Below are positions 1 through 64,000 of a DNA stretch of 64,000 nt, piece by piece (the first letter of the stretch is position 1; every line of letters begins with the position of its first letter). Location of the stretch: contig NC_091471.1 in NCBI RefSeq assembly GCF_036971445.1, positions 109,864,001 through 109,928,000 of the forward strand, written 5' to 3'. This stretch comes from Narcine bancroftii. Taxonomy: Eukaryota. The notes under the pieces are model-generated. The model worked only from the letters and a program-made list of their open reading frames with translations. It made no database searches and had not been told where the DNA came from. Position numbers and translations under genes: made by a program.

Positions 1-232
1 AAATCTGAAATAAAGATGAATGTAGCAAGTCAGACTGAGAATTAGGTCTACAGAAGTAACCCTTCATTAACTTCCAACAAAACCATTACTATGTTGTAAG
101 ATCCTGACATATATTTAGGAGATTTCCAATTGAGATGGGGTGATACTTTAATCACCTGAGTGCTTCATCAGCATTTCAACTCTAGTCCAGTTTATGATGT
201 GTAGAGGAAATTAAAGTCACCCCTGTGATATA

Positions 233-844
233 CCGTATGTACTTGTGTAATTATTGAAACCATGTAATAGTCGCCCCCTCCCCTTTTGGCCTAAAAATAG
301 GGTGTTTTTTCTTGTATGGCCTGTGTAAAATTCAAATCCCCCTCCCCCCAATTTTTAGCCTTGGCCGCCCACACATTCAAACTCCCGACCACTGATCCTC
401 ACCCCATCACTTGCCCATCCGAACTCCGAACCACGGATCCTCGCCCTATCACCTGCCCATCCGAACACCTGACTGACTGCTGATCCTCGCCCCAACACCT
501 GCCCATCCGAACTCCTGACCATGGATCCTCACTGTTGCTGCCTGCCCATCAAACTCCCGTCCTGGATCTTCACCCCAGCTTCCTGCCTATCTGAACTCCT
601 GACCAACTGCACACCCATCTGAACTTGCGACTGTGGATCCTCACCCAGATGCCTGCCCCTCTGAGCTACTGATGCCCCGATCTTGAACTTACTTCCTGGT
701 CATGGCCATCTGAGTTCCCGATATCTTGAACGATGCACGTACTCAGGAGGTCAAAAGTTTGACCAGTGTAAAAGTCGACATCCCCCCACTTTTTTTACTC
801 CAAAAAGTGGACCAAAAATTCAATGATTACTTGAGTATTTATGC
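233..844. mobile_element. Non-autonomous Tc1/mariner (Tc2/pogo-type) MITE with internal ~41-bp tandem repeats
   Basis: TA|CCGTATGTACTTGTGTAATTATTGAA ... TTCAATGATTACTTGAGTATTTATGC|TA degenerate TIRs; internal repeats of cccatccgaactcctgaccactgatcctc (~370-720). Confidence 0.65.
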
Positions 845-859
845 TAATTCTGTATGTTA

Positions 860-1096
860 AATTTAAATTTAGACATACAGCATGGTAACAGGCCATTTCG
901 GCCAACAAATCTGTACGGCCCTATTTACACCTATTTAACCATTAACCCATTATGTTTCAAATGGTGGGAGGAAACTGGAGTCCTTACTGAAAACTCATCC
1001 AGACATGGGAAGGACGTACAAACTCCTTACAGACAGGCCAAGATTCGAACCCGGGTGCTGTAAAAGCATTGCACTAACTGCGACACTAACCATGCT
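860..1096 (-). mobile_element. tRNA-derived SINE with CR1-like 3' tail
   Basis: Minus strand has an A-box-like start, B-box GGTTCGAATC, core ctgtaaggagtttgtacg and tail ggcctgttaccatgctgtatgtctaaattt; several related copies in the window. Confidence 0.8.
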
Positions 1097-1300
1097 GGCC
1101 CAATGTTATGTGATTACAGATGGCCAAAAATAGAAAGAGATGAAATTGTTTGATATTTAATAAGATCACAAATCCAATAGATGTATCTCCACCAGGCCCA
1201 GTCCAGACTACTCTCCAAACTGGTTTAAACTTCATTCGCCCACTACATTTATCTCCAAACCTAGGCAAATTCTAACCCATTACATCAACTTTATCCCACC

Positions 1301-2720
1301 TTATCAGATTTTTATCAAACAAGGGAAAAACCAGATTGGACCAAGTTAGAGTTAGATAAAATAGGGGAGAAGGTACAGAACATATAGTTTATAAGTGGGA
1401 TGAAAAACTGGTGCAACATAGAAGTTCACCAGTATTGCACCATCTGCTTAACATTTGGAAGAAAATTCACATAGAAAGGAAAAAAAAATTACCAGCAACC
1501 AAAATAATTATTGACGCAAAATCAACTAATCCCTTTCACCTTTCCTTTAGAGAGTGGGAGAGAAAAGGGATCAAAAGAATTGAAAATTGTTTTTTGGGAA
1601 ATAATTTATTATCTTTTGAACAAATTAAGTACAAATATGGTATAACTCACAGTACAATGTTTGCATACCACCAACTGAAAACCTACTTAAAGGACAAATT
1701 GGGAAGCAGACTGAGGTTACCAGAAGAAAGCAGCTTTGAATATGTGATTACAGACACAATGATAATTAAAAGATTTATAACAAACATATACATCAAGCTG
1801 CAAGAGAAAGAGAATAATGAAATAAGCTGTAAACCCAAACAAAAGTGGGAACAAGATCTAAACATAAAGATAAAAAATGAAAACTGGGAAAAGCTATGCT
1901 CCGGAACTATGAGAAATACAATATACACGAGCTTACGCATGATACAATATAATTGGTTACACAAGCTATACACCATGCCCCAAAAGTTAAATAAATGGGA
2001 CCCAACAGATTCAGATAGATGTTTTTGCTGTAAGAAGGAAACGGGAACAATAGTACATGCAATTTGGGCATGTGAGAAAGTGGAAAAGTTTTGGGAAGAT
2101 CTAAATCAGGTATTAAATAAAATCACAAAAAGCAACATACCAAAAAATCCAGAGATCTTTCTTCTAAGTAATATAAGAAGTAAAGAACTAGGCCTCAAAT
2201 TGGAGGAAGCACAAAAAAGATTTATTATGATAGCCTTAGCTGTAGCAAAAAAATGTATAATGTCAACCTGGAAATCAGAAGAGAGCCTGAGTATACAGCA
2301 AAGGTACATGGAAATGAATAAATGTATTCCTTTGGAAAAAATTACATATAATTTAAAAAATAAAGTCACAGTATTCGAACAAATTTGGGAACCGTAAATG
2401 GAACACAACAGAGAGGGCCTACCGCGGACCTCCACCCCCTAAAATGATAGAATGAGAAGAAGACGAAATGAACTGACCCAGTATGTAAAAGTAGATGACA
2501 CAATTTTCTTGTTTATTTTTGTTGTGTGATGACATTGTTTAATGGGTTTATTGTATTGTATATGTTGAATGTTTAGTGGGTAGGGAGGGGGGTGGGAAGG
2601 AGAGAGGGAAGGGAGGGGTAAAAGGGGAGAAAATGACACTGTGCATATTCAAGAGGGAAATGTTTGTGTGTATTTTGGTTAATATGGTTCATAGTGTGAA
2701 AAATAAAAATTTTTTAAAAA
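1301..2720 (+). mobile_element. 5'-truncated L1-clade LINE: ORF2 C-terminus (1411-2397), G-rich 3' UTR, A-rich tail
   Basis: CxxC...HxxxxC knuckle (CFCCKKETGTIVHAIWAC), LEKITY..FEQIWEP end, AATAAA at ~2702; imperfect 13-bp TSD actt(t/a)atccca(c/t)c at 1288-1300 and 2721-2733. Confidence 0.9.
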
Positions 2721-3565
2721 ACTTAATCCCATCTGATACAAACTAAGTCTCTCCGAGTTTTCCTCTCCATTCCCCAATCATTTCCATGGCACATATAACC
2801 TTTTATCTCTTATAGAAGTCTGTCCTTCTGTGTTCATTGTGTTTGGCAATTTGGACCTAAGCCTATTCCTGGCATATGTCCCATTTATTTTTCCCCTCTG
2901 ATGTCTTCTCAGATACTTTCTCTGCCAAAATCACTTCCTTTTCTTCACCCCATCTAGATACATAGCCTCCTAATGCCCTCCCTAATCCTTCACTACACTT
3001 TGATTTATTTAATCTCCCAATGTTGTTCTTTGATCTCTCTTGGATTGCCCTTACAGGTTCACTCTGTGCATCATTTAGGCCCATTAAAGTACTCGTAGCT
3101 GCCTCCTTAGTTGCAACAGCCCCAAATGCTCCTTCCATTCTTACACTGCACTTCAGCCAAGGCACCTTTGTTGGGTATATCTTGCCTATGTTCTTCCCAT
3201 CAAACATCTCACTGATACTAACTCTTTACATCTGACCCAGTTATCACTGCCCCATTTATATCATGCTCCAACATGTCAGTTCATTTACAAAAATCTGTGA
3301 TGAACTCTGAGATCATCCAACCTGACTGTACCTGCCCAGACCATTGCAATGTCAGGATGCTTTAAACAATTCCTCACCTCTTGATCTGTCCCCTTCTCAT
3401 AGGTTATTTATTTTTCCTTTTGGTGTTTCACCTTGTTCAGCCTTATTGCCTCTCATTTAAAATCCACATGCTCTCCAAACCAGCCAATTATTAACTCTGT
3501 ATCCTCAACCAAATATGTTATGCCTCACTCAGAGTCTGCAATGGGCATTTTCAATGAGTTCGAGC

Positions 3566-3770
3566 AAACATAGTGAAGCTGGAGGCACTCAACTGGTCAG
3601 GTAAATGGACAGCCAACATTTCAGGTCAGGACCAAGACTCGAAGAAAGGTTCTGACCTGAATACTGACTGATCATTTCTCTCACTGGATGCTGCCTGACC
3701 CTTTGAGTCCCTCCAGCTTCTCTTTGTTTTCTCAAGATTCCAGCAACTGCATATTGTGTGTTAACAGTGA
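3566..3770. mobile_element. Short palindromic Penelope-like remnant (two inverted 3' ends)
   Basis: Arms gaagctggaggcactcaa..ggtcagg and cctgacc..ttgagtccctccagcttc are inverted; same terminus as the GIY-YIG copies at 4350-5345. Confidence 0.6.
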
Positions 3771-4349
3771 TTTCTACCTGCAACTTGCATCACCTTGTAC
3801 TTTATTCTGACTTCACTGCCATCCTGCTGTGTAGGTAAACATCAGAAAGCAGTGCACTTCATGTAGCCTGGTTGATATGACAGTTTCAAACAGGAAAGGA
3901 CCATTCTTGATCACTTCCATGCAACACCTTTACCACATGCCCCCTGCCCTTCTAAACTTACTTCCCTTTTATAACTCATCCGAAGATAAAACTCCCTCAC
4001 ACCCCCACTTACATGTACATATTCAAAATGTTAACTGTGAAATTTTAACTCTTTTTCACAAGAATATTTCTGCAGTGACTAACCTGCACAACTAAGCTCA
4101 TGTCTCCATTAATGGATGTGGATTTGATTGGGTTTATTTCAGCAAAGCTGAACTACCCCCTGGCTTTCTCTCATTTGCCAAACTATTCAATATTCCACAT
4201 TGAAATACAAGGATAATCTTCAACTACCACCTTTTCCTGCTACATCCTGTCATCTTAAATCCCCCTCCCCTCTCTCTCTCTCTGTCCTCATTCCTAATAA
4301 GAGGGATGACAGATGATTTGTCACTTCAACATAAATGAACCAGCCTTCC

Positions 4350-5345
4350 TACAACTGGAGTGAAACACGAAAGTCTGGAGATGCTGTTATTGTAGTAAAA
4401 ACATTGATATGCTGGAGGAACTCAGCAGGTCTCGCAGCATCCTTAGGAGGTAAAGATGTTTTACCATCATTTCGGGCCTGAGCCCTTCCTGAAGGTATGA
4501 GTGAAAAACAAACTGCAAGACTGGTGAAAAGGATGGGGGGAGGAGGAGTACAGATCAACAGGCAAAACATGTTCATTTGATATGAGAAGAGGTCAGGAGA
4601 GGGGAAGGATGAGAATTGATTGGGGAAGGGAGGGTTGTTTTTAACTTTGTGAAAGAAGAAAAGGGAAGAGGAAACATAGCTATAGGAAAGGAGAAATAGG
4701 GAAAGATGACTTGGGGATGAACGGAAACAGGAGAAGTTGATGCTAATGCCATCTGGTTAGAGGGTGCCCACATGGAATACAAGGCGTTATTCCTCCCAAT
4801 TGCGGGTGATCTCAGTCTGGCAGAGCATGAGAGCATGAACAAAAATGTCGGTGAGAGAATGGAGCGGGGAATTGAAATGGGTGGCCACTGTGAGATCCCC
4901 AGTTTTGCGATGGATGTCCATTCTTCCCTTCCCACCAATTGTGCCCTTGACACCTACTGCTATGACAGCAGGAGATGCTCCACTTGCACTTAGATCTCTT
5001 CCCTCACCACCATTCTGGGCCCCAAATAGTCTTTCCAACTGAAGCAACTCTTCACTTGTGAATCTGCAGGGGTCACTGACTGCTTGCAGTGCTCTCATTG
5101 TGGTCTCCTCTACATCGGAGAGACAAGGCGCAGACTGGGAGATCACTTCGTTGAGCATCTCCACTCTGTCTGCCACAAGAGTGTGGATCTCCCAGTGGCC
5201 ACCTATTTCAATGCCCCACCCCATTCCCTTGCCGACATATCTGCACTGAGGAGGGGCTCAGGCCTGAAAAATTGGTAATACATCTTTACTTTATATGAAT
5301 GCTGTGAGATCCGCTGAGTTCCTCCAGCATTTGTGTGGCTTTCCT
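4350..5345. mobile_element. Penelope-like retroelement remnant with inversion: minus-strand 3' part (4350-4920) joined to plus-strand part (4920-5345)
   Basis: GIY-YIG peptide CSHCGLLYIGETRRRLGDHFVEHL..PVATYFN on +, and VATHFNSPLHSLTD on -; both outer ends carry the same terminus (ctgagttcctccagca) in opposite orientation. Confidence 0.85.
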
Positions 5346-5416
5346 ACTTTTGGTGCCCTACTTCAGAACTTGCAGCCTTCATTGGTTGCTTTTCTCATGT
5401 TCTCTGTGAAGGAATA

Positions 5417-5720
5417 CATGGTGGTACAGCAGCTAGTGCAACTGCTGTGCAGCTCTAGTGACCACATTCAATCCTAACATGCTGAGTTTGTGCATCCTTC
5501 AGGTTCTCTGGTTTCCTGCCATATCCCAAGGATGTGCTGGTAGTTTAATTGTCCATTATAAATTGTTCCTTGGTTTGCTGGCTGGCAGGAGGTACAGGAG
5601 GGGGATTGATGGATGTGTAGAAGAGAATAGATGACAGGTGATAGGTGGAGAAATGAGACAGATGAATGTCTTCTGAGAACTGGCATGGACTTGACAGGCT
5701 GAATGGCCTCTTTCTGTGTC
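5417..5720 (+). mobile_element. Degenerate tRNA-derived SINE
   Basis: catggtggtacagcagctagtgc...ttcaatcc head, ggtttcc core, ggctgaatggcctc CR1-like tail. Confidence 0.55.
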
Positions 5721-5749
5721 ACCAGGAAATATGTAAGAATGCTTACTAA

Positions 5750-5890
5750 GGTAACCTATCCCTCATCCACTCACCTTGACCTCTCTGCAGCCTTTGACAA
5801 TGTTGACCACTCCATTCTGTTCAGTGCCTCTCTACTGTTATCCACTGGATTATCTCCCCTCTTAGTTTTCTAGTTGTAGCCAGAGATCAG
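5750..5890 (+). mobile_element. Ancient L2-like LINE RT fragment
   Basis: cttgacctctctgcagcctttgacaatgttgaccac reads LDLSAAFDNVDH, an L2-type RT motif. Confidence 0.6.
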
Positions 5891-6379
5891 TAGCAAGGCC
5901 TCATCTCCTGCTGGTATGTTAGTTGGCCATTGTAAATTATGTGCAGATGAATGATAGAATCTGGTGATGAGAATGTGAGGAGACCAAAAAATAGTAATAA
6001 TGTAAGATAGTGTAAATGGGCTGTTGAAGGTCAGCTTGAACCATATGGGCCAAAGGGCCTGTTTCTGTGCTGTATGAAGACTCTTTGATCCCATATACTT
6101 CTTAATCTGCTTTGGTTCCATATTAAGTAATGTCTTTATTTATATTTAAATAAATCATTGTTTTTACTCTTGTCCCTCCATTTGTCTGAAAGTATCACTG
6201 AGTTGCCTGTATTGATCAAATTCTGGTCTGTAGGTCATCATCGATCCATTGCTCTTTCTTTTGTCAGCCACGTCTTCAGCTATGGGCCTGGTGAACCTGA
6301 TTTAAATAATGATCCTACTGTTGGGAAGATATAAAACCTCTTGAAACTGTAATTCTTGTCATAAACCTCTTTGATATTT

Positions 6380-6775
6380 ACTTCTCTTTCCTCCTTGCAG
6401 ACATCCCTAAAGCCCTGTGAGTTTTTGTGGCTCCCTCTCTGCTCCCCCTCTCCACTTTGTCCCACTGCTCTTTGCCTCTTCAATCACATTCTGACCAAAA
6501 CTCACAACTACAATTCTTGCCAATCAACTGTTTCCACTTCCTCATCTGTTCATCATCCTCCAACCCTCCCTGACTCAACCAGTCCTTAACTGGCTCTTAT
6601 CCAACTTCTCCCACCCTGTCCTTATCATTCTGGTTGTTTCCTCTCTGCACTCGTCTTGATGGAAAGTTCTGCCTCGAAACGTTGACCATTCTTTTTTCTT
6701 ACTGAGGCTGTTCAACCTGATGAGCTCCTCCAGCATATTGTTGTTTTGCTCCAGGTTCTAGTATTGCGTGTCTTC
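6380..6775 (+). mobile_element. Penelope-like 3' remnant
   Basis: Pyrimidine-rich body ending ...cgaaacgttgacc...cctgatgagctcctccagcat, like the other Penelope termini. Confidence 0.55.
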
Positions 6776-8222
6776 AACCAAGCTTTGGTCATTTGCCTAA
6801 TAAACCTTTACAGGTCTCTGAATCAAATTTTTATTTGTGAAAAGCCATGGATGTTTTGCTAAACTATAGGAACTTTATAAATTGTTAGATTTACTTGGAG
6901 TGTTCATGATCAAGACAGGCAATTGTATCTGATTGGGACAAAATAATGAAAATAAACCAAGTCCTTTTTAAATTTGTTCTCTGTGCCTTTATTTCATTAA
7001 ACTTACAGTATAAACCTGCAGTTTTCAATATTCATTCTTTTTTGGAGGATGTATGGATTTTATAAACATCTCCAATGAATTATGTTCTGAAACAAATACC
7101 TCAGTTGATATGAAATAAATAAATTGTCATTTATTTTTGGATAAAATAAGTGGAAATCTGATTTTTTTTACCTTCATAAGAACAGAGCTTCTGATTTTGG
7201 AGAACACACCCATTTTTATGGGTATTTGTCTGAACATGCTAATTTTGCATTAAATGAAGCCAACTCTCAGCAGAAGTTTTAGTTTTAATCCTTCTCAAAG
7301 GCCGTCTCCATTCCCAGCAATGGTACCATTATTAGAATTAGTAATGGCATTGTGATACTTTGTTGAGCTAAGGGAAGCTTTTTATATTGTTTCACCAGCC
7401 CCTGGGGCTGAAGATGGGCCATTTGCCGGGAATAAAATCCACTTCTTAAATTGCTTCTTAACATATTTACTTTATAGCTCAGGTAATTTAATCTGATTTC
7501 AGAGCTTTAAGGCTCTTTGCTGTTTAGTGACTATGTCTGAAAATGTTCAATGTTCCATGCTTGAAAAGTTGTTAGTGAAGTAAGAGCATCAAATGCATGG
7601 TCGATCTGATCAATCAGTTAATCTGACAGAATTGTACGTGAAGTGGTCTTGAATGAATATGATCTAATTACTTCCAGTTGCTTCAAGATTGACTTTATTG
7701 GCTGCTACAAGCTTTGCTTGTATTCATAACTTCTACTTCATGCCATGGCAGTGAATGCTAGGAAGGGGATGAATGAAGGTATAGTCGCATAGAGGTTATA
7801 TACTGGACAAGCAACCAGAGTTCTGGAGCATTAATCTAGGGAAATGTTTAAATCTCACATTAGCCATATTAAATTAAATTCAAAATAATTAAATAAAATG
7901 TGTGTGTTTTTTTTTAAAAAAAGACTAGACTCAACAAAACCACCAGATAGATAAAATTTGCCCTTTTTCCAATTTGCCTTTGTCCATTGGGGTAAGAATC
8001 TATTACCATTATCGAACCTGGCCTTTGAAACCCAGACTACCAATTTGTTGACTCTTGTCTACATCTTCCATTCATGAACAATTAGGGGTGGACAATTAAT
8101 GCTTATCTTGCCAGAAATTTCCACATCACATGAACAAGTACATGACACATAATAACAATCACAGGAGGGAAGGTGATGATTTCAGGGTTTTGCATATGCT
8201 ACTTGAGCCTAAGTTTACCGAA

Positions 8223-10808
8223 AGGCACTTTCAGGTAGATTAAATATTCATTTGTACAGACAGAGGTTCTTTGCCCTTATGGCTAAAGATGTACCTTCCT
8301 AAATATGCCCTGGTTGGCTCGGAGGCTCAAATTCCAACCCTTCTTGGGGAAGGATAATTGGCGGAGTACTACACTCTGCTGCCTGACCTGAATGCACAGC
8401 CACTGCAAGCGGCTGGTTAGGAGAGGGCTGATGACGCAGGGTTGGTGGACGGGAGCTGTCATCGGGAGCTGTCAGGGCAGTGGGTCTGTCAGGGCAGCGA
8501 GAACTGTCAACGGGTCAGCGGGGACCATTGGAACAGTGGGAGCTGTCAAGGGGTGGTGAGATCCATCAGGGGCCAGCAGGGACCATTGGGGCAGCGTGAG
8601 CCATCAGGGCAGCGTGAGCCGTTGGGGGCGGCAGGGACTATCAGGGGTGGCAGGGACTATCGGGGCTCTGGGGACAGGCGGGGCAGTGGGGACTGTCGGG
8701 GCAGCGGGGACCTTTGGGGCACCAGGAGCCAGCATGGGACAGCTGGCAGGGTTCAGGGTGGCTCAAAACATGACAGAGCAATGGATGTCTTCCCTACCCA
8801 TAATCCCCCACACAACTGGAAAAGTTCTAGGAAACACAGAACAGTTCCAGCTGTGTGGGGGATTATGGGTAGGGAAGACAGCCATTGCTCTGCCACATAT
8901 TTATGATGGGTGGTGCTGTGGTACCAGTCTCCTTGCCTCCATCGGCTCCAGGGGGTGATGTGAGGTGCCTCTGGTTATGAATGGGGCGCTGGAGCAGCCT
9001 TTTACAAGAGAGGATACAAATAACCTCTCAAGGATGTTGGGAAACATAGAGACTAATGCAAGGGAGGAACTGAAAGAAATCAGTATTTCTAAGGACATGG
9101 TCTTGGGGAAATTGATAGGATTGAAGGGAGATAAATCCCAAGGGCCTGATAATCTACATCCTAGGGTACTTAAGGAAGTGGCCATTCAGATAGGAGATGC
9201 TTTAAGAATTATTTTCCAGAACTTGATAGACTCAGGATCAGTACCCATGGATTGGAGGGTAGCTAATGTTACCCCACTATTTAAAAAGGTGGGGGGGGGT
9301 AGAGAAAAAGCAGGGAATTATAGGCCAGTGAGCCTTACATCAGTAATGGGCAAAATGATGGAATCCATTATTAAGGATGTAATAGCGGAGCATATGACTA
9401 GCAGAGAAGGGATTGGACAGAGTCAACATGGATTTACAAAAGGTAAATCGTGCTTGACAAATCTATTGAAATTCTTTGAGATGGTGACAGGTAAAATAGA
9501 TGGGGGAGAGCCAGTGGATGTGGTGTACCTGGACTTCCAAAAGGCCTTCGATAAGGTCCCGCATAAACGACTGGCTTCCAAAATCAAGGCTTATGGGATT
9601 GGGGGCAAAGTATTGATGTGGATTGAGAACTGGCTGGCAGGTAGAAGACAGAGAGTTGGGATAAATGGCTCGTTTTCTGAGTGGCAGGCGGTGACCAGTG
9701 GGGTGCCACAGGGATCTGTACTGGGACCCCAGCTGTTCACAATTTACATTAATGATCTAGATGAGGGGATTGGATGTAATATCTCCAAATTTTCAGATGA
9801 CACTAAGCTAGGAGGGGTTGTGTGCACGGAAAAGGGGGTCAGGAAGCTCCAGTGTGATTTGGATAAATTGAGGGACTGGGCAGATACATGGCAAATGCAC
9901 TACAATGTGGATAAATGTGAGGTTATCCACTTTGGTAATACAAACCGAAGGGTAGATTACTATTTGAATGGCAATAGATTAAGAGATGGGGAAGTGCAGA
10001 GAGACCTAGGGGTACTTGTACACCAGTCTCTGAAGGCGAGCATGCAGGTACAGCAGGCAGTTAAAAAGGGAAATGGTATGTTGGCCTTCATATCAAGAGG
10101 GTTTGAGTAGAGGAACAAGGATACCTTACTGCAGCTGTACAGGGCCTTGGTGAGACCCCACCTGGAATATTGTGTGCAGTTTTGGTCACCTTATCTAAGG
10201 AACGATGTTTTTGCAATGGAGGGAGTGCAGAGGCGATTTGCCAGGCTGATACCTGGAATGGCAGGAATGACTTATGAGGAAAGATTGCGCAAATTGGGAT
10301 TGTACTCGCTGGAGTTTAGAAGATTGAGAGGGGATCTCATAGAGACCTATAAAATTCTGGCAGGACTGGACAGAATGGATGCAGGTGGGATGTTTCCAAT
10401 GATGGGAAAATCCAGAACCCGGGGCCATGGTTTGAGGATAATAGGCAAACCATTTAGGACTGAAATGAGGAGGAATTTCTTTACCCAGAGGGTGGTGAAT
10501 TTGTGGAATTCATTGCCACAGAGGGCAGTAGAGGCAGGTTCATTAAATATATTTAAGAAGAAATTAGATATATTTCTTCAGTATAAGGGTATTAAAGGTT
10601 ACGGAGAGAAGGCGGGGACGGGGTACTGAACTTTAAGATCAGCCACGATCTCGTTGAATAGCGGAGCAGGCTCGAAGGGTCGATTGACCTACTCCTGCTC
10701 CTATCTTCTATGTTTCTATGTTTCTGTGTTGTCTGAAAGGTAAGTTCTTAGTTTTCCTTCTGCTTCTGTAGCCAACCTCAAGGTGGAGGTCTGATGTGAA
10801 ATGGCCTT
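8223..10808. mobile_element. Degenerate PIF/Harbinger-like non-autonomous element with internal GC-rich ~18-bp tandem repeats (8440-8760), interrupted by a CR1
   Basis: Left end aggcactttcaggt resembles the TIR of the 44387-45786 element; 8335-8412 aligns with the reverse complement of 45600-45683; possible right end gtgaaatggcct. Confidence 0.45.
8999..10725 (+). mobile_element. Young 5'-truncated CR1 LINE; ORF2 RT nearly intact (one in-frame TAG at 10108-10110, ends 10629)
   Basis: NYRPVSLTS, YLDFQKAFDKVPH, GVPQGSVLGP, FSDDTKL, RPHLEYCVQFWSP; (tttctatg)n tail. Confidence 0.95.
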
Positions 10809-11319
10809 TAGCTTTCCAAAAGAGAGAGAAAGAATATGTTATGGATTTATGTTATATACATTTCTGATCTGGGTGCCCATGACCCCAATAATGACCCCAT
10901 GTAATTTAAATGAGCCAACACCAAGCTGTGCACTAAAGGGTGACTGGAGTCCAACATTGATTGACAGGTGATGCAACTTCCGAATAAGTTTCAGACAGGG
11001 CGGACAGGTAACCACCCGCAATCCACAATATTCCAGACAGACAGGGAGACCATGTCTTTCTCTACAATCCACATATAGCATGATCCTATCTGAAATTATT
11101 TGTAGGCAGTGAATTGTCAGGATCTGAAATCCAATGTCTGAATGGGTAATGGAAACCGATTCAAAAGCCCCTTCCAAAAAGAAATTGTTTGACCATATAG
11201 CTGCTTTAAGTGAAGATATTTTACAGGACTATGGAGTTAAAGCAGGGGAGTGGAATTAATTACGTAGCTTGTTCAGAAAGTTAGCAGAATATTTGACTCA
11301 CGACTGTGGAATAAAATCC

Positions 11320-14300
11320 ATAGAACCATTGAACAATTACAGCACAGAAACAGGCTATGTTGACCCCTCTAGTCCATGCTGAACCATCTCTTTTCCTAGT
11401 CCCACTGGTCTGCACCAAGCCCATAGCCCTCCATACCTCTCCCATCAATGTAGCTGTCCAAAATTTTTTTAAATGTTAAAATTGAGCCAACATTTACCAC
11501 TTAAAATGGAAGCTCGTTCCACACTCCCACTATTCCCACTAAGAAGTTCCCCCTCATGTTCCCCCTAAATCTTTCCCCATTCACCTTAAACCCATGTCCT
11601 TTGGCTTGTATCTCACCTACCCACAGTGGAAAAAGCCTTTCTACATTTACTCTGTCTATCCCCTTCATAATCTTAAATACCTCTATCAAATATCCTTTCA
11701 TTTTTCTATAGTCCAGGGAATAAAGACCTAACCTGTTTAACCTTTCCCTGTAACTCAGTTCCTGAAGTGTGGGCAACATCCTAGTAAATTCTCTCTGCAC
11801 TCTTTACATCTTATTGATATCTTTCCTGTAGTTAGGTGACCAAAACTGCACACAGTATTCCAAATTTGGCCTCACCAATGTGTTACACATCTTCAACATA
11901 ACAATCTCAACTCCTATACTTAATACTTTGATTTATGAAGGCCAATATGCCAAAAGCTCACTTTACAACCCTATCCACCTGTGATGCCACTTCCAGGGAA
12001 TTATGTATATGTATTCCCAGATCCTTCTGATTGACCACACTCCTCAGTGCCCTAACATTTACTGTGTATGTCCTTTCTTGGTTTGTCCTTCCAAAACGCA
12101 ACACCTCACACTTGTCTGCATTAAATTCCATCTGTCACTTTACAGCTCATTTTTCCAGCTGGACCAGATCCGGCTGCAAGGTTTGAAAACCTTCTTCACT
12201 GTCCACAACACTTCAATCTTAATGTTATTTGCAAACTTGCTGATCCAATTTACCACATTCTCATCCAGATCATTGATATAGATGACAAACAACAATGGTC
12301 CCAGTACCAATATCTGAGGCACATCATTGGTCACAGGCCTCCAATATGAGAAGCAATCTTCTCCCGACCAGCCATTGACAAATCCAGTTCATTATTTTAC
12401 CATGAATACTTAGCGTCTGAACCTCCGTGACTAACCTCCCATGTCAAAATCCTTTCTAAATTCCAATCGACAAGATCCACAGCATTTTCTTCGTCAACTT
12501 TCCTGGTAACTTGCTCGAAAAAAGATTGGTTAAACTCGAGCTACCACACACAAAGCCATGTTGACTATCCCTAATTAATCCTTGGCCAAGGTCAACGCCA
12601 AGGGGGGGCATTCATTGTCACTGCTCTCCCTCAAATGAGATATTGTGGAACCCCCCCCCCCCATGCTGGTGGCATTGCCCACCCCCCCCAAATGAGGTAT
12701 TGTAACCTGCAGCCTAACATTACTAGTGTCTAGTGTCACAGCTGGATTAATAGCCATCTTTTTTACCCATAATCCACAAAAAAGTTCCCCTAATGCATAC
12801 TTCTGTCACCTGTCCTGTCTCATTCCCTAATAGGAGATCCAGTATTGCAATCTATATTGATTTAGAAAACTTTTCTGAACACATTTACAAACTCTGTGCC
12901 ATCCAGCCCTTTTACAGTGTGGGAATCCCAGTCAATATGTGGAAAGTTAAAATCTCCTACTATCATAATTTTATGTTTTTTGCAGCTGTCTGCTATATCC
13001 CTTCAGATTTGCTTCTTAAATTCTTACAGATTATGGGTGGTCTACAATACAACCCCATGAGTGTTGTCATATTTTTCTGTTCTTCAGCTCCACTCATATA
13101 GCCTCAATAGAAGAGCCCTCTGGTCTGTCCTGCCTGAGCACATCTGTGATATTTTCCCTGACAAGTAATGACACTCCTCCACCTTTCATCCCCCCATTCT
13201 ATCACATCTAAAGCAACATTAGCCTGGAACATTGAGCTGCCAGTCCTTCCCCTCCTGCAATCAAGTTTCACTGATGGCCATAATGTCATAATTCCACTTG
13301 CCAATTAAAACTCTAAGTTCATCTGCTTTTCCTACAATACTCCTTGCATTGAAATTGATGCATCTGAGAACATTTCCACCACGTTCAACCTGTTAACTTC
13401 TAATGATGCATACAATTTAAATATCATCTTTTCCCTCCTCCATTCCTCTATTTGCTCTGGCCCTCTGGTTCCCCTCCCCCTGCAAATCTAGTTTAAACTC
13501 ACCAGAGCAGCACTGGCAAACCTCCCCACAAGGATATTACTCCCCCTCCAGTTGAGATGCCACCCATCCCGTCAGAAAATGTTCCACCTTCCCTGGAAGA
13601 GAGCCCAATCATCTAGAAACCTGAAGCCCTCCCTCCTACACCATGTCTTCAGCCATGTGCTAAGCTGCATTATCCTCCTATTTCTAACCTCACCAGCTTA
13701 TGGCACAGGTAGCAATCCTGAGATCAATACTCTGGAAGTCCTGTTCTTCAACCTAGCACCTAACTCTATAAACTCTCCTTGCAGGACCTTCTCACCCTTT
13801 CTACCAACATTGATTCCTACACGGACCACAACATTTGGCTGCTCACCAACCTTCCTGAGAATGCCATGAACTTGATCTGAGATATCTTGGACCCTGGAAC
13901 CAGGGAGGCAACATACCATCCAGAATAATCGATCTCCTCCACAGAACCTCTTATATGTCTCCCTAACTATGGAATTCCCTATCACTAAAGCTCGCCTCTT
14001 CTCCTCCCTTCCCTTCTTAGCCACAAGTCCAGGTTCCGTGGCAGAGTTCTGATTGCTGTGACTAATGCCAGGTAGAGTCATTCCCCTCAACAGTATCCAA
14101 AATGGTATACTTGTTATTCAAGGAACACCCTGCACTGCCTTCCCTTGGGAAATTCATCCCTGACTCCTTAATGGTTCCCTTTCCCTCTCCTGTCTGTTAC
14201 CCATCTACCCTGCTCCCTCCTCCAAGGTGTGATAGTGTCCCTGTAACTCCTGTCATTCACACCCTCTGCCTCCCGAATGATTCAGAGTTCATCCAACTCC

Positions 14301-14440
14301 AGCTCCAATTCCTTAACTCGTTTTGTCAGGAGCTGCAGCTGGATGGACTTCTCACAGATGAAGTCATCAGGAAAACTGCTGGTTTCCCTGACAACCCACA
14401 TCCTGCAAGAGGATCATTCCCCTGTCTTGGCTGCCATATC
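11320..14440 (-). mobile_element. Long decayed CR1 LINE: ORF1 with SGNH esterase domain, endonuclease, RT, 3' tail; internal deletion with filler at ~12580-12780
   Basis: ORF1 RALVIGNSIVR...VCCLPGSRVQDI...VVVRVGIN (13698-14090); RT VPQILVLGPLLFVIYINDL; C-terminal ELSYRERLNRLGLYSL. Confidence 0.9.
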
Positions 14441-14441
14441 A

Positions 14442-14444
<3 letters not shown>

Positions 14445-14494
<50 letters not shown>
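14445..14494. repeat. (CT)n microsatellite
   Basis: About 24 perfect CT units. Confidence 0.95.
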
Positions 14495-14498
<4 letters not shown>

Positions 14499-14899
14499 CT
14501 CTCTGCTCTAATATGGTGGTAATGTGGCTCCTGGGGGAGGAAAAACACCAAAGAAAGAACCTGTTGCCAATTTCAGGAAAAACTTTGGGAAATTCTTCCC
14601 CGACTCCATAATGGCAATCAAGCAGAGGTCCAGGAGATCACTGAAATTTGTGATACATTACCGGTAAGACTTATTCTAATAGTTAAAAGATCAAAAAATT
14701 TGAGCTTCCTTTCTCCTCTATTCCCATTAGACCTCGCCATGTTCGTCCTATGAGTTTCTGGATAAAAATATTTTCTTTTACCAGATACAATTTTAAAATG
14801 GTCTGATATTGGATACAGAATGTTCAACTGTGGCATTGGTTTTAAGGAGAAGGTAAATGGTGATAAAGACAGGGATACGATTTTGTGCACATAATTGTG

Positions 14900-15148
14900 G
14901 ATACACAATTACAGGTCTTCCAGACCACGAGCCTTTTCTTCACCCCCCCCCCCACCCCTGCCCCAATACACCAATTAACCTCCAATTATCATATGTTTTT
15001 GGAAAGTGGGAGGAAGCCGGAGCACCTGGAGGAAATCCATGCGGACACTGGGAGGTTGTACAAAGTCCTTACAGATGGTGCCAGATTCGAACACGGGTTG
15101 CTAGCTCTGTAAAACCATTGCATTAACCTCTATGCTTACCATGCCACC
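14900..15148 (-). mobile_element. tRNA-derived SINE, same family as 860-1096
   Basis: gtacaaagtccttacaga core, attcgaacac B-box on -, ccatgccacc start. Confidence 0.7.
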
Positions 15149-15460
15149 AAATAATGATTCAATGATGAGGTGGTGATGCAAAGGCTAATTTACCAATACT
15201 AGAAGATGGCCTTGCACTCCATAGGATTGAGTTCAAATTACATCATAAATGCCATGAAGTATACATTTAAACAATAACCTGAATTTAAAAAAAGAGTCAA
15301 ACAACCCATCTGGGTTATTAATGCCTTCAGTGAAGGAGACCAGCTACCTTTCCCTGGTCTGGCCTGAATATAAATGCAGACTTTCTGGACAATGGTTGAT
15401 TCAGGAGTGTATTTGAATCATTCCCACCATGTTGAAACAGAGAATGAAACTGGATGAAAT

Positions 15461-16091
15461 ATCCTGGCTGCTGGGCCCGAAAACTCAGGAAGTATCTGGC
15501 GTAGACCCCATTCATTGCAGGGTTGTATATGGCCTCTAGGATAGCCATTGCTCCTGGGTACTCTGTACAGTCTTGGAAGGCCTGGAAGGCACGGCAACCC
15601 AACTTTGTGCGGATCTCTACAAGTTTCTTCTGATCCATGTATACCACATCAGAGTGTGCCTGGATGACTGCCTCGACCGTGTGCCCCCAGATTTCAAAGT
15701 GTGCTTGGGCTTCCGGGTGGCGAGGTTTGATCTCTAGGCTCCCGATGGTTAGTAGCTTTTCCATAGCAGGTCTAAATTTTTAACTGAATAAATTGTGATA
15801 CGCTGCTGCAGCAGTAAGCAGACACAAAACTCAAGAAAGACTGTACAACAGGATTTATTCAGCTAAAAGTCTCTGCTACAATGGTAGCTGTACTGGTGGC
15901 TCCCGAGTGACTGGCTCGGGAGGGGCCGGCTCAGGATTATATCTCGGACAGTTGATTGACAGCTGGCTAGGTGGAGTTAGGTCTATTCAGGTCGGCTGAT
16001 TGACAGCCAGCCAGGTGTGGTCTGTCCTCCAGTTATTTTCCTGCAGGTACAGAGATTGCCCTCTGCAGTAGGCTAGTGGTGTATTACCACA
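15461..16091 (-). mobile_element. Gypsy LTR retrotransposon 5' fragment: LTR 16091-15794 plus gag N-terminus (ATG 15764)
   Basis: 298-bp TG...CA LTR with TATA-like and AATAAA motifs; gag MEKLLT..AHFEIW..YARYFLSFRAQQPG is homologous to the gag at 22279 (LASRKQQPGES). Confidence 0.85.
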
Positions 16092-16224
16092 CTGCCCATG
16101 ATAGAAGTGATCACTGCAAAATGGAGACAAAGTCCCTTCTTTACAGAGTACTTCTTTCGTCTTCTGTGTCACTGATGTGTTGAGTGCAATAGATGTGGGG
16201 CAAAACTGGCAGCTCAAAAATGAG

Positions 16225-17240
16225 CATCCATGAGGCAATGTGGAGCAACTCATACATTTTACGTGTTTTGAGGAGGTGGCAAAAATGATTGATGAGGGTT
16301 GGGCTGTGGATGTTGCTGACATGGACTTTGGTAAAGCATTTGACAAGGTCCCTCACGGCAAATGGGTCCAGAAGGTTAAATCAGATGCGATCCACAGCAA
16401 GTTGGTATGTTGGATACAAAATTGGCTTGGCTGTAGAAGCAAAGGGTAATAACTGGAGTTCTGTGATCAGTGATGTTTTGTTTGTTTATAATATATGATT
16501 TGGATGGAAATAAGGCTAGTCTTATTCATAAATTTGCAGATGATACAACATGTGGTGGTGTTCTAGTGAGGAAGGTTGTCAGAGGATACAGCAGGATATA
16601 AATCAGTTGGAAATGTGGGCAGAGAAATGTAGAGTTTAATTTGGACAAGTGGGAGATGATTCACTTTGGGAGGAAAATAGATAGTAAATGACAGGACCTT
16701 GAGGAGCATTGATGTACAGAGGGATCTTGAGCCACAAGCCCTTAATTCCCTGAAAGTGGAAACATAATAGTAAAGTAGTTGAAGTCATGCTTGCCTTCAT
16801 CTGTCGGGGCATTGAGGATAGATGTCAGAAAGTAATGTTGCAGCTCTGTAAAATGTTATAGACTACATTTAATCTTTTCAGCTCCTTTGATGGATGAGAA
16901 CTAATAAAGTAATGGGAACATTGTGTGCAATTCTTGTCGCCACACTATAGGAAGGATGTGGAGACTTTGAGAGCCCTAGACAAGAGAATATTAGCTATGA
17001 GCAGAGATTGGACAAACATAAATTGTTTTATCTGGAATGTCAGAGTCTGAGAGGAAACCTGATAAAAGTTTGTAAAACTCTGAGAGGCATGGAAAGGTTA
17101 AAGGGTAAGACCTTTTTTTCCCCAGGGTGGGAATGTCAAATACTAGAGGGCATGAGAGGAAGGAAAGTTTAAGGAAAATGTGAGAGATACATTTTTTTTT
17201 GTATACACAAAGAGTGGCAGTTGCTTGTAATGTGCCAGAG
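16225..17240 (+). mobile_element. Degenerate CR1 RT and 3' fragment
   Basis: AVDVADMDFGKAFDKVPHG, FADDT; frameshifted downstream. Confidence 0.8.
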
Positions 17241-17689
17241 GTAGCATGGAGTCATACAGCATGGAAACAAGCCACATACTCAGCTTGTCCAATCCAAAAA
17301 TAAGCCCTCCTGCTTTCAGCCCACTTGCCCGCATTAAGCTCGTATCCTTCCAGGCCCCTTTTACCTCAGTAATTATCAATGTGTCTCTCAAAGGAACCTA
17401 ACATACCTGCCTCTACTTCATCTGGCAACTAGTTCCATATCCCCACAACCCTCTGAGTGAGAACTCTTACATCCCTTCAAAATCCTAATCCTGTTCATTT
17501 TATAGTTATGGTCTCTGAACATATTTTCCTACTCTAGGAAACAGACTGTCACAATTGACCTTATCTATGCCCCTTATAATTTTATAGATCTCTATAAGAT
17601 CTCCTCTCAGCCTCTAAGGAGAATAATCAGATGCAATGACATGCATTTAGAAAGGCAAATTATAGGACAGATCAATAGGCAGGGAATAC

Positions 17690-18105
17690 AAAACTGTTTG
17701 GTAATTACCTGGAAATATTAGTCTGAATTCAGAGATGGCATATGGAGTTGAGGTCTTGTATTCCATTAGAAAAGATACATAATTTACGTGATAATTATCT
17801 TTTTATCGTAAAACTTGGAGCCTGTATTTGGATTATATGGGGTTGAATTATTAAATCTCCTCGCCGCACAGTAGTGGTGTTACTCCAAACCATGGTAATT
17901 AACTCATGAATTTTAATGTTATGTGATCTCCTTTCTTTTTCCTTCTTTTTTTCTTTTGGGGTAGGTTAGAAGGGGGTGGGTTGGGGTGAGTGGGTTAGGG
18001 AAAGGGGGTGGGGGGTTGCTATTAAAATATCATGTATGAAGTTTTATTCATTAATTGTATGTTTTAACATATACATCATAATTCAATAAATAAAATTTAA
18101 AAGAA
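17690..18105 (+). mobile_element. L1-clade 3' fragment
   Basis: ORF2 end (ccattagaaaagatacat...tggagcctgtat), G-rich 3' UTR, AATAAA and A-rich tail. Confidence 0.65.
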
Positions 18106-18189
18106 AACAGACAGGCAATATAGAGGAATAATGCACATGTGCAAGCAGATGAAATTTATTACAGAGCTGTGAATGTGGCTCAGGTACAT

Positions 18190-18560
18190 GTACCAACCCC
18201 CCATCTCTTCCATTGACTCCATCTATATCTCCCATTGTCTTGAAAAAATAACCAACACATTGAAAGATCCATCCCATCCCGGCCGCAGACTCTTCACCCC
18301 TCTCCCATCAGCAAGAAGATTCATATGTGTGAGATCGCGTGCCACCAGATTCAAGAAATGTTCTTTCCCACCATTATCAGACTCCTGAGTGAACTCCAAA
18401 ATAGTAAAATTATGCTGCCTTTGTTCCATAGTGACTGACCTCTTCGTTTTACTCTATTTTACTTGTATTTTTTTTTGAGATATCTACTGGTTTGCTTGCA
18501 AAACAAAGTCTATAACTGCATTTTGGTCTGTGAGACAATAAACTTGAAACTTGAACTTAA
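18190..18560 (+). mobile_element. Rex1/Babar-like LINE 3' fragment
   Basis: SIDSIYISHCLEKITNTLKDPSHPG..LFTPLPS.RRF..RATRFKKCSFP peptide; (cttgaa)n tail; a similar minus-strand piece lies at ~55605-55935. Confidence 0.6.
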
Positions 18561-18689
18561 ACTCAACCATATGCACCACAGACTTGATGTGTTGAATGGC
18601 CTGTTTCTGTGCAGTACTGTTCATTCTTCAATCACCAGGACAAATGCACAGTGTGATAAGCTGTCATTTCTTGCCCTGACACTTCCTTC

Positions 18690-19371
18690 TGTTACAAGCC
18701 CAGAGGACCCATAAACCCAGCAGCAATAGATGTTCACCAAGACAAATGGTCACTTAAACAAAAGTGGCTTTTAATTATCTTTAAACATGAAAATAGAATC
18801 AAACTTTAACGTATCACTATTGAATTACTTAACCCCCTTCTAATTCTAAGCATACATATATGTAATGTGTTTGTAAGTTCAGAAAAATTCTTTGGTTCAC
18901 AGTTCAATCTCACTTCTCATTACTCCAAGTTCACTGGCTGCAGGCAATTCTTATACTGTGCACAGAATTTAACATTTATAAAGTTCACCAGACTTTGGTG
19001 TTTGATAGGTAAATGGTTACCCCTCAGAAAAGTTCTTGTCAGTTTAGAGAGAGATTTGTTGTTCCAGGACATCCACAACTGATTCCTTTTTAATCAGCCA
19101 CTCCAGTGTCTTGCTGACGAAGCTTGCCCCCTTTAGGGTTCTCCAAATGATAACCTCTTCATTTCTGGTCACCACAGATGTCTTTTTGTTTCTCTTATTC
19201 CAAGTGAAACATTAGACAGCCAGTCCTCTCCTCTTGCATGAACCACAAGGGCTTTGACCAGGCTGAACAAAGCACTTAGAAACCAGTCTTCCTAAATGGG
19301 GCTTTCCACAAACTTGCTGGCTTGTCCAGTTCCAGTTCCAGCTGTGGTTACTGACTATAACACTGTAGAAG

Positions 19372-19409
<38 letters not shown>

Positions 19410-19723
19410 AGAGAGTAAGCCTGACTGACTCTCTCTGCTTGCAAAACAACATGACCCTTTTAGAATAGCAAGTTCTCTTCAAGACAGAAGGTGGCTCCAA
19501 CAAGATCTTTCATCTGTTGCTTTTTTGTAAACAACAATCTACTAGTGAAGTCTCTTGGGCACTCTCCAAAGCTCTTGCAAAGACTGTTGGCCCCAACATG
19601 TCTAGCATGGGGCAGAGCTCCAGTATTTTAAATAAGATCTGTTTTAAAGTGTTTATATGTGATCTACTCTAACAAACCTTTCCCAATTTATCTCCAAAAA
19701 ACATATCTATATATTCTGTCACA
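18690..19723 (-). mobile_element. Solo LTR (~1.03 kb), same family as 51611-52627
   Basis: TGTTAC...GTCACA termini, 4-bp TSD CTTC at 18686-18689 and 19724-19727, no internal ORF, second dispersed copy; orientation inferred from minus-strand ATTAAA near the left end. Confidence 0.85.
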
Positions 19724-19854
19724 CTTCATTCTCTCATTTCCTTAAAGTTGGAGATCCAACCTTGCTCAATGAAGAGTATAGAAAGCAATACTGGGAACAG
19801 CAACAAGCACAGTGGAAAAATGGTAATAAATTTGTAGAGTTGCATTGCAGAATC

Positions 19855-21346
19855 TTTTTTTTTTCTTTGGCTTGGCTTCGCGGACGAAGATTTATGGAGG
19901 GGGTAAAAAGTCCACGTCAGCTGCAGGCTCGTTTGTGGCTGACCAGTCCGATGCGGGACAGGCAGACACGATTGCAGCGGTTGCAAGGGAAAATTGGTTG
20001 GTTGGGGTTGGGTGTTGGGTTTTTCCTCCTTTGCCTTTTGTCAGTGAGGTGGGCTCTGCGGTCTTCCTCAAAGGAGGCTGCTGCCCGCCAAACTGTGAGG
20101 CGCCAAGATGCACGGTTTGAGGCGTTATCAGCCCACTGGCGGTGGTCAATGTGGCAGGCACCAAGAGATTTCTTTAGGCAGTCCTTGTACCTTTTCTTTG
20201 GTGCACCTCTGTCACGGTGGCCAGTGGAGAGCTCGCCATATAATACGATCTTGGGAAGGCGATGGTCCTCCATTCTGGAGACGTGACCCATCCAGCGCAG
20301 CTGGATCTTCAGCAGCGTGGACTCGATGCTGTCGACCTCTGCCATCTCGAGTACCTCGACGTTAGGGGTGTGAGCGCTCCAATGGATGTTGAGGATGGAG
20401 CGGAGACAACGCTGGTGGAAGCGTTCTAGGAGCCGTAGGTGGTGCCGGTAGAGGACCCATGATTCGGAGCCGAACAGGAGTGTGGGTATGACAACGGCTC
20501 TGTATACGCTTATCTTTGTGAGGTTTTTCAGTTGGTTGTTTTTCCATACTCTTTTGTGTAGTCTTCCAAAGGCGCTATTTGCCTTGGCGAGTCTGTTGTC
20601 TATCTCATTGTCGATCCTTGCATCTGATGAAATGGTGCAGCCGAGATAGGTAAACTGGTTGACCGTTTTGAGTTTTGTGTGCCCGATGGAGATGTGGGGG
20701 GGCTGGTAGTCATGGTGGGGAGCTGGCTGATGGAGGACCTCAGTTTTCTTCAGGCTGACTTCCAGGCCAAACATTTTGGCAGTTTCCGCAAAGCAGGACG
20801 TCAAGCGCTGAAGAGCTGGCTCTGAATGGGCAACTAAAGCGGCATCATCTGCAAAGAGTAGTTCACGGACAAGTTTCTCTTGTGTCTTGGTGTGAGCTTG
20901 CAGGCGCCTCAGATTGAAGAGACTGCCATCCGTGCGGTACCGGATGTAAACAGCGTCTTCATTGTTGGGGTCTTTCATGGCTTGGTTCAGCATCATGCTG
21001 AAGAAGATTGAAAAGAGGGTTGGTGCGAGAACACAGCCTTGCTTCACGCCATTGTTAATGGAGAAGGGTTCAGAGAGCTCATTGCTGTATCTGACCCGAC
21101 CTTGTTGGTTTTCGTGCAGTTGGATAATCATGTTGAGGAACTTTGGGGGACATCCGATGCGCTCTAGTATTTGCCAAAGCCCTTTCCTGCTCACGGTGTC
21201 GAAGGCTTTGGTGAGGTCAACAAAGGTGATGTAGAGTCCTTTGTTTTGTTCTCTACACTTTTCTTGGAGCTGTCTGAGGGCAAAGACCATGTCAGTGGTT
21301 CCTCTGTTAGCGCGAAAGCCGCACTGTGATTCTGGGAGAATATTCT
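19855..21346 (-). mobile_element. Young 5'-truncated RTE (BovB-like) LINE with uninterrupted RT ORF (21290-19917, 457 aa)
   Basis: FVDLTKAFDTV, GVKQGCVLAPTLF, LLFADD, C-terminal CNRCNRVCLSRIGLVSHKRAC; short 3' UTR with A-rich tail; TSD CAGAATC at 19848-19854 and 21347-21353. Confidence 0.95.
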
Positions 21347-21479
21347 CAGAATCAGATGTGTGCTAAACAACAAAAATGGTTCCTGATGAGCAAAATAAAA
21401 CTATTTCATAACCGGTAGACAGGTCAAAGCTCTGCAGTCTTGTCATATCGCACCATGAAAAACGGTGGTCAATTAAACG

Positions 21480-22011
21480 CCAAGAATAACTCTCACCTCA
21501 GTGATGCTGGGCACCAGCATATTGATGTAAAAGAAACAACTTAAGCATTGACAGTCAACTTCAGCCCAAAAATGCTAAGTGAATTATCCATTGGCACTTC
21601 TCCTTGAGATCCTCCCCCACCCCCCATGGAAGACGGGTCCTGAAGACCTGTACTCAAGAAAAAGCCCTGCTTGCAGCTCAGCTACTATACTACAGTGACA
21701 ACACTGGCATCTACTCAACAATGAGGATAATTGTTAAGATATGATCTGCTCATAAAAAGACAAAGTCAATCCAACCAATTATCATTTAGTCCATTTTCAA
21801 TTATCAGTAAAGTGATGGAAGGTGCAATTGGCCATTGCTATGAAATGCATTTAGTTAACAATAACCTAATTATTGATGTCCAACTTGGTTTTTGCTACCC
21901 TCTCCATTCAAGACTTCATTACAACCTTGGTCTAAATATGGGCTAAAGAGCAGAATTCCAGAGGTGAGTTGGTTTGACATCAAGGCTGCATTTGGCTGGA
22001 TGTGGCATTGT
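21480..22011 (+). mobile_element. Old degenerate CR1/L2-group LINE RT fragment, continuing at ~26470-26760 and ~28485-28720 past later insertions
   Basis: Remnant motifs (aattatc..SIISKVMEG.., DIKAAF..VWH; later IFSCFFNDLP). Confidence 0.5.
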
Positions 22012-22016
22012 GGATC

Positions 22017-25000
22017 TGTAATGATATGGATTGTACATAGTCATTGACTGGTAAAGGCATGGGCTGGCCCACCCCCCTGATGACACTCTCCCCTGGACTC
22101 CTCCCCTGTGGCCTAGGCCATAAAGGTTGAGCCACCTCTCCCCTCACTGCACTTCCTGAGCTTGGATCTGGGCCAGCTCAAGTCTTCTGTACAATAAAGC
22201 CTGTCATTCCCCTCAGTCTTTGTCCTTGTGGTTATTGGGGAAACTGGTAGTGCCCATCAGTTTATTGTACAGAACTAGATGCTGCTGCACCCCAATCGAC
22301 GAGAGGTGGATCCCCAAGTCTTGGGTGCATCAGAACTCTTTGAACAGTGGATCAGTTGTTTTAACAACTTCCTTGAGGCCGCTGCTGGAGTGGTCGACTC
22401 GGATGAGAAGAGGCTGAAAGTTCTACAGGTAAGAGTCGGTCAGAGGGCTTTTCAGGCCATCAGAAGCTGTGCGACCTACACCGAGGTGATGGCTGAGCTA
22501 CAGGCACTATACAAGCTCAAAATCAACGAGGTCTACTACCGCCACCTCCTGGCATCTAGAAAACAGCAGCCTGGTGAGTCAGTAGAAGAGTTCATTCGAG
22601 CCCTGATCACACTGGGAAAAGACTGTTTGGGGAACCCCACGGTCCCTGTGCCAGGGTTCCAGTGTGTGGAAGACCCGATCCAGGATGCTTGTGTGTCGGG
22701 AGTGAGGTCAGACTATATCCGACAACGTCTCTTCAAGGAGGATCAACTACCGCTGAAGTAGGTGATCCAACTGGCCAGGACTTTACACTCAGCCCAGCAT
22801 CACATGGAGTTGATCGCGGGCAGAAGTGGGCCTACCCCGTACGTGCCATCACTAGGGCCATCATCCTGGGAGTCAGTGTCGGGGACGGCCGACCCGACCG
22901 CGGGTGCAGTGGCACTGAGATCCATGAGATGCCACTTGTGTGGGCAAGCAAGACACCTATGATGATTCTGCCCTGCAAAGAGAGCTATCTGCTCGGGCTG
23001 TGTGAAAAAGGGCCATTATCAACAGGTCTGTAGGTCCAGAGACTCATCCCAAAGCAGCTCGGTGTGTATGGCTGAGGAGCTTCTGGTGCCGGCCGTGAGC
23101 GTGGTAAGGGGAGGTGCCATCTTACTCGCTGCCGCCCCCATGCTTTACACAGTGGTTGCCCTCATCGGCAAAGTCACTTCCACCACCGATGACACAACTT
23201 CCGCCTTCTTCATCAATGTTGGCAGCATGGTCAACATGGAGGCTGCCATCTTGGACATGGGCCTCCCCACCAACGACGAAGATGATGCACTCATCCTGGC
23301 ATTGATCACCTTGGACCAAACCAGCCCTCTTCCGATCACGAACTCCATGATGCAGATCGAGGTGAATGGAGACAAATCAAACTGCTTCTTTGATAGTGGC
23401 AGTACCAAAAGTTTTATCCACTCCGAGGTGGCCCGTAGGCTCTCGATCCCTGTATGGCCGATGACTGGATCCATGTCGATGGTGGCGAAAGACAGGGGAC
23501 TTGTATCCGAGGGTACTGTGTGGCATTTCTGATGGTGGGGGGGAATGTTATAATGACTTTTTGTTGTTGGTCATGCCCCAGCTCTGTGCACCGATCCTCC
23601 TTGGCCTCGACTTCCAGAGACAGTTCAAGAGTGTGATGATGGCGTTCACTGTTTGCAAACCACAGGACCCCCCCTCAAATCCAGTCCCAGCCTCTGGCAC
23701 TGACCTGCAGCCTCACTGCCCTGCGGGTGGCCCCTCCATCACTATTTGAAAACCTCACCTCGGACTGTAAACAGATTGCCATCAAGAGCATTCACTACAG
23801 TGCTGAGGATATGGCGTTCATCCGGGCCAAGGTTCAGCGACTCTTGGTGGATGAGGTCATAGCCCCTAGCTCCAGCCCCTAGAGGGCACAGGTCCTCATG
23901 GTCAAAGGGGCAGGCAAACCCCAGATGGTGACTGACTACAGTCAAACCATCAACCGCTTCACTCAGTTGGATGCATACCCTCTACCCCGGATAGCCGACT
24001 TAATCAACAAGGCGCACAATACAATCTTTTTGACCATTGACCTCAAGTCAGCTTATCATCAACTTCCTTTTCACCCGAGCGACCGGCTCTACGCGGGATT
24101 TGAGGCCGATGGCAAACTTTTTCACTTCCTCTGGGTGCCTTTTGGTGTTTATAATGGTGTCTCTGCTTTTCAGAGGGTCATGGATCAGATGGTGAAGGAG
24201 CAGAAGCTGACAGCGACATTCCCATACCTTGACAATGTCACGATCTGCGACCATGACCAGCAGGACCATGATGCAAACCTCGCAAAGTTCTTAGATATGG
24301 CCAAGTCTCTCAACTTGACGTACAATAAGGACAAGTGCATGTCCAACACAGACCGCCTGGCCCTTCTCCGTTGCATTGTGGCACATGGTGTCATTGCCCC
24401 GGACCCCAACCTCATGTGACGTTTTATGGAGCTGCCAGTTCCAAACACCCTAAAGGCGCTGAAGAGGTGCCTGGGGCTGTTTTCCTATTGTGTACAATGG
24501 GTGTCCAATTTTGGCCGACAAGGCCCACCCCCTGATTAAGTCCATAACTTTCCCGTTGTTGGTGGAAACCCAAGCTGCATTCTATCAGATCAAAGGAGAC
24601 ATCGCAAAGGCCACGATGCATCCCGTGGACGAGTCCATCCTGTTTCAGGTGGAGAGCGATGCCTCTGACTTTGCACTGGCCGCCACTCTTAACTAGGCAG
24701 GCAGGCCAGTAGCATTTTTCTCCCACACCCTGCACGGTCCTGAGGTACGGCACTCCTTGGTCGAGAAGGAGGCACAAGTGATCGTTGAGGCAGTGTGTCA
24801 CTGGCGACATTGCCTGGGTGGTAAACGGTTTACCCTGCTGACAGACCAGCGGGCTGTGGCCTTCATGTTTAATATAAAATAGTGGGGTAAAATCAAGAAT
24901 GACGTTTCTTAGGTGGAGGGATCGAGCTCTCCACCTATAATTACGACATCTTGTACCAACCAGGTAAACTCAATGATCCCCCAGATGCGCGCATCTCGAT

Positions 25001-26462
25001 TGCCTCCAGGCCCTCCACGACAGACTGTGGCACCCCAGAGTCACAAGGTTGTACCACTTTATCAAGACTCGGAACCTGTCGTACTCCGTTGAGGTCGTCA
25101 GGTCCATGACCAGAAGCTGCAAGATCTGCGCTGAATGTAAACTGCAGTTCTACCGACCCGAAAAGACACATCTTATTAAGGCCACAAGCCCTTTTGAACG
25201 GCTCAGTGTTAATTTCAAGGACCCCCTACCCACCACAAATAGGAATGCTACTTCCTGATGGTGGTGGACGAGTTCTCCAGGTTCCCCTTTGCTATTCCCT
25301 GCCCGGATATGACCTCAGAGATCGTAATTAAGGCGCTGCGAAGCATCTTCAACCTGTACGGGTACCCCAATTACATCCACAGCGATAAGGGGTCTTCATT
25401 CATGAATGAGGAACTGTGACAGTACTTCCTGGCCAGAGTCATAGCCACCAGCAGGACCACCAGCTATAACCCCAGGGGTAATGGCCAGGTGGAAAAGGAG
25501 AATGACACTGTCTGGAAGGCAGTGCTCCTAACCCTTAGGTGTCCCACTAGCAGGACGTTCTGCCGAAAGCACTCCATGCCATCTGATCTTTCCTGTGCAC
25601 CGCAACTAATACCACCCCGCATGAATGCTTGTTTGCTTTTCCCTAGGAGATCGGCAAATGGTCCCTCCATTCCTCCTTGGCTGGCAACCCCAGGGCTGGT
25701 CCTACTATGGAAACATGCGAGGGGCCACAAGTCGGATCCACTGGTGGAAGCGGTACACCTCATACACACCAACCCTCAATACATGTTTGTGAGGTACCCC
25801 GATGGCCACGAGGACACTGTTCCTATCCGAGACCTGGCGAGGGCCAGAGATCCCGAAACTGTGCTGTCCACCACCAACCACCCCACGGAGCAGACCACCC
25901 CACACTGGAACTCAATACTAGATGCAGAGCTGCCCAGCTCTCCTCTCCAGGAGTTGGTCCCCATGGGAGACATCAAACTTCCCTCTTTCCCGGGAGCCCT
26001 CAGTCATCACCCCAACCCAGACTGTTCCCCCCTGGGACTGCTTCCCCTCCCGAACAGCAGAGCACGGACACACTTACTCCCCGTCAGTCCCGCAGATAGA
26101 GGAAGTCGCCGGTGTGACTGAATCTCTAGTTAAACAGAAAATGTTTTTTGTCTGTAGGTCCCACCTCTGGAAAAAGTGGAGGGGGGGGGGGGGGGTTCTG
26201 TTTAAAATGAAGGAGTAAATGTAATGATATGGATTGTACATAGTCATTGGCTGGTAAAGGCATGGGCTGGTCCACCCCCTGATGACACTCTCCCCTGGAC
26301 TCCTCCCCTGTGGCCTAGGCCATAAAGGTCGAGCCACCTCTCCTTTCACTCCACTTCCCTAGCTTGGATCTGGGCCAGCTCAAGTCTTCTGTACAATAAA
26401 GCCTATCGTTCCCCTTCAGTCTTTGTTCTTGTGGTTATTGGGGCAACTGGTAGTGCCCATCA
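22017..26462 (+). mobile_element. Full-length decayed Gypsy LTR retrotransposon (4446 bp): LTRs 22017-22259 and 26220-26462, gag-PR-RT-RH-INT broken by stops and frameshifts
   Basis: 243-bp TG..CA LTRs, 5-bp TSD GGATC both sides, purine tract at 26204-26219; gag with degenerate knuckles, protease FDSGS, RT DAYPLPRI/IDLKSAYHQ/YLDN, RNase H VESDASDFALAATL, integrase C..C and HSDKG. Confidence 0.95.
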
Positions 26463-26759
26463 GGATCACTGTTAAAGGCAAAAGTACTTTTATTTGGGAT
26501 CATATCTCACTACAAAGGAGGTAATTATGATTGCTAGTGATTGATCATCAGAGCATTATCCTCATTTCAACCATCTTCAGCTGTTTCTTCAATGACCTAC
26601 CATTCAGATCAGAAGTGGGGATAATTGTTAATATTTGCATGATGTTCAATTCAATTTACAACTCCTCAGCAAATGACACAGCAAGGCCTGGACAACATAT
26701 GGTCATGGGCAGGTAACTTTGGCACCACCAGAGTCCCAGGGATGGTCACCTCCAACAAG

Positions 26760-27004
26760 GGTGGCGCAGTTAACGTAGCAGTTAGCACAATGCTGCTACA
26801 GCACCAGCAATTGGGATCGGGGTTTGAATCCCATGCTGTCTGTAAGGAGTTTTTACATTCTCTGTATTTTCCCCAGGGGCTTTAGTTTCCTTCCACCATT
26901 CAATACGTACTTGGCGTGTAGGTTAATTTGGTGTAAATTGGGTGGCATGAACTTGCGGGCTGAACTGGCCTGTTACCATGCTGTATTCCTAAATTAAAAA
27001 AAAA
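26760..27004 (+). mobile_element. tRNA-derived SINE, same family as 860-1096
   Basis: ggtggcgcagttaacgtagcagttag A-box region, ggtttgaatcc B-box, ggcctgttaccatgctgtattcctaaatt tail. Confidence 0.8.
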
Positions 27005-27107
27005 TTCACTAGCCTATAATGGTTTCATATTATACAATCAACAAAATGTATTGCTCTTACTCAGGCTGTCCTTGTGTAACAGCACCCATGACCACTTACA
27101 TCTAGAT

Positions 27108-28474
27108 CAGGGGTCTCAAACTCAAATTCACGGAGGGCCAAAATTAAAAACTTGGACTAAGTCGAGGGCCGAACTAAATATTTATTGAAAATTTTCAACA
27201 ACATCTGCATGTTTTCTCTTCTTTCAACATATGTAATGTTAAACTTTAGGATATAACTTTAGGAGGATAATGTTACAGGTCAGGAGTAAGTAGCTCAAGT
27301 TCACCCTTTGCTTGACCTGAGGGAAACCTATTTGGTCCCTGTGGAGATGTAGTCAGCATTCACAGGCTGTGTCCATTTTGGCCTGCATCAGGACTCAGCA
27401 TTTCCTGCTCACTCCTCAGGCTCTAGGCCTCTATTCACCCTCGACCCGCCATCCCTCTACCTGACCAGTCCTTTACCCAACCTCTACTCACCCCTCACTC
27501 CACTCGCTCTGCCTCTACCCACCCCTTCCTATACACGCCCCTCTACTGCCTCTCCCCTCAACCTGTTCCTCCCTCTACCCGTCTCTCACCCTCTAATCAC
27601 CCCTCCCCTACTCGCCCTGCCCCTCCTCTTTTACCTCTTCCCTATCCACCTCTCCTTCTACTCATCCCTCCCTCTAACTGCCCCTCGCACCACCATAACT
27701 TCCCCTGCCCATTACTCCTCACCTACACCCTCTGCCCACCCCTGCTTACCCACCCACTCAGGCCCAGCACGCTGCCGATCAGCCTTTGCGGACAGCCACC
27801 ATCTCTCTCTTCACATGCAGGGCCGAACCAGTCGTCCCTGGGGTCCGCGCGGGTGCAAGTGCTGAAGGCCGTGGCGACCGGGAGAAGTGCGTTCGCGCTG
27901 TGGAAGGGCCATCCGATGCCAGTCGCGTGGGGCTCGCGCTGCCCGGGGGCCGTGCGCAGCCTGCCATGTCCGTCGCGCCGACAGGAAATCACAGGCGCTC
28001 GCCAATCCGCCGCACCACTCGACAGGTGGGAAAAGTGACTGGTTGTGCGGGGAGCCTTCCAACTGGCTTGTCGGCTGATGACATCGACAGACTTCTCGTG
28101 TTACAATTTTGTTTTCCCCCGTTCTCAAAGTTTGCACGGTCAACCTGCAACACTCTTGCTCCCTCCGCGTCCTGTGGATCTGATGCCCGGGTGTTGTTAG
28201 GATTCCCAGCAGAAGGTTTGTGGAACTTTACCATTCTGGATTCCTTTTTGAGAATATTCTGGCCATCTTTTAAGGGGGGTGGTTTTAGGGGGGAGAGGAT
28301 AGTTAGGGGGTGGGGAAAGATGTGCAGTGAAGGGGGAGGATGGTGGGGGTGACATTACCAAAAAACAGCATCGGCTCTCGCTGCAGGGCGGGCCACCTCT
28401 AATACATTTTTTAAATGATCTTGCGGGCCAAATATAATTATATCTGGCCCGCGGGCCAGAGTTTGACATGTGTG
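27108..28474. mobile_element. Non-autonomous hAT (Charlie-type) DNA transposon, 1367 bp
   Basis: Perfect 8-bp TSD ATCTAGAT (27100-27107, 28475-28482); termini CAGGGGTCTCAAACTC and GAGTTTGACATGTGTG; subterminal ggcccgcgggcc. Confidence 0.9.
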
Positions 28475-28989
28475 ATCTAGATAATAGTGTTTCAAATGTT
28501 GCAAGTTGTCCTCAAAGTTATGCCCTATGCTGACATGGAAATATATCACCATTCCTTTTTGTCACTGTCTAAATCCTGGAATTCATGACCCAAAAGCATT
28601 TCAGTAGTCATGTAAGGACTGAAATGGTTCAGGAAAGCAGCTCTTCATTACCATTTAAAGAATATTTCAGAATGGACTTTGAATGCTGGTCTTAGCACCA
28701 AATGCTGAGAAATGAATGAAAAACAGTTAAAGCAGAAGATCTCAGAAATCAACTCGTGTTACTGATTTTTTTTTAAAAAATTGGTTCTTTTTTTTGCTTT
28801 GAACAAGGTTTTACAGGTTCACATTAATATGCTTATTTCTCCTTCTTGATCCATTTGAAGCAACCTGACAGCAGTATTTCAAAATCCAGGCTATCTTGAT
28901 TTAACTTTTTGAGGAGGGGACTTCAAATTAAATTTAAATTTGTGGAGGTAGCAAGGAGGATCTATAAGGGTTGAGTTTTTGATGTCACC

Positions 28990-29840
28990 TATATTGACTG
29001 TAGCATGGTTTCTGACAAAGTCCCACTGGGCAAGCCTTGTCAAATAAATAAAAACCCTTGAGACTGAAGGGAGAATGAAAAATTGAAACCACATTTGATT
29101 CAGCAGCAGGAAGGAAAGAATAATGTTTGACAAGTGGTTTTGTGACAGGAAGGCTGCTATAATGGCCTCCACAGAGCTCAGAACTCACTCTTTTCCTCTC
29201 TATATTATTTAATGAGTGATTCAAGTTCAAATGTGCAGAGTATGCTAAACTTTGCAGTGTGTTTCCGAGTGATGAGAAGAGTTGTAAATGCTGGAAGAAA
29301 TCCATGACCTGAGTAATTGGTTAGTTAGACTGAAAATGGCAAATTCTATTTGTTCCAGAGAGGTATGAGGTAATACTTTTTGGGGAGGTGAAACAAACAA
29401 AGAAAATATACAGTGAATTGGAGGATACTGACAGGGATGGAGGATTAGAGACTTGAAGTGAAAGTTCATGGACCCTCAGAAGTAGCAGGAGAGGTCAATA
29501 AGGTCATTGAAAGTGCATATAGACAGTTTAGTTGAGGCATAGAGTATTAGAATTGGGATCTTGTGCTTAAAGTTTATTCAACTTGAGTTAGATCACTACA
29601 CATGGCTCTATTACCACATCAGGGGAATTATGATATTGCATTAGAGAAGGAAAAGGAGTTTTATGGTGATGCTGTCTGGACTGAACAATTGTATCTATGA
29701 AGAAAGATTGGATACACTAGAGCATGGTGAGACTGAGCAGAGATACGCAAGATGGGTAAAATCATACATAGGAAAGACCTATTTTCCTTAGCAGAGGGGT
29801 CAAAAAAAACAAGGGACACAGAGTTAAAGTAATTGGTAAT
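28990..29840 (+). mobile_element. Highly degenerate CR1 RT and 3' fragment
   Basis: Remnants collinear with other CR1 copies (tctgacaaagtccca, tatttaatga, gcatagagta, ttagagaagg). Confidence 0.55.
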
Positions 29841-30335
29841 ATTCATTCACAGAATGTAACCTTCAGCTATCAGCTAGCTTATATTATTGTAGAGTGCAGT
29901 CAGTCCTAACTGTAGAAAGGCTCCATGACTCAGCAGGATTATTCACTGTTTTGAGTGATTAATTGCACTTTAAGTCAGCCTTTATGTCTAAACTGGAATG
30001 TGCATTGTGGCTGCAGCAGATGGGAGAACCTACAAGAAGCTATAGCACGTAATGGAAGAAAGCAAGCCCTATGATACTGAAATTGACCTGCTTAGCCATT
30101 AGTAGAGGAGATGAAAGAGGGAGACTGTAAGTCACTATTACTTCTCCTGTGTGGCGCCTCAGCCATCCTGCTTGCATATTGAATAACAATGTAGTGGATT
30201 GGAGAGAGACTCTGGAAGCTTCTCATAGCCACACCCAGATGCCAGACACCTAAACTTCCAGCAGAGACACCTAATGGCTTCCACTAGTTTTGCAATGGAA
30301 TCTGAAAAAAATAGCCATCACGATGAATGGAATTA

Positions 30336-31287
30336 CTTCCTGGCTATACTGCCATTGAACCATTTCCTCAGCCCTGGCTTCCGAGTTAGTCTGCCATTGT
30401 CCCATTTCCTCTGCACTGGCTTCCTGGCTAGTCTGCCGTTGTCCCATTTTCTCTGCATTGGCTTCCTGGCTAGACTGCCATTGAACCATTTCCTCAGCAC
30501 TGGCTTCCGAGTTAGTCTGCCATTGTCCCATTTCCTCTGCACTGGCTTCCTGGCCAGTCTGCCATTGAATCATTTCCTCTGCACTGGCTTCCTGGCTAGT
30601 CTGCCATTGTCCCATTTCCTCTGCACTGGCTTCCTGGCTAGTCTGCCATTGAACCATTTCCTCTGCACTGGCTTCCTGGCTAGTCTGCCATTGAACCATT
30701 TCCTCTGCACTGGCTTCCTGGCTAGTCTGCCATTGAACCATTCCCTCTGCACTGGCTTCCTGTCTAGTCTGCCATTGAATCATTTCCTCAGCACTGGCTT
30801 CCAAGTTAGTCTGCCATTGTCCCATTTCCTCTGCATTGGCTTCCTGGCTAGTCTGCCATTGTCCCATTTTCTCTGCATTGGCTTCCTGGCCAGTCTGCCA
30901 TTGAATCATTTCCTCTGCACTGGCTTCCTGGCTAGTCTGCCATTGTCCCATTTCCTCTGCACCGGCTTCCTGGCTAGTCTGCCATTGAACCATTTCCTCT
31001 GCACTGGCTTCCTGGCTAGTCTGCCATTGAACCATTTCCTCTGCACTGGCTTCCTGGCTAGTCTGCCATTGTCCCATTTCCTCTGCACTGGCTTCCTGGC
31101 TAGTCTGTCATTGTCCCATTTCCTCTGCACTGGCTTCCTGGCTAGTCTGCCATTGAACCATTTCCTCTGCACTGGCTTCCTGGCTAGTCTGTCATTGTCC
31201 CATTTCCTCTGCACTGGCTTCCTGGCTAGTCTGTCATTGTCCCATTTCCTCTGCACTGGCTTCCTGGCCAGTCTGCCATTGAATCAT
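30336..31287. repeat. 42-bp minisatellite, ~22-23 copies (catttcctctgcactggcttcctggctagtctgccattg[aa/tc]c)
   Basis: Direct tandem units without spacers; 14-aa periodicity in the ORF track. Confidence 0.95.
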
Positions 31288-32469
31288 TTATTTCATCCTG
31301 CAGGGACATTAGCTTTTCTTCTTCTCCATATGAGTCTTCTTGTCTGTGTGATCTCATTTCCCAGAAAGCTAAATGTTTGTCACTCTGGTTGCAGGTGGTT
31401 CATGTTGCTTCATGTGCTGAGGCCACTGCTAAGATAATTTCTGCAGCAGTGGTGCTCAGTTATGCCACCCTGGAGCCACATTCAAAATCACCAAGACCTG
31501 TATACCTCCTGTATGTCCATCTATCACCCCGCCAAACACATGCAATGAAAATATTAATATTTAAAAACATAAAATTATAATTGGTTTGAGCTGATGTCCT
31601 ACTGTTACATAGTGGGAATGCATAAAACTACATGTAAAAAAATAAAATGTCATATTCTGAACAGATATGGGAGATATTGAAGGGCTACAAACTGCACACC
31701 AAAGAGCCATAATTTGAGCATCACTAGAATGCAATGCTCCTGTATCCAAACTGGTGGCTCTGAGTGTCAACTTCAGCACAATGTGATTGCTTTAGCCCAG
31801 TCAGGCCAATTTACAATTCTTGGCAATCTGAAGGAAGAAAGGCACAAAGTTGGAACTGTGGTGAGTTGAGGCATAAGATACATGCTTACACCACCTGCAG
31901 CTTGTAGACCGTGGGCTGAAGGGCAAGAGGAGCAAGAACATGTGAATGAGGTATGAGCTTATGCCCACTTTCAACAATTCAGCCTCTAGTTCTGGACTTT
32001 GTCAATGCCATTCTAATAATGGTGAGTGCTGCAGGTAAGGAGATGCAGTTGTGCCTGCCCCCGCTGGTTTGCTGGAATGATTTTTGTGCTGTCTTCTCCT
32101 GTAATTGCAGGAAGGGACAAGTATGCTCATGAGTTTTGGAATGTTTGAATGAAATGGCCTTGTAGTTGCATAGATGACATTGTATGGAAACCGTGGTTGG
32201 GATAAGTTTGCAAATGGATCATTGGTACAAATAATGGAGAATGGAACCCAGTCTCTCCCTCTGCATTGTACAATTACATAATTCCATCATTTGCTGCAGC
32301 TCCAATGCCTCTTCAATGCAGGATGTTTTGGCCATGCAAGCAGGCCTATCCCTCCATTGCAATATTTGTCTATCAAGTTACCTCCTGAGGCAAGATCACA
32401 CCCAATTATATCACATATGCATTTATTAGGGAATGAATTAACCAGGTTATTTAACTTTAATTTATATTT

Positions 32470-33248
32470 TGATTAATCCAAAGTTGTGTATTGATAAGTT
32501 CCCCTTTTTCTGGAGGGAATGGCAAGGAAAAGCTATAATTAAATTGGGAGACCTTTATAATGGTGACAGTTTAAAATCTTTTAATTAACTAATCCAACAA
32601 TATATCTCTAGGTCATAATTTTGGAGATATTTTCAACTATGTCGTGCTACACGCAACTCCCACAAGTTGCTATAAAACTGTCTACTGGACTGGCTGAATA
32701 TGGTAAAGGTCACAAAGCCTCATTTTATTATTCGGCCTTAACATAAATCCCAGGGGATAAACTTTTGTTGGGTCTCACAAGAGCATGGGAAATAGAGCTG
32801 AGTGTAGTTTTTGAGACAGAAGAATAGGACAACATTTATAACAATATCAATATAATGCCAAGAGACCAGAGAGTCCACTAATTCAGTTTAAGATTCTGCA
32901 CCGCTTTTATCGGACTCCAGCAAGGTTATATAGATTAGGATTGAAAAATACCCCTGAATGCTGGCACTGTGAGGTGGATAAAGAAGACTTAGTACATGAG
33001 CTTTGCTCTTGTCCCAGAATTCAAGAATTTTGGATTATGATACATAAGTATATTGGTGAAGTTTCAGGTATACAAATTCTTTTACCCCAGACGTTTTGTC
33101 TTGAGAGACACACTTGGGTTATTGGGGGATAAATACTCTCAAAATTGGATTCAGACAACTATAATGGTAGAAAGACAAATTATACTTAAGAGGTTGGAAG
33201 AATTTGGGGGACCATCATTTCAGGAGTGGGGCTCAGAAATGGCCAAAG
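32470..33248 (+). mobile_element. Older L1-clade ORF2 3' fragment, split by the younger L1 and resuming at 38854-39110
   Basis: QFKILHRF..TP, CWHC..DLVHELCSCP knuckle; FERMLY continuation and AATAAA plus A tail at ~39090-39113. Confidence 0.75.
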
Positions 33249-36200
33249 TGGTGTAGGGTGCAGACGTGGAGTTTCATCTCTTCCCAGTTGGAGTGGGCCC
33301 CAACAAAAGGGTCAGGCCTCCCCAAGTGGCCCAAATGAGTTGGACGTGTGGGGGAAGGTATGCTGACCCGGGGTTGGGAGGCCCAGGCAGTGGTGGTGGT
33401 GGCGGCAATGACATCTACGTATACTACCCGACATAATTCATTTTCTAGAATAGATTTCTTTTTAGTGTCGGCTCATCTACAGAGAAGAATAGATCTGGCA
33501 GAATACCTTGATGAAGACTTCAACTTAATACTGAAGGCTGCTAGATTCATTAAAGGTAGGCCTCAAATGCTTCAGAAAGTTTCTAAAATCTCTAGAAGTA
33601 AGTCTCCAATGTTACAGACTTTTAAAACAGTGCAGGTGGAAGAAGACACTACAATTTCTGTTTCAGAAGATTTTATGTGAAGAATGGATAATATGGCTCT
33701 TCAGGTTTCTCAAGGTTTTCAAGAAAATAAGTTCCAATTTGCAGAATTAAAAGGTGAAGTGGCATCGATTAAGCAAGATGTGGTTAAATGTTTAAGAGAA
33801 GTGAATGTGGTTCAGGTGGAATTTAAGGATATCAAACGAGTGTTTCATGACTGTACTGATACTGTTGATCAATATGTGGAGTGGATAGACTATTTGGAAC
33901 ATTGTTTAACAGATTGGAAGGTGCAGAAGTGCAAGTTTATGCAGAAGATTGATTCATTTGAAAATCAGTGTAGACGTAATAATGTTAAAATCGTAGGTTT
34001 GCCAGAGGATATTGAAGGTTCAGATCCGGTGAAGTTTTTTCAGAGATGGATACCTGAAATGTTAGGAGAGGATGCCTTTCCTGAGGGGTTGGAATTGGAT
34101 AGAGCACATAGAGCATTGCGAAGAAAACTCTTTCTTGATCAACCTCCACGGTTCTTGTTTGTTGTTTAAGATTTCAAGAACGTGAATTAATTTTGCGACT
34201 GGCAATTCAGAAAGCCTGGCAGAATCAAGGTCCTATGTTGGTTCAGGGACACAGTTTTTTTAAATCCAGATTTAAATCAAGATGTGATGTGCCGTTGGAA
34301 AGAATTTAATCCGGCGAAAGCAGTGCTGTGGAAAAAGGATTATCAGTTTGCTTTTAGATACTCTGCTGTATTGAAGGTTTTTTTTATGGGATTCACAAGT
34401 TGAATTCTTTGATGATGAAACTGATGCTTTGTCGTTTGCCAATTCTTTGCCTAATAAACCTCAAGAGTTCTGAATTACAGAAATCCAAGCCTAATGGATT
34501 TCCGAAGCATAATGATGCTGTGAATCGGAAAATTGAGGATGATCCATCTGCTGCTGTTGTTAATGTTCAGAAAGCAGTTGGTGGAGTTGTGGGGGTGGTG
34601 GATTGAATTAGATTGATATTTAAACAAAATTTTGAGATGTATGAAATTCAACGGGGGGGGGGGAGGGGAGTGGATGGCACCATAACTTCCGAAGTCATCT
34701 GCCACTAGTGGTTTTTACCAAACCCAGTTTATAGAGGGGGGAGTATTACTTTGTTTTTTTCTTTTCTTTTTTTTTAAATTTTTTCTCTTCGAGGGAAGGG
34801 AGGGTTTTTTTTAAAGAGGGATTTAAAGGGAGAGGGGGGTTGTTTTTTTAATTTAAAAAAAATTATATATTTTTTTAACCAGAGCCTAAGTTTGTTGGTA
34901 GGTTGGTTGTTAAAAGTTTTTTTTAAGATAAAATGAGTAAATTGAATTGTGCGACTTTTAATGTTAAAGGGATGAATCATCCAATAAAGAGGAAGCAAAT
35001 TTTGGATTATATCAAGAAGATGAAAGTGGATATTGCCTTCTTGCAAGAGATGTATTTGACCAAAAAAGAACATTTGAAATTGAAGAGGGATTTGGTCGGA
35101 CATGTATTGGCATCATCTTTTAATTCAAAAGCGAGAGGAGTGGTGAATTTAATACATAAGAGAATACCTTTTATGTTGGACTCTGTTTTTGAAAGTGCTG
35201 GAAGAGCTTTGAAGGTGGATTATAAATTTTTTTCTGAAACATGGACTTTATTGTATTTATACGCTCCGAATGAGGATGACGTACAATTTGTAACTGATGC
35301 ATTTTTGAATTTGAGTCAGTCAAATGACAATATAATGGTAGGTGGGGATTTTAACTTCTGCCTGGATCCATTATTGGATAAATCTCCAAAAATTGTCAAG
35401 AAAACACAAATGGCTAAAAGATTGGGAGAAGTAATGGGAGACTTGAATTTGGTGGACATTTGGTGACGTATTCATCCGAATGAGAAAGATTACTCATATT
35501 ATTCTGCCCGACATAATTCATTTTCTAAAATAGATATTTTAGTGTCGGCTCATCTACAGGGAAGAGTAGATCTGGCAGAATATAAAAGTAGAATATTGTC
35601 GGACCATTCATTATTGTTGATATCCCGTGAGATTGCTGTAAAGGCTGAGAGAAATTACCATTGGAGGTTAAATAAAATGTTACTTAGATGACCTGAATTT
35701 GTTATGTTTTTAAAGGACCAGATAAAACTTTTTTTTGAAAATAAATGAGGGATCAGTGCAGAGTAAATTTACATTGTGAGAAGCTTTGAAAGTGTATTTG
35801 AGAGGTCAGGTTATTAGTTATATGGCTAAAGTGAAAAAGAAATATAATAAGGAACTTCTTGAGTTAGAGAAAGAGATTGAAGAGTTAGAGAAAAAAATTT
35901 CAACAGAGTGCAATGAAAGATAATAAGATACAGTTAGCTAATCTAAAACTTTGTTATAATATGAAATGAACTTATAATTATGAAAAATTGATTTTGAGAT
36001 CAAAGCAGTGGTATTATGAGTTAGGGGAAAGAGCACATAAAGTACTAGTGTGGCAGTTGAAAATGGAACAAACTTCCAGAATAATTTATGCAGTACGTGG
36101 AAATTCAGGTATTACTTATGAACCACAGGAGATAAATGAGGAGTTTCGTACTTTCTATCAGGAATTATATATACTTATTTGTCTAGTTTGAATTTGGCTG

Positions 36201-38853
36201 TGTTTGAAGAGCAAGATGTAAGATTGTTAGATAATTCATTCACAGAGTTTGAATTGAAAGAGGCATTGCAAGCAATGCGTATGAGTAAATCAACTGGTGA
36301 AGATGGATTTATGATGGAATTTTATAAGGAATTTCATGATTCGTTGTTTCCAGTATACATGGATGTTTTGAGGCAGGCCACAGATACTGGACTATTTCTT
36401 GAATCATTCTCGAGAGCATTGATAATGGTTATACCAAAGAAAGATAGAGATCTATTTAAAATTGGTTCTTATAGGCCTATATCTTTACTTAATGTAGATT
36501 ATAAGATTGTAGCAAAGGTTTTGGCTAACAGATTAGCTAATTGTTTACCAAAATTAGTACGTGGAAACCAAACAGGGTTTATTAAAAATAGATATTCAGT
36601 TGATAATATTACTAAATTAATTACAATAATTAATGCATCCAGATGGCAAATTAGCACTGGATGCTGAGAAAGCTTTTGATCATGAAGAGTGGAAATTTTT
36701 ATCTAAAGTGTAACAACGATATAAGTTTGGGCAATTTTTTATAGGTTGGATTAAGGCATTATATAAGAATCATTCTGCACAGGCGGTGACAAATGGTCAG
36801 ATTTCTCAAGCATTTAATTTGTGTAGATCAACTAGACAGGGTTGTCCATTGTCACCAGCCTTGTAATTAGTAATAGAACCTTTAGCTCAAGCGATTAGAC
36901 AGAATATGACAATTCAAGGCATTACAATTGGACAACATGAGTATAAAATTAACTTAATTGCAGATGATGTCTTGATATATTTATCTAAACTGAAGAGTTC
37001 ATTACGACCTTTACAAGAATGATTGGAATATTATGGGTCAATGTTAGGATATAATGTAAATTGGGAGAAAATTGAGATATTTCCAATATCCGAAGAAGAT
37101 TATTCAGGCAAATTACTAATTTTAAATGGTCTGAGAAGATTAAGTATTTAAGGGTACTTATTGATAAGGAATTTAATAATTTGTATAGTTTAAATTATTT
37201 ATCTTTATTAAATAGGATTAAATTTGATTTGAATCGATGGAAAGATTTACCATTGACGTTAACTGGCTGAATAAACTGTGTTAAAATGAATATCTACCCA
37301 TGTATTCAGTATTTGTTTCAATCAATTCCATGTTTGGTACTGGGGAATTTTTTTAAAGAATTGAATAAGGCAGTACATTTTTTTTTATGGAAAGGTAAAT
37401 TATCAAGAGTCTCGATGCAAAAGTTGACATGGTCATATGACTTGGGAGGTCTTCAATTACCACATTTTCAAAATTATTATCATGCAGCACAATTGAAGTT
37501 TATTAGTAGATTCCTTGATATTGACCAACCACCCATGTAGGCATACGTGGAGATGGATCAGATACATGAAAAGTCATTAAATAATTTTATATATAAGTGG
37601 AATTTATTGCTTTTGCAAACATATAAAGTACCAGTCTTAATTCATTTATTTAAAATATGGAACAAGTGGAATCAGTCTATAGGTTCGAAAGAAATATGTT
37701 CAATTAAAACTCCGCTATATCAAAATCAATTGATTCCCTTCTCAATGCACAACCCTTATTAGAAGGAGTAGGACTTAAAAGGTTTGGTATTAATTGAAGA
37801 TTGTTTTGAGGCAGGTTTATTTCTTTCATTTGACACACTTAGGGAGAAATTTGGAATATTACGAAACATGTTATTTGCTTATTATTAAATACAGGATTTA
37901 AAAAATTAATAAGTTTGGTCGAAACTTGATATTACCAAGGCAATCGAAGTTTGAAATTTTGCTTATGGACAAGGAAAAGAAAGGGTTTGTTTCAGAGATG
38001 TATTTGTTATTACAATCAAAAATGAAGAAGTCTGGAATGTTGAGAGTAAGAGATAAATGGGAACAGGAGTTAGCTATGGTTATCCCTGATGAAGTATGGT
38101 CTGATTTATGCCTACATAGTGTAACAAAATTAGTTAACGTATGTTATAGTTTAGTTAATTATAACTTTTTACATCAGTTATATTTAACTCCTGAAAAGTT
38201 AAAGAGGTATGGTTTTAGGGAATATGATTTGTTTTAGATGTGGAGATCAGGTAGGTACGTCTATACATTCTGTGTGGGAATGGTCAAAAGTTAAACCTTT
38301 TTGGGAAAAGTTTATTAAATTTTTGCCAGATTTATTTCAAATAGATTTGTTTGTGGATCCATAGTTGTGCCTATTTGGATCTAAGAATCCATTAACAACA
38401 AGTTTAGATAAATTTTGGGTTGTGCTTATTCGTTTAAGTTTGGCAGTAGCTAGGAAATGTATAGCGGTAACTTGGAAAAATGATGTAGACCTAAGTATAG
38501 GTAGCCTAATGAAATTCAATCATGTTTGTATTTGGAGAAAATTACATATAATTTGAGGAATAATTATTCTTTTTTTGAAAATATGTGGACTTTATATTTG
38601 AAAGGTATGAAGCTAAATGTTAAGTAATTGTTATTTTTATTTGCATTATAATTCAACCCATTTCGTATTTTGTAATAACCTTCTTTCTTTATGTTAAACT
38701 CCGGGGGGAGGGAGGGATAATAAGGGGTGGGGGGGGATAGTGGGTGGAAATCTGGGGGGGGGGGTAAGGGGAATAAGGGTTTTTTTTCCATTTATGTTTT
38801 GTTATATTTCTTTTGTATTCCTTTGTAAAATTCAAAATAAAATTAAAAAAAAA
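33249..38853 (+). mobile_element. Near full-length decayed L1-clade LINE: ORF1 (~33500-34600), ORF2 EN-RT (34933-~38620), G-rich 3' UTR, poly(A)
   Basis: ORF1 ENQCRRNNVKIVGLPE..LDRAHRAL; EN ATFNVKG..AFLQE..YAPN..GGDFN; RT SYRPISLLNVDYKI, RQGCPLSP, ADD; 14-bp TSD AGAAATGGCCAAAG at 33235-33248 and 38854-38867. Confidence 0.92.
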
Positions 38854-39459
38854 AGAAATGGCCAAAGAGTTTGAACGCATGTTATATGGTTTGATAAACT
38901 GGACCTTTACACACAAAAATGGGGCAAATATCTAGGAATTTTTTGTGTTATTCGAGATCTAAATAGACCCATAAGGTTATTGTATTGATATTTTTTGCTG
39001 CCATGTTTTTATTTTATAGATAAGTTTATGTTTTGTAACTTATGATTTACACTGACTCAAGGGTTTTTGGAAACATTTTTAAAGAACTCAATAAAATTTA
39101 AAGCACAAAAAAAGTAGTGCAGGCAGACTCATCCTAACCCTCACCACTAACAAAACTCGTGCCCGATGGTGCACAAGACAATTCATAGCAATGGCTGAAA
39201 TTAAGGTAATTAAATAGTATGAACGTGCTCCTTTGCCTGCACATGGTTGATCGGGTGAGGGTTAATGATGCATTGAAATCCCAGCACCATTTACCAGCAC
39301 TATCCGATATTTTCCAAGTTTCCATTTTAAATGTTGATTCAAAATCTAAAATACAAAACAGGGAGTGATTGAAGACATAAAACTGAAGGTTTTAAATGAG
39401 CATGTAAGAGTTCTAAACATAGAACTTTGAGAAATTAAACATTACATGACAGTACTTTT

Positions 39460-42400
39460 AATTGTTTTATTTATAAACAACGTACATTTACTATAAAAGC
39501 CAATTGCATTAATTGAACACAGTAATTTTTTCATTCAAGAGGCAAAAAGCTATACATATAGCTCAATACTGTAGTGTATGTCTGACAATTTTGTTTATTT
39601 GAACAACAGCCCCAGTTACAATTTGTCACTTAAATATACATCTGTCCAAGTCCATATAGTATTTTTTCCAGCACATTCTGGGGGAAATGCAGTACAACCA
39701 CATACTCTAAGAAATATGTGCTCTCAGTTAAGTGTTAATAGATTTTGGCAGAGCTTCATGGGATACTTCATTAAGGAAACCACACTGAATTATGTAACCA
39801 TAAATAATCAAGTATCAGTGGAAAAAGAACAATCACAGCAATAATTATAAATCTTTATTGATTACTATTCAAATATAGAATTCTCACTCATTGGACTATG
39901 ATTAACTAGGGTGTTCATCTCTGTTAATAATGATAAATGTAACCAGACAGCATAGCAACAGGTCCTTCCGGTCCATGGGCTTGTGCCCCCCAAATACCCC
40001 AATTAACCTACAATCTCCGTCCAGAAACTGGAGTACCCAGAGGAAACCCACACAGACATAGGGAGAATGTACAAACTCCTTACAGACAGTGCTGGATTCA
40101 AACCTGGTTCACTGGTAGTGTAATGGCCTGCTCTAACCATGCCACCATCTGAACACTATCTTGACATATTAGGTAAGGAATTACTACCAGTTGTGAATGA
40201 CACAGTGAGAGGGAAGTTTGTGTTAAATGTCCAATTTGGTAATATGTGTATGTTAAACTCTAAAATTTGATTTCATTAAAGTCAATAAAAGGTTTTTAGA
40301 AGGACTTCAATCTACAACAGTCACTACATCACATGGTTAGGATACATAACACAGGATTAATTTCAATTCCAATGTGCTTTATTACATTTCACAACTTAGT
40401 TTGAATGAGCTAATAATGCTTTTAAAATAGTGGAATGTGATACAAATTCATCACTCTTCTAATACTGGTGACCATATTTTCCAGCCATAATTTGTCCAAA
40501 ATACTAGCATTAAGATGCTTTTGATTGTTGTTTTATTGTGAATTACATAAATCTTAAACAATTCTCTACACATGTCAATGAGTTGCAGTGCTACCTCTTT
40601 TATAAGAGTAGTAACTTTGCATTTAATTTCAAATCAAAGTACTTAATATTAAACAGACAATTGTAAAAGGGGCTATTGGAACAGGTACAGAATGTGGTAT
40701 AATACATATTCAAATATTTGTTCTACAGGTCATTTCATAAGAGTGAAAATGTACATGTTAAAAGTTGGGTTTAAAAACCTTCTGAATGCTAAAAGTATTT
40801 TACACAATGGATGGCCTGATCCCAGGGAAACATCAGCATTTGCTGAAATCATGGAGAAGGTTGGAATCTTTGGGGTACTGTCACATCTGATGAACCAGTA
40901 GGCCTCAGCATCATGTTGGACGCCCCCTCTTCTCAGAATCAGTTGGACTCAACTCATTTAAAAGTGACAGAAATGTTTATTGAGCCAGATACCCACACAC
41001 ATTTCTACTTTCACCTTCATTGATCGTCCATATGCAATAGCTTGCACATTTACTTAAGGCACTGTTTTAATGTGAATGAAACAAGTTTTGTAGTTCAACA
41101 GACCATTCAAACAATGGATGCAAATAAAAATAAAACACACAAAATTATCATATAACGCATCGTCACCAACATGCAAAACATGGTCTTAAACTATTTCAAT
41201 AAATAATGTCAACCTTGCAAGGAAGATCATTGCTGCCTGCTGAACCAAAGACACTTGTTAAGCTGTGTTCTTTTAACAAAGTTGCTAACTGACAATGGGC
41301 TACACCTTACTATTTATTCTCCTGGAAGGAGAGCCAAGAACTTGGTAAACAGGGTAGGCATTGTATTGCTGTTGTTCAAGGCAGACACATGTCATTGGCT
41401 AATTAGGTGCTTTCAGTTCTTGGTTGATTCACCTTGCAAGCATTTGCCTCAGATACAATTGGTCTGCTAAGCAAGAAATTATGACATGCATCAAGTTAGC
41501 TGTAATTGTTCGATTGACCAGCTTCTTTGGCCTACAAATCAACCAAAGTGGCATTTTTAAAAAAACCTGTGGGAAATTTAATGATATTTCAGTTAAAAAA
41601 AAACAAATTCTCCCATGAATGGGTTTACAGTATTTTGTTAATTCTTCATTAAATTGCAGATTGTTCCAACAGTGGCTTGTGATAGATTTATAAATAATTT
41701 AAACAATTTGAATTCAATCCCTGTTTAGGAAGATTGATTAAAAAAATTCATAGTTTCAATATTTTGTTAGGTAGAATGCTTCAAAGTAAAGGTGCAATAC
41801 AGTAATAACCAAAATTATTGTATTTACTTTTTTGTTAGTTTAACAGGATGCTAACACCTTTCTACTGAAAAGGAACAACTCCATTTTTAAGTGTGTAGGT
41901 TCGAACTTAACACTGCTTGATTTCAGCCTAGTTTCCAAATTGATGTCCCCACCTTATTAGTTTTTAAAATGGCTGTACAAACTGAATTCATAACTCAGAT
42001 GGCAATCCACTGTATTTGAGCATGTTCAGATTTATTGCATTATATGTACTCATCAGAACACTTGAAATTTTGATACTTGATACCTATTTACAGTGAAAAA
42101 TGCACAAAATAATTAAAATGCTGGGTTAACAGGAAATCATGAACTGCTTCCATATTTTATTGGAAAATCCCCACTCAAGGCATGGGAGTGATGATTTTTT
42201 AAAAAATATATTATTGATTTACATTTGAATTGCAGTCTGGCAGTTGTTCACCAAATGATCATAGACTTATGGAATCCATCAATCTAAATCTAAATAGATC
42301 AATTAGTTGAAGAATAGGTGAAAGAAAGCCAGCATTGACAATCTAAGGGATCTGATGCTTGATACCAAGTACTAGCAGTACATATTTGAAGAAGGCTTCA

Positions 42401-43168
42401 AATACAAACTATATTTTTGCTAAAAAACAAATTTGAATACAATAAATCTTAGTCATCTGAGACAAGCACAGCAGCTTTCAATTCTGTTTTTTAAATTTAG
42501 CAATAAAATATTGTGCAGCTGTAAGTTACGATGAGCTAGGATGAAAGAAAAGCATGGTTATTGCTCTTTATCAATTTTTGTGCATGCTAGGCCTTCATGA
42601 TATTCTTACATTATGAAGAAATGACCCTGAAGGACACAGCAATCTAAAATATCAATGTAATTATAAACCTCTCATTTGGAATAAACGCTACATTCCCTAA
42701 ATATGACATCGATGGCCCAAATTTGTTCCAAGAAAAGGAAGACAAAGTTATTAACCACTACACAGGACAAATAGAGTTTTATTCACTTATTCCTCTGCAT
42801 CTTTATGTTTAACATTTTCATAACTGGAAGAGGCTATAAAATAAATTATATATCACACAATATTAATTAAAACATGTTGAATTCAGTTAAAAGCTTTTCT
42901 ACAACAGCAAATATATGTCAAATTATGCTCCTATTGTGGCTATATGAACAAAAGAACAGCAGTTTCACTGAACATGAAAATGACACAAAGTGTTGGTTGC
43001 CAAAGTAACAAGGCAGGTAAAAGTTGTGGGAAATGAGGGTTCTCTGAGTGAGGAAGCCATCAAGGAGAGTGAAATCGGCGATTGTGTGCAAACTGTGAAC
43101 ATCCCATTGAGCTTCAGGGCCATTTGTATTCTGTTGGGCTTTCGGTTACTGATTGGCATGCAGCATGG
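39460..43168 (-). other. LIMCH1: Putative LIMCH1 3' UTR (true end uncertain)
   Basis: AT-rich, almost transposon-free stretch after the stop, with several minus-strand AATAAA (near 42780, 40980, 40535, 40380, 39855, 39468). Confidence 0.45.
39940..40147 (-). mobile_element. tRNA-derived SINE, same family as 860-1096
   Basis: gtacaaactccttacagacag core, ggattcaaacc B-box on -. Confidence 0.75.
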
Positions 43169-43194
43169 TCATAAAGTTGTGGGTTGTCCAGCAG
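43169..43194 (-). CDS. LIMCH1: LIMCH1 terminal coding exon part (TAGQPTTL*), stop TGA at 43171-43169
   Basis: tttgttttgtttAG acceptor; phase 1 join gives ACT GCT GGA CAA CCC ACA ACT TTA TGA, the LIMCH1 C-terminus AGQPTTL. Confidence 0.92.
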
Positions 43195-44386
43195 CTAAAC
43201 AAAACAAAGCATCTGATTAGAAAGTACACACATAGGTAGTTTGTTGGTAGAAAAATATTGGTGCATCGTTGAGTGTTAAACACTTCTAATATTACTTATG
43301 AAATATCTATGATAATTATTCAAGATGCATTATCGAGCTCTTCTCATAAAAGATAGAACATTACAGTACAGAAAACAGGCCCTTTTTCCCTTCTAGTCTG
43401 TGTCAAAATATTATTTTGCCTAGTTCCACTGACCTGCACCCATACCACAGCCCTCTATACCCCTTCCCCATTGTCCATGTACCTGTTCAAATTTTTCTTG
43501 TATGTTAAAATTGAGCCTGCATTCACCACTTCAGATGGCAGGTTATTCCACAGTCCTACCACAGTGAGAAGTTCCTCCAAATGTTCTCCCTAAACTTTTC
43601 CCCTTTTACCCTTAGTCCACGTCCTCTCCTTTACATCTCACCTATTTATACCCCTCAAAATTTTGTATACCTCTATCAAATCTCCCCTCATTCTTCGACG
43701 CTCCATTGAATTAAGTCCTAACCTGTTTAACCTTTCCCTATAATTCAATTCCTGAAGTCCAGGCAACATCCATGTACATCTTTTCTTCACTCTTTCCATC
43801 TTATTGATATCTTTCCTGTAGTTAGGTGACCAAAAATATACACAATATTCCAAATTTGGCCTCAACAACATCTTTTACAACTTTAACATAACATCTCAAC
43901 TCCTATATTCAATACTTTGATTTATGAAGGCCTATATGCCAAAAGCTCTCTTTACAACTCCATCCTCTTATGATGCCACTTTCAGGGAATTATGTATCTG
44001 TATTCCCAGATCCCTCTGTTCTACCACCCTCCTCAGTGCCCTACGATTTACCATGTATGTTTTTTCTTGGTTTGTCCTTCCAAAATGCAACAGCTCACAC
44101 TTGTCTGCATTAAATTCCATCTGTCATTTTACAGCCTATTTTTCCAGCTGGACCAGATCCCTTTAGTAGCTTTGAAGGCCTTCCCCATTGTCCACAATGT
44201 CTCCAATCTTTGTGTCACCTGCAAACTTGCTGATCCAATTTACCTTATTATCATCCAGATCATTGATATAGATGACAAACAACAATGGTCCCAGCACCAA
44301 TCCCTGAGGAACATCACTAATCACAGGCCTCCAATCTGAGAAGCAATCATCTACTCCCATTTCCTGGCTTCTTCCGTGTAACCAAT

Positions 44387-45786
44387 AGGCTTTTTCAGGT
44401 GCATTCTTGGCTAAGAATGCGCCTGAAGAGCACAGAAGCGTCCCTTTAAATTGCAGTTCAGGTAGCAGTGTTGAAAGCGCAGTGCTGGCCACTTGAAAGG
44501 ACAGCTGCGGCAGGATGTGCATCTGAGTGCATTTCGGCTCCTGTCCCTTGGGCTGTCAATTCAGGATGGCTGGCTGTCAGTTGGAACAGCCAGCGCGGGC
44601 TATCAGCGCGTGGACGTCCCATGCAGGATGTTCCCACACTGTGGGGCGGCTGGCGTGGGCTGTCCCCACACTGTCAGGCAGCCGGCGCAGGTTGTCCCCA
44701 CACTGTCAGTTGGCCGGGGTGGGCTGTCAGTGCAGGGACAACCCGCGCGGGATGTCCCCACACTGATCCCGCTACCCTACTCTCTCCCCCCTCATGAATC
44801 CAGTCCACACATTGTGGGGTGGCCAGCGCGGGGGTACGGGGGCTTGAGTGGCTGGCGGGGGAGGAGGCTGGAGCACCGGTGGGGGAGAAGGAGGCTGGAG
44901 CGGCCGGTGAGTGAGTATGGGGGCTGGAGCTGCTGGTGGGGGAGGAGGCTGGAGCACTGGTGGGGGAGAAGGAGGCTGGAGCGGCCAATGGGTGAGTACG
45001 GAAGCTGGAATGGCCGGCGGGGGAGGAGGCTGAAGCATCAGTGGGTGAGTACAGAGGCTGGAGTGGCCAGCGGGGGAGGAGGCTGAAGTGGCTGGCGGGT
45101 GAGTATGGGGGCTGGAGCAGCCGGGAGGGGAGGAGGCTGGGGCACCGGCGGGGGAGGAGGCTGGGGCACCGGCGGGGGAGGAGGAGGCTGGAGTGGCCAG
45201 CGGGTGAGTACAGGGACTGGAGCAGCCGGCGGGGGAGGAGGCTGGAGCACCGGCAGGGGAGGAGGCTGGAGCACCGGTGGGTGAGTATGGTGGCTGGAGC
45301 AGCCGTTGGGGGAGAAGGAGGCGCTCGAGTCGAGTACCGGCATTGTTTTGGCCAACCCCCTTCTCCCCTACCGGACGCTCTATTCCCCTTCTTCCCACTC
45401 CCGAAATCAGTAACGACAGTGTGGGGACAGCCCGCGCTGGCTGCCCGACAGTGTGGGGACTGATTTCATGAGTGGGGAGAGAGCTGGGCAGCGGGATCAG
45501 TATGGGAATGTCCCCGCGCTGACAGCCCACGCTGGCTGCCCGACAGTGTGGGGACTGGGAGAGGAGCTGTCAGGCACTGGGCAGTTGATTGTCATCTGAA
45601 TGTAGCTGCTTTTAGGTGGCTGCATTCAGATGGCTGGGGAGGCAACTGTGCCGTGAGGATTATCCCTTTCAGAGGAGGGTTACCAAACTCGCCTGGCAGG
45701 CGCCTCCTGCACATTCCCGTGGCCTTCCCTTCCTTGCCAAAATATGTGGCTTAACAAGTAGGTCAATTGGCCACCTGAAAGAGCCT
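44387..45786. mobile_element. Non-autonomous DNA transposon, PIF/Harbinger-like, 1400 bp, with GC-rich internal tandem repeats
   Basis: TIRs AGGCTTTTTCAGGTG and CACCTGAAAGAGCCT, 3-bp TSD AAT, cleanly interrupts the CR1; subterminal ccccacactgtc and gacagtgtgggg inverted motifs. Superfamily assignment is inference. Confidence 0.8.
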
Positions 45787-46641
45787 AATATTGAGTCCTG
45801 TTTACTATCTCACCATGAACACCGTGTCTGAACTTTCCTGACTAACTTCAAAGACCTTACTAAAGTTTATGTAGACAACATCCACAGTCTTTACTTCATC
45901 AATTTTCCTGGTAACCTCCTCTAAAGATTGGTTAAACATGACCTGCCATGCACAAAGCTATGTTGATTATCTTTAATTAATCCCATGCTATCCAAATACT
46001 TGTACATCTGAACACTAAGGTCACCTTCCAATAATTTACCTACTACTAATGTCAGGCTCACCATTCTGTAATTTCCTGGGTTACTTTTGGAGCCTCTTTA
46101 AAACAATAGAACAACATAAGCTACCCTCCAATCCTCCGGCACCTCACCTGTGGCTAAGGACATTTTAAATATTTCTGCCAGGGCCCAGCAATTTCTACAC
46201 TAGCCTCCCTCATGGTCTGAGGTAATATCTTGTTAGGCCCTGGGGATTTATCCACCCTTATTTGCTTTAAGACAGCAAGCACTCATAGTTATCATGACCA
46301 CACTGTTTTCCTTACTTCCTTAGTCTCTGTGCCAGATTTTTGAAGCCAAAAACCATTTTAAGACCTCTCCAATCTCTTCTGGCTGCATACATAGCTGATC
46401 AATCTGATCTTCCATGGGATCAATGTTGTCCCTTACTATCCTTTTTCTCTTAATATACCTGTAGTAACCTGTAGAAACCCTCACATTGTCTGCCAAAGCA
46501 ACCTTGTTTTATTTTAGCCTTCCTGATTTCCCTAATTTTTTCTTGCATTTTTTATACTCCTCAAGTGCCTCATTTGCTCCTTGTTGCCTACACCTTGATA
46601 CAACTCTAGATTTTTTTCATTTAAATTTATTTACTTTTAAA

Positions 46642-46880
46642 ATTAAATTAAATTTAGACATACAACACAGCAAAAGGCCATTTTGGCCTATGAGTCCATG
46701 CCATCCAATAACTGCCAATTAACCTACAAACCCATGTACATTTTGAATGGTTGGAGGAAACCCTCGCACACATGGGGAGAACGTACAAACTCATTGCAGA
46801 CAGTGCAAGATTTGAACCCTGGTCCCGATTGCTAGCACTGTATTAGCATTGTGCTAACCACAACGCTCACCATGCCGCCC
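46642..46880 (-). mobile_element. tRNA-derived SINE inserted in CR1
   Basis: aaatttagacatacaacac tail, acgtacaaactc core, tttgaaccc B-box on -. Confidence 0.8.
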
Positions 46881-59749: not shown

Positions 59750-60145
59750 AGGAGAAAGCCAATTTGAAAGGCCTGGATGGAGTGGATGTGGAGAGGATGT
59801 TTCCTATGGAGGTAGAGTCTAGGTCCAGAGGGAACAGCCTCAAAATACAAAAATGTCCCTTTAGAACAGAGATGAGGATGAATTTTTTTATCCAGAGGGT
59901 GGTGAATTTGTGAAATTCATGATCACGGATGGCTACGTGGGCCAAGTCACTAGGGATATTTAAGGTGGAGGCAGATGTGATATGATCCTGCATGAGATCA
60001 GAAAGGGAATTGCTGATTATGGGGAGAAAGCAGGAGAATGGGGTTGTAAAGAATAGTAAATCAGCCGCGATGAAATGGCAGGATAGACTTGACAGGCCGA
60101 ATAGCCGAATTCCACTCCTATGTTTTATGGTTGGTCTTTATGGTG
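59750..60145 (+). mobile_element. CR1 3' end fragment
   Basis: tttagaacagagatgaggatgaattttttta..cagagggtggtgaatttgtg; CR1-type tail. Confidence 0.8.
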
Positions 60146-61690
60146 TTAAAATCCTTAAGATCAAGTTTGAAAAGAAGTAAATGGTGTGATTCTCAGCCTG
60201 AAAGAAGGGGCTCATGTTGCTCTTTTCTTCCCCCTAGTGGCAGGTTTACGAAGGGCAGACGACTCTGAGCAGGTTTGCTCCAGTCTGAAGTTAATGAAAC
60301 CAAACGTTGGGTTTAGAATATAACCATATAACTCCTAATCTCATAACTAAGACTTTCGAAAGTATGAAAATAGTTAATTGGTTCCATTTTCAGTAGTAGT
60401 TCAAATTTAAAAAAAATGGCAAACATTTTCTATCAGCAAACAACCAAAACAAAATAGGTGGTGAAATGTAAACTAAGAAAAGTAGGAAAGTTAAACAGCA
60501 ACAAATGAGCAACATACCACACACACAATTGTTAATTCCAACAGGGACATATTACTCAATGAGAAATCAGAAAGAATTTTACCACATAAACCATTCCAAA
60601 AATATTGGCTCAGCATGTTTATATGGCCTCATCAGGATTCAATTTCCTTTTGCTGAACAAGGATTAACACATTCACATCAATCCTATTTGCTGTGCCAGA
60701 TTTTTAAAGCCTGCGAGATTAAAAAAAGTACTTTGAATCTGATTGCGCATTCCTATGCACCCAGGGGGCAATGGTCTCAGGGACTGAATCCTCAGATAGG
60801 TTAAATCATAGGTTGTTTGCCGAGAGCAGAATCGCTTGGAGCAATATTTCCTTCTGGGCATATGGAATGCATTCTTTTATGACAATGCCATAAACAGTGA
60901 AACCATGCTTACTGGTGTTAAAGGGCAAATGTTTAACAACAAGCAGTATACATTGCTTAATATATGATCGTCCATTAGTTAACAGAAGATGAATATATCT
61001 GCATGTGGCATCCTTAAATATTTAATGTGGTTCATTTTCAGAGTTATGCCAACAAGCAATAACCATAGTGGTTTATCAATCTACATAATCTCATTTCAGT
61101 TCTGTCCATAAGGAGGGCTTATCACAGTTCTCTGTAATAATAGCCTGAACACCAATGAACACTAGCAAACTACAAACCTCCAAAAGACCCAGTTAATGTT
61201 TAACTATTTAGCAGAAACCCAGAGTAGAAATGTGTCCTTTCATTACTGCACTAAAAACGTCATGTTTCTCACTTCATAGGTGATTCACAAACACTTTGTC
61301 GATTGTTTGGTCCTCCCAACCCAGAAAGTTCTTAAACACCACCAAGCTGACCATCTACTCACCTCCTGTAAAATGTACCCTCTGAATATTAAATCTCAAC
61401 CCTTTACCTACTTCAATGCCTGAACTTAACAACAGCACCTCCTCATCAATCCCAGGCATCTAATTGTCACTTCTAACCTTTTAAACGTCAATATTTTCCA
61501 GAAACATACAGGGTTGATAAGTTAATTTGTCACAAGGGTGTAATTGGCTGGTGTGAACTTCTGGGCCAGAAGGGCCTGTTAATGTGCTGCATTTCTCCCT
61601 CGCTCTAAACATATATAAAAATAATTTGGCTACCACCAAACCTCCCTTGAACCTTAATCTCCAAAGATACCTTATGCCTGCTTCCAATTT

Positions 61691-61918
61691 AAAGGTAAAG
61701 GTTCCATTATTAGAATGTAATACTACATTTAGAATATAACATACATGAAATTCTTTAACTTTTTGTCTACTGTAAGGCAGTCGCCACTTTTCCCAGTGCC
61801 CCTCACAGCAACCTACAGCACCTGGTGTTCCTACGCAGTCTCCCCTCCAAGAACTGACCAGTCCTTTGTCTGCTTAGCTTCTGAGATCAGACAATCCCAG
61901 ACATTCAGGCTATTTAGG
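61691..61918 (-). mobile_element. 5S rRNA-derived SINE (SINE3-type) or 5S pseudogene with an added tail
   Basis: Minus strand 61918-61810 (gtctgatctcagaagctaagcag..ctggtcagttcttggaggggagac..ggaacaccaggtgctgtagg) aligns with vertebrate 5S rRNA; followed by a ~120-nt tail ending in (ccttta)-like repeats. Confidence 0.8.
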
Positions 61919-62293
61919 TGCTGTTTACCTGATTCTCTTTAGGCTCTTTGCCAAAGGAAAGCCTTTTGAATGTGTAAGGTCCTTTCAGTTGTGCACTCTA
62001 CTGATTGTCTCTCTTCTTTATTAACCAATTCATTAGTGTACATTGACCATTGCTGACCAATTTCTAGCCTTTTTTTCCCCCCCAACACTTATTTTGGGTT
62101 GTGCCCCAAATTCTCTTTAAGCATCAAGAATAATTAAGCATTTAAGATACTAGCATACAGCACACCAATGATTAATGACATCACATTATTTAATATCATA
62201 AAACTAAATATGCATCTGTTATTACGAATAGGACATTTATTGTTCATATTCATAGGTACCAGAGATTGTGAAACTTATTTCATTCAGACATAC

Positions 62294-62517
62294 TTCAGCT
62301 CTTCAGATTCCAATTGCTTAGTATCTTTCCAGTGCCATTTCTCCAATCTGTTCCTCTCGGCCTCATCCCAGTTTTCCTCTTGTCCATTCTCATCCTTTGA
62401 GTTCAGTGCTTCTTCTTGCTTCCACATTGATCTCTCATTTTTTTCCTTCTGGCTTTGATGTTCTTCAGTCATCATTCCTCCCCCATCTCTTTTCTGGCAA
62501 CTATCTATTTCCACCAT
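62294..62517 (-). CDS. LIMCH1: LIMCH1 internal coding exon (MVEIDSCQKR...ESEELK), 224 nt, phase 0/2
   Basis: ttaacAG acceptor, GTatgt donor, open charged low-complexity frame; phases join exactly to both neighbouring exons. Confidence 0.8.
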
Positions 62518-63364
62518 CTGTTAATTCAGGACATTTACAAATCAAGGTATTTTTTTTAACATTTATTTTTGATGGCTTAATGACACACAAAATGCTACAA
62601 ACGCTGACCTGCTGACTGCACCAATAAAAAGAAACAGGCAAATTAGCCATCAAAGTTATTCTCAATCAGAACAATTTTCTTTCTTCATCTGAATCCTCCA
62701 CAAATTCGCCATTTGAGAAGTTTGAAATGAACTATTTGGAGAAGAACCACCTATGTATGCTCAGAAGCACTGCTAAAAGACTCAACCAGTGAGTTACTAC
62801 AACTTTGGCAGACACCCTAGTAATATACTTTAGTGGGGTATCTGAGAAAATACTGGTGATTCTTGTTGCCATCTTAGGTTTAATTTTAGTTGATTAAAAT
62901 CAGCAAACACAGGTCAGGATGGTAATATTGTGCTTCATTACTGAAGCTACTGGTCTCCTCATGGGAACATCTTCTTTTGTTAACATGATACATTTCATGA
63001 TCATTTCTAGAGCGTGCACTTTCTAACAAGTTGATGTACATACAATATTTAAAATTTGCTGCTGATGTCTAATCTCATTTGATGATGTGGCAGATTATAT
63101 TAATTTTGGATCTGTCATGTCCAGGAAGGAAATCATAGGATTAAAAACAAATATTCTCCCCTCTTCCTCCCAAGTTTAAAGTTCTAACTACTTGACTTTA
63201 AGATTTGGTGGGATTTTTACAATATGTTAATAAACAAGTTGCATTCAAGAGACTCCAATGGCTAAGGATTTTTATTTTTTGCAGACAGAAATTTGTTAAG
63301 GATATTTGTAATGTTACGTACAGAATTTAAATATTCCAATAGACTTAACCAGTTGCAAGTCTAC

Positions 63365-63502
63365 CTGCTTTCTTTCCTCATCTGTGTCCTCAGAATTCTT
63401 AATTTCCTCAGTTTTTGAAAAGGAGAGCCACTCAGAGGGAAGTTGGATGGGCAGTGATCGTGGAGTCAGTGGAGTCACCGTTTCTTGAATGATTTTACGT
63501 TC
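63365..63502 (-). CDS. LIMCH1: LIMCH1 internal coding exon (ERKIIQETVTPLTPRS...DEERKQ), 138 nt, phase 0/0; gene continues upstream beyond the window
   Basis: ttttgtgcAG acceptor and GTagac donor; starts like the ERKIIEDTVVPFT segment of vertebrate LIMCH1 as I recall it; phase matches the next exon. Confidence 0.85.
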
Positions 63503-64000
63503 CTGCACAAAAATGGAAGTGAAGCGTCATTGCTCATTTTTCTAGCAGAGTTTAAGGTTTTCCCAACAATTCAAAATGGTTTTCAATTCAGTCAAGAAAT
63601 ACAAACCTTTTCTTATAAAAATAATTAATTGGAGAAGCATATTCTGCAATATTCATGTACACTTTCGGAACATAGGCTCATTTAGTTTGTATCCAGCTTA
63701 TACTTGATCAATAAATTGTGCTACACGATATAGACAACACATTCCTGCTATTTTTGAGTCCATCACTGGATCTTGAAAATTACCCAAGGAAGCCCATTTC
63801 TCATTTTTATCTGAAGATATTCTGATGCTGGGGGACAGATTCCAAGTACCGGCTGCTTTCCTCTACCTTGTCAAAGCGACATCAGGTGCCAGTCCTGATG
63901 CTAAATGTCAGTCCATATACTTTTTCTGCACAGCTAAACATAATCTGTTCTTAAAGTGCAAGAGGTAACATCAATGGACTATTTGCTTTCCATGAAATTG

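Follow-up and report, generated by a model that had tools for sequence, protein, structure and literature searches.

A covarying duplex between the LTR and its downstream flank suggests self-primed reverse transcription in a clade of animal Ty3/Gypsy elements

Comparison of elements from five families suggests that, in a widespread and apparently non-chromoviral clade of animal Ty3/Gypsy retrotransposons, element RNA and not a tRNA probably serves as the primer of reverse transcription. A segment of the LTR which terminates in the poly(A) hexamer is complementary to the sequence at the primer-binding-site position, and the two arms change together from family to family. Two members of the clade are located in the window, by which we mean the whole stretch of 64,000 nucleotides of Narcine bancroftii DNA analysed here.

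Results

Two Gypsy elements of the window share a duplex at the end of the 5' LTR

The first element, E1, lies on the plus strand and is a Gypsy of full length which has decayed; a 5-bp target-site duplication (22012-22016 and 26463-26467) flanks it. Its 243-nt 5' LTR (22017-22259) is 94% identical to the 3' LTR (26220-26462), which together with the purine-rich tract occupies 26204-26462. The internal coding region (22279-25854) is interrupted by stops and frameshifts. The TG..CA LTRs, the target-site duplication, the purine tract and the domain order gag-protease-RT-RNase H-integrase are those by which Ty3/Gypsy elements are recognised. Within the 5' LTR an arm with AATAAA at its end (22185-22198) forms 14 Watson-Crick pairs with a post-LTR arm (22261-22274) which follows the LTR after an unpaired spacer of one nucleotide. 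This duplex is reached by none of 2000 shuffles; the fold of the whole region is not significantly more stable than expected by chance (z = -1.42, 18 of 200 shuffles as stable). The hexamer of the E1 3' LTR is devoid of a pairing partner.

The second element, E2, lies on the minus strand and comprises a 5' LTR of 298 nt (15794-16091) as well as a truncated gag (15462-15764), recognised by homology, of which approximately the first 100 codons match relatives and whose ATG is located 29 nt past the LTR. Neither a partner LTR nor the rest of the element was found in the 64-kb window. Since a single LTR copy survives, the LTR ends had to be deduced and were placed by means of TG..CA and short terminal inverted repeats. 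For this element an earlier note had claimed a 16-nt pairing with one G-U between LTR and post-LTR sequence, which turned out to be exact. Read on the minus strand, the post-LTR arm (15793-15778, ATTTATTCAGTTAAAA), which takes the primer-binding-site position and contains no TGG there, is complementary to the LTR arm (15868-15853, TTTTAGCTGAATAAAT), the predicted self-primer, over 16 contiguous pairs including one G-U. The LTR arm includes AATAAA at 15859-15854, which is the sole hexamer of the E2 LTR. Dinucleotide shuffling of the 200 nt upstream matches the duplex in none of 2000 cases, and none of 200 shuffles is as stable as the fold of the 171-nt region (z = -3.86). The geometry claimed to be common to both elements is likewise recovered, E1 showing a duplex of 14 bp and the distance from the hexamer end to the LTR end amounting to 60 and 61 nt in the two elements.

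When the window was scanned blind, on either strand, for CA followed by one to two nucleotides and an anti-hexamer, 27 sites were obtained. A hexamer is present 30 to 70 nt upstream in four of them, and the pairing extends by more than two pairs in two only, both of which are Gypsy 5' LTR ends, namely those of E1 and E2.

Within the window, no tRNA gene and no match to an Rfam RNA is present. Its further repeats include a 42-bp minisatellite (30336-31289) with about 23 copies and 90% matches, which is open in two reading frames, and a GC-rich degenerate tandem array (44773-45514) with periods of 27-105 nt which is surrounded by an inverted repeat. RT/endonuclease ORF remnants resembling non-LTR (LINE) elements are found at 8959-10107, 19917-21362, 34927-36667 and 54470-55159. 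In addition, there are two dispersed repeat pairs of about 1 kb (18676-19732/51597-52636 and 11445-12362/43474-44352), which are 79-93% alike and the copies of which are, in both pairs, located about 32-33 kb apart.

Protein features set the clade apart from Tf1/sushi elements

The Gag proteins of E1 and E2 are 36% identical (E 5e-20 in a pairwise comparison). E2 had previously been regarded as a second, sequence-dissimilar Gypsy family, which is correct with respect to the LTRs, as these are unlike, but not in the sense of a separate lineage, as Gag places both elements in one clade. Hence, the duplexes of E1 and E2 do not represent independent origins.

A search with the RT of E1, for which Ty3 is the best solved relative, retrieved 777 proteins at E <= 1e-30 from 1208 candidates. 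Among the best 120 of these 777, the named sequences include those of catsharks and rays, which are 62-70% identical to E1, and those of corals, damselfly, leafhopper, shrimp and fluke. This distribution would by itself point to a cartilaginous fish as the probable source of the window. Searching with E1 Gag in profile-free mode yielded 849 unnamed relatives. E2 Gag matched 50 of the 120 listed RT relatives and, in a homolog search among longer proteins, none of 241 candidates; an Atlas search returned generic Gag clusters only.

Among relatives exceeding 1,100 aa the median length is 1,213 aa, and two CCHC arrays are present in 44 of 52 of them, the other eight having one. A chromodomain was detected neither in the six relatives subjected to a Pfam scan nor in the precomputed domains of the 120 listed relatives, and the integrase tail of E1 matched no domain family. 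Chromoviruses usually possess a chromodomain (PMC10085805) and, in Gag, one CCHC array, two arrays being typical of Mag and Micropia/Mdg3 (PMC2577118). With two CCHC arrays and no chromodomain the clade therefore falls outside the Tf1/sushi protein features. Judged by these protein features and not by a reference tree, the clade harbouring E1 and E2 looks like a non-chromoviral animal Ty3/Gypsy group.

The 243-nt LTR of E1 and the median length of its relatives are close to the dimensions of Cigr-1, the LTRs of which measure about 245 nt and the single ORF of which spans about 1,210 codons; as a clade name, Cigr-1 is only a lead. The two CCHC arrays, typical of Mag, are a feature in common with Mag-related animal Gypsy elements (PMC2577118). 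Assignment to the Saci2 clade is unlikely, since PMC12471100 describes target duplications of 4 bp for it and reports tRNA sites in its elements.

The duplex recurs in further families

A scan of GTDB genomes, built on an alignment of 15 named relatives, gave 95 pattern matches, and seven loci (L001 to L007) encode a relative of the clade. These are evidently eukaryotic contaminant contigs inside bacterial MAGs which serve as GTDB representatives; in L001 and L002 a circularly permuted element bearing one LTR makes up the entire contig. An LTR-gag junction is present in L001 to L004, while L005, L006 and L007, having no 5' junction, were excluded from the counts. L003 and L004 represent one family (LTR ends 95% identical), of which L004 only was taken into the swap test described below. 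L004, like E1, is flanked by a 5-bp target-site duplication.

All four junction elements from outside the window, belonging to three families, show the duplex. Their LTR arm ends in AATAAA or ATTAAA and pairs with sequence 1-2 nt past the terminal CA, and gag is located 21-28 nt downstream of the LTR. The duplex is reached by 1, 1, 8 and 0 of 2000 shuffles in L001, L002, L003 and L004, respectively, the counts for L002 and L003, as well as that for E1, having been obtained with LTR ends 1-2 nt off the final ones. In L002, the duplex of which comprises 14 pairs, both sides are altered to ATTAAA/TTTAAT, corresponding to a common poly(A) variant. The 5' LTR of L003 retains just 10 contiguous pairs and accounts for the highest of these counts. 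As in E2, the LTR ends of L001 and L002 were deduced from single LTR copies, and in L001 an alternative CA occurs 9 nt before the assigned end.

The earlier note had argued that pairing kept across divergent sequences reflects a functional RNA structure, and had named other copies with a tRNA primer binding site or with no complementarity as the case that would speak against it. No such copy was encountered, since all four further elements pair, with changes on both sides of the duplex, and none contains a tRNA-type site. Thus, as far as sequence comparison can tell, the view of the pairing as a functional RNA structure is supported.

L003 (4919-5113) and L004 (4979-5172) each contain two AATAAA motifs, 38 and 23 nt short of the LTR end, of which the upstream one pairs. 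The 3' LTRs of another family, in L005 (7180) and L006 (7566), show ATTAAA at a distance of 41 nt from their apparent end, which predicts a post-LTR arm of the TTTAAT type.

In an RT tree of 20 rows, which comprises relatives and one distant Gypsy, is poorly resolved in its deep branches and does not include E2 as this has no RT, duplex carriers occupy four separate branches. L002 joins a coral element (99/95), L003 and L004 form a branch of their own, L001 is sister (86/94) to a group of shark and ray elements, within which E1 falls. The trait looks clade-wide.

The two arms covary in a fixed register

In the elements with a junction the hexamer and the 6-9 nt preceding it are complementary to sequence 1-2 nt past the 5' LTR, the duplex length ranging from 12 to 16 bp across elements. 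The last base of the hexamer lies opposite post-LTR nucleotide 2 in five elements and opposite nucleotide 3 in L001; this fixed register could be inherited and not selected.

In the swap test, which covered the eight positions preceding the hexamer in five families and hence a small sample, arms of the same family form 37 of 40 Watson-Crick pairs outside the hexamer, compared to a mean of 3.65 of eight pairs when the arms are swapped between families. An equally good result is given by one of 120 permutations, the minimum which the test can return. At least two types of Watson-Crick pair occur in all eight non-hexamer columns of the five families and in one of the six hexamer columns. Over their terminal 110 nt, the LTRs of different families show an identity of 0.47-0.64, which is at or near the level of shuffles (0.48-0.54). 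Since the post-LTR arm changes together with the LTR, its annealing partner must be element RNA.

A TGG or any tRNA-type primer site directly behind the 5' LTR is present in none of the six elements. Neumann et al. recognise a self-primer by complementarity of at least 10 bp beginning 0-5 nt past the LTR (PMC6317226), and in all six elements complementarity of this length is found at this position. In one table, a tRNA site is assigned in 32 of the 44 rows on sponge and echinoderm Gypsy elements which form part of it (PMC13524379, supplement). The 12 rows without an assigned tRNA site (PMC13524379, supplementary file 3) are candidates for the same pattern.

The poly(A) hexamer is predicted to be masked in the 5' LTR

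The hexamer is located within the duplex in all six elements. According to folding models its probability of being unpaired is 0.01-0.06 in the presence of the post-LTR arm and 0.55-0.88 in three real 3' LTR contexts; the E2 hexamer is already partly paired without the post-LTR arm (0.26-0.42 unpaired). Masking would be specific to the 5' LTR because the pairing partner lies outside the LTR. As it follows automatically from the pairing, the modelled masking is not independent proof of function. Clear U-enrichment downstream of the hexamer is confined to E1 and E2. Retroviruses with a poly(A) signal in R need its suppression at the 5' end (PMC12789967), and masking by the duplex would, on the strength of these models, solve the problem of premature polyadenylation described for them.

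Other RNA structures are not conserved

A hairpin between the TATA-like box and the duplex had been proposed to be common to both window LTRs. It is real in E2, where the 8-bp stem at 15900-15922 (minus strand), the loop of which had been given in plus-strand reading, is matched in a shuffle fold test by one of 500 shuffles. It is, however, specific to E2 and lies outside the conserved feature: the corresponding stem of E1 (22157-22180) is broken in the E1 3' LTR, and in the matching segment of the other five elements 48-347 of 500 shuffles are as stable. For this reason a conserved upstream hairpin was rejected.

A three-duplex pretzel of the Tf1 type was rejected as well, because its downstream duplex is no better than in shuffles and its inner stem is variable. 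Pairing of the sequence following the primer site with R-U5 does not rise above shuffles in any of the six elements (141-423 of 500), and the inner R-U5 stem is significant in L001 only (1 of 500) and marginal in L002 (22 of 500). For 15794-15853 and 22198-22259 the predicted fold prolongs the duplex by an inner R-U5 stem from which the 7 terminal LTR nucleotides bulge out; this extension in E1 and E2 is not significant alone and is not common to L002-L004.

In four elements TATA-like boxes are located 59-98 nt upstream of the hexamer, the putative one of E2 (15936-15941, minus strand) at a distance of 82 nt, on account of which the LTR arm would be internal to the transcript. The 5' end of the duplex nevertheless falls at about the same position in four of the five families.

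Discussion

If the clade primes itself as we consider probable, the nascent RNA would fold into the LTR/post-LTR duplex and be cleaved directly 3' of the hexamer; if Tf1 is taken as a model, the RNase H of the element is the probable agent. The 3'-OH thus created would prime minus-strand DNA synthesis across 38-61 nt of R-U5, and the 10-30 nt from the cut to the poly(A) site would constitute the overlap for strand transfer. At the same time, the duplex would bury AAUAAA in the 5' LTR only and thereby reduce premature polyadenylation, while the AAUAAA of the 3' LTR, being without a partner, would stay exposed.

The covariation cannot distinguish the 5' from the 3' copy of the arm, and the same arm is present in the 3' LTR. 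We consider it unlikely, yet worth weighing, that the primer is derived from the 3' R of the element or from a short LTR transcript, is trimmed to the hexamer and anneals at the primer site, thereby circularising the RNA or working in trans. Both the constant primer end at the poly(A) signal and the missing Tf1-type pretzel could be accounted for in this way. The 5' arm, however, lies at a distance of 38-61 nt and should fold first during transcription, and a covalent join to the 3' R would impede strand transfer. We know of no precedent for an element 3' R serving as primer of reverse transcription.

Structure-based masking of a poly(A) signal is known for HIV-1 (PMC12789967), and the inclusion of the hexamer in every duplex, its modelled masking in the 5' context only and the gag start close behind the post-LTR arm would all suit a duplex which merely masks the 5' signal, or serves translation or packaging, with priming left to something else. 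What makes this improbable in our judgement is that the arm sits exactly at the primer-site position, where no TGG site is left. Priming needs a constant spacing from the terminal CA, whereas masking does not and would give no reason for the constant 1-2 nt observed.

Half-tRNA primers occur in Copia lineages (PMC6317226). That a half-tRNA or another small host RNA serves as primer here, the LTR complementarity being secondary, is nevertheless very improbable, as the post-LTR arm varies at all eight non-hexamer positions and tracks the LTR arm, and a fixed host RNA primer cannot explain pairing with an arm which varies in step in this manner. Chance, or the neutral legacy of AT-rich sequence and an old inverted duplication, might be invoked in view of the AT-richness of the arms and the post hoc choice of the first two cases, but can practically be dismissed given that the duplex is reached by 0, 0, 1, 1, 8 and 0 of 2000 shuffles, that the window scan finds it solely at two LTR ends, and that it had been predicted beforehand in the four external elements, which show double-sided changes.

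The closest parallel to the self-priming we favour is Tf1, where an LTR segment complementary to the post-LTR sequence serves as primer after its cleavage (PMC10085805, PMC4600332, PMC5341516). Like the present clade, the Tf1/sushi chromoviruses described in this literature (Tf1, Tf2, Tj1, Tosmo1-3, Tcn1, sushi) have no tRNA site and carry post-LTR sequence complementary to the LTR. The present clade is distinguished from them by the absence of a chromodomain, by its two CCHC arrays and by its occurrence in invertebrates. Compared to Tf1 itself, moreover, its arm terminates with the poly(A) hexamer and probably occupies an internal instead of a 5'-terminal position, and the downstream duplex of the pretzel is unsupported.

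In HIV-1, which is primed by a tRNA, the poly(A) stem lies within the repeat, whereas here the partner is located outside the LTR. What both would have in common is a stem, near the RNA 5' end, which conceals AAUAAA (PMC12789967). For the plant Copia TAR lineage (Houba, Osr-1) self-priming has been predicted by the same criterion of LTR complementarity; this lineage belongs to another superfamily and to plant hosts, and the sections of PMC6317226 which concern it give no link to a poly(A) signal.

An open-literature search retrieved neither self-priming in non-chromoviral animal Gypsy elements nor a primer ending at the poly(A) signal, an earlier mention of the pairing in a single element being possible; self-priming with a primer ended by the poly(A) signal thus apparently is undescribed so far in such a lineage. 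We regard as real a covarying RNA signal which would work like Tf1 self-priming, lies outside the Tf1/sushi protein features and is linked to the poly(A) signal. Tentatively, and with rather more doubt than confidence, we suggest that tRNA-free priming arose in a pan-animal Gypsy lineage separately from its origin in Tf1/sushi, with the poly(A) signal as the primer 3' end. If so, one duplex silences the 5' poly(A) site and sets the primer end, be it through an internal cut or through 3'-end trimming.

In practical terms, the pattern provides a simple annotation rule for Gypsy elements which are listed without a primer site. Going by PMC6317226 and PMC10085805, self-priming has hitherto been treated as characteristic of the Tf1/sushi chromoviruses and a single plant Copia lineage. 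To these, a large animal clade which is apparently non-chromoviral and has a covarying self-primer would add another case; it bears on the question, raised in PMC3601003, of whether hairpin priming is ancestral or recurrent among LTR elements. It also suggests an economical way in which an LTR with AAUAAA in R may escape 5' termination. Finally, such elements would offer host tRNA fragments no tRNA-complementary site.

Follow-up and report, generated by a model that had tools for sequence, protein, structure and literature searches.

To our knowledge, self-priming of reverse transcription has been demonstrated only for Tf1 of fission yeast and inferred for relatives of Tf1 and for a group of plant Copia elements. 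Elements described as self-priming in passages of PMC7175516, PMC4600332, PMC6317226, PMC2864245, and PMC5445492 include Tf1, Tf2, Tj1, the Tf1/sushi group, Tcn1, and the TAR elements. The mechanism for Tf1 is presented in a section of PMC7175516; there and in PMC4600332 the initial 11 bases in Tf1's RNA are described as paired, and RNase H as cutting between bases 11 and 12.

The locus described here is a Gypsy element of Narcine bancroftii. The stretch of DNA analysed, referred to as the window, comprises 64,000 nucleotides of contig NC_091471.1 (positions 109,864,001 to 109,928,000), and all coordinates are positions within it. A first-pass annotation of the window had proposed that a single RNA duplex, formed between the 5' LTR and the sequence behind it, serves both as a tRNA-independent primer and as a suppressor of premature polyadenylation. 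As presented below, the duplex is real and lineage-wide, and its most likely reading is Tf1-like self-priming in a non-chromoviral lineage of animal Gypsy elements. No description of self-priming was found for this lineage in the open-access literature searched. Some animal Gypsy families are reportedly called self-priming in Repbase, which may lower the novelty.

Organization of the Element

The decayed element occupies positions 22017-26462 on the plus strand. Its LTRs are 243 bp in length, begin with TG and end with CA, and are located at 22017-22259 (5' LTR) and 26220-26462 (3' LTR). The 5-bp target duplication GGATC is found on both sides, at 22012-22016 and 26463-26467. The gag-pol region (22279-26121) is broken into several frames with stops and contains two CCHC-like knuckles, a protease, a reverse transcriptase (RT, 23883-24419), and remnants of RNase H and integrase. 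Matches to protease and RT were found in this coding region, and the closest solved structure to the RT is that of Ty3 RT. A purine-rich tract (26204-26219) lies ahead of the 3' LTR. The TG...CA LTRs, the target duplication, and the order PR-RT-RH-IN place the element in Ty3/Gypsy. Relative to other copies, approximately 21 nt are missing from the window copy directly behind the primer site.

Full-length relatives mostly contain one ORF of ~1200 aa. The compact element with a single ORF of this size, two CCHC knuckles, and short LTRs presumably fits Cigr-1, a clade assignment offered as a lead only. Cigr-1 is placed under Mag in the supplement of PMC6238403, and clade context for this lead is provided in parts of PMC6238403 and PMC2774666. 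The literature consulted yielded no mention of how these clades prime.

Other features were noted in the window. A 481-aa open frame on the minus strand (19917-21362) encodes a non-LTR-type RT with a C-terminal zinc knuckle and apparently lacks its 5' part; we take it to be RTE-like. The segment 30336-31289 is built of a 42-bp unit repeated approximately 23 times with 90% similarity, and several frames are open there on both strands (a 14-aa repeat). A degenerate GC-rich tandem array with periods of 24-105 is located at 44821-45322.

Complementarity between the LTR and the Post-LTR Sequence

The perfect 14-nt complementarity reported in the first-pass annotation was confirmed. The putative primer-binding site (22261-22274) is perfectly reverse-complementary to an LTR segment, the primer arm (22185-22198), which ends in the poly(A) hexamer AATAAA (22193-22198). 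A 1-nt spacer (22260) separates the end of the LTR from the site. The duplex of the window copy extends at neither end. When 92,869 random 26-mers from the window were compared with the window LTR, no perfect complement was longer than 11 nt.

The 3' LTR carries the arm once more (26387-26400). The LTRs differ, as had been noted, and the alignment of 244 columns contains 12 substitutions and 2 gaps. With divergence this low, chance alone would leave a 14-nt stretch identical with P = 0.44. That the arm is the same in the two LTRs, previously put forward as evidence, therefore carries no evidential weight. The folding energy of 22140-22300 is ordinary (z = -0.99, with 33 of 200 shuffles equally good). 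In the predicted 5' RNA, 13 of the 14 duplex pairs have probabilities of 0.88-1.0. The support for the duplex is its position and its covariation, not its stability.

The window copy has no TGG-type tRNA primer site behind the 5' LTR, in agreement with the earlier description. Of 89 copies from the same genome, a single one has a TGG no more than 8 nt from the LTR end, and no TGG-type site was seen in any of 23 related families. Against 32 host tRNA genes, an incomplete set representing 10 amino acids, the site matches 3-5 nt at most. An abundant Gypsy family of the same genome with integrase before RT (L280, L283, G000; 16 stretches) was used as a control. It has a TGG-type site after a short spacer and only a 6-nt self-complement, as read from a small sample, the 2 stretches of 16 in which the 5' LTR end is clearly defined. 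On the basis of its domain order (L280, L283), the control family is presumably Gmr1-like.

Priming by a mature tRNA or a tRNA half, the complementarity being incidental, is considered very improbable given the missing TGG, the short tRNA matches, and a site that differs from one subfamily or family to the next in step with the LTR arm. In its favor are the incompleteness of the tRNA set and the half-tRNA priming of Copia lineages that is mentioned in PMC6317226.

Covariation among Genomic Copies

A search of the N. bancroftii genome with the LTR and the gag start returned 3,988 candidates. Thirty loci were taken, of which 4 are 3' or solo LTRs and 26 were used. These were combined with 80 of 150 RT hits. 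Eight of the 80 RT-anchored stretches lack the gag start; 9 of the 98 segments obtained were dropped because they contain no LTR, leaving 89 distinct copies.

The earlier annotation had considered that the complementarity might be absent elsewhere in the family; pairing holds in the 89 copies. Watson-Crick pairing accounts for 1066 of the 1146 ungapped cells across the 14 pairs (93.0%); a further 21 cells are G-U, and 59 are mismatched. Permutation of the sites among the copies (2000 permutations) gave a mean of 79.1% paired and a maximum of 82.5%. For the variable part of the duplex, 507 of 574 cells are paired, and slid registers give 30-208 of ~500-570. Two to four Watson-Crick types, transversion pairs included, are present in each of 7 of the 14 duplex columns. 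The arm types track the subfamilies in a tree that was built without the duplex columns. One pair in a group of 52 copies is polymorphic between C-G and A-T, and discordance at this pair is seen in 7 of 42 copies (Fisher 1e-4 for the association among non-independent copies). Because the copies are related, the permutation and Fisher values overstate independence.

Nowhere in the LTR is diversity higher than in the first 8 nt of the arm (0.24 versus 0.11-0.17), and the hexamer is nearly invariant (diversity 0.017). An inner R/U5 stem, stacked on the primer duplex, is predicted within 22199-22253 (22199-22212 paired with 22237-22253). It varies mainly by G-U pairs, has one column with two Watson-Crick types, and resembles an ordinary RNA helix. 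G-U cells amount to 160 of 1066 in this stem versus 19 of 574 in the 5' part of the arm. This difference would fit a primer site that is rewritten from a retained, copied primer. A primer that stays attached and is copied into cDNA is described in a passage of PMC11042837.

Related Families in Other Hosts

With an alignment of 49 relatives as the query, 80 metagenome loci and 9 loci from a genome collection were retrieved. The 48 loci with a match starting near the gag start were kept; 4 were too short upstream, and the other 44 represent 26 families. The RTs of these families are 39-56% identical to that of the window element. The duplex is present in 23 of the 26 families, with letters that differ between families and with the polarity needed for priming. 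No duplex was seen in the remaining 3 (L043, L054, and L113), where the upstream DNA is short or rearranged.

The spacer between the terminal CA and the site is 1 nt in 22 of the 23 families, and a second LTR confirmed the LTR ends in many of them. Young copies, with LTRs that are 99-100% alike, include L033, L036, L038, and L042. The arm is located 21-87 nt upstream of the site and has a TAAA-like ending followed by RCC. Over the last 11 duplex positions 250 of 253 cells are paired, a share that is inflated by the selection of family sites by best score. Arms pair with their own sites at 12.6 of 13 positions versus 8.0 when swapped between families, and 6 of 506 swaps reach 12. The same sites were recovered in an unanchored search with shuffles (null means ~6). 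A stem beside the cut site predicted below has a length of 4.3 in the 23 families versus 3.1 when shuffled; it is above the null in 19 families (p <= 0.05 in 5) and is conserved in the N. bancroftii copies.

Among named proteins, the closest matches come from sharks and rays; next in rank are those of corals, insects, spiders, a shrimp, a fluke, and a nematode. In a quick tree of lineage members only, built with no outgroup, the window RT is placed together with proteins of sharks and rays, amid the other families. One weak locus was obtained in one search of viral contigs for the lineage and none in another. Animal-type retrotransposons of the lineage were also found in contigs filed under bacterial genome bins (L112-L119) and are probably host DNA.

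Poly(A) Signal and Transcript Start

The transcript material consisted of contigs from three runs of one study that were guessed to be RNA. Contigs spanning from upstream of the arm into gag were excluded as incapable of showing a start. In related copies, A-tails begin ~24 nt downstream of the hexamer (three records from run X2, guessed to be RNA), and the DNA at this position is not A-rich. The equivalent position in the window is approximately 22222. In these relatives the hexamer thus appears to act as a functional poly(A) signal.

A canonical hexamer is present in the arm of 15 of the 23 families. In the other 8 the duplex is kept without it, and two loci (L041 and L042) have a separate hexamer downstream. 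With the hexamer canonical in only 15 families, the arm frequently coincides with the poly(A) signal but need not do so, and occlusion would be optional. The proposed suppression of 5' polyadenylation by the duplex thus stays plausible as a function and fails as an obligatory one.

The duplex might instead be a regulator only, hiding the 5' poly(A) signal while synthesis is primed by some small RNA, by part of a tRNA, or by a protein. The hexamer inside most arms, its near invariance in the N. bancroftii copies, the A-tails that follow it in related copies, and the strong pairing in the predicted 5' RNA are all compatible with regulation. A regulator would have no need of the 1-base distance from the LTR end, however, and would not account for the families that keep the duplex without the hexamer or carry a second one downstream. 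In the 3' LTR, too, the hexamer is predicted to lie in a weak local hairpin. Because the site varies from family to family, it cannot be matched by any one fixed host RNA. Regulation without self-priming is therefore regarded as unlikely.

A TATA-like CATAAA had been noted upstream of the arm, and the motif CATAAAG does begin at 22119 (22119-22125). It is present in 74 of the 89 copies, and an initiator-like word follows at 31-32 nt in 44 of 65, with two words distributed by subfamily, so that the observation effectively amounts to two events. In the window this word is at 22148-22153, 32 nt from the TATA-like motif, with a predicted +1 at 22151; its assignment relies on the initiator consensus. 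The spacing of the two motifs, which applies to the subfamilies of this genome only, suggests a start near 22151, ~34 nt before the arm. The earlier suggestion that the primer lies internal to the transcript start may accordingly hold for these subfamilies; the pattern is not seen in other families. A small hairpin is predicted at 22159-22178, in the putative leader just 5' of the arm, and is partly kept among the copies.

Other families have no TATA motif at a fixed distance. They prefer A-G-T at positions -11 to -9 (19, 19, and 18 of 23), a word that resembles an initiator, and beyond the last 11 positions their pairing drops to 21, 18, 15, 15, 15, and 8 of 23. These features favor an exactly Tf1-like arrangement in which the transcript starts at or just before the arm and the primer is its first 11-17 nt, with nothing internal. 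In this genome, however, pairing and double changes continue to -13/-14, which implies that those bases should belong to the RNA, and the TATA-like and initiator-like motifs point farther upstream. We give the Tf1-like start somewhat less than an even chance; it concerns the start only, and its probability is shared with the explanation preferred here.

Splicing upstream of the arm was considered and is not supported. Tracts resembling splice acceptors before the arm seemed frequent on inspection, but a content of 12 of 15 pyrimidines was reached in 5 of the 23 families (p < 0.05 in 2), and no splice joint within the LTR was found among those listed for the contigs guessed to be RNA. Pyrimidine tracts ending in CAG are present 25-45 nt before the arm end in L065, L067, L099, L109, and L117 and are weak relative to shuffles.

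Proposed Mechanism

Tf1-like self-priming, with a cut directly after the AAA of the arm in a lineage devoid of a chromodomain, is judged to be quite probable. The position, polarity, and covariation of the duplex support tRNA-independent self-priming, as first proposed, well at the level of sequence. The element RNA would fold back such that the arm pairs with the site behind the 5' LTR. By analogy with Tf1, the RNA would be cut just past the final AAA of the arm (22198/22199), likely by the RNase H of the element. From the 3' OH so released, minus-strand synthesis could proceed through the spacer, U5, and the remaining ~24 nt of R behind the predicted cut, a length that should be enough for strand transfer. 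The retained primer would then be copied into the new primer site, and such copying would allow the arm to change fast and yet remain Watson-Crick paired. Masking of the 5' poly(A) signal by the same duplex could be an optional addition.

The primer could also derive from the arm of the 3' LTR, on the same or a co-packaged RNA, cut after AAA. The presence of the arm in both LTRs permits this, and pairing that reaches beyond any start site on its upstream side would then be accounted for. The 5' arm, however, is only 62 nt from the site and is predicted to fold locally with it, and cutting the 3' copy would presumably remove the R needed for strand transfer on the same molecule. A primer from the 3' LTR is accordingly thought improbable, and the 5' leader is preferred as its source.

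A more extended version of the self-priming model is also conceivable, and we hold it only tentatively, as rather doubtful. Throughout an animal-wide non-chromoviral lineage, one duplex would hide the 5' poly(A) signal while transcription proceeds, and a subsequent cut immediately 3' of that signal would release an internal, capped leader of ~48 nt to act as primer; copying would rewrite the site, keeping arm and site in lockstep without G-U intermediates.

If self-priming is correct, tRNA-free priming would be common in animal genomes and would either have arisen again or be ancestral. Re-emergence versus ancestry of self-priming is a question raised in a passage of PMC3601003. The fixed anatomy (a duplex of 11-17 bp, AAA at the cut, and a 1-nt spacer) predicts the exact base of the cut. 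It would also explain elements that annotation tools list as having no primer site, and would offer a naturally occurring example of a single structure serving both priming and the choice of poly(A) site.

Comparison with Known Systems

In retroviral poly(A) hairpins of the HIV-1 type, the hexamer is kept base-paired at the RNA 5' end, as in the element described here. Unlike the partner in those hairpins, its partner lies outside the LTR, at the 5' end only, and occupies the primer site.

The Saci-2/lennie clade of flatworms likewise consists of single-ORF animal Gypsy elements, with primer sites described as variable in a passage of PMC12471100. Target duplications of 4 bp, ORFs of mostly ~1400 aa, and a tRNA-Leu site are reported for this clade in part of PMC4558846. 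Membership was rejected for the present element, which has a 5-bp duplication and no tRNA site.

For the Tcn1 chromoviruses and the TAR (Houba, Osr-1) Copia elements, self-priming was inferred from complementarity, as it is here (PMC6317226, in part). Unlike the present lineage, these are fungal and plant lineages of other clades or of another superfamily.

The closest resemblance is to Tf1 and Tf2 of S. pombe, Tj1 of S. japonicus, and the Tf1/sushi group, which also have no tRNA site and a primer site complementary to their own LTR RNA. The polarity is the same as in the Tf1/sushi group, and a further stem, as in Tf1, may lie next to the predicted cut. Unlike the Tf1/sushi chromoviruses, the 7 relatives scanned have neither a chromodomain nor an SH3_Tf2-1 domain. 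No chromodomain was seen behind the integrase in the precomputed domains of the 240 matches listed, and none of the 16 chromodomain hits in the genome has pol nearby. The lineage differs from Tf1 in its duplex of 12-17 bp, its 1-nt spacer, its possibly internal primer, and an arm terminating in a TAAA-type motif that in many cases doubles as the poly(A) signal. In contrast to the Tf1 group, it occurs in animals, with hosts that range from corals and insects to sharks and rays.
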